This document shows, in pieces, positions 1 through 20,000 of a stretch of 20,000 nucleotides of DNA (positions within the stretch are counted from its first letter, which is position 1; every line of letters starts with the position of its first letter). A program made the position numbers and the translations under genes. Where the stretch lies: IMG/VR virus record IMGVR_UViG_3300030380_004460; one strand, written 5' to 3'. This stretch comes from an uncultured virus (IMG/VR IMGVR_UViG_3300030380_004460). Taxonomy: Duplodnaviria > Heunggongvirae > Uroviricota > Caudoviricetes. The notes under the pieces were generated by a model. It did no database searches, was not told where the DNA came from, and worked only from the letters and a program-made list of their open reading frames with translations.

Positions 1-727
1 GTTGAAAACCTTCAGACTTATTGATTTCATTAATTAAATAATCTTCACTATTAGATGGTGTATATCTTATTCCTAATCTATCACAAACAAAAAACAATAA
101 TTCTTTTGTAATTGTTGTATTTTTTCTTCTATCTACATCAAGTTGAACGTATTCTTTAGTTGACATTTCTTCTATTTCTTCCATAGTCTTATCTAAATCA
201 TTAACTGATATTTCAATACATTTTCTTCCAGTAGGTTCGTATGTTTGTTTGTCAAGGTATTGACTACCCGGCATCCTACGCATACAAGATACACTGTTAC
301 CTATACAATGTTCATCTAGTGTTGTAAGTGTATATTTCTTTTTAAGATGCATAAGAAAGTCTCTGATTGATTGTCTTTTTACTGATACTGGTAAATCTAC
401 TGGTTTTGGAAAATCAATGTTTAACTGAAATCCTCTACCACCTGTATAGTATATTCTAGGTTCTAAACCTCTAGGTTTACAAAATCTATTGTAAAGTTTT
501 TTCACATCCTTCAAACACTTGTTTACATCTTTGTTATGGTCAAAATCAAACCATATAGTGTTTATAACTGCACTATCGTAATTTACCTTTTTACCTTCTA
601 GCCCTGTAAATGTGTATACACTAACATAACAATTACGTTTACCGTTGAATTCGTCTAATGATGTTAGTAAATCTAACACTGTTTCGCAACGTCTTATTCT
701 GGCTGGGATTCCAAACTCTCTGAACAT
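1..727 (-). CDS. priS: Archaeo-eukaryotic primase small subunit (PriS-like), truncated at window edge
   Basis: Not in the ORF track; my translation from ATG 727 is open to position 2: MFREFGIPARIRR...NCYVSVY...TIWFDFDH (motif I DxD)...IYYTGGRGFQ (motif II)...CMRRMPGS (motif III region). Confidence 0.88.
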   Translation of the reverse strand, partial: MFREFGIPARIRRCETVLDLLTSLDEFNGKRNCYVSVYTFTGLEGKKVNYDSAVINTIWFDFDHNKDVNKCLKDVKKLYNRFCKPRGLEPRIYYTGGRGFQLNIDFPKPVDLPVSVKRQSIRDFLMHLKKKYTLTTLDEHCIGNSVSCMRRMPGSQYLDKQTYEPTGRKCIEISVNDLDKTMEEIEEMSTKEYVQLDVDRRKNTTITKELLFFVCDRLGIRYTPSNSEDYLINEINKSEGFQ

Positions 728-963
728 AACTCTTCCATTTCAATCACCCAAGAAGTAGGGATGCATATAAAATCTACGCCATCATAATCTGTATAATGGT
801 ATGTAACTATTATAGCTCTCTCATCTTGTGCTACTACCTCACCTACTGTTTCACAGTAACATAAGTGTTCACTTGGGTCCTCTACATTTATTTTTTTCAT
901 TCTCGTTTCATTTGTGGCATCTAACCACTTAACTTTCATCAATGGTCCGTATTTACCTAGCAT
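694..963 (-). CDS. Hypothetical small beta-rich phage protein (possible Sm/SH3-like fold)
   Basis: ORF track gives 694..978; the likelier start is MLGKYGP at 963, overlapping the upstream gene end. Pattern VKWLDA...CETVGEVV...IIV...IPTSWVIEMEEL. Confidence 0.7.
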   Translation of the reverse strand: MLGKYGPLMKVKWLDATNETRMKKINVEDPSEHLCYCETVGEVVAQDERAIIVTYHYTDYDGVDFICIPTSWVIEMEELCSESLESQPE

Positions 964-1291
964 CTTTCCATTCCTCAAACAGTTCAGCTACTGTATATAG
1001 GTCATCACTGTGTGTATAATACTTACAACTGGATGGTGTTTCATCTACAAATATTGCTTTCCTAGGTCTATCAAACAACAATCTGTCATATGGTATTTGA
1101 TGTACTTCTAACCACTGTTCTGTTTTTAACTTAGTTTCTAAATCGTTAAGTCTAGTAGACCATATTGTAATATGATGTCCTTGTTTCTTCAACCACTGCA
1201 TAAATTCAGTAACATTAGCTATAGGCCTTGACGCATTTATATCTGCGTGAGGTGTGCATATTACATCATCCATACCAAAGACTAAATTCAA
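953..1291 (-). CDS. HAD-superfamily (capless, phosphatase-like) protein with altered motif I
   Basis: LVFGMDDVIC (motif I-like), ITIWSTR (motif II), TEQWLEVHQIPYDRLLFDRP, IFVDE (motif IV-like); TTG start overlaps the glycosyltransferase stop. Confidence 0.75.
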   Translation of the reverse strand: MNLVFGMDDVICTPHADINASRPIANVTEFMQWLKKQGHHITIWSTRLNDLETKLKTEQWLEVHQIPYDRLLFDRPRKAIFVDETPSSCKYYTHSDDLYTVAELFEEWKDAR

Positions 1292-2646
1292 ACTTTCACC
1301 GTTTTCAACCAGTTAGTCCATTTAGGAGCAATAGAGTTATTCCAATCGTAGTGTTTTACTGCATATGCTCTTGCATTTTTACTGTGTTCTTCTAATACAT
1401 CTCGATTTTTATAATAGTGCTCGAACGCTTTAGCTGCTGCGTGTTCATCCCACATTGCTCGCATAGGCGCTGCTCTGATAGGAGTGTCCCACATCAAATC
1501 TTTGTAAGGCACTAAGAATCCTCTGTCTGATTCTATTAAGTTATCATCACCCTCTAAACCGTGCGGTAATAACATTTCTTCTGGGCATTCTGGTTTGTCT
1601 GCACCTACAATTTCGTAACTTGTAGTATAATTACATATTACGTTAGGTTTACCACAAGCCATTGCTTCTACTGTAGGTATACCAAATCCTTCACCACCTG
1701 TTGGTAATGCGTGAATATCCATCATATTATAGATATCTACCATACCTTTGTCGTCAGGGTGTTCGCCATTTTCCATATTACCCATAGTTGGTGGTATCAT
1801 ATAATCTTCAATACCATATACATTTTTAGCCATATGTTCTATTCTCCATCCCATATGGTCATTCCAATCCATATGTAGCAGTAACCTAGTGTCGTCAGGT
1901 GTCAAATTATTTTTTTCAACAAACAGTTTAAAAGACCTCATCAATCGTGGTATGTTCTTTCTGTGTTGATTTCTTGCCACGCACCCCACTACAAATGCGT
2001 CATTAGGTCTTGGTGCATCTATTGGTTTAAAAAAGTCGGTGTCTACACCGTGCGATATTACCGTAGATTTATAACCATCAAAATCAAACTCTAATACTTT
2101 CTGCCCATAATAAGACATAGCAATAGGATAGTCGACATCTTTTATTGTGTCATACCAGTGTGGCATAGACGGTTGACCATCTATAGGTATTATAGAAGCA
2201 ACCTTGTATTTACCTTTACCACCCATCTTGAATGCTTTTCTAGCTAACTTAACAAAGTCTGCTCTAGTTAACTTTTTACCATCATTATCTTCAAATGGTA
2301 TACTTACTGCACTTGTCTTCTTAGACTCTGTAACATATGCAAACATTTGTATATCTAAGTGTGTAAATATTAAATCTGGTTCAAACCCTTGCAACCAGTT
2401 AGGAAACGATTTTTCTCCAAACCTTTCTTGGCCCGGATATATCAAGGGTAATAATTCAAAAGAAACTGTTTTTTCTTCTTGACCAAGTGGCCAAGGAGTC
2501 TTCCACTCTGGAGTATGCTCTGTGTTTTGACATCCAGCATATCCAATCTCGTGTCCTTCAGATGCAAAAATACTTGCTATGTTTCTTGTGTTAGTTCCAA
2601 ACCCTGTGGGAGCCATAGGGCTGTCAGAAATAGGCATTATCTTCAT
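1288..2646 (-). CDS. GT-B fold glycosyltransferase (GT4 / Glycos_transf_1 family)
   Basis: N-terminal SDSPMAPTGFG; HGVDTDFFKP; VGCVARNQHRKN; EGFGIPTVEAMACGKP (EX7E motif). Confidence 0.93.
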   Translation of the reverse strand: MKIMPISDSPMAPTGFGTNTRNIASIFASEGHEIGYAGCQNTEHTPEWKTPWPLGQEEKTVSFELLPLIYPGQERFGEKSFPNWLQGFEPDLIFTHLDIQMFAYVTESKKTSAVSIPFEDNDGKKLTRADFVKLARKAFKMGGKGKYKVASIIPIDGQPSMPHWYDTIKDVDYPIAMSYYGQKVLEFDFDGYKSTVISHGVDTDFFKPIDAPRPNDAFVVGCVARNQHRKNIPRLMRSFKLFVEKNNLTPDDTRLLLHMDWNDHMGWRIEHMAKNVYGIEDYMIPPTMGNMENGEHPDDKGMVDIYNMMDIHALPTGGEGFGIPTVEAMACGKPNVICNYTTSYEIVGADKPECPEEMLLPHGLEGDDNLIESDRGFLVPYKDLMWDTPIRAAPMRAMWDEHAAAKAFEHYYKNRDVLEEHSKNARAYAVKHYDWNNSIAPKWTNWLKTVKV

Positions 2647-2654
2647 TCATTACC

Positions 2655-2849
2655 TCACTGCTTTATAGCTATAACGTCGTTCTTACTTACTATAACTGTA
2701 CCTTTTTCTCCAGTCAAATAAATAAAATTATCATCGTCATTCACTATACGTCCACGTCCGACTTTTGTCTTATCCTCTTCTCGCCATACGACCTTTACTT
2801 CTGCGTCTTTTAAGAAAGATGCCAGTTTTTTATCATTATCAGTTTCCAT
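2655..2849 (-). CDS. Small Sm/LSm/Hfq-like protein (putative)
   Basis: 64 aa; helix plus five-strand pattern VKVVW / GRIVNDDDNFIYL / VIVSKNDVIAI, resembling Sm1/Sm2 spacing; SD GAGGTG upstream. Confidence 0.55.
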   Translation of the reverse strand: METDNDKKLASFLKDAEVKVVWREEDKTKVGRGRIVNDDDNFIYLTGEKGTVIVSKNDVIAIKQ

Positions 2850-2878
2850 TTGATACCACCTCGGTATACATAAATATA

Positions 2879-3319
2879 CTAATCCATCGTATTTAAAGGT
2901 TCTGCTGTCTTAAATTGATGCAGCGGAATAAATGCATAATGATTTAACTCTACTGCTCCTCTGTCAGTTCTAGCGTTGTAACCTAACTTAAAATCAGCAT
3001 TAGACATATCTAAGTAACATATACCATTTGTAAAAGATATTACAAAAAATACTTTGTTACCCATACCAATCAATTCTATTGCCTTTGCAACTTTAGATGC
3101 TGGCACTATAGTTTCTTCATATGCGTCTTTAGATATTCTTCTTGACTTGATTTCGACATAACACTGTTTGCCATTTCTATATCCAAGATAATCAAAGTGG
3201 TCAAACTTTCCCAGCTTTTCAAATCCTTTCCCTAACTCATCACCAATATGTTTGATGACCATTTTTTCACGACCAATTCCCCAGTCGTAATCTTTCTTTA
3301 CGTTTACTCTTTTTTTCAC
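2879..3319 (-). CDS. PD-(D/E)XK nuclease-family protein
   Basis: E...FDYLG...YVEIKSR catalytic pattern; probable start is GTG 3319 with SD GGTGAT (the ORF track extends it to 3379). Confidence 0.75.
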   Translation of the reverse strand: MKKRVNVKKDYDWGIGREKMVIKHIGDELGKGFEKLGKFDHFDYLGYRNGKQCYVEIKSRRISKDAYEETIVPASKVAKAIELIGMGNKVFFVISFTNGICYLDMSNADFKLGYNARTDRGAVELNHYAFIPLHQFKTAEPLNTMD

Positions 3320-3399
3320 GATATCACCACTACAAACCCAAAAAATATAGCTATAATAAAAGCTATCAATAACATCCATTCTGCTTCATTTAGAAACAT
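3316..3399 (-). CDS. 27-aa single-pass membrane micropeptide
   Basis: MFLNEAEWMLLIAFIIAIFFGFVVVIS*; fills the gap exactly and its TGA overlaps the GTG of the nuclease (GTGA). Confidence 0.6.
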   Translation of the reverse strand: MFLNEAEWMLLIAFIIAIFFGFVVVIS

Positions 3400-3541
3400 A
3401 TTTATCTACTTCCCCCCAATCTGTGACGTGACATTCAGGACATCCCCATCCATTAAGGATACCAAAAGCACCTTCATACTTTTTCTTAAACATTACACAG
3501 TTACACGTTTTACAGACTGGAATAGCTTTTATTTTTTTCAT
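3386..3541 (-). CDS. Small zinc-ribbon protein (51 aa)
   Basis: MKKIKAIPVCKTC...GCPECH; ATG 3541 overlaps the polB stop (ATGA). Confidence 0.7.
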   Translation of the reverse strand: MKKIKAIPVCKTCNCVMFKKKYEGAFGILNGWGCPECHVTDWGEVDKYVSK

Positions 3542-5766
3542 ACAAACTCCAATAAACTCTTTTGATTTCGGTCTACAACTGTTAGGTTTGGCTTCTTTCG
3601 AACCCAAGAGTCTAAACTAAACTTTTTCAAAAGGTTGTTAATAATATCCCAGTGATACTTTATATCTATTTCGCCGAGAGACTCAACAGTTTCTTCTACT
3701 TTGTAACCTTCTTTAGTTTTGTAGTAATAGAATGTAGTGCCGGGTCCTGTACGCATACCAAGTTGTTTACCTTGTTTAGCAAGTTGTACTATCAAATCAT
3801 TTTCACCAACATAATCTTCTATGTTTCTATTCATAGCTCTAGTCTGTAAAAAGTCTTCAAGAACAAAGTTATCAAAGTCATACAAATCCTCTACAAAGTC
3901 AGCGTTAACAACGTTGTCTAACCGTGCCATTGTTATCTTTTTAAGCACCTTCAAGTAAAACGGTGACCTTGTTTTTGCCTTGAAAGTAGAACCGTGTTTA
4001 GTTAAACTACCGTCTTCATTTCGTAATACATAGTTACCTATCTGTAACCACACACCCTCTTTGAAAACATCTTTATCTACTCTAACCCATTCCGGTTCAC
4101 TACCTGTAAAAAAGCTTTCAACACCTTTCTGTAATTGTTTGTTAATCCAATCTGTATCTATATCTTTGTTTGTATTGATACCGTCAGTGTGTATGTACAC
4201 AACTGAGTTTTCACCATACTTCATTTCAATAAGTTTCTTTGCTCCCATTATCAACCAACGAGCAACTCCGGTGATTGCAATACCTACAGATATATCTCCA
4301 TATGTCATATACGGATTAGTATTAGCACCGTAGAATGTATTGACCATAATCTTAATACCGTTCGATTTACTCTTAGCTTCGTGAGTCTTTAGTTTCTTAA
4401 ATGGTTTACGTATGTTGTTAAAGTTCTTACACATAGTATACAAACCAGATTTAAATGACTGGTCTACTCTTATAATTACATTTTTATTGATAACGTTATC
4501 TGGTATAGTAAGATACATAGCATTCTGTTTAAATGTACAATTAAACGCACTGATGTCATAATCTTCATATCCTTCTATTGTGGTAGTATCAGGGCCTAAA
4601 TTTAAAGTCATAGCAATACTAGGATACATAGATGCAAAATCTACTTTGTAGTTTTCTTTATGAAAACCCGGCAGATACAAGTCTATATGTGCTGCTTGAA
4701 AACTTTTATTCTCTGGATATCTATCTATATTTTTATCTATGGTTAATATATTCTTTTTATATAAATCTCTACCTTGCAATATTTTAGTTATAAACGAATC
4801 TGCTGAGTTTATATACAACTCCAACGGAACTCCTAATGTCTCAGCAATATAACAGTGTTGTACAAAGTAGTGTTCAAACAACCATTTAGTAATATCACAG
4901 TCGCTCAACACATACTCATTAACTGTTTCTATATCGTAATCAAGAATGTCTTTTTCACTAAAATCTAACTCAATAGGGTCGTGACCATAAAATCTTGCAA
5001 CATCTTTTAATCTCTTTCGAATACCCGCTAATGCGTAGTCCCTACTTGTAAAGTTGTAAACATCAATAATAACTCTACCCCACGTTTGTATTCTTGTTTT
5101 CTTGTGATAAGAAAAGTCAGTCTCCCATCCGAATGATGAGTTGTTCTCTCTATTCAACTTAGGTTTTAAGTTGATACCGTGTTTACCAGCTCGAGCAAAC
5201 AGTTGTGGGATATCGTATCCAATCAAGTTGTAACCATATAATATATCTGGGTCGTAATCGTTGATGAAGTCAGCAAACTTTTCTATTATCTCTTTATCAC
5301 TTTCACCGTCCCATAGTAATGATTCTCTATGTCCATCGCTTGTGACGTATCCTATAGCTACGATTGGGTGTTTATCACCTAACGGAAACGAACCATCAGC
5401 AGACGTTACTTCTAAATCAAACCCTAAAGACTTAACATTTTCTTGAGGGTATCCATTGAAAAATTCAGGTTTCTCAATGCAAATCCTCTCTATCTCGTTG
5501 TTTGTAACACCATCTAACTTAGCGTATGACGGTATTGTCTCAGGATGTAACTCTTTCGCATTGTTAACATACTTCTTTGTGTACTTTCTATTCTCGTGGC
5601 CTAAAACTTTGTACTCTTCTCCATCTTTATCAGGTATGTAATAATGATGGTCTCTTGGTGACTTGACTATTCTTTTTTCGCCGTTAACCCAAACAATAAT
5701 TTGTTGTTCTCCCGTCATTCTGTTGACGGTATGATTGCTACTCATAGCAATCAAAGGTATTTTCAT
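3538..5766 (-). CDS. polB: Family B DNA polymerase with 3'-5' exonuclease and C-terminal PIP box
   Basis: ExoI FDLE, ExoII GYNLIGYDIPQL, ExoIII YVLSD; polymerase motifs VDFASMYPSI, KIMVNTFYG, YIHTDG; C-terminus QKSLLEFV. Confidence 0.97.
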   Translation of the reverse strand: MKIPLIAMSSNHTVNRMTGEQQIIVWVNGEKRIVKSPRDHHYYIPDKDGEEYKVLGHENRKYTKKYVNNAKELHPETIPSYAKLDGVTNNEIERICIEKPEFFNGYPQENVKSLGFDLEVTSADGSFPLGDKHPIVAIGYVTSDGHRESLLWDGESDKEIIEKFADFINDYDPDILYGYNLIGYDIPQLFARAGKHGINLKPKLNRENNSSFGWETDFSYHKKTRIQTWGRVIIDVYNFTSRDYALAGIRKRLKDVARFYGHDPIELDFSEKDILDYDIETVNEYVLSDCDITKWLFEHYFVQHCYIAETLGVPLELYINSADSFITKILQGRDLYKKNILTIDKNIDRYPENKSFQAAHIDLYLPGFHKENYKVDFASMYPSIAMTLNLGPDTTTIEGYEDYDISAFNCTFKQNAMYLTIPDNVINKNVIIRVDQSFKSGLYTMCKNFNNIRKPFKKLKTHEAKSKSNGIKIMVNTFYGANTNPYMTYGDISVGIAITGVARWLIMGAKKLIEMKYGENSVVYIHTDGINTNKDIDTDWINKQLQKGVESFFTGSEPEWVRVDKDVFKEGVWLQIGNYVLRNEDGSLTKHGSTFKAKTRSPFYLKVLKKITMARLDNVVNADFVEDLYDFDNFVLEDFLQTRAMNRNIEDYVGENDLIVQLAKQGKQLGMRTGPGTTFYYYKTKEGYKVEETVESLGEIDIKYHWDIINNLLKKFSLDSWVRKKPNLTVVDRNQKSLLEFV

Positions 5767-6038
5767 CCTAGCGGCCCCTTACTATTCTGTGGTAAGTCAT
5801 CATCATCTCCGTCTACCGTAGGTAGTATGCTAATTAAATCCACTGCCTCTTCTATACTCAACGACCATACCTTATGCATAATATGTTGTTCTGTAGGTTG
5901 CGCTCCCATAATAACAGGAGCAGTCTCTTCTGCTTTTTTCTTATGATGTATTGCGCATCCTCTCAGCAAATCTAACCACTGTTCTCGGTTTATTGCTTGT
6001 CTGTTCTTTTCTAAATCTTTCATTTCTTCTTCTGTCAT
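5763..6038 (-). CDS. Hypothetical protein
   Basis: 91-aa ORF with 4-nt overlaps at both ends. Confidence 0.75.
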   Translation of the reverse strand: MTEEEMKDLEKNRQAINREQWLDLLRGCAIHHKKKAEETAPVIMGAQPTEQHIMHKVWSLSIEEAVDLISILPTVDGDDDDLPQNSKGPLG

Positions 6039-6310
6039 CTCAAAAACTCCGGTACTTTATCTTTTATTCTATTTGCTTGTGTCTTAGTATATCTAAAAAC
6101 AACGTCGCCTTTAGTGTCCTCTTGTACAGTCCACTTCTTAACTATCACTAAATCTCCAACTCTCACCCATACTTTCTTTTTCATCTTTCCTACAATACGG
6201 CACATTCTATTTTTTTCATCTTCACAGATTACTGTTGCTCTAGCTGCGCCATTCATTTCCCTAACCACACCAAACATTTCACCTCTTGGTGCGTAGGGTA
6301 GTTTATTCAT
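6035..6310 (-). CDS. eif1a: Archaeal translation initiation factor aIF-1A (eIF1A homolog, OB fold)
   Basis: GEMFGVVREMNG...VICEDEKNRMCRIVGKMKKKVWVRVGDLVIVKKW...KGDVVFRYTKTQ matches the aIF-1A/eIF1A consensus; start ATG 6310 after GGTGG. Confidence 0.93.
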   Translation of the reverse strand: MNKLPYAPRGEMFGVVREMNGAARATVICEDEKNRMCRIVGKMKKKVWVRVGDLVIVKKWTVQEDTKGDVVFRYTKTQANRIKDKVPEFLR

Positions 6311-7682
6311 ACCAACCACCGTAGTCTATATCGTCAGTCTTAACTTCTACTGCTGGTAAATCAGCAGCTAAAACGTGTTTTGTATTATCAAATGGGTTAA
6401 TTACTTCAACTTCTGTGCAGTAGTTACGAATGTATTCTTCTGCAATTTCTGGCCAAGTTTGTCTCATCAAATCAGCAGTACCACGCATCAACTCTCCCCA
6501 ATCAATTTTTGTACTTGGTTCTCTTACTAATGCTGACTTAAAGTATGTTATTTTCTTATCTTCTTCTTCTTGTTCTAAAAATCCTAACATAACTAAAGAC
6601 GTAAGTAAAGGATTGATGTTCTTCTGAGCAAACGGCAACCCAGCTTGACGTGCAGCTTGTTGTATCTCTTTCTTAGTCATCTTGATTACTTCTGCTGTAA
6701 CCATACCAAACTTATCTATCTCTGTGTCAGGTATCAGTTTAAGTATATCTGTACCGTGTGATGGCATCTGTAAACATTCTGTCACAAACGTGTCAATGTA
6801 AATTTGTGTTGCTAGCCAATTATGTTTAGGTGTTATCAACCCATACTGCACACCGTCTCTTTCTACTCTAACTAACTCGCCGGGGTAGAATCTAGCAACT
6901 GCATTGATTAACTTAAGATAGTAATGAACTTTACTTCTAGCTATAGGAAATAATGTTGGTATCAAATCATACAAGAAAGGAGCACAAGGATTTCTTACTT
7001 TAACACCCTTACTGTCATCCCTTTCTATAATACAATTAGCAATATGTTTTTTTAGTGCTTCTATCTCTTCATCTTCCATAGTAACTAAATCTTCGTGTGG
7101 TTTAGCAAAAGTATCTAGTTTGTACTTAATAACATCTTCAGTTTGTTTTACTGTAGGATTTGTATGTGTTACCATATACCTACGTTCTAACTCAGCATCT
7201 AAGAATGCATCACCTCTTTTATTCTCTACTGCCTTACAGACAAACACAAACTTAGGGTGTAACACTTGTTCTCTAACATCTTGTATGGTCACATCAGTTC
7301 TCTTTCTAACTGCTGCCCTATCATCTGCCCACGTTTTTAATATCTCAATAATAGCTTCTGGACATTTCTGTGCTTCAGGTATTGCAAGGAATCTTGATGA
7401 ATTTATTCTATCCATATCATACCACAGTGCTGTTTCAGACATTTGTTCTACAACAGTATATGGTATACCTGTACCTTCTAGTAAGTTAAACACAGCATTC
7501 ATAATAACAGTTTTACCTGTACCACTGTATGCATTAATCATAAAATTAGTGTCTTCTAGTAAGTAAGACAGTGCTGCAGTTACAGCAAGTTTGTCTTCAC
7601 CTATGATAGGGACGTGTTCGCCCTTTTCATTCCTTACGTTATGAAAATACCTAACTAAATCGGTAAGTTCAAACTGGCTCAA
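6303..7682 (-). CDS. AAA+ ATPase / MCM-like helicase with C-terminal winged helix
   Basis: Walker A AYSGTGKT, SETALWY, Walker B-like FLAIPE, Arg finger ELERRY; wHTH-like MTKKEIQQ...LTSLVMLGFLEQ. Confidence 0.75.
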   Translation of the reverse strand: MSQFELTDLVRYFHNVRNEKGEHVPIIGEDKLAVTAALSYLLEDTNFMINAYSGTGKTVIMNAVFNLLEGTGIPYTVVEQMSETALWYDMDRINSSRFLAIPEAQKCPEAIIEILKTWADDRAAVRKRTDVTIQDVREQVLHPKFVFVCKAVENKRGDAFLDAELERRYMVTHTNPTVKQTEDVIKYKLDTFAKPHEDLVTMEDEEIEALKKHIANCIIERDDSKGVKVRNPCAPFLYDLIPTLFPIARSKVHYYLKLINAVARFYPGELVRVERDGVQYGLITPKHNWLATQIYIDTFVTECLQMPSHGTDILKLIPDTEIDKFGMVTAEVIKMTKKEIQQAARQAGLPFAQKNINPLLTSLVMLGFLEQEEEDKKITYFKSALVREPSTKIDWGELMRGTADLMRQTWPEIAEEYIRNYCTEVEVINPFDNTKHVLAADLPAVEVKTDDIDYGGWYE

Positions 7683-8362
7683 TTCCTAAACTCCTTTGCT
7701 TTTTTCAAGTCAATCACTCCATTTTCTAATAATCTAATCGCAAATTTCTTTGCTTCTTTATCATCAACGTTTGATATCTCTTTAATCTTTAAGAATAAAT
7801 CAATCAAACTGATGGGGTGACCGTCTAAGTCAACCAACTTAATGACTAACTCTTCAGGCACTACCCATCTAAAATCTCTCACTATGTTCTGAAATGCATT
7901 TAGCGGAGAGGGTCTAAATACTTCTTTGACAAACATATCTTCACTGCTTTTCTTGATACTATATCCAGAAACTTTGTTACCTGATAAATTAGTTATCTTA
8001 GTTTTTGATATTTCAAATACTAAATCACAAGGATTAATATTATCATCAAGCAGGTCAGAGAAGATATTCTGTATAAGTGTGTGAGATGAAAGGTTTACAC
8101 TACTCATATACTTGATAGTTGAATCTCCACGTTCTATGAATATTCCATATGTGTAGTCATTTACTTTCATTATACCGTTATCACAGTATACACACTTACC
8201 AGTTCTCTCAGCCCAACAGTCTACTCTTTTGTTTTTACTTTGCACATAGTGTTTCACTCTATGCAAAGGATTAACAAACGCAAACTGTGCCAGAGCAGTC
8301 ATTGAGTCTTGTAACCAGACTCTCTCGCTTCTGTTAGACTGTATCCAATCACTAAAGCTCAA
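7679..8362 (-). CDS. Putative gp32-like zinc-binding ssDNA-binding protein
   Basis: KHYV...VDC-x7-CVYC metal motif within a beta-rich (OB-like) region; lies directly upstream of the helicase. Confidence 0.55.
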   Translation of the reverse strand: MSFSDWIQSNRSERVWLQDSMTALAQFAFVNPLHRVKHYVQSKNKRVDCWAERTGKCVYCDNGIMKVNDYTYGIFIERGDSTIKYMSSVNLSSHTLIQNIFSDLLDDNINPCDLVFEISKTKITNLSGNKVSGYSIKKSSEDMFVKEVFRPSPLNAFQNIVRDFRWVVPEELVIKLVDLDGHPISLIDLFLKIKEISNVDDKEAKKFAIRLLENGVIDLKKAKEFRN

Positions 8363-8364
8363 TT

Positions 8365-8565
8365 TTAATCTTGAGACTGTTGTTGATTGCCTTTGTCGTA
8401 TAGTCTGAAATACGGTTTGTTACTACCTTCTTCCCAGTATGAGTTACGGAACATTACTACTTCTTTACCATCTTTGGTTTTACCGGAGTAGTATATCTCG
8501 CCTTTTTTGCTCTCATTACGGAACAGGCCAACCATTTCTTCCAATTTGTTGTTATTTTGTGGCAT
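8365..8565 (-). CDS. DUF736-like / small ssDNA-binding-like protein
   Basis: VGLFRNESKKGEIYYSG...VMFRN...KPYFRLY pattern; SD GGAGGT and its own TATA box. Confidence 0.6.
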   Translation of the reverse strand: MPQNNNKLEEMVGLFRNESKKGEIYYSGKTKDGKEVVMFRNSYWEEGSNKPYFRLYDKGNQQQSQD

Positions 8566-8597
8566 TTCTTTACCTCCATTTGGACCAGCTTTACTAC

Positions 8598-8609
8598 TAT
8601 ATAAAGCCT
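8598..8609 (-). promoter_or_regulatory. Archaeal TATA-box promoter of the replication operon
   Basis: AGGCTTTATATA about 33 nt upstream of ATG 8565; the same 12-mer occurs at 19596-19607. Confidence 0.7.
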
Positions 8610-8865
8610 ACGCCCTCACTAAACGACCCGTTTTAGGGTCGAGTCTAAGCGGATTACCAGCTGACTCAGCTATCTGTATAGTTGCTTCGTAAGCTTCTGA
8701 TATATTGTCTATAATTGGTTTGATAGAAAATAAACAGTCTCCGCAATACCATTTAGTATTTATTATTTTAGCGTATCTTGCAAAGGGTTTCATATCACCC
8801 TCTGCTATTTTACAATTACACCATTGGCATTTACCAAGTGTAACTCCATCTCTAGCGCCTCGCAT
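8608..8865 (-). CDS. Zinc-finger protein
   Basis: CQWC...CGDC. Confidence 0.7.
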   Translation of the reverse strand: MRGARDGVTLGKCQWCNCKIAEGDMKPFARYAKIINTKWYCGDCLFSIKPIIDNISEAYEATIQIAESAGNPLRLDPKTGRLVRA

Positions 8866-9153
8866 CTAACCGAATAAACTAGCTAACCCATCACTGTTGG
8901 GTTCATCGTTTTTTGGCGCAAGTAAATGTTTATCACCGTGTAATTCTTTTAGTTCCTTTAAGAACTTGATGTACATATTAAACACTTGTTTAGGTGACAT
9001 TTTACTGCTTGGTACTATTTCTAGAGTAACACCACCAATACTCAATCGGTGTGTTCTCCCTCCTTTCAAGAGAAGATTCTCTTGTGAGCTATCAAAGTAT
9101 AGTGATTTAAATCTATCACTATCTGTCATTTCATTTTTCTTCTGTTCCGGCAT
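8866..9153 (-). CDS. Hypothetical protein
   Basis: 95-aa ORF abutting its neighbours. Confidence 0.72.
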   Translation of the reverse strand: MPEQKKNEMTDSDRFKSLYFDSSQENLLLKGGRTHRLSIGGVTLEIVPSSKMSPKQVFNMYIKFLKELKELHGDKHLLAPKNDEPNSDGLASLFG

Positions 9154-9418
9154 TTATTACCTCGTTTATAATTTCGACTGCTTTCCAATTGAGTTTAAAC
9201 TCTTTATCGAAAAGGCCGACCTTGTGTAAAGACTTGTATAAGCCCTTAACCATACCCATTGTTTCATCAACTTTGTTTTCGAGCATATTAAATTCGTGAT
9301 GTAATTCATCCATCTTATCTAATATCTCTTTTATGTTTTCAACAAATGGCCACCAATCACCTGTTAGGTTTTCGGTTCTTCTTTCGATGTTTGTTCGCCA
9401 CTGAGCGTGTGGTTCCAT
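9131..9418 (-). CDS. Hypothetical coiled-coil protein
   Basis: Heptad-like IKEILDKMDELHHEFNMLENKVDE; SD GGAGG upstream. Confidence 0.72.
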   Translation of the reverse strand: MEPHAQWRTNIERRTENLTGDWWPFVENIKEILDKMDELHHEFNMLENKVDETMGMVKGLYKSLHKVGLFDKEFKLNWKAVEIINEVINAGTEEK

Positions 9419-9635
9419 AGACTACCCTCCTATATGTTTTTGTATTTACATTCATATGCTCTCCATTTCCATTTACTGAGTTCACTATCCATTTTATTTG
9501 ACCTGTATAGTAATCTTTACAGTTTTCATAAGTTGGCTGCATTCCTCTCATTCTAACTTTATCTTTGAGCCTACATCTAGATTTGCCATTCTTATTCCAT
9601 ATTTTTTCGAATTGCTCATCCAAACATTGACCCAT
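9357..9635 (-). CDS. Hypothetical basic protein
   Basis: GGAGG 6 nt upstream of ATG; overlaps the next gene by 62 nt. Confidence 0.55.
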   Translation of the reverse strand: MGQCLDEQFEKIWNKNGKSRCRLKDKVRMRGMQPTYENCKDYYTGQIKWIVNSVNGNGEHMNVNTKTYRRVVYGTTRSVANKHRKKNRKPNR

Positions 9636-9963
9636 TGTAATCCTCCTTATTTGCTTTACGTTTACCTTTAGGTAACTCGTCTAATAATCCTAATCCCTTT
9701 TCCATCATTTTATTCATCTTAAGTATATTTTGCTCAAAAAACTTTACATATGCTAATAATATTACTTCATCTCTTTTAGTCATAATGTATGTGCTTGACA
9801 TTTTTTCTAATGTAGGAACTATTGCAATAGGCTCTAATTCCATAAATATTTTCAACCATTTTTCAAAAACTGCTTTGTCTTCTTTGTTTTCCAGCAAAGG
9901 TTCGATGTCTATATCTATTTCGTCATCGTTTGCCATTTCTAGAAACTTTTCAATTAAAGACAT
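9616..9963 (-). CDS. Hypothetical protein
   Basis: 115-aa helical ORF in operon order. Confidence 0.72.
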   Translation of the reverse strand: MSLIEKFLEMANDDEIDIDIEPLLENKEDKAVFEKWLKIFMELEPIAIVPTLEKMSSTYIMTKRDEVILLAYVKFFEQNILKMNKMMEKGLGLLDELPKGKRKANKEDYNGSMFG

Positions 9964-9969
9964 AAATTT

Positions 9970-10473
9970 TCAATCATCCTCTGTATTTAAAAGTATTGAT
10001 AAATCATACCGCACGGGTTTAGGTAATCTATCCAATTCTATACCTAACTTTTCAATTACATCCCATTTAACGGACTTTTTAGTGGCACTTTTATACATCA
10101 TAGATACTTGGGATGGGGTCAGTGCATAAACACGTTTATTGCGCGGTATGTCTCTTCTGATAAAGAACCACGCTTCACCACCCTCTTTCACTAAATCCTG
10201 TGCATACTCTATTTGGTGCTCAGGTATAGCAGGTGTTTTATTATAATACAATGGGAATGATGTTTTGTTTCTGCTCGTTTTACACTCTATTAATATTGGT
10301 CTACCTTGATATACAGCAAAGAAATCGCCGGGTTGCTTCTCTGCAACTGCTTTCTTGACGAATCTTGATACATCATTAGTATCTTGTATTCTAAACCACC
10401 AACACCCAGCGTCATCTAACGATTTGCGTATCTCCCACTCAAAGTTCTTACCTGTATAATTATTAGTCTTCAT
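9970..10473 (-). CDS. Holliday junction resolvase (Hjc/RecU-type PD-(D/E)XK)
   Basis: GKNFEWEI...PGDFFAVYQGRPILIECKTS...IPEHQI...GGEAWFFI. Confidence 0.85.
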   Translation of the reverse strand: MKTNNYTGKNFEWEIRKSLDDAGCWWFRIQDTNDVSRFVKKAVAEKQPGDFFAVYQGRPILIECKTSRNKTSFPLYYNKTPAIPEHQIEYAQDLVKEGGEAWFFIRRDIPRNKRVYALTPSQVSMMYKSATKKSVKWDVIEKLGIELDRLPKPVRYDLSILLNTEDD

Positions 10474-10541
10474 CTATTCATCTCCATAAATACCCACTGC
10501 CAAAAGCTGTAAAACAATACGAACCATACAACATCACTCAC
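10470..10541 (-). CDS. 23-aa hydrophobic, aromatic micropeptide
   Basis: GTG start 6 nt after GGAGG: MSDVVWFVLFYSFWQWVFMEMNR*; its stop overlaps the resolvase ATG (ATGA). Confidence 0.5.
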   Translation of the reverse strand: MSDVVWFVLFYSFWQWVFMEMNR

Positions 10542-11424
10542 CAAAATCCTCCAACGACGTGTTGCCACCAAAGGTTAACTCCATCGCTGTCTTATGATAA
10601 TCTTCAGATAGTTCTATACCTATTCCTTTCCTTCCTAATTCTCTTGCTACTCTACAAGTAGTTCCACTTCCTGAGAATGGGTCCAGTACTATATCGCCGG
10701 GTTTACTCCCAGCAAGTATACACTTCTTTGGTAAGTCTGGGGGAAACACAGCAATGTGAGAACCTCGTATAGGTTTAGGTGCAATCCACCAAACATCACG
10801 CGAGTTTTTTCCTTTTGGATTTCCTACAATCAATCTTTCACCTCTACTATTTACTTTCTTACCTACAGGTTTTGCTAGTGGTTCTCTTATCGCATCCATA
10901 TCATAATAATACTGTGGGTTTTTAGATAATAAAAATATAAATTCGTGTGACCGTGTTGGTCTGTTCTTTACGCTTTCAGGTATAGGGTTTGGTTTTGCCC
11001 ACACAATATCACATCTTAGATACCAACCTGCTTCTCTCAACGCAAACGCAGCTACCCACGGCACACCTACTAAATCTCGTTTTTTCAAATTACTTCCTGT
11101 TTTTACTATTGTTGTGTTTCTAGTCCCTCTCAAATCACTACCGGTCGCCCCACCCGTATTGCCTGAGTAACCAGCATAACAATCTCCAATGTTTAACCAT
11201 ACTGTTCCGTCATCTTTTAGCTTAGGTTTTATTTCTTCAAATAGTCTAACTAAGTTTGCTGCATAATCTTCTACGGTTGGTTCACAACCAAACTGCTCAT
11301 CGTCTCCGTAATCTCTTAAAGCCCAATAAGGTGGAGAAGTCACAACACATTGTATTGAATCATCATCTAACGTTTTCACTACGTCAACGGCATTTCCTTG
11401 AAGTAAATCAGGTTTTACCACCAA
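10534..11424 (-). CDS. N4-cytosine/N6-adenine DNA methyltransferase (beta class)
   Basis: Catalytic VTSPPYW precedes SAM-binding VLDPFSGSGTT; IVWAKPNPIPES, HEFIFLL; no obvious cognate restriction gene adjacent. Confidence 0.95.
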   Translation of the reverse strand: MVVKPDLLQGNAVDVVKTLDDDSIQCVVTSPPYWALRDYGDDEQFGCEPTVEDYAANLVRLFEEIKPKLKDDGTVWLNIGDCYAGYSGNTGGATGSDLRGTRNTTIVKTGSNLKKRDLVGVPWVAAFALREAGWYLRCDIVWAKPNPIPESVKNRPTRSHEFIFLLSKNPQYYYDMDAIREPLAKPVGKKVNSRGERLIVGNPKGKNSRDVWWIAPKPIRGSHIAVFPPDLPKKCILAGSKPGDIVLDPFSGSGTTCRVARELGRKGIGIELSEDYHKTAMELTFGGNTSLEDFGE

Positions 11425-11522
11425 TCACCTTCCCACTTATCTTCGCCGAGATATATCTTTTCCATAAATCTCATAAAGAAGTGTACAAACTTCACGGCTA
11501 CGTCGAACTGTTCTTCGGTCAC
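11415..11522 (-). CDS. 35-aa hypothetical micro-protein
   Basis: MTEEQFDVAVKFVHFFMRFMEKIYLGEDKWEGDWW*; GTGA overlap with the upstream gene, ends over the methyltransferase start. Confidence 0.55.
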   Translation of the reverse strand: MTEEQFDVAVKFVHFFMRFMEKIYLGEDKWEGDWW

Positions 11523-11866
11523 TTCTTAACTTTCCTAAACCAATTGCGTTGTGCAATCCTTATCACAAATCTTAGCAGTGCAAAACTATATACTTTATTC
11601 AGTTTGATTCTACCGTTTACGGGAGGTTGATGTGATTCAAGTCTCTCTTGATACTGCTCATCAGTTTCGTGTATGTTTTGGTCTGGCATTTTATCTGACT
11701 TAGTTTCGATTTTAATCGTTTTTTCAGTTTCGTCATACTCAAACGTAGCATATTTAAGTTCTCTTTTAATCACTACGTTGTCTGCCTCTTCATTAGCCAT
11801 ATCGAATAAGTCTTCTGCTTCTTCGTCATATGTCTCTTCGTTTTCTATTATTTCTTCTTCAGTCAT
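11519..11866 (-). CDS. Hypothetical protein with acidic N-terminus
   Basis: 115 aa, SD GGAG; first gene after a TATA-containing spacer. Confidence 0.75.
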   Translation of the reverse strand: MTEEEIIENEETYDEEAEDLFDMANEEADNVVIKRELKYATFEYDETEKTIKIETKSDKMPDQNIHETDEQYQERLESHQPPVNGRIKLNKVYSFALLRFVIRIAQRNWFRKVKK

Positions 11867-11960
11867 TTTCTCTCCGTGCTCTATTAAGCAAAGTTGCTAT
11901 AAACATATGCTTGTCATACAAATGCTTAGTATGCTCTATTAGGCTATTAGAAGAGCGTAC

Positions 11961-11970
11961 TATATAAAAA
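11961..11970 (-). promoter_or_regulatory. TATA-box promoter candidate
   Basis: TTTTTATATAGTA in an about 108-nt intergenic gap; shares TTTATATAGTA with the 8598 site. Confidence 0.55.
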
Positions 11971-11974
11971 TTAC

Positions 11975-12115
11975 TCATATGTAAACCCTATCTTCTGGCT
12001 TAACTAATCTTTGGTAACAAATGTGACAGTATGGATTACCAGCAGTGTCTCTATACCTAACGTAATTTAAAAATAGTCTACATTTACAAGTGTTACAAAC
12101 AGTGTAATTACTCAT
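11975..12115 (-). CDS. 46-aa zinc-finger micro-protein
   Basis: MSNYTVCNTC...PYCHICYQRL...; ATGA overlap, SD GAGGT. Confidence 0.72.
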   Translation of the reverse strand: MSNYTVCNTCKCRLFLNYVRYRDTAGNPYCHICYQRLVKPEDRVYI

Positions 12116-12270
12116 TTATACCTCGATTTTACTCTAATCGCTTGATTACAATCAGGACATCTTTTATACGTTTTATCCCACACTGATGTACACATTGAGC
12201 ACCAATTCCATTTGGCATAACCACCGTGATTTTTACGAGGTCCTACTTCAGTTTTGTAACCATTATGCAT
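12112..12270 (-). CDS. 52-aa zinc-ribbon micro-protein
   Basis: MHNGYK...WCSMCTSVWDKTYKRCPDCNQAIR... Confidence 0.72.
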   Translation of the reverse strand: MHNGYKTEVGPRKNHGGYAKWNWCSMCTSVWDKTYKRCPDCNQAIRVKSRYK

Positions 12271-12412
12271 CCATTAACCTCTTACATTTAGCACAGTTTA
12301 TGTGCCTATTCCAAAACGGTTTGCTCATATGATATTTTTCTTGAACTGTCAAACCTTTCACTCCACAAGCAGTGCTACCTGTTTCTTTTATCAGTAAGTG
12401 TTTTCTTCTCAA
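12263..12412 (-). CDS. 49-aa HCCC zinc-finger micro-protein
   Basis: TTG start after GAGGTGA: MRRKHLL...TACG...INCAKCKR. Confidence 0.68.
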   Translation of the reverse strand: MRRKHLLIKETGSTACGVKGLTVQEKYHMSKPFWNRHINCAKCKRLMDA

Positions 12413-12488
12413 CTTTCTTCACCTCGAATATCGGCAGTTTGAAGAACTGCATTTCGTCTATCATTCTTTGTAATCCCTTTCTCTTCAT
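12375..12488 (-). CDS. 37-aa basic micro-ORF (frame uncertain)
   Basis: MKRKGLQRMIDEMQFFKLPIFEVKKVEKK... after SD GGTGAT; an alternative 27-aa frame (12409..12492) also fits the gap. Confidence 0.4.
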   Translation of the reverse strand: MKRKGLQRMIDEMQFFKLPIFEVKKVEKKTLTDKRNR

Positions 12489-12647
12489 TCATATATCACC
12501 ATACATATATTTACCATTGTAGCAGTATGGACAAGTATCTATCTCTTCTTTCTCATCAAACTCCGTCTCTACTATTTCACCGCAGTCAGGGCATTCAGTG
12601 ATGCCACTGCCGTCAACAAAATCGCATATATCTATCATCGAATCCAT
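12489..12647 (-). CDS. 52-aa acidic zinc-ribbon micro-protein
   Basis: ...TECPDCGEIVE...DTCPYCYNG... Confidence 0.72.
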   Translation of the reverse strand: MDSMIDICDFVDGSGITECPDCGEIVETEFDEKEEIDTCPYCYNGKYMYGDI

Positions 12648-12649
12648 AG

Positions 12650-12883
12650 TTATTCAATAGGCCCCTCTTTTAAAAGATTTTCTAATTTATTAGTTACTTC
12701 ATCTAAAAGCGATTCTAAGTTATGAATTTTTGCTAACAAATCTTTCTCTCTATTGAAAGCACCTGATAGCATTTTATCTCTTTCCATAAGTTCTCTCGCA
12801 GAATCCTCAGCAACTTGACACATATGTAAATACTTATCTTCAAGACCCTGTCTTTCTTCTGCTTCTAATCTACCATCACTCAT
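12650..12883 (-). CDS. Hypothetical coiled-coil protein
   Basis: 77 aa with heptad pattern. Confidence 0.7.
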   Translation of the reverse strand: MSDGRLEAEERQGLEDKYLHMCQVAEDSARELMERDKMLSGAFNREKDLLAKIHNLESLLDEVTNKLENLLKEGPIE

Positions 12884-12968
12884 ATCGAATCACTACCCAC
12901 CATATAGCAATAGTAAGTATTAACATTCCAACAGTTGCAGCAGCTTGATACACCTGTGGGTCTATCAT
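12876..12968 (-). CDS. 30-aa single-pass membrane micropeptide
   Basis: MIDPQVYQAAATVGMLILTIAIWWVVIRYE*; ATGA overlap upstream, 8-nt overlap downstream. Confidence 0.65.
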   Translation of the reverse strand: MIDPQVYQAAATVGMLILTIAIWWVVIRYE

Positions 12969-13150
12969 ATTTCAGCCTCATAATATACATCTGTTCCCCT
13001 GTCAATCTCTTGCTCAGTTATCTGCCACAGAATATCGTGAACAACCATTTGTTCTTCAGGCAGTGGGTGTTGTTGCTCGATACCTAATCGGTATGCATAG
13101 AGACTCTCAAAGTCTCGCGTGTCTATCTCTATCTGATATATTCTTTTCAT
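12965..13150 (-). CDS. Hypothetical protein
   Basis: 61 aa, SD AGGAG. Confidence 0.7.
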   Translation of the reverse strand: MKRIYQIEIDTRDFESLYAYRLGIEQQHPLPEEQMVVHDILWQITEQEIDRGTDVYYEAEI

Positions 13151-13265
13151 TTCGTTTTCTCCTTTTTATACGTAGCTTTTTGACCACTCTTCTGTTGAGT
13201 GTATTAAAATCAACCCAGCCTGTGCCACGTTTTGTACAGTCTGGTTCTTCGTTGTGCTCAGTCAT
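13107..13265 (-). CDS. 52-aa basic micro-protein
   Basis: MTEHNEEPDCTKRGTGWVDFNTLNRRVVKKLRIKRRKR...; fills the gap between annotated ORFs. Confidence 0.5.
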   Translation of the reverse strand: MTEHNEEPDCTKRGTGWVDFNTLNRRVVKKLRIKRRKRNEKNISDRDRHARL

Positions 13266-13518
13266 TATCGCAGATGCTGTAACTCTCCTTCAATTCTTCT
13301 AAAGTAACATTGTCATTACTTTTTTTTTGTCTACGAATGTAAAAATCAATTTGTTTTTGCATTTCATTTATCTCTGCTGATAAACCATACAACCCGAATT
13401 TTACGTTCTCTAAAAACTCAACGTTTTCATCACGCACACTTTGTCTTTGTATTTTGCCGTAGTCTCCTGTGAGTTTTAGCATTTTCTTTATGTTATTCTT
13501 TTTTTCTTTTGTTGTCAT
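13258..13518 (-). CDS. Hypothetical protein
   Basis: 86-aa ORF in operon order. Confidence 0.7.
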   Translation of the reverse strand: MTTKEKKNNIKKMLKLTGDYGKIQRQSVRDENVEFLENVKFGLYGLSAEINEMQKQIDFYIRRQKKSNDNVTLEELKESYSICDND

Positions 13519-13780
13519 TTCTATTTCCTTCCATTACGTTTTCCCTGATAGCCGATGGTTGTAGTTTTGATTCATCAAATAATATAGGGCCATATTCAAA
13601 AGATTTGCCGTCATCTTTCTCATACTCACCTATTAATTTGTTTTTCAAATCAACACCAGCAGGAATGTCAAGTAAGGTGTCTCCACCAAATAAGTCAGCT
13701 TCAAGTTCTTCAAGCACAATTTTGTTCTTGAATATTTCAGCTAATAGCAATTCAAACAGTTTTGTTTCGTGTTCGTTCAT
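13493..13780 (-). CDS. Hypothetical protein
   Basis: 95-aa ORF; start lies just downstream of a BHB element. Confidence 0.7.
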   Translation of the reverse strand: MNEHETKLFELLLAEIFKNKIVLEELEADLFGGDTLLDIPAGVDLKNKLIGEYEKDDGKSFEYGPILFDESKLQPSAIRENVMEGNRNDNKRKKE

Positions 13781-13789
13781 ATTTTGTCC

Positions 13790-13900
13790 TTGTAATGGGC
13801 AGGTAGCGGATACGCAAAATTTAGTGTATGCCTACTTACGATTGCTGCTACAGAGGATTGTCGCAGCCAGAATTCAGTTTCCACTACCTACCTTTCATTA
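13790..13900 (-). ncRNA. BHB-closed structured RNA element 1 (predicted 102-nt excisable RNA)
   Basis: U-AAUG-AAA-GGUAGGUAGUGGA ... UCCGCUACCUGCC-CAUU-ACA-A: 4-bp helix, two 3-nt bulges, 13-bp stem with 2 G.U pairs; internal GCUGC/GUAGC hairpin. Confidence 0.65.
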
Positions 13901-13914
13901 CGTTGTTATCTTAT

Positions 13915-14628
13915 TTAAAATCTTGGGTGCGGCATACCTCCAATTTGCCAATCTCTCGTAACTTCACCGTCAGTCCATATAAGATGCCCTGCTCTCATAA
14001 TTTGTCTACCATCTTCACTAAATGAACCATTAAATGTGTTGACCCATTCATCATAAGTCATATGCATCAATACATATAGTCTGTAGCTCATAGCTCGTTT
14101 TAACGAACTAGAATGATAGTCAGGAAATACTTCTTCGCAATATGCTTGGTAAAGTTCATTGTGAGTATCATCAAGCCTTAAATCTCTGTTTGATGAGTAT
14201 ATCTCAGGAATATTCACGTTGCCTGTAATAAAGTGATGTGACCCGCTGTAATGCTCATCAGCAGTGCGATAAGGCCATCCTTGTCTTTGACCAGTTTTAT
14301 ACAGCACAATATCTCCTGTGATTGAATCGTCATCAAGACCACCCAGCAATCTAGTGTGTATGATGCTGTCATACCTTTGCGTTTCGAACTTGATTGTCCG
14401 ACCGTTCTTTTTGTAGAGCACAACCCATCTTCTACAACGGGTTTCACCTTGTATACGATGAAATATCTCAAGTTCTTGCTCAGTAAACTGATTGCGTGTG
14501 CAGTTTCTCACTAGCGAAGCGTGAGGCCTTGAAAAGTCATCCATTATATCACCTAACTCAGCGATAATATGAACTCTTTCGCGGTCTTCTTTGAACTTCT
14601 CAGCGTTGATTACTATTGTCTGTGTCAT
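13915..14628 (-). CDS. Hypothetical protein flanked by BHB elements
   Basis: 237 aa, SD GGAG; no recognised motif. Confidence 0.8.
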   Translation of the reverse strand: MTQTIVINAEKFKEDRERVHIIAELGDIMDDFSRPHASLVRNCTRNQFTEQELEIFHRIQGETRCRRWVVLYKKNGRTIKFETQRYDSIIHTRLLGGLDDDSITGDIVLYKTGQRQGWPYRTADEHYSGSHHFITGNVNIPEIYSSNRDLRLDDTHNELYQAYCEEVFPDYHSSSLKRAMSYRLYVLMHMTYDEWVNTFNGSFSEDGRQIMRAGHLIWTDGEVTRDWQIGGMPHPRF

Positions 14629-14635
14629 TTGTGTT

Positions 14636-14747
14636 CTCCATTTGTGGGGAAGGAAGCCGTAGGAACAGGGGAAATTGCAAAACCCCTATGTTGAAAGCGA
14701 AACAAACTAAACAAACTGTGTTTGACTTCCTTCCTGTCCACTGCGAG
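14636..14747 (-). ncRNA. BHB-closed structured RNA element 2 (predicted 94-nt excisable RNA)
   Basis: CUC(G)CA-GUGG-ACA-GGAAGGAAGUC ... GGCUUCCUUCC-CCAC-AAA-UGGAG: full hBHBh' geometry, 11-bp stem; internal AUAGGGG/CCCCUGU hairpin. Confidence 0.75.
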
Positions 14748-14773
14748 TGTTGTGCTGCGGGGAGACCGGAGCA

Positions 14774-15091
14774 CTATTTTTTTATCCTCCTGAGTAAACT
14801 CTTTTCACGGCGAGATGTACCAATGATTCTTTTTCTTTTGACAGCTCTTGCGTGTTCAAGTTGCTTACGAAGTACTTCTTTGCGTTTTTCTGTGTTAGCA
14901 ATAAACACAGTTCTACCGTCATCATTTGTGAATACAGAGTATCGTAACTCTGTTCGCTTCATTTCATCTGGAAAGAACTCTCCAGAACAGCACGCACATC
15001 TGTAACATTCGTGATTGTGTTTAGTTTCATTAACTAATCTAACATTGCCGCCATCGTCACAATCAGGGCATTCTATCTTTACTTGAACCAT
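14774..15091 (-). CDS. Zinc-ribbon protein with basic C-terminus
   Basis: CPDC...CACC; TAATG overlap with the peptidase stop. Confidence 0.75.
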   Translation of the reverse strand: MVQVKIECPDCDDGGNVRLVNETKHNHECYRCACCSGEFFPDEMKRTELRYSVFTNDDGRTVFIANTEKRKEVLRKQLEHARAVKRKRIIGTSRREKSLLRRIKK

Positions 15092-16392
15092 TATTCTTCC
15101 TCCATATCAAAAGCATTTGCTTGTTCTGCAATCTTCAAAGCATCTTCGAAGTCTTGCATTTCTTTGATTGAAATCACTGCGTCAGTTCCGTCGCCACCAC
15201 TACCGATTACGATGTACTGATTGACTTCTGATAACTCCACAAAGAAGTCGCTCCATCCCTCATCAATCACAATAGATTTGTGAGACGCACTGAGATAGAC
15301 GTGACCTTTGCTTTGTAATGCATCGAACATACCAATACTACCTGTTGCATCTTCAATGTGGTCCATAATAGCATCGAACATATCAAGTGCTTCGTCAAGG
15401 TCTACATCAGTCTTACTACTGTAAACACCAGAGCTGTTACTGTAGTATTTGATACCATTGTATTCTGTTTGGCTGTATGCATCATATCTTTCGTAGTTTG
15501 CATAACTGTAAACACCGCCACCCCAACTGTATGAAGCAGTAGGTTTGTATTTGATGTTATCAGGATTTAGACTGAAGTATGTATGAAGCGTTGGTGCAAG
15601 ATACTCGATGAATTGAACTGCTTGCATAAGTTCTTCGTATACAACATACTCACTACCACTGTGTGCATTGTAGTAACCAGCGAATAGATTGATGCCATTG
15701 ATTTGTAACTCTTTGACAATATTGCTGACATCTGATATAGAACCGGTGGATGTCTTGAGACCAAAGTCTTTGCCCCACTCACCGAGCTTTGCATCAAGTT
15801 TGTCAGAGCACAGTTGAACGTCACTGTTCTTGGTGATGATTTCGTCACAACCACGGCGGTCGATAGTAATGTTGAACACAACGTCATCGAACATATCTTT
15901 GTGATTGGACATAGCGAAGTCACTACCGTTTAGTCCTGTCTCTTCTGCTACACATAGTAACCCTGACAGCGGGGTAACTAGCGTTCTGTTGGTGATACAC
16001 TTGAGGACAGCGAATACACCACACTTGTCGTCACCGCCAATAACTTGATTGTTAGTTGAACGGAATACTGTCTTACCATCTTTCTGCTCCTCAACAACTT
16101 CAGGGACAGCAGAACCAACTGTGTCCATATGTGCGTTGAGAAGTATGCGGCGGTCTCCCTCGATGTGATTGGTGAAATAGATATTACCCATACTGTCTAC
16201 AGTATGCTCTATCTCATTGTCACGGAGGTAGTTCGTCACAAATGCAATCATAGGATGTTCTGCTCCACTAGGACTGAATATATCAAACATAGATTTCAGC
16301 AGTGTCTTGTCATCCATTGATGCAGTAGAAACAGGGAAAGCAGTTAGACGACTGTCTTTTGCTTCTGTTTTCATTTCTGTTTTAGTTTTCAT
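15091..16392 (-). CDS. M20/M28-family zinc metallopeptidase/hydrolase
   Basis: LNAHMDTV, GGDDKCG, AEETGLNGS, IDRRG, GSISD, GYYNAH; true start probably ATG 16392 (MKTKTE) after GGAG rather than 16665. Confidence 0.88.
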   Translation of the reverse strand: MKTKTEMKTEAKDSRLTAFPVSTASMDDKTLLKSMFDIFSPSGAEHPMIAFVTNYLRDNEIEHTVDSMGNIYFTNHIEGDRRILLNAHMDTVGSAVPEVVEEQKDGKTVFRSTNNQVIGGDDKCGVFAVLKCITNRTLVTPLSGLLCVAEETGLNGSDFAMSNHKDMFDDVVFNITIDRRGCDEIITKNSDVQLCSDKLDAKLGEWGKDFGLKTSTGSISDVSNIVKELQINGINLFAGYYNAHSGSEYVVYEELMQAVQFIEYLAPTLHTYFSLNPDNIKYKPTASYSWGGGVYSYANYERYDAYSQTEYNGIKYYSNSSGVYSSKTDVDLDEALDMFDAIMDHIEDATGSIGMFDALQSKGHVYLSASHKSIVIDEGWSDFFVELSEVNQYIVIGSGGDGTDAVISIKEMQDFEDALKIAEQANAFDMEEE

Positions 16393-18091
16393 TGTTTGCT
16401 CCAATAATTTTGTAATCGTAATCGGACATAGTTTCTTGCATAGCATAGTCACCTTGTCCGCCGTTGCGAATGCCAACCACTCTAGTGTGTTGTGCCTCGT
16501 CTTGATAATAGGAATAGTCGGCAGAACTGTCACGAGGTTTAGTGTGCCAGAAGGCAAACCATCGTTGAGTCTGCAGCGATTTGTTGACCGTGCGGTCAGT
16601 AAAGTTGAAACTGTCTCGTATATAACTGTAAACGCTCGAGTCGTGTCTTGAGCTGGAATATGCAATCATCCGATGCGAATCAAATGCTGTGTATGCCCAA
16701 GCATCTATCTGTTTAAATAGCTGGACATAGAACTCTTTCTTTGCTTGAGTGTTTCGCTTTAAATAGAGACGTGAAGGAGCAACAGACACAGGTTCGCTGT
16801 CATCATCCCAGTTGTGTTTGAAAAATCTGATAACCGAGCGACCAATGATTTCGTTGTTGTCATCACGGATAAGAGCAAAGAGGTGAGGGTTGACCAGCAA
16901 ATCTGCAAAGCCAAAGCTGTAAGAACCACGATTAGATTGGTCTTGACAAGAGCCGACACTCGCATTGAACTCGGCAACATCTTTTAGGTCTGTTGGGTCA
17001 AAACCGATTTGCAGTGGATACTCGACATCAACAGCATTGGTTAGATACTGATTGTATCGTTTTGCTGCCAATTGGTCATCCATTCTTCGTAAGTTGAAAT
17101 AGTCAAAGCGTTCTTTGAGTGAACGATTGAAGACATTAGTAACTGCTCGTCGTAGATTACCACCATCTTCAGTCTTGTTAGTGCGCAGCATTTCTGTAAT
17201 CTTTTCTGCGTAAGAACCTTCTACACTGTAGCGGTTCAAATCTGTAACAACAGATTCGAAATCGATTGCTGTGCCACCACGATAGTTGTAACTGTCACCG
17301 TTTTGCCGGTCATAGTATTTGATACAGCTGTGAAACAAGTGACGTAAAGGATGATAAAGGCCGTATTTTTTGTGACGTGTAAAGAACAATTCACTACCAA
17401 TCATCTCTTTGAGAATGTAAGCAAAGTCTTTGTAAATCGGCGATGCGACTTTGATACAGCTTTCTGCATAACCAAAGCTGTTAAGTTCCAAACCGCCCTT
17501 GAGAATCTGTAAGTTGCTGTGTTCGTAATTGTCGTTGTTGTAACTGTAAAACCAATTCAGTTGTGACTGAGCAGATGAACTTAGCGATTGATAACTACCA
17601 GACACGACATCGTGGTCAAGCCAGCGATGAACATCATCTGCAAGGCTGGACTCAGGATTGTGGTAGCAGTCATAACAAAGTTCACTGTCTCCATAATCTG
17701 TCCCAGCGTCAGTAAAATACATAGTGCGGTCACAACGAGAACAGCTCCAAGATAACTCTTGGTCGCTAGCGTGGTCACTACAGCAAGACTCACCGTATTG
17801 TTCATCATAATAATAATCGCCGTGGTCTGTGTTGATAAGTTCGCCACAATACTCACAGCTTGACATATTGTTAGAGCAATCAGAACACACCGGTTCTCCA
17901 GAACAAGTGCTGTAAGGTGCATTGTCGTTTGTGAAAGTTTCTCCGCAGCCATCACAACACACCATATTGTTGTGACAGTCAGAGCATACAATCTCATACT
18001 GATGGGTTGACTCAATGACGGCATCTTCTTCGAGGTCAGTCGAGCAGACTTCGCATTGGCAATTGCTGTTGTTTGTTTCTTCTTCCGGCAT
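16382..18091 (-). CDS. Multi-CxxC repeat protein with uncharacterised C-terminal domain
   Basis: About 8 CxxC/CxxH knuckles in the first about 145 aa; C-terminal GSCQD...NPHLFALIRD...GRSVIR...SRLY; SD AGGAG. Confidence 0.85.
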   Translation of the reverse strand: MPEEETNNSNCQCEVCSTDLEEDAVIESTHQYEIVCSDCHNNMVCCDGCGETFTNDNAPYSTCSGEPVCSDCSNNMSSCEYCGELINTDHGDYYYDEQYGESCCSDHASDQELSWSCSRCDRTMYFTDAGTDYGDSELCYDCYHNPESSLADDVHRWLDHDVVSGSYQSLSSSAQSQLNWFYSYNNDNYEHSNLQILKGGLELNSFGYAESCIKVASPIYKDFAYILKEMIGSELFFTRHKKYGLYHPLRHLFHSCIKYYDRQNGDSYNYRGGTAIDFESVVTDLNRYSVEGSYAEKITEMLRTNKTEDGGNLRRAVTNVFNRSLKERFDYFNLRRMDDQLAAKRYNQYLTNAVDVEYPLQIGFDPTDLKDVAEFNASVGSCQDQSNRGSYSFGFADLLVNPHLFALIRDDNNEIIGRSVIRFFKHNWDDDSEPVSVAPSRLYLKRNTQAKKEFYVQLFKQIDAWAYTAFDSHRMIAYSSSRHDSSVYSYIRDSFNFTDRTVNKSLQTQRWFAFWHTKPRDSSADYSYYQDEAQHTRVVGIRNGGQGDYAMQETMSDYDYKIIGANNEN

Positions 18092-18136
18092 TATTTTTTC
18101 TCTCCTAGCTTTTTATTTTTCCCAACACGCTCCGAA

Positions 18137-18148
18137 TATATAATACCT
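18137..18148 (-). promoter_or_regulatory. TATA-box promoter candidate
   Basis: CAAGGTATTATATA about 46 nt upstream of ATG 18091; resembles CAAGGCTTTATATA at 19596. Confidence 0.6.
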
Positions 18149-18167
18149 TGTTTGAGCAGTATTTGGT

Positions 18168-18223
18168 TGTGTGCCGCAGCATAATTCTCTTTTCTCAGCG
18201 CAATCTCACGCTGCGGGGTGCAC
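18168..18223 (-). ncRNA. Imperfect BHB-like hairpin (element 4)
   Basis: GUGC-ACCC-CGCAGCGUGA ... UUAUGCUGCG-GCAC-ACA: 4-bp helix and 10-bp stem with 2 G.U pairs, but the 5' bulge is 4 nt. Confidence 0.45.
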
Positions 18224-18243
18224 GGCGGCATAACGGAAAATTT

Positions 18244-18322
18244 ATTTGTCGGGATAGGAATAGAGCACTGTGAAAGTGAAAAGCATAAAGAAAATTTTTG
18301 CTCCACTCCCATCCTATCGACT
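18244..18322 (-). ncRNA. BHB-closed structured RNA element 3 (predicted 70-nt excisable RNA)
   Basis: A-GUCG-AUA-GGAUGGGAGUGGAGCA ... UGCUCUAUUCCUAUCC-CGAC-AAA-U: 16-bp stem with 3 G.U pairs. Confidence 0.75.
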
Positions 18323-18325
18323 GCT

Positions 18326-18523
18326 TTAATCATCACAACCTCCGCCGTATTTACCTCTCATCCACCAGCGAGGTTCTTCCATTTCGCTAACTTCACCCCA
18401 TTGTTCGTGGTCAATACTGCCGTCTTTGAACAACGGAGCAGTTTGTAAATTCATATCGTTACCTTCGCCTACCCAGCGATATGCATTGCCGGGAAATTCT
18501 TTAATGTAAAATACTTCGGTCAT
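18326..18523 (-). CDS. Hypothetical protein
   Basis: 65 aa; ATGA overlap. Confidence 0.7.
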   Translation of the reverse strand: MTEVFYIKEFPGNAYRWVGEGNDMNLQTAPLFKDGSIDHEQWGEVSEMEEPRWWMRGKYGGGCDD

Positions 18524-18882
18524 CTTCGCTTCCTCCTGATTAGTCTGCCGTCTACACGACTCGTGTCGCTGTGATAAGTATATTTGCCGTGGATTCCACC
18601 GCTTTTATACCCTACTCCGCCGAGTTTCTTTATCTCCAGCAGTATCTTGTCTCGCAGCTTTTTCTCTGCTAAGACTGTAAACATTGCTTTGAGAAAGTCA
18701 TCCATTGCTAACTCGTGTATATCATCTGCTTTCTTTTCAAACCACACAGCAGTTGACTGTTTAATTGCTTCTTTAATCTTGCCGTCAGTCGGATGTAGAT
18801 TGAGCATAGGTTTGGTATAACCCAGCCGTTTAAAATAAGCCAGCATATCTCTGACCCGTTCTGCTTCTTTTTTAGTCAGCAT
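18520..18882 (-). CDS. Hypothetical basic protein
   Basis: Probable start MLTKKEAERV at 18882 (GGAGG 9 nt upstream); the ORF track gives 18963. Confidence 0.72.
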   Translation of the reverse strand: MLTKKEAERVRDMLAYFKRLGYTKPMLNLHPTDGKIKEAIKQSTAVWFEKKADDIHELAMDDFLKAMFTVLAEKKLRDKILLEIKKLGGVGYKSGGIHGKYTYHSDTSRVDGRLIRRKRR

Positions 18883-19147
18883 AGTGTTCATCCTCCGTGC
18901 TGTCATTATATCCAGCCTCATATGATTCTTCGGCAATCTTACACAATGCCAGCGTATGTTCATTTTCCAGCTCTTTCTTTAAACCCCAGCGCATCTTTCT
19001 TACAATGCCGTTAACGTTACTCACTGCTTCTAGTTGTTGCGGCGTTAAATATTTACGCAGCATATTCCATTTCTCTCGCTCCCATTTATCAAGACAATGC
19101 TCCCACTTTTCTACATCGCTCATTTCATTCCACTCTTTGCTGCTCAT
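18872..19147 (-). CDS. Hypothetical protein
   Basis: 91 aa; ATGA overlap. Confidence 0.72.
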   Translation of the reverse strand: MSSKEWNEMSDVEKWEHCLDKWEREKWNMLRKYLTPQQLEAVSNVNGIVRKMRWGLKKELENEHTLALCKIAEESYEAGYNDSTEDEHYAD

Positions 19148-19530
19148 ATTTTCACATCCAGCTGTTTGGTTCCTATCCAGCGATTTTTCATATCAGTAGT
19201 GCCGTGGTATAATCTACCCTCAGCAAGGTTAGTATGCATACGGCGCATTGTTTGCTCGGACTCTTTGATTCGCTCGACCATTTCAGATTTTGCTCGCTTG
19301 TAACCATCTGATTGAGCATTAGGATTACCTTGTGCTCTTTCAAATGCAATACAGCGTATAACATCGCTGGGATGGGGTCTTAGCGGATTGAATCGCTTCT
19401 TCAAATCACGGCAGGTTTTCTTGCCGGTTTTTCTTCGGGGTTTTGCTGACTTGCCCATCTTTTGCAGCAACTTCTCTAATAAGAGCAATTGCTTTTCAGA
19501 TAGAGCATCTATATCTATGTTTTGCTTCAT
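19144..19530 (-). CDS. Hypothetical basic protein, first gene of the putative early transcript
   Basis: 128 aa, downstream of a TATA box. Confidence 0.72.
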   Translation of the reverse strand: MKQNIDIDALSEKQLLLLEKLLQKMGKSAKPRRKTGKKTCRDLKKRFNPLRPHPSDVIRCIAFERAQGNPNAQSDGYKRAKSEMVERIKESEQTMRRMHTNLAEGRLYHGTTDMKNRWIGTKQLDVKI

Positions 19531-19595
19531 TTTCTTTCACTTCCAGCACTCCATTTTTTAGTAGGAGCACAGTAAAAAATACAATACGCTGAGAT

Positions 19596-19607
19596 TATAT
19601 AAAGCCT
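19596..19607 (-). promoter_or_regulatory. Archaeal TATA-box promoter (putative early promoter)
   Basis: AGGCTTTATATA, identical to 8598-8609; followed by a leader hairpin GTGCTCC...GGAGTGC. Confidence 0.7.
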
Positions 19608-19619
19608 TGTACCAGCGGT

Positions 19620-20000
19620 TTTTCTCACCCCAGCACACAGCACTGCTATAAACTACATCCAGCATAGCGTTAAAAATCGCGGGGGAGCATAACGTATACT
19701 ATAGAGCTATACGTTAGGCCTTACAGCAATATTATAAGCTTATGTTAAGTCTAAGCTTAATAGAGCAATAAAAGAAGAAAGTGCTATACAGTATATACTA
19801 CATAGCACTATAGTACTATATAGAGCTATAATATACACTTCGACGTATGCCTTTAGTAATACAGCAAACGCACACACACTGTAGCATTCTAGTTTTGGGC
19901 AAGCGTATGAAAAAGAGGGGGAGCACAACGTATGGCTGCCCGAATTTTGCTCAGAGCGCAAGCGGATGCTCTCAGCAGTACCTCCCGCTGCAGCAGACCG
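19620..20000. repeat. Non-coding repeat/palindrome region (candidate origin or genome terminus)
   Basis: 17-nt direct repeat GGGGGAGCA(T/C)AACGTAT at 19681 and 19917; inverted repeats 19690-19716 and 19780-19809; palindrome TATAGTACTATA 19809-19820; many AGCA tetramers. Confidence 0.6.

Follow-up and report, generated by a model that had tools for sequence, protein, structure and literature searches.

The presence of translation genes in a virus is usually treated as a feature of giant viruses and huge phages. Giant viruses have genomes of 0.2–2 Mb with many translation genes, and those resembling Klosneuvirus and Tupanvirus are known to encode the initiation factor eIF1A. The genes of huge phages include IF1 and IF3. 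For archaeal viruses, we found no literature report of a virus-encoded aIF1A. An initiation factor is not mentioned in the main text of PMC11706807, PMC5474096, or PMC13465236, the supplementary gene tables of which could list one.

We analyzed a 20,000-nucleotide stretch of DNA (the window) that corresponds to bases 4–20003 of the IMG/VR record IMGVR_UViG_3300030380_004460 (54,852 bp, linear, 78% complete according to CheckV). Its minus strand encodes, at positions 6035..6310, a 91-amino acid homologue of aIF-1A/eIF1A (P0001), as judged from the open reading frame, family matches, and the predicted fold. A preliminary description of the sequence had given the right position for this gene, the strand of which is corrected here to minus. 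The protein belongs to the same family as the eIF1A of giant viruses (Nucleocytoviricota) and is likewise virus-encoded. In contrast to giant viruses, however, the genome measures ∼69 kb and features aIF1A alone, with no tRNA gene found in the 54.9-kb record. A 212,706-bp IMG/VR contig (L071) with genes for Rpb2, MutS, and a protein kinase, which we assign from its sequence to a giant eukaryotic virus, encodes a eukaryote-type eIF1A of 168 amino acids with a C-terminal tail. This eIF1A (34% identity) falls outside the archaeal-type viral clade described below. The bacterial orthologue of aIF1A is IF1, as stated in PMC9226500. The IF1 of huge phages follows the same concept of a phage-borne initiation factor, but the viral aIF1A belongs to another host domain and a much smaller genome, and it is a syntenic near-core gene rather than a sporadic accessory.

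A tblastn search with aIF1A against 50,697 phage and archaeal-virus records from GenBank (INPHARED) yielded no match, and no PHROG family was found for the protein. In the same collection, the DNA polymerase of the window reached only 22–23% identity, with Salinibacter and Microcystis phages. Together with the literature, these results bear out the earlier remark that translation factors are uncommon in archaeal viruses. Whereas virus-borne initiation factors as such are known, we did not find aIF1A reported in archaeal tailed viruses with genomes of ∼70 kb.

The reading frame of aIF1A consists of 91 codons and ends with a TGA stop codon. The sole possible extension is a GTG start at 6319, which would add three residues. 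The protein matches the full profile of PF01176 (eIF-1a; 64/64 positions, E = 4.8e-19, 68.2 bits with a cut-off of 30.2) and exceeds the cut-off of NCBIfam NF003084 (“translation initiation factor IF-1A”; 107.7 versus 91 bits). It misses the equivalog cut-off of TIGR00523 (95.8 versus 102.9 bits), a shortfall that is consistent with its missing N- and C-terminal ends. Among the sequences of solved structures, the top match is aIF1A from Pyrococcus abyssi (E = 2.4e-24), followed by aIF1A from Methanocaldococcus and then by eukaryotic eIF1A at ∼1e-11.

The AlphaFold2 model of the viral protein (50-row alignment; mean pLDDT 90.8) contains β-strands at residues 11–19, 24–29, 34–39, 54–59, and 67–73 and an α-helix at residues 76–81. 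The predicted structure is a five-stranded OB barrel, followed by a short helical C-terminal subdomain. Superposition with the crystal structure of P. abyssi aIF1A (PDB code 4MNO) gives a TM-score of 0.92 and an rmsd of 1.3 Å, and superposition with ribosome-bound aIF1A (PDB code 7ZAI) gives a TM-score of 0.87. The viral protein is 47–49% identical to cellular archaeal aIF1A, such as that of P. abyssi (4MNO; 30S-bound in 7ZAI and 7ZAH), with which it has the OB fold, the C-terminal helices, and the CED loop in common. Because profile, structure-sequence, and fold matches all point to aIF-1A, the assignment made in the preliminary description is correct far beyond chance. A different OB-fold family in HMM searches would have spoken against it there; the profile searches return eIF-1a and IF-1A.

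In addition to these global matches, we considered the alignment positions with a conservation of at least 85% in a set of 120 non-viral rows, 23 columns in total. Of these, the aIF1A of the window keeps 20, the departures being G32E, P59K, and L82I. Across all 38 viral sequences 19–22 columns are kept, compared with 15–23 in the non-viral rows themselves, and Cys-29, Asp-31, Arg-35, Arg-38, Gly-41, Trp-48, Asp-53, Trp-60, and Asp-69 are invariant. The loop between strands β2 and β3 (C29-E30-D31) corresponds to 41-CEDGKI-46 of the P. abyssi protein. In P. abyssi, this loop and the C-terminal helix touch aIF5B on the 30S subunit, and the cysteine and aspartate of the loop are described as strictly conserved across archaeal aIF1A (PMC9226500).

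The dN/dS ratios of viral aIF1A (Nei–Gojobori; 92 non-independent pairs with dS of 0.05–1.5) have a median of 0.13 and extend from 0.037 to 0.40, with no value above 1. The closest pairs (dS of 0.41–0.57) show ratios of 0.05–0.12. By this measure, the viral copies are under purifying selection and are maintained in the virus.

The gene for aIF1A is part of a replication block on the minus strand of the window. The gene upstream of it (6303..7682) encodes a 459-amino acid P-loop protein with a GTGKT Walker A motif, and the TAA of this gene (6303–6305) and the ATG of aIF1A (6310–6308) lie in an 8-nt overlap (ATGAATAA). The TGA of aIF1A shares 4 nt with the ATG of the next reading frame (ATGA, 6035–6038), which encodes a conserved 91-amino acid protein without family (5763..6038, minus strand). 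This reading frame overlaps by another ATGA with the start (5766) of the gene for a family B DNA polymerase (PolB; 742 amino acids, 3538..5766, minus strand; PF03104, PF00136, and phrog_262). At the other end, the gene at 7679..8362 overlaps the downstream ATPase gene by 4 nt. Through these successive overlaps, five genes (the 7679..8362 gene, ATPase, aIF1A, the 91-amino acid reading frame, and PolB) are chained. The overlapping stop and start codons make a translational coupling of aIF1A to both adjoining genes visible at the sequence level. The preliminary description had placed the gene between a helicase and polB and coupled to both; the replication block and the overlaps on both sides hold, but the gene following aIF1A is the small reading frame that precedes PolB.

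A GGTGG motif (6316..6320, minus strand), found by inspection of the sequence and by a motif scan (GGTG at −10), is located 6–10 nt 5′ of the ATG of aIF1A, within the end of the upstream gene. It resembles a Shine–Dalgarno site and may function as such. Shine–Dalgarno-like motifs are present no more than 22 nt upstream in 14 of the 21 genes of the window.

The 459-amino acid P-loop protein has no sequence match in Pfam or PDB. Its only PHROG match is phrog_12057 (E = 4.9e-32), a family without assigned function. In the ESM atlas, it is placed in viral clusters with PF27228 in 10–25% of the members, and in one distant cluster 15% of the members contain PF00910 (RNA_helicase), a lead to a plasmid or virus replication family that is distantly related to SF3 helicases. 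The protein is probably a replication ATPase, and the earlier name “helicase” is a lead only. The 91-amino acid protein downstream of aIF1A has no match in Pfam or PHROG. An alignment of nine homologues reveals invariant Arg-18, Trp-21, Leu-25, His-32, and His-55.

We scanned IMG/VR with profiles, a survey of viral contigs having been suggested in the preliminary description. The first profile scan yielded 12 contigs, 11 of which exhibit the gene order of the window, with PolB 48–88% identical; the twelfth is L071, the giant-virus contig described above. The second scan, with a profile built from the viral aIF1A proteins, revealed 40 further contigs (6.6–81 kb) that carry aIF1A in the same slot. 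PolB is located downstream of aIF1A in all 40 loci, at identities down to 47%, and the P-loop ATPase directly upstream in 38, the other two being cut by the contig end. The common order is P-loop ATPase, aIF1A, small reading frames, and PolB. A further candidate from a single-protein scan of IMG/VR (L002; GC 0.60, unrelated genes) proved to be a chance match of 17 residues and was discarded.

A search with a profile of the ATPase avoids ascertainment through aIF1A itself. It returned 45 loci, 43 of which have at least 400 nt of room downstream. The aIF1A gene follows the ATPase gene directly in 37 of these 43 loci and is absent from the other six, which indicates from gene content that it is dispensable in some relatives. 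In one of the six (L162), the small reading frame adjoins the ATPase gene directly, and squalene/phytoene-synthase-like and MazG-like genes are found between this reading frame and PolB. In a tree of the ATPase, aIF1A occurs in both deep groups, and the loci lacking it are nested among carriers at two places, once as a five-member clade with four near-identical members and once as a lone locus, corresponding to two changes. As the tree is unrooted, we infer an ancestral aIF1A with two losses as the simplest reading. On the basis of these surveys, aIF1A is syntenic and near-core in a family of tailed viruses that is abundant in marine samples and has PolB-type replication and genomes of ∼65–80 kb.

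The nearest cellular relatives are the aIF1A proteins of Thermoplasmatota (MGIII, MGII-like, and Thermoplasmatales; 49–60% identity). We calculated a careful tree from a hand-picked alignment of 76 rows and 113 columns, in which 21 of the 38 viral rows were retained and 11 representatives with long branches were left out. In this tree, 20 of the 21 viral rows form one clade together with two unlabeled metagenome representatives (UFBoot 100/SH-aLRT 94), whereas one divergent viral copy (L142) joins the MGIII clade (99/84). The source contig of L142 measures 31 kb and, oddly, contains two ATPase genes. In a quick tree of 161 rows, the viral clade lies within a set of 122 rows that holds every labeled Thermoplasmatota row. 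The set is separated from the other representatives with an SH-aLRT of 99, and the sister link between viral and MGIII sequences within it is weak (64).

In AU tests, all three groupings that were tried remain acceptable, namely viral monophyly (p = 0.34), viral plus MGIII (p = 0.43, ΔlnL = 1.4), and viral plus MGII-like sequences (p = 0.19, ΔlnL = 9.3). With ∼113 columns, the donor is therefore placed at the level of Thermoplasmatota and no finer. An MGIII donor is favored by the tree, and the LPYxPxGEM motif common to the viral and MGIII proteins (“LPYKPKGEM” type) suggests the same direction. MGIII-type cellular aIF1A proteins possess N-terminal extensions of 20–70 residues in first-ATG gene models, and presumed MGII proteins possess acidic C-terminal tails of more than 100 residues with DDDD-LFG repeats (14 genomes); both features are absent from the viral proteins.

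A pattern scan of GTDB revealed 55 loci with best identities of 56–58%, assigned to Thermoplasmatota (Thermoplasmatales, MGIII, and Poseidoniia) or unclassified, plus two in Micrarchaeota; this list is biased by the origin of the patterns in Thermoplasmatota-like rows. Of 201 genomes sampled from the phylum to which an MGIII genome belongs, 194 contain an aIF1A match, the best with 60% identity. Among these 201 genomes and 55 loci, no cell genome exceeds 60% identity to the aIF1A of the window. A phmmer search over 1.84 billion representatives gave no match at E ≤ 1e-30, and the top match showed 56% identity. The nearest metagenome group consists of 98-amino acid proteins with 64% identity and is also viral (L062). 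The profile of the viral ATPase, applied without a positive control, matched none of 401 genomes from the class of an MGIII genome, so binned viral contigs provide no host link. Taken at the level that the aIF1A sequences allow, the hosts of the viral family are probably Thermoplasmatota archaea. The use of aIF1A as a host marker, put forward in the preliminary description along with a phylogeny against archaeal aIF-1A, thus succeeds to the level of Thermoplasmatota, among which the viral clade is found, but MGIII and MGII-like donors are not separated by the AU tests and the host lineage becomes no finer.

We consider it fairly likely that the gene encodes a functional aIF-1A, which was captured once from a Thermoplasmatota-like archaeon, has been inherited vertically since, and sustains or tunes initiation on the 30S subunit of the host. 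The capture would have occurred in an ancestor of the marine tailed-virus family, after which the gene would have kept its fixed slot in the replication operon. The protein would be produced together with the viral replication proteins, bind the A site of the host 30S subunit like cellular aIF1A, and cooperate with aIF2 and aIF5B of the host. Because it would supplement or replace host aIF1A during host take-over, initiation could continue or shift toward the viral polycistronic mRNAs that are led by Shine–Dalgarno sites. During infection with the haloarchaeal tailed virus HFTV1, host aIF1, aIF5B, and aIF1A are reported among the few translation genes that are sustained, whereas aIF2 and aIF6 drop (preprint 10.64898/2026.09.13.751334). 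By analogy, this pattern would agree with a demand for these factors, but it concerns another virus.

The protein of the window differs from cellular archaeal aIF1A in its location in a replication operon, in an N-terminal tail of 3 compared with ∼15 residues, in a shorter C terminus, and in its membership of a separate, fast-evolving clade. Three residues precede the conserved LP motif, or at most six with the GTG start, whereas P. abyssi aIF1A features ∼12 further N-terminal residues in the same alignment. Tails of 3–5 residues are also found in the closest relatives of the window (P0003, P0005, and the contigs behind L116/L060, L118/L062, and L119–120/L063–064). Most other viral copies, however, exhibit a basic N-terminal tail of ∼14–16 residues of the form MKKxxKxS...KxKLP. 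The C-terminal helix region of the window's subgroup shows a 2-residue deletion and an early stop, whereas the C-terminal helix is complete in most viral copies. Judged from the alignment, the short N-terminal tail is a derived trait of this subgroup and not of viral aIF1A in general. The very short tail noted in the preliminary description is therefore real for the window protein (3–6 residues) but does not extend to the majority of viral copies.

In the closest relative of the window, aIF1A is only 61% identical, compared with 88–89% for the flanking ATPase and PolB. This relative is sister to the window's clade in the careful tree (99/93), a placement that argues for fast divergence rather than replacement of aIF1A. 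The contrast in identity and the long branches of the viral clade would also fit a changed role.

The N-terminal tail of eIF1A takes part in start-codon recognition in yeast. One might speculate that a tail cut to 3–6 residues could change the stringency of start-site selection in the window's subgroup. A bolder reading, which we regard as conceivable but rather unlikely, is that an old, virus-specific aIF1A branch co-evolved with the replication module and that its tail-less form reprograms start-site selection on the host ribosome. It might, for example, give Shine–Dalgarno-led re-initiation on viral polycistrons an advantage over leaderless or monocistronic mRNAs of the host. If true, this would amount to a take-over of archaeal translation initiation by a viral genome of ∼70 kb.

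OB and S1-like folds are general nucleic-acid binders. The fixed position of aIF1A between the replication ATPase and PolB, its coupling to both, and the lack of a Pfam-recognizable SSB within the 54.9-kb record could mean that the fold was recruited to the viral replisome for ssDNA or primer binding, or as an RNA chaperone, with no role in translation. We regard this exaptation as unlikely. Residues for ribosome and aIF5B contacts, as opposed to generic nucleic-acid binding, stay invariant, and dN/dS falls to 0.04–0.12 in close aIF1A pairs. The idea is further weakened because the adjoining gene of the replication block (7679..8362, minus strand) encodes a better SSB candidate. This 227-amino acid protein, classified by alignment and weak fold matches, contains an invariant H-x10-C-x7-C-x2-C motif, reminiscent of the zinc motif of gp32, and a predicted winged-helix C-terminal part. 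Its model (pLDDT 72) aligns in VIA-align with the BRCA2 OB fold (Z = 6.3), T4 gp32 (Z = 6.0, 141 residues), and RB69 gp32 (Z = 5.5), all Z values being below 8. Foldseek gave no match at E ≤ 0.001 and a probability of 0.66 for gp32. The model thereby offers a lead, and only that, to a gp32-like ssDNA-binding protein.

The altered ends of the window's aIF1A also raise the question of a decoy, i.e. a dominant-negative factor that fills the A site of the host 30S subunit and, through its altered tails, blocks or derails initiation to shut off the host. The N-terminal tail of 3–6 residues (14–16 in most viral relatives), a C terminus shorter than in other viral and cellular sequences, and the fast divergence relative to the flanking genes would suit such a protein. 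An A-site blocker, however, would halt the translation of viral mRNAs as well, unless these bypass aIF1A, for which there is no indication. We find a decoy quite improbable, because most viral copies are full-featured, with a normal basic N-terminal tail and a complete C-terminal helix, and because the aIF5B-contact loop is kept along with 19–22 of the 23 family-conserved residues.

The IMG/VR record encodes a major head protein (phrog_24667, E = 4.8e-25), a tape-measure protein, and portal fragments, as well as a class II ribonucleotide reductase and a 1318-amino acid Laminin_G_3 protein, all outside the window. The Laminin_G_3 protein is reminiscent of a gene of magrovirus group A (Magrovirales, viruses of Poseidoniales) that has been described as “LamGL-like” (PMC11706807). 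Besides PolB, the replication and modification genes of the window encode a RecU-type resolvase, a PD-(D/E)XK nuclease, an N6/N4 methyltransferase, glycosyltransferases, and an M42-like peptidase. A probable primase-polymerase on the record is assigned from a weak match to phrog_18685 only. The Magrovirales are marked by a chaperonin and a nearly full replication set of archaeal type; genes for chaperonin, PCNA, and RFC were not found in the 54.9 kb of this incomplete record.

The exact 91-amino acid protein is recorded on 78 contigs of up to 68,696 bp and belongs to a 90% cluster of 89 members; one related PolB is present on 145 contigs. The metagenome runs that contain DNA of the window are of marine and estuary origin and come from 14 studies, with four rows possibly representing the source sample, and no RNA runs are among the listed runs carrying it. 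The structural genes and the 40 related viral contigs confirm that aIF1A is virus-encoded, as the preliminary description had supposed, and argue against a cellular chromosome. A recent accidental pick-up of a host gene, a misfiled cellular contig, or a chimeric assembly could be suspected from the metagenomic nature of IMG/VR records, from this record being linear and 78% complete, and from a chimeric form (P0012) encoded on one 797-bp metagenome contig, but such an origin is extremely improbable and, as far as sequence data reach, refuted by the structural virus genes on the same contig, the occurrence of aIF1A at this position in another 40 viral contigs (PolB identities down to 47%), and one old viral clade under purifying selection. 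The lack of any cell genome above 60% identity among the 201 and 55 examined and the presence of the stretch in runs of 14 studies also speak against it.

We found no paper on viruses of MGIII. As a marker gene, aIF1A can be used to recognize the viral family, and at the phylum level it hints at Thermoplasmatota, possibly MGIII, as the hosts. To our knowledge, archaeal initiation has received little study beyond Pyrococcus, Saccharolobus, and Haloferax. The viral proteins, with their complete and shortened ends, represent a natural experiment on the function of aIF1A and its tails in archaeal initiation. In this lineage of ordinary-sized tailed viruses, which probably infect uncultured marine archaea, a single initiation factor of universal distribution has been kept as a near-core gene.

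Next to the ATPase gene, on its upstream side, the minus strand encodes a 227-amino acid protein (window 7679-8362). In an alignment of its homologues, the motif His-38/Cys-49/Cys-57/Cys-60 is invariant. The closest structural neighbors of its predicted structure are OB proteins that bind ssDNA (T4 gp32, RB69 gp32, the BRCA2 OB and RPA), and the C-terminal part is predicted to be winged-helix-like. From this model, the protein may be regarded as a candidate SSB of the virus.

On the other side, the slot after aIF1A is occupied by a small ORF of 91 amino acids (window 5763-6038, minus strand), as it is in many relatives. Its invariant residues are Arg-18, Trp-21, Leu-25, His-32, and His-55, and an acidic stretch lies close to the C terminus; a search for a family match to this ORF found none. 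The small ORF is still present in L162, a relative in which aIF1A is absent. There, two genes separate it from PolB: one resembling squalene/phytoene synthase (L162:6973-7946; PF00494, E 3e-28), the other MazG-like.

Elsewhere in the virus record, the structural module encodes a 1318-amino acid protein (G000 C1:42529-46485, corresponding to L004:6529-10485; minus strand), in which domain matches reveal a lectin-like N-terminal domain and three Laminin_G_3 (concanavalin-like) domains. This protein is probably a fibre or adhesin, and it recalls the 6-kb "LamGL-like" gene that PMC11706807 reports for magrovirus group A. Within the window, the G+C content is 0.41-0.44 at 14000-20000 versus 0.32-0.39 in the remainder. 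The higher-G+C part includes a 569-amino acid protein with many CxxC pairs (16382-18091), whose ORF overlaps that of an M42-like peptidase when the latter is read in its long form, from a TTG (15091-16665). The true start of the peptidase probably lies further in.

P0012 (108 amino acids, on a 797-bp metagenome contig) is probably a chimeric assembly: its N-terminal half is eukaryote-type eIF1A-like, whereas the C-terminal half differs little from the window protein, and the two join at the conserved stretch GKMKKKVW. A eukaryote-type eIF1A (168 amino acids, 34% identity; L071:9941-10447) is encoded on a 212,706-bp IMG/VR contig, beside genes for Rpb2, a MutS, and a protein kinase. That contig belongs to a giant virus and is unrelated to the aIF1A-bearing viral family of the window. 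Among cellular records, L046, a GTDB contig titled "bacterium isolate clean2775," carries an aIF1A almost identical to that of the Thermoplasmatota MAG L047, and its "bacterium" label looks wrong.

One 31,465-bp IMG/VR contig (L142/L171/L166) contains two copies of the ATPase gene, with aIF1A after one and not after the other. Alone among the viral copies, the aIF1A of this contig clusters with cellular MGIII sequences (UFBoot/SH-aLRT 99/84); the assembly may be chimeric, or a second capture may have taken place. A single origin of viral aIF1A including this copy is not rejected by the AU test (p 0.34).

The closest relative of the window is L116 (= L060), a 75,525-bp IMG/VR contig. Its ATPase and PolB share 88-89% identity with those of the window, but identity drops to 61% in aIF1A and to 72% in the small ORF. 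This discrepancy means either that divergence has been accelerated locally or that there was exchange at the aIF1A locus.

Follow-up and report, generated by a model that had tools for sequence, protein, structure and literature searches.

Bulge–helix–bulge processing in known systems

In the tRNA anticodon–intron helix, each bulge lies 3′ of its own strand of the central helix. The pre-mRNA of cbf5 in Crenarchaeota contains an intron, reportedly described by Watanabe in 2002 and by Yokobori in 2009. A different kind of processing occurs in the early mRNA of bacteriophage T7, where RNase III sites are structure-defined, sequence-diverse hairpins between early genes, cut by a nuclease of the host. 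According to the accessible text of PMC7714728, the bulge–helix–bulge (BHB) motif consists of two 3-nt bulges on either side of a 4-nt helix. EndA-type splicing beyond tRNA and rRNA has been recorded, by the same account, in very few cellular transcripts, namely cbf5 and one Haloferax 5′ UTR. From this 5′ UTR (HVO_1309 of Haloferax volcanii; Schwarz et al. 2020, same text), EndA excises a 46-nt intron that is recovered in circular form. The α4 and α2 forms of EndA need a strict 3-4-3 hBHBh′ motif, as stated in the accessible part of PMC3239211. A full-text search, with most subscription journals outside its coverage, found no paper on BHB elements in transcripts of archaeal viruses.

The window analysed here is a stretch of 20,000 nt from an uncultured tailed virus (IMG/VR record IMGVR_UViG_3300030380_004460), in which three intergenic spacers carry structured elements (elements 1–3; Table 1). 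As in archaeal pre-rRNA processing stems and tRNA introns, long-range pairing of the flanks leaves two bulges of 3 nt separated by 4 bp, and the handedness agrees, judged from the tRNA layout given above. Unlike in anticodon or rRNA processing stems, the outer helix is far shorter (1–5 bp), and the enclosed RNA is small and variable, not ribosomal RNA. EndA-type splicing of a protein-coding transcript, predicted for the viral elements, would be shared with the cbf5 intron; the latter, however, interrupts a reading frame and needs ligation for function, whereas the viral elements are intergenic. The T7 sites are likewise structure-defined hairpins between early viral genes, served by a host RNA-maturation nuclease as is proposed here, but enzyme, domain of life and motif differ, and most members of the viral family do not lie between cistrons of one mRNA. 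The HVO_1309 intron resembles the viral elements in being a BHB in the non-coding part of a protein-coding transcript, free of tRNA or rRNA context; it is cellular, occupies a single locus and has been shown experimentally (PMC7714728, accessible text), whereas the viral elements are multi-copy, 64–200 nt long, built on a long stem that is conserved, united by a common consensus, and known here from sequence alone.

Structure of the three elements

Folding reproduces, on the minus (mRNA) strand, all three spacer structures claimed by the initial annotation, with the energies listed in Table 1. When the entire record (54,852 bases) is scanned, the three spacers rank as the top three uninterrupted stems of the sense strand, and that of element 3 is the strongest of the whole genome. 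All three combine a 3-nt 5′ bulge with 4 bp, a combination found in just 18 of the 520 sense-strand stems of at least 10 bp. The non-Watson–Crick pairs of the stems (3 + 2 + 1) are, as had been asserted, all six G·U on the mRNA strand. Contrary to the initial annotation, the three spacers are not the only sizeable gaps of the left region. A full descriptor, which demands a stem with a 3-nt bulge, a 4-bp helix, a pair that closes a 3′ run of 3 nt, and bulges rich in A, and which was refined on these same data after their inspection, gives 3 matches on the real sense strand versus a mean of 0.019 in 159 dinucleotide shuffles, none of which reached 3.

Table 1. Coordinates of the elements and neighbouring features in the window
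Feature	Position	Strand	Description
Element 1	13790..13900	−	fold −41.4 kcal/mol, z = −4.23; GUAAUG-AAA-13 bp stem...CAUUAC
Element 1, helix H	13899-13896 with 13797-13794	−	AAUG with CAUU
Element 1, 5′ bulge	13895-13893	−	AAA
Element 1, long stem	13892-13880 with 13810-13798	−	13 bp
Element 1, interior	13879-13811	−	holds conserved hairpin loop GCGACAAUCCUCUGUA
Element 1, 3′ run	13793-13791	−	ACA
Element 1, possible closing pair	13900 with 13790	−	U with A
Element 1, predicted cuts if BHB	between 13894 and 13893; between 13792 and 13791	−	102-nt piece
Element 2	14636..14747	−	fold −45.8 kcal/mol, z = −3.00; CUC-G-CA-GUGG-ACA-11 bp stem...CCAC-AAA-UG-GAG
Element 2, outer helix h	14747-14742 with 14640-14636	−	CUC-G-CA with UG-GAG
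Element 2, helix H	14741-14738 with 14647-14644	−	GUGG with CCAC
Element 2, 5′ bulge	14737-14735	−	ACA
Element 2, long stem	14734-14724 with 14658-14648	−	11 bp
Element 2, interior	14723-14659	−	covarying GGGG...CCCC hairpin
Element 2, 3′ bulge	14643-14641	−	AAA
Element 2, predicted cuts	between 14736 and 14735; between 14642 and 14641	−	94-nt piece
Hairpin X	14752..14774	−	GUGCUCCGGUCUCCCCGCAGCAC; immediately follows the 105-aa gene's stop codon and lies 4 nt ahead of element 2
TATA-like box	18136..18143	−	TTATATAT; past element 3, ahead of the 569-aa gene
Related copy of hairpin X	about 18206-18226	−	GCCGCCGUGCACCCCGCAGCG; after element 3
Element 3	18244..18322	−	fold −31.9 kcal/mol, z = −2.87; GUCG-AUA-16 bp stem...CGAC-AAA
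Element 3, closing pair	18322 with 18244	−	A with U
Element 3, helix H	18321-18318 with 18251-18248	−	GUCG with CGAC
Element 3, 5′ bulge	18317-18315	−	AUA
Element 3, long stem	18314-18299 (5′ arm) with 18267-18252 (3′ arm)	−	16 bp
Element 3, loop	18298-18268	−
Element 3, 3′ bulge	18247-18245	−	AAA
Element 3, predicted EndA cuts	between 18316 and 18315; between 18246 and 18245	−	70-nt piece

The architecture had been described as common to the three spacers. This holds for the 5′ bulge, the 4 bp and the long stem, but the 3′ ‘bulge’ of spacer 1 is absent from the minimum-energy fold, in which GU (13901-13900) pairs with AC (13793-13792) to give a 6-bp basal helix. Spacer 1 is the weakest fit to the BHB motif. 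Element 3 has a strict 3-4-3 geometry with one closing pair. The outer helix amounts to 2 bp in spacer 2 (5 with a bulged G) and to 1 bp in spacers 1 and 3; in the minimum-energy folds, an outer helix is present in element 2 alone.

Covariation, which the initial annotation had proposed to seek in related spacers, is found in close relatives, where 5 of 19 pairs in spacer 1 and 6 of 23 in spacer 2 change on both sides with pairing kept; one H pair of element 1 is among them (A–U to G–C). In element 2, both stem arms are invariant across 13 metagenome loci, even with the neighbouring protein 56–58% identical, and the interior hairpin shows compensatory changes at 4–5 pairs. An orthologue of spacer 2 is present in the relative G003, and syntenic equivalents of element 3, different in sequence, lie upstream of the homologue of the 569-aa gene in 6 other records.

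A family of elements in related viruses

The refined descriptor finds 10 more matches on 8 related records and 0 on the strand opposite to these matches. The family comprises 13 intergenic elements in 9 records, with 1–3 copies per genome and predicted excised pieces of 64–200 nt. One descriptor match, at 4512 in G003, sits within a 450-aa ORF and counts against the reading as EndA substrates. In line with the expectation that the bulges and the 4-bp helix would be kept in relatives, 13/13 elements retain the 3-nt 5′ bulge (AWA/ACA) together with a 10–16 bp long stem, and the basal (central) helix is paired at all four positions in 12/13. Each single position of this helix is paired in 12–13 elements, with 4 pair types at two positions. 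A closing pair after exactly 3 unpaired A-rich 3′ nucleotides is found in 12/13 (A–U seven times, C–G three times, U–A and G·U), as against 1–5/13 at offsets 0–2 and 4–7. Among 519 strong stems of the 9 records, with the helix set at exactly 4 bp, the 3-4-3 form with closing pair occurs 12 times in the natural handedness, whereas 24 other bulge combinations occur 0–5 times and 25 mirror-handed ones 0–7 times, the mirror 3-3 form 0 times. Collectively, structure, conservation, covariation, strand specificity and exact 3-4-3 geometry are established.

Whether this amounts to the geometry of an EndA substrate, as initially claimed, has two sides. The strict 3-4-3 arrangement in 12/13 elements and its natural handedness agree with the claim; the spacer-1-type deviations and an outer helix of mostly 1–2 bp do not. 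The deviants are the window element with its competing 6-bp helix, an element with a 6-nt 3′ run (L008) and one in G003 with a helix of 3 bp plus an A·A mismatch. Outer helices measure 1 bp in five elements, 2 bp in four, 3 bp in one and 5 bp in two, and one element has none. The 1-bp outer helix (5/13 elements, including spacers 1 and 3) is thermodynamically negligible and counts against a role of EndA, as strictness is ascribed to the euryarchaeal enzymes.

Of the 165 long-stem pairs, 26 are G·U and none is an A·C mismatch; therefore, selection acts on the sense-strand RNA. The spacers had been said to share no sequence. This is wrong, since a consensus, GGNANGNAGU...GCUNCNUNCC, is common to the elements. 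The long stem follows a pattern (G–C at S1, A–U at S8, G–C or G·U at S9, U·G at S10) that an EndA reading shape would not need, and thus another sequence-specific partner may be involved.

It is conceivable, though on balance unlikely, that the elements work without EndA, as structured RNAs of leader or intercistronic type, and that a viral or host RNA-binding protein recognizes the conserved bulged stem through the AWA bulge, the GG start and AGU/GCU at stem positions 8–10. The 3-4-3 arrangement would then be the site of this protein, which would govern how the next gene is translated, how stable the mRNA is or whether transcription reads through. Conservation of the long-stem primary sequence beyond pairing needs agrees with such a protein, as do the outer helix of spacer 2, which overlaps and pairs with GGAG, the 237-aa gene's ribosome-binding site, the start codons located 13–15 nt past the ends of spacers 1 and 2, and the U-rich interiors, where an archaeal RNA polymerase could pause or terminate. 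Masking of the ribosome-binding site cannot, however, be a shared function, since 8/13 elements precede a TATA-like box and not such a site. We know of no RNA-binding module that predicts 3-nt bulges on opposite strands, exactly 4 bp apart and in this handedness.

Other known classes of RNA structure were considered for the elements. In kink-turns (L7Ae-binding), a 3-nt bulge is followed by tandem sheared G·A pairs; here the bulge is followed by G–C in 13/13 elements, then by G–C in 11 and A–U in 2, and the opposite strand ends in CC/UC, not GA, so that this class is rejected. Intrinsic terminators are rejected as well, the 3′ arm being followed by the H strand and AAA with no U-tract; of 19 terminator-like sites in the window, none is at the three elements. 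Rfam gives 0 matches at gathering score in the window, and E-value searches around the spacers return chance-level matches only.

Genomic context and host

Copies of hairpin X are also located 3′ of two elements in G003; hairpin X travels with the elements. Equivalent TATA-like boxes (GAGTCTTTATATAT and similar) follow the element by 9–40 nt in six relatives, and at least five divergent relatives conserve a TTTATATA-type box ahead of the 569-aa gene. The box ahead of this gene is a candidate archaeal promoter. In each of the eight elements of the spacer-3 type, a TATA-like box comes between the element and the next gene, in one relative with a tRNA gene coming first, which places these elements either where a transcription unit ends or among clustered non-coding RNAs. 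The analogy with T7 RNase III sites drawn in the initial annotation suits spacers 1 and 2 and the elements at 6059 in G003 and 16166 in G006, which run on into the next gene with a start codon within ∼20 nt, but not these eight. As the elements of most relatives are upstream of a TATA-like box and not within an mRNA, excision of a small and possibly circular RNA fits better than T7-like operon cutting.

Protein matches and the TATA-like boxes suggest, indirectly, that this marine virus probably infects archaea, and hence cells that would possess EndA. Compared with 50,697 phage records, the capsid protein has matches in just 8, all of haloarchaeal tailed viruses, and a 459-aa protein of the replication module matches 53, of which 50 are named Halorubrum or Haloarcula and 3 bear other names. 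In HRTV-27, the homologue of the latter protein has PolB and an archaeo-eukaryotic primase as neighbours. No enrichment of sigma-70-like sites is seen (68 versus 63.8 ± 6.2). Species genomes scanned with a capsid-protein profile, then with a 25-nt tRNA word, gave no host genome match. The strict 3-4-3 motif would hint at a homodimeric or homotetrameric euryarchaeal EndA as the host enzyme.

Some features recall bacterial phages: a RecU-type resolvase by Pfam, a PolB nearest to those of Salinibacter and cyanophages (21–23% identity) and, on the capsid proteins of some relatives, Pfam PF17236, which we take to be the capsid protein family of coliphage SU10. With a bacterial host, the hairpins would be RNase III-type processing or stabilizing sites in early mRNA, as in T7, and their location between genes and total duplex of 17–20 bp with a small bulge are suited to this class, which takes about two turns of dsRNA and is cut within the duplex or an internal loop. 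We nevertheless regard this explanation as very improbable and reject the class, since the capsid and 459-aa proteins match just haloarchaeal viruses in the 50,697 records, sigma-70 sites lack enrichment, the TTTATATA-type box is conserved, and the strictly kept 3-4-3 geometry and closing pair, no feature of RNase III sites, would be left unexplained. Strongly disfavoured and scarcely credible is a role at the DNA level (cruciforms, protein-binding palindromes, miniature transposon ends or replication signals), compatible as it is with the presence of long inverted repeats between genes close to the left end of the genome, because all 26 wobbles are G·U on the sense strand and thus A·C on the other strand or second cruciform arm, the 3-nt bulge is asymmetric, interiors are replaced while pairing is kept, and no direct repeats flank the elements.

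Proposed processing and its significance

With 12/13 elements in strict 3-4-3 form, a covarying closing pair and a host that is probably archaeal, EndA is the best candidate enzyme, and we consider it reasonably likely that the elements of the family are substrates of host EndA. Read from the outside in, the proposed motif has a short outer helix of 1–5 bp, then an A-rich bulge of 3 nt in the 3′ strand, the 4-bp helix, a 3-nt AWA bulge in the 5′ strand and an inner stem of 10–16 bp, purine/pyrimidine-asymmetric, that closes a variable interior. Host EndA would recognize it in viral early transcripts and cut in both bulges, releasing a piece of 64–200 nt; for the window, the lengths predicted by the initial annotation (102, 94 and 70 nt) are arithmetically right. 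No RNA run was found to contain the sequence, and the one run from the same sample gave 0 contigs. RtcB would, with less certainty, circularize the piece and may rejoin the flanks. Most members are located outside a coding operon, just upstream of a promoter-like TATA box or next to a tRNA gene, so that what all contexts would yield is the excised RNA with its conserved modules. Segmentation or ‘splicing’ of the early polycistronic mRNA at spacers 1 and 2 would then be a by-product or a further level of regulation.

It is tempting, if only tentatively, to propose that a group of marine archaeal tailed viruses encodes a small circular RNA family of its own, made by hijacked EndA and RtcB at a strict BHB and acting in early takeover of the host. 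In such a ring, the long purine/pyrimidine stem would be capped on one side by the conserved CNNNAAA loop formed upon circularization, and the other side would carry a U-rich tract, a GGG-UUUUGC...CCC hairpin and a CUCC-containing (anti-Shine–Dalgarno-like) tail. One possible use of the rings is as decoys that resist exonucleases and stand in for ribosome-binding sites or occupy a host RNA-binding factor, and cutting them out would simultaneously reshape the early polycistronic mRNA. Confirmation would make this the first virus family to use the tRNA-splicing machinery of its host on its own transcripts or for circular RNAs, and the elements would then provide a sequence-defined, comparatively validated set of substrates for the EndA of uncultured marine archaea.

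The virus and its likely host

The window corresponds, as reverse complement, to bases 4-20003 of a virus record of 54,852 bases, from which it differs by 10 mismatches, six of them clustered at 17765-17816; the GC content is 37%. Early and replication genes occupy the left arm of the record, and structural genes the right arm, on the opposite strand; within the window the genes are encoded by the minus strand. Pfam families include a family-B DNA polymerase (PolB), a RecU/Hjc-type resolvase, a DNA methylase, glycosyltransferases, a PD-(D/E)XK nuclease and a class II ribonucleotide reductase; no Rfam family and no tRNA was found in the window. The extreme left end of the record (genome 1-110) adopts a long-range fold of -37.5 kcal/mol ending in CUCCCCCUCUUUUU, and the contig may be cut there.

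The host is probably an archaeon. The capsid protein matches only eight of 50,697 phage records, all of them haloarchaeal tailed viruses (HVTV-1, HCTV-1, HCTV-5 and kin; 24-28% identity, 93% of the query covered), and relatives of it are plentiful in marine data sets such as Tara. PMC11706807 reports a relationship between magroviruses of Poseidoniales and the Druskaviridae haloviruses. For a 459-aa replication-module protein, matches are confined to 53 phage records (39 Halorubrum, 11 Haloarcula, 2 'Halophage' and 1 'Hardygib1'), and its homologue in the cultured halovirus HRTV-27 adjoins an archaeo-eukaryotic primase and PolB. There is no enrichment of sigma-70-like sites. Other evidence speaks against an archaeal host: PolB is closest (21-23%) to Salinibacter and cyanophage PolBs, and one domain of a 534-aa protein is common to many marine bacteriophages. 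This head-module protein (genome 51403-53007, outside the window) is 42-64% identical at residues ~275-410 to short proteins of Pelagibacter, Roseobacter and Flavobacterium phages, annotated 'HVA1 family'; its middle part also matches two Nitrosopumilaceae virus records. Searches of species genomes with a capsid-protein profile and with an exact 25-nt word of a relative's tRNA gave no relative and no match, respectively.

Three structured spacers in the early region

The initial annotation had described three intergenic spacers that fold on the mRNA (minus) strand into a bulge-helix-bulge (BHB), and had proposed their processing by the archaeal tRNA splicing endonuclease EndA. The folds are present in all three; relative to dinucleotide shuffles, their z-scores are -4.2, -3.0 and -2.9. 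Among 520 uninterrupted stems of at least 10 bp (span up to 160 nt) on the sense strand of the record, the spacers take ranks 1, 2 and 4, rank 3 being a sub-stem of rank 1. Of the 520 stems, 18 have a 5' bulge of 3 nt with four or more pairs beyond it, all three spacers among them. The six wobble pairs of the spacer stems are, as had been noted, all G·U on the sense strand.

Positions of the spacers and of neighbouring features in the window
Feature	Position	Strand	Remark
Spacer 1	13790-13900	-	intergenic, folded RNA
Spacer 2	14636-14747	-	intergenic, folded RNA
Spacer 3	18244-18322	-	intergenic, folded RNA
49-aa ORF	14625-14774	-	spans spacer 2
569-aa protein gene	16382-18091	-	conserved beside spacer-3-type element in all relatives
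46-aa ORF	18091-18231		doubtful
TATA-like box	18136-18143	-	conserved (G/A)AGTCTTTATATAT-type, upstream of 569-aa homologues in divergent relatives (L020-L027, G002-G006)
Hairpin GUGCUCCGGUCUCCCCGCAGCAC and shorter (G)UGCUCC words	14752-14774; ~18206-18226; near 19925, 19690, 19561	-	second recurring motif
Long-range fold	19894-20000	-	extreme left end of record

Conservation in close and distant relatives

The 237-aa protein encoded between spacers 1 and 2 has few relatives (four clusters at 56-97% identity), found in 13 metagenome loci and one IMG/VR contig, and both spacers are present in every locus that reaches far enough. The helix, bulges and stem arms of spacer 2 are invariant even at 56-58% protein identity, with the sole exception of a 5' bulge changed from ACA to AUA. 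Its interior carries indels and a covarying hairpin (GGGG/CCCC, GCUGGG/CCCAGC, AAUGGG/CCCAUU and GAUGGG/CCCAUC), and RNAalifold finds both-side changes in 6 of 23 pairs. In spacer 1, two stem positions change from G-C to A-U and the basal helix from A-U to G-C, both-side changes affect 5 of 19 pairs, and the interior is largely swapped for a shorter sequence in five loci. A coding role for spacer 2 was considered on account of its 49-aa ORF, which has a GTG start and a strong AGGAGG upstream and overlaps the start of the next gene as ATGA. This ORF is not conserved and was rejected, because distant relatives lack its start and the lengths of the indels are not divisible by three.

The 569-aa protein encoded downstream of spacer 3 (27 representative clusters) gives access to more distant viruses. 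A profile of it identified nine IMG/VR loci at 28-95% identity. In six of these, the syntenic position immediately 5' of the homologue is occupied by an element that is built alike but differs in sequence, e.g. GCCG-AUA-GGGAUAGAGUGAC...GUCAUUCUAUUCC-CGGC-AAA. A seventh locus, L027, has an element at another site, and some distant relatives also possess spacer-2- and spacer-1-type elements. With five whole records added, the family comprises 13 intergenic elements in nine records, one extra descriptor match within a 450-aa ORF being excluded. The latter, in relative G003 (locus L028, 4505-4667), reads AAUG-AUA-12 bp...CAUU-CAA inside a peptidase-like ORF and may be a chance match or a coding-embedded member. 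When IMG/VR was scanned for the pattern GATAGGNANRNAGT...GCTNYNTNCCC, the family consensus, 17 stretches were returned, only two of which, both already known, have the full structure; the other 15 were dismissed as chance. The first 50 kb of HRTV-27 contain two matches to a relaxed descriptor, on one strand and with bulges that are not A-rich.

Geometry of the candidate bulge-helix-bulge

In a tRNA with an intron at position 37/38, the 5' strand passes without interruption from the anticodon stem into the central helix, and the bulge at the 5' splice site follows on the inner side of that helix; the bulge at the 3' splice site is located on the 3' strand, at its outer side. With h for the outer helix, H for the central helix, B for a bulge and h' for the long stem, the order is therefore h-H-B-h'...h'-H-B-h, and the viral elements have this same order. 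In PMC7714728, a BHB is defined as a 4-nt helix with two flanking 3-nt bulges. PMC3239211 states that alpha4 and alpha2 enzymes require a strict 3-4-3 hBHBh' motif, and that (alpha-beta)2 and epsilon2 enzymes accept relaxed forms.

The 5' bulge measures 3 nt in all 13 elements (AUA in seven, AAA in five and ACA in one), and the four positions of the central helix pair in 12, 13, 13 and 13 of them. The 3 nt that follow the helix are AAA in nine, AAU in two, and ACA and AAC in one each. A closing pair, formed by the nucleotide that precedes the helix and the one that comes directly after these 3 nt, is present in 12 of 13 elements (A-U in seven, C-G in three, U-A and G·U), as against 2, 1, 1, 2, 4, 5 and 4 of 13 at offsets 0, 1, 2, 4, 5, 6 and 7. 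The outer helix reaches at least 2 bp in seven elements, 5 bp in two of these, and is a single pair in five, spacers 1 and 3 among them.

The 3/3 bulge signal arises only among strong stems with the helix fixed at exactly 4 bp: across the 519 strong stems of the nine records and with the helix so fixed, 3/3 in the natural handedness occurs 12 times, the other 24 bulge combinations 0-5 times each and the 25 mirror combinations 0-7 times, mirror 3/3 being absent; over all 753 weak stems, the bulge-length table shows no enrichment. The full descriptor (stem, A-rich bulges, 4-bp helix and closing pair) matches this genome's sense strand three times (159 dinucleotide shuffles average 0.019 matches and never exceed 1) and has 10 further matches on the other eight records with none on the opposite strand, although these descriptor and geometry numbers overstate independence because the descriptor was sharpened (closing pair, A-rich bulges) after the relatives were seen and several elements are orthologous.

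Spacer-1-type elements fit the BHB motif poorly. In spacer 1 of the window, pairing of GU with AC adds two pairs, which brings the helix to 6 bp and abolishes the 3' bulge; in L008, an insertion stretches the 3' run to 6 nt; in G003, the helix has an A·A mismatch and the closing pair is absent. The spacers stand as initially observed, and their interpretation as EndA substrates is supported in part, by the conserved 3-4-3 geometry, with the deviating spacer-1-type elements counting against it.

Shared sequence of the elements

The initial view that the spacers have no sequence in common is not borne out. The long stem has a consensus, GGNANGNAGU...GCUNCNUNCC, with G-C at position 1 (13/13), G-C or A-U at position 2, A-U at positions 4 (11) and 8 (13), G-C or G·U at position 9 and U·G at position 10 (9). 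Covariation across the family was computed on a structure-anchored alignment, since one row was shifted in the MAFFT alignment of the seven spacer-3-type elements. Spacer-2- and spacer-3-type interiors have a common GGG-UUUUGC...CCC hairpin and a CUCC-containing tail, and spacer-1-type interiors a common hairpin loop, GCGACAAUCCUCUGUA. Stem consensus and shared interiors argue that the elements are paralogues of one RNA family, in which conservation extends beyond shape. Readings as C/D-box sRNA, Y RNA, K-turn, MITE or terminator were all rejected on sequence.

Genomic context

Spacers 1 and 2 each lie 13-15 nt upstream of a start codon that has a GGAG/AGGA site, with no TATA-like box between, and should therefore be read through within a polycistronic early RNA. 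In all eight spacer-3-type or unassigned elements, a TATA-like box precedes the next gene, at 9-40 nt from the element in six records, at 102 nt in the window and, in G003, after a tRNA. They therefore lie either where a transcription unit ends or within a small cluster of non-coding RNAs. The (G/A)AGTCTTTATATAT-type boxes look like archaeal TATA promoters; others of this kind are found near genome positions 401 and 8037. The tRNA of G003 (L028 2465-2539), with the spacer-3-type element on one side and the TATA-like box of the 569-aa gene on the other, is a bona fide GC-rich tRNA-Lys(CUU) with encoded CCA (Rfam tRNA, 47 bits). The equivalent site in the window holds ~100 nt of structured non-coding sequence and the 46-aa ORF.

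The 569-aa protein has a Cys-rich N-terminal third with many invariant Cys pairs and no Pfam family match. Foldseek matches the C-terminal part of its model weakly to GNAT acetyltransferases (best E 7e-4; pLDDT of the model 80), and its reading as a nuclease or ligase was rejected on this weakly GNAT-like predicted fold. The second recurring motif, GUGCUCCGGUCUCCCCGCAGCAC with its (G)UGCUCC words, recurs at least four times within the genome's first 5.3 kb. At ~19561, GUGCUCC pairs with GGAGUGC, which holds the ribosome-binding site of the next gene, and GUGCUCCGGUCUCCCCGCAGCAC-type copies also follow two BHB elements in G003.

Proposed processing

No tRNA-intron endonuclease family match, even at E <= 10, was obtained among eight viral proteins tested, and no endonuclease or ligase candidate was found among the viral proteins examined. 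In the most economical reading, host EndA would cut both bulges and release an RNA of 64-200 nt; that EndA cuts these elements is judged moderately probable. A look-up of RNA data sets for 13400-18600 listed none with this sequence, and the only RNA run from the same sample gave 0 contigs, which counts neither for nor against processing. By analogy with the cellular BHB products described in PMC7714728, the RNA ligase RtcB might close the released RNA into a ring. A literature search found no description of a BHB element in the transcripts of an archaeal virus; what is new here is a family-level comparative test of the elements. At spacers 1 and 2, EndA cuts would split the early mRNA or, after ligation, shorten it and, as the outer helix of spacer 2 overlaps a ribosome-binding site, processing could also alter translation.

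What the first reader, a model, noticed from the sequence alone, without database searches (positions are those of the whole stretch)
14629..14747. BHB element 2 sequesters the Shine-Dalgarno of the downstream gene
The outer helix of this BHB pairs CUC(G)CA with UGGAG, which contains the GGAG SD of the 237-aa gene. The predicted 3' cut (14642|14641) leaves a 13-nt leader before ATG 14628. Inference: cleavage would expose the ribosome-binding site, giving a processing-dependent translation switch.
Basis: partly seen in the sequence, partly recalled or inferred. Interest (0 to 1): 0.75.

Follow-up and report, generated by a model that had tools for sequence, protein, structure and literature searches.

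The report
Conserved BHB intron in archaeal virus
A marine virus of archaea carries, just ahead of one of its genes, a conserved RNA fold of exactly the shape that archaeal cells cut out of their own tRNAs, which suggests that the virus uses the host's tRNA-splicing enzymes on its own messages.

Summary
On the minus strand, 14747-14636 folds into a textbook hBHBh' motif. It has a 4-bp helix GUGG/CCAC, 3-nt bulges ACA and AAA on opposite strands in the tRNA-intron topology, an 11-bp inner stem, and an outer helix CUC(G)CA/UGGAG that contains the GGAG Shine-Dalgarno.

- **Host:** the record is a 54.9-kb tailed virus, and the host is almost certainly an archaeon. The virus encodes an archaeal-type aIF1A, and its capsid protein matches only Haloarcula viruses.
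- **Rarity:** sliding MFE scans of this genome and of a 75.5-kb relative found two canonical BHBs in all. Both lie at the orthologous site.
- **Conservation:** the relative keeps the 3-4-3 geometry with a changed central helix (GCAG/CUGC) and a different 153-nt interior.
- **Shine-Dalgarno masking:** full masking occurs only in the window's clade. Only UGG pairing is kept everywhere, and in-silico religation re-masks the site.

My best reading is a BHB-bounded 94-nt intron or processing cassette in a viral leader, cut by host EndA. The translation switch is a possible local consequence, not shown. No RNA data were available.

The parts
14754..14772 (-). 5' hairpin ('hairpin 1'): GCUCCGG (14772-14766), loop UCUCC, CCGCAGC (14760-14754). 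It starts 2 nt after the TAG stop (14776-14774) of the 105-aa gene.
   Evidence: All 6 pairs are invariant in 7 distinct sequences, while loop positions vary. The same motif stands alone, without a BHB, 12 nt before a Shine-Dalgarno in G001 at 7272-7291.
14742..14747 (-). Outer helix h, 5' strand: CUC, bulged G, CA.
   Evidence: The pairs A-U, C-G and C-G are kept in 7 of 7 sequences; the two distal pairs are lost in 2 of 7.
14738..14741 (-). Central 4-bp helix H, 5' strand GUGG.
   Evidence: 4 of 4 pairs invariant in the close family. It is replaced by GCAG/CUGC in G001, with 4 bp kept.
14735..14737 (-). 5' bulge ACA (AUA in relatives). The predicted 5' cut is 14736|14735.
   Evidence: The exact bond is recalled from the canonical rule, not tested.
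14642..14735 (-). Predicted excised RNA, 94 nt. It holds the 11-bp inner stem (14734-14724 with 14658-14648), the conserved single-stranded GUUUGUUUCGCUUUCA, and an apical hairpin (14689-14683 with 14671-14665) with loop UUUUGCAAUUU.
   Evidence: The apical hairpin has 4 pairs with changes on both sides. The inner stem is invariant, 11 of 11 pairs. The intron is 94 nt in the window clade, 97 nt in L013/L014 and 153 nt in G001.
14644..14647 (-). Central helix H, 3' strand CCAC.
14641..14643 (-). 3' bulge AAA. The predicted 3' cut is 14642|14641.
   Evidence: Invariant in all relatives, G001 included.
14636..14640 (-). Outer helix h, 3' strand UGGAG. GGAG 14639-14636 is the Shine-Dalgarno of the 237-aa gene.
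   Evidence: Pairing probabilities are 0.63-0.91 in the window. A GGAG/GAGG core stands before 21 of 46 predicted starts, against 7% background.
13915..14628 (-). Downstream gene, 237 aa, no known family.
   Evidence: The start is fixed by invariant M1 T2 Q3 T4 in 8 aligned homologues. There are no Pfam, PHROG or NCBIfam hits. The AF2 model has pLDDT 37.
14774..15091 (-). Upstream gene, 105 aa: a zinc-ribbon-like protein with a basic tail. Its last 27 nt are conserved at nucleotide level.
   Evidence: The homologue in G001 is 108 aa, in the same order.
18244..18322 (-). Paralogous element e1: GUCG/CGAC helix, AUA bulge, 16-bp purine/pyrimidine stem, then AAA, with no closing outer helix (relaxed, HBh'-like).
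   Evidence: Covariance-model hit of 26.2 bits, E 6.6e-4, to model positions 36-141; fold. Counterparts occur in G002 and in G001, the latter with GCUG/CAGC and an AAA bulge.
13781..13914 (-). Paralogous element e3: GUAAUG/CAUUAC helix, a single AAA bulge, a 13-bp stem, directly followed by AAGGA and the ATG of the next gene.
   Evidence: Fold. Two G-C to A-U compensatory changes in L013-L016. Aligned in register by the model.

Best explanation
The element is a canonical archaeal bulge-helix-bulge (hBHBh') motif. It bounds a 94-nt structured RNA in the untranslated stretch between the 105-aa and 237-aa genes of a marine tailed virus of archaea.

**Proposed mechanism (inferred, not shown).**
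1. On the viral transcript, the host tRNA-splicing endonuclease EndA cuts in the two 3-nt bulges, at 14736|14735 and 14642|14641.
2. The host ligase RtcB circularises the 94-nt piece.
3. RtcB also rejoins the flanks, giving a leader of hairpin 1, a short spacer, the Shine-Dalgarno and the ATG.

The 3' cut always falls one nucleotide before UGGAG. Processing therefore remodels the ribosome-binding region of the downstream gene, and any fraction that escapes religation would be an mRNA with a free Shine-Dalgarno and a 13-nt leader.

The interior of the intron is strongly conserved within the close family. This suggests that the excised RNA also has a role of its own.

**Shown:** the fold, its rarity, its conservation with compensatory change, and the archaeal host.
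**Inferred:** cleavage, ligation, and any effect on expression.
For: **The host is an archaeon.**
- A 94-aa ORF (window 6035-6319, minus strand) is an archaeal-type aIF1A: Pfam PF01176 at E 5e-19, and NCBIfam NF003084 at 107.9 bits against a cut-off of 91.
- None of the 19 PDB matches is named as a bacterial IF1. The best are entries titled translation initiation factor 1A / aIF1A, such as 5jb3, and most of the rest are named eukaryotic eIF1A. That the best ones are archaeal is recalled.
- The major capsid protein matches 8 of 50,697 phage records, and all 8 are Haloarcula tailed viruses.
- Liu et al. 2021 (PMC8651126, passages) place that capsid clade among marine archaeal viruses.

**The geometry is canonical.** It has a 4-bp helix, two 3-nt bulges in the tRNA-intron topology, and flanking helices. 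This matches the definition quoted in PMC7714728 and PMC4090602.

**It is rare.** It is the only canonical BHB in MFE scans of the whole virus. The only one in relative G001 lies at the orthologous site. The mirror control gave 1 hit. Chance pattern matches gave 0 of 24.

**It is conserved.**
- The intergenic element has 86-87% mean column identity, while the flanking protein falls to 56% identity.
- In G001 (protein 34% identical over residues 103-237) the central helix is GCAG/CUGC instead of GUGG/CCAC. That is two pairs changed on both sides.
- G001 keeps bulges AUA and AAA, has outer helix CCA/UGG, and has a different 153-nt interior. Its fold has z -3.34, and 0 of 200 shuffles fold as well.

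**G-U pairs in the apical hairpin fit the sense strand only**.

**An intron-less comparator exists.** In G001, hairpin 1 stands 12 nt before a Shine-Dalgarno with no BHB between them.

**There is a precedent.** A 46-nt BHB intron in the 5' UTR of Haloferax HVO_1309 is cut by recombinant endonuclease and seems to be needed for expression (PMC7714728, passages). The splice sites are described as transplantable (PMC4090602).
Against: - Within the close family the central helix (4 of 4 pairs), the inner stem (11 of 11) and hairpin 1 (6 of 6) never vary. Covariation for the BHB itself therefore rests on one distant orthologue and on paralogues whose positional homology I inferred from architecture.
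- Such strict sequence invariance is more than a structure-only enzyme like EndA would demand. It hints at another reader of the sequence.
- In L013, L014 and L016 the outer helix shrinks to 2 bp, a 1-nt bulge and 1 bp, and the full motif is absent from their MFE folds. It is also absent from the MFE fold of L011.
- The outer helix of the window itself carries a 1-nt bulge.
- Paralogues e1 and e3 have only the 5' bulge. The conserved unit may therefore be a single-bulged hairpin, with e2 gaining a second bulge by pairing with its flank.
- The host lineage, and hence its EndA type, is unknown.
- The 200-nt scan missed the G001 element because that element spans about 170 nt. The scans therefore undercount long introns.
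Confidence: 0.55

Rival explanations
1. The outer helix hides the Shine-Dalgarno, EndA cleavage frees it, and translation of the 237-aa gene depends on processing.
For: - GGAG is paired at 0.70-0.91 in the window and at similar levels in L002, L010 and L012.
- The free 3' fragment has G, G, A 0.87-0.97 unpaired.
- UGG of UGGAG lies in the outer helix in all three lineages, and the 3' cut always lies one nucleotide before it.
- HVO_1309 expression falls when endA is repressed (PMC7714728).
Against: - Full masking is not conserved. In L013/L014 the G, A, G are 0.76-0.99 unpaired in the precursor, and in G001 the A and G are 0.93 and 0.77 unpaired.
- After in-silico ligation the site is paired again: 0.02-0.25 unpaired in the window clade, and 0.08 and 0.16 for GG in G001.
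- Element e1 lies about 140 nt from the next Shine-Dalgarno.
Confidence: 0.2
2. The BHB likeness is incidental. e1, e2 and e3 are a family of leader or trailer hairpins: a short G-C-closed helix, an A-N-A bulge, and a purine strand paired with a pyrimidine strand. A viral or host protein, or another nuclease, reads them for mRNA stability, termination or translational control.
For: - Three paralogues in the window share sequence features beyond structure: G..G/C..C helices, A-N-A bulges, GGAAGG-like strands and a 3' AAA.
- Two of the three lack the second bulge.
- The primary sequence is extremely invariant.
- e1 is followed by a U-rich stretch and by a separate TATA-like box before the next gene.
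Against: - It does not explain why e2 keeps exactly 3-4-3 with the correct topology in three lineages while the helix sequence changes.
- It does not explain why canonical BHBs occur nowhere else in 130 kb of two genomes.
- Single-bulge forms (HBh') are themselves known substrates of broad-specificity EndA (PMC4090602).
- There are no K-turn GA pairs and no C/D boxes.
Confidence: 0.22
3. An RNase III processing hairpin of a bacteriophage, like the intercistronic sites of T7 or the lambda N leader.
For: The helices add up to about 20 bp interrupted by small bulges, between genes of one operon-like block. The ribonucleotide reductase is closest to those of bacterial phages, at 46-50% identity.
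Against: The virus encodes an archaeal aIF1A, and its capsid protein matches only archaeal viruses. RNase III would not select for a 3-4-3 geometry.
Confidence: 0.02
4. The region encodes a small protein: a 49-codon frame from GTG 14773 to a TGA that overlaps ATG 14628.
For: The frame is open in the window (read).
Against: In L013-L016 the GTG is ACG, and the same frame hits TAG within 13 codons. Conservation is even over all three codon positions, and variation sits in covarying stems.
Confidence: 0.01

Closest known systems
BHB intron in the 5' UTR of Haloferax volcanii HVO_1309 (Schwarz et al. 2020, PMC7714728; abstract and passages read)
   Same: A BHB-bounded piece lies in an untranslated mRNA leader, upstream of a protein gene. 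The leader sequence is conserved among relatives. The excised piece is circular, and removal is linked to expression.
   Different: That case is cellular, 46 nt long, and experimentally shown. This one is viral, 94-153 nt, has a structured conserved interior, has its 3' cut abutting the Shine-Dalgarno, has paralogous relaxed copies in the same genome, and rests on prediction alone.
BHB intron in cbf5 pre-mRNA of Crenarchaeota (PMC2738675; listing and abstract only)
   Same: An mRNA is a substrate of the tRNA-splicing endonuclease.
   Different: That intron interrupts the reading frame. Here both cuts lie in untranslated sequence, and splicing joins no reading frames.
BHB processing stems around archaeal 16S and 23S rRNA (PMC7714728)
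   Same: The BHB serves as a processing signal in a polycistronic precursor. Both the excised piece and the flanks are ligated.
   Different: Those release large rRNAs from long processing stems. Here the released piece is a small RNA of unknown role.
RNase III sites in phage T7 early mRNA and the lambda N leader (recalled, not read here)
   Same: The logic is the same: a virus places the processing signal of a host rRNA/tRNA-maturation nuclease between its genes, and cleavage can free a ribosome-binding site.
   Different: The enzyme, the domain of life and the motif all differ, and bacteria do not religate.
Relaxed hBH / HBh' splice motifs of non-canonical tRNA introns (PMC4090602, passages)
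   Same: Elements e1 and e3 have one bulge beside a short helix, like HBh'.
   Different: Those motifs occur in tRNAs of lineages with alpha2beta2 EndA. Whether this virus's host has such an enzyme is unknown.

Membership tests
Archaeal hBHBh' splice motif (EndA substrate) | Central helix of exactly 4 bp | tested here: met
   GUGG/CCAC in the MFE fold. The pairs are invariant, 4 of 4 in 7 sequences. G001 has GCAG/CUGC.
Archaeal hBHBh' splice motif (EndA substrate) | Two 3-nt bulges on opposite strands, in the tRNA-intron topology (5' strand: outer, central, bulge, inner) | tested here: met
   ACA and AAA in the window, AUA and AAA in relatives and in G001. The scan required this topology, and the mirror topology gave only 1 hit elsewhere.
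Archaeal hBHBh' splice motif (EndA substrate) | Flanking helices h and h' on both sides | tested here: met
   The inner helix is 11 bp. The outer helix is 5 bp with a 1-nt bulge in the window and 3 bp in G001. It is weaker in L013-L016, at 2 bp, a bulge and 1 bp, and is not in their MFE folds.
Archaeal hBHBh' splice motif (EndA substrate) | The motif is kept by compensatory change in relatives | tested here: met
   Between the window and G001, two of the four central pairs changed on both sides and the geometry is kept. Within the close family there is no variation to test.
Archaeal hBHBh' splice motif (EndA substrate) | It is expressed in a cell that has the splicing endonuclease | tested here: inconclusive
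   An archaeal host is inferred from the viral aIF1A and from capsid kinship. The host itself and its EndA were not identified: no relative was found in genome contigs.
Archaeal hBHBh' splice motif (EndA substrate) | Cleavage in the bulges, with ligated exons and a circular intron observed | not testable with these tools
   No RNA run holding the locus was listed. The one run laid gave 0 contigs.
Processing-dependent Shine-Dalgarno unmasking switch | Shine-Dalgarno paired in the precursor throughout the family | tested here: not met
   It is paired in the window clade. In L013/L014 three of the four nucleotides are 0.76-0.99 unpaired, and in G001 two are 0.77-0.93 unpaired.
Processing-dependent Shine-Dalgarno unmasking switch | Shine-Dalgarno freed in the processed product | tested here: inconclusive
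   It is freed in the unligated 3' fragment and re-paired in the ligated exons. Both results are in silico.
C/D box, H/ACA or permuted tRNA carried in a BHB intron | C and D boxes, K-turn GA pairs, or a tRNA fold on the circle | tested here: not met
   There are no box motifs, and ARAGORN finds no gene on the doubled intron. There are no tRNAs in the window.
Any Rfam family | Score at or above the gathering threshold | tested here: not met
   0 matches over the window. The best sub-threshold match in 14500-14900 has E 1.2.
Bacterial RNase III site | Bacterial host | tested here: not met
   Archaeal aIF1A and an archaeal-virus capsid protein.

The most novel reading that the evidence does not exclude
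Marine archaeal tailed viruses carry a small family of BHB-bounded RNA cassettes, in strict and relaxed forms, in the untranslated regions between their genes. The host tRNA-splicing machinery (EndA and RtcB) excises them into stable circular viral non-coding RNAs. In element 2 the 3' splice site is placed exactly at the Shine-Dalgarno, so splicing status sets translation of the downstream gene. These would be the first virus-borne BHB introns, and the first case of a virus using archaeal tRNA splicing to mature its mRNAs. It would be the archaeal counterpart of RNase III sites in T7.
Probability: 0.3. Interest if true: 0.85.

Novelty: new variant of a known kind. Interest (0 to 1): 0.68.

Why it matters
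BHB motifs are known in tRNAs, in rRNA precursors and in two kinds of cellular mRNA (cbf5 and HVO_1309). Three searches of the held library found no paper that describes one in a viral mRNA leader: required all their terms, and required 2 of 3. I saw listings and abstracts only, and subscription journals are mostly not held.

If this one is cut, it shows that archaeal viruses use the host's tRNA-splicing enzymes for their own gene expression. It would also add viruses as a source of archaeal circular RNAs. The test object is compact, about 150 nt: recombinant EndA could be tried on a transcript tomorrow. The same virus encodes its own aIF1A, which points to a broader viral grip on archaeal translation initiation.

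Tried and rejected
- **RNA evidence.** No RNA holder was listed for 13900-15100. The one metatranscriptome offered had 0 contigs on 14300-15100.
- **Known RNA families.** Rfam gave nothing. There are no tRNA or tmRNA genes. The circle holds no permuted tRNA and no C/D boxes.
- **Trans targets.** No complementarity of 13 nt or more to other viral transcripts was found; there were only scattered 10-12-mers (whose output also listed the trivial antisense self-match).
- **Naive string search for BHBs.** It gave 2,222 and 2,347 loose matches per strand, so it does not discriminate.
- **Small-ORF reading.** Rejected.
- **The element in cellular genomes.** 0 matches to a 20-mer.
- **Capsid relatives in cellular genomes.** None found, so there is no host assignment that way.
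- **Further relatives in IMG/VR.** By protein and by pattern I found only G001 and G002. Two of the four hits were GC-rich chance matches.
- **The 237-aa protein.** It has no family, the AF2 model is unusable at pLDDT 37, and the Atlas gave no hit.
- **MAFFT alignment with G001.** It put the 5' half out of register (A6), so I made no formal pair count across that distance. I relied on the fold and on the model-guided alignment.
- **TATA-like boxes.** TTTAWATA occurs 28 times on the two strands, several of them before genes. The spacing to likely transcript starts was too uncertain to use as evidence.
- **RNA-repair genes in the virus.** There is only a sub-threshold PNKP-phosphatase hit, at 19 bits against a cut-off of 27.6.
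- **Papers.** The Poseidoniales virus paper (PMC11706807) has 0 mentions of initiation factor, IF1A, intron or ribonucleotide reductase. PMC6462027 is not held.

Full report
**What is there.** All genes of the window lie on the minus strand. Between the TAG of a 105-aa gene (14776-14774) and the ATG of a 237-aa gene (14628) lie 145 untranslated bases.

Their minimum-free-energy fold has four parts:
- a small 5' hairpin (14772-14754);
- an outer helix, CUC-G-CA with UGGAG;
- a 4-bp helix, GUGG with CCAC;
- an 11-bp stem, GGAAGGAAGUC with GGCUUCCUUCC, which carries an apical hairpin.

A 3-nt bulge ACA sits on the 5' strand between the 4-bp helix and the inner stem. A 3-nt bulge AAA sits on the 3' strand between the 4-bp helix and the outer helix. 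This is the strand order of a pre-tRNA intron, not its mirror image. The rule for the exact bond is recalled.

**Is it more than chance?** Energy alone is unremarkable: z -1.61, and 11 of 200 shuffles fold as well. A loose string definition of a BHB matches thousands of places. I therefore asked how often a canonical motif appears in an MFE structure. I defined it as 4 bp, two 3-nt bulges, and at least 2 bp on each side.

| Scan | Windows | Canonical | Mirror topology |
|---|---|---|---|
| This genome, both strands, 200 nt | 2,734 | this element only | 0 |
| This genome, both strands, 260 nt | 1,680 | this element only | 0 |
| G001 (75.5 kb), both strands, 200 nt | 3,014 | 0 (missed, see below) | 0 |
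| G001, + strand, 260 nt | 1,158 | orthologous element only | 0 |
| G001, - strand, 260 nt | 1,158 | 0 | 1 |

The 200-nt scan of G001 found nothing because its element spans about 170 nt. That shows a limit of the method. Among 26 viral loci that share a 16-base pattern with the 3' half, the two true relatives show the motif and 0 of the 24 others do. Of 14 intergenic stretches of this genome folded one by one, only this one has it.

**Whose virus?** The window is part of a 54,852-base IMG/VR record. The record has a tape-measure protein, a portal, a major head protein, PolB, a RecU-like resolvase, a methylase and a class II ribonucleotide reductase.

Three lines of evidence point to an archaeal host:
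- A 94-aa ORF at 6035-6319 is a translation initiation factor of the archaeal/eukaryotic 1A type. Pfam PF01176 matches at E 5e-19. NCBIfam NF003084 scores above its cut-off. None of the 19 PDB matches is named as a bacterial IF1, and the best are entries titled translation initiation factor 1A / aIF1A. That these best entries are archaeal is recalled.
- The major head protein matches only 8 of 50,697 phage records, all Haloarcula tailed viruses.
- Liu et al. 2021 describe exactly this capsid clade as dominated by marine sequences. It lies interspersed with reference viruses of Marine Group II, Thaumarchaeota and Thermoplasmata (PMC8651126, section 15).

Two results pull the other way. The reductase resembles those of bacterial phages, and PolB is only about 22% identical to anything cultured. 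I read both as uninformative rather than contrary. An archaeal host means that the enzyme which recognises BHB motifs is present wherever this RNA is made.

**Conservation.** The 237-aa gene has relatives in one viral contig and 13 metagenome contigs, marine by their names. Protein identity runs from 100% down to 56%.
- The untranslated element is far better kept than the gene, at 86-87% mean column identity.
- The apical hairpin covaries: AGGGG/CCCCU, GCUGGG/CCCAGC, AAUGGG/CCCAUU and GAUGGG/CCCAUC. Four pairs changed on both sides. Its G-U pairs fit only the sense strand.
- The central helix, the inner stem and the 5' hairpin never vary in 7 distinct sequences. That neither supports nor contradicts pairing.

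The informative comparison came from G001. I reached it through the 5' hairpin motif, and it has the same gene order: peptidase, zinc-ribbon gene, element, homologue of the 237-aa gene. There the central helix is GCAG/CUGC, so two of the four pairs changed on both sides. The bulges are AUA and AAA, and the outer helix is CCA/UGG. The inner stem is 14 bp with a different upper part. The interior is a different 153-nt set of hairpins. The canonical motif is in the MFE fold, with z -3.34 and 0 of 200 shuffles as good. Geometry kept while sequence and interior change is what selection on a BHB predicts.

**A family of elements.** A covariance model built from the close family found the G001 orthologue at E 3.9e-5. 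It also found two further kinds of hit.
- **Element e1** (window 18322-18244) has GUCG/CGAC, an AUA bulge, a 16-bp stem and a 3' AAA, but no closing outer helix. Its G001 counterpart has GCUG/CAGC, an AAA bulge and at most two A-U pairs outside. The interior of that counterpart holds the same GCUGGG...CCCAGC hairpin as element 2 of the window's relatives.
- **Element e3** (13914-13781) has one AAA bulge and two compensatory changes in the distant clade.

So four different 4-bp helices, all closed by G-C at both ends, stand beside an A-N-A bulge and a purine-rich strand. Only element 2 has the second closed bulge. The single-bulge forms resemble the relaxed HBh' sites that alpha2beta2 endonucleases accept (PMC4090602). 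They could equally mean that the unit under selection is a single-bulged hairpin read by something else. That is my main rival reading.

**The Shine-Dalgarno question.** GGAG is a real Shine-Dalgarno here. A GGAG/GAGG core precedes 21 of 46 predicted starts against 7% background, and the start of the 237-aa gene is fixed by alignment.

| Lineage | Unpaired in precursor | Unpaired in unligated 3' fragment | Unpaired after in-silico religation |
|---|---|---|---|
| Window | 0.10-0.28 | 0.87-0.97 for G, G, A | 0.16-0.25 |
| L002, L012 | 0.11-0.32 | varies (0.07-0.98) | 0.02-0.22 |
| L011 | G, G 0.24-0.25; A, G 0.72-0.75 | varies (0.37-0.98) | 0.09-0.21 |
| L013, L014 | first G 0.30-0.35; other three 0.76-0.99 | mostly free | about as in the precursor |
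| G001 | GG 0.08, 0.17; AG 0.93, 0.77 | 0.71-0.91 | 0.08, 0.16 for GG |

The pairing probabilities in the window's own precursor are 0.70-0.91. What is conserved everywhere is the pairing of UGG and the position of the 3' cut, one nucleotide before UGGAG. The known BHB substrates are ligated after cleavage: circular introns and circular pre-rRNAs were sequenced in Haloferax. When I joined the predicted exons in silico, the Shine-Dalgarno was paired again in the window clade and in G001.

I keep it as a possible local consequence, not as the function.

**Most likely mechanism.** The host EndA cuts in both bulges of the viral transcript. RtcB closes the 94-nt piece into a circle and rejoins the flanks. 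The rejoined leader has the architecture hairpin 1, short spacer, Shine-Dalgarno. That architecture exists without any BHB before another gene of G001, as one would expect of an intron-less leader.

Because the interior is strongly conserved within the close family, the excised RNA may act on its own. I found no boxes, no tRNA fold and no obvious target. Cleavage, ligation and any effect on expression are inferences from the established behaviour of BHB motifs.

**Comparison with what is known.** The nearest precedent is the 46-nt BHB intron in the 5' UTR of Haloferax HVO_1309. It was found as a circular RNA, is cut in vitro, and its gene goes down when endA is repressed (PMC7714728). The authors state there that only cbf5 was known before as a further BHB intron. 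Functionally the arrangement recalls RNase III sites in T7 and lambda (recalled).

I found no report of a BHB in a viral mRNA leader in three searches of the held library. This says nothing about journals that are not held. I did not read the supplements of any paper.

**Verdict.**
- The element is best filed as a new, virus-borne variant of the archaeal BHB intron or processing motif (confidence 0.55).
- Shine-Dalgarno masking is a clade-specific feature, not the conserved function.
- The decisive experiment is a simple EndA cleavage assay.

Noticed in passing
window 6035-6319 (-): The virus encodes a 94-aa archaeal-type translation initiation factor aIF1A. Pfam PF01176 matches at E 5e-19. 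NCBIfam NF003084 scores 107.9 bits against a cut-off of 91. The best PDB matches are entries titled translation initiation factor 1A / aIF1A (5jb3, 4mno, 1jt8), and none of the 19 matches is named as a bacterial IF1; that the best ones are archaeal is recalled. One search of the held papers listed no paper whose title or abstract describes a virus-encoded aIF1A. I did not look further.
   Followed up: partly
It has a 4-bp G-C-closed helix, a 3-nt bulge, a long purine/pyrimidine stem and a 3' AAA, but no closed second bulge. It starts right after the stop codon of the 65-aa ORF and is followed by a second hairpin built on CCCCGCAGC.
   Followed up: partly
window 13781-13914 (-): Element e3 is a conserved hairpin with a single AAA bulge and two G-C to A-U compensatory changes in L013-L016. 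A TTTAAATA box at the stop codon of the 237-aa gene precedes it, and AAGGA and the next ATG follow it directly.
   Followed up: partly
window 14754-14772 (-); G001 C1:7272-7291; window 18190-18215 (-): A C-rich motif (NCNCCCCGCAGC, within small hairpins) recurs in several untranslated regions of this virus and of G001, beside or apart from the bulged elements. Related GTGCTCC / ATGCTCC-CCC motifs stand in the first 470 bases of the record.
   Followed up: no
window 19531-20000 (-), which is G000 1-473: The end of the record is a 470-base gene-free, highly structured stretch (MFE -147.6 kcal/mol for 498 nt). It holds repeated motifs and a perfect TTTATATA box 25 nt before a GTGCTCC...GGAGTGC hairpin, upstream of the first gene.
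   Followed up: no
window 11867-12650 (-): A run of very small ORFs with CxxC pairs (zinc-ribbon-like), none reaching 60 aa, fills what looks at first like a 780-base gap.
   Followed up: no
G000 42529-46485 (L018:4529-8485, -): A 1,318-aa virion protein has three concanavalin/laminin-G-like lectin domains (PF13385, E 4.6e-67) and an N-terminal jelly-roll hit (PF07953, E 1e-13). It is probably a receptor-binding fibre.
   Followed up: no
G001 C1:6222-6380 and 6362-7141: In G001 the counterpart of the 237-aa gene appears as a 52-aa ORF followed by an overlapping 259-aa ORF. Only residues 103-237 of the window protein match, at 34% identity. The BHB precedes the 52-aa ORF.
   Followed up: no
window vs G000 C1:4-20003: The window and the laid genome differ at 10 of 20,000 positions, so the laid record is a near-identical copy rather than the same sequence. 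None of the differences lies in the element.
   Followed up: yes
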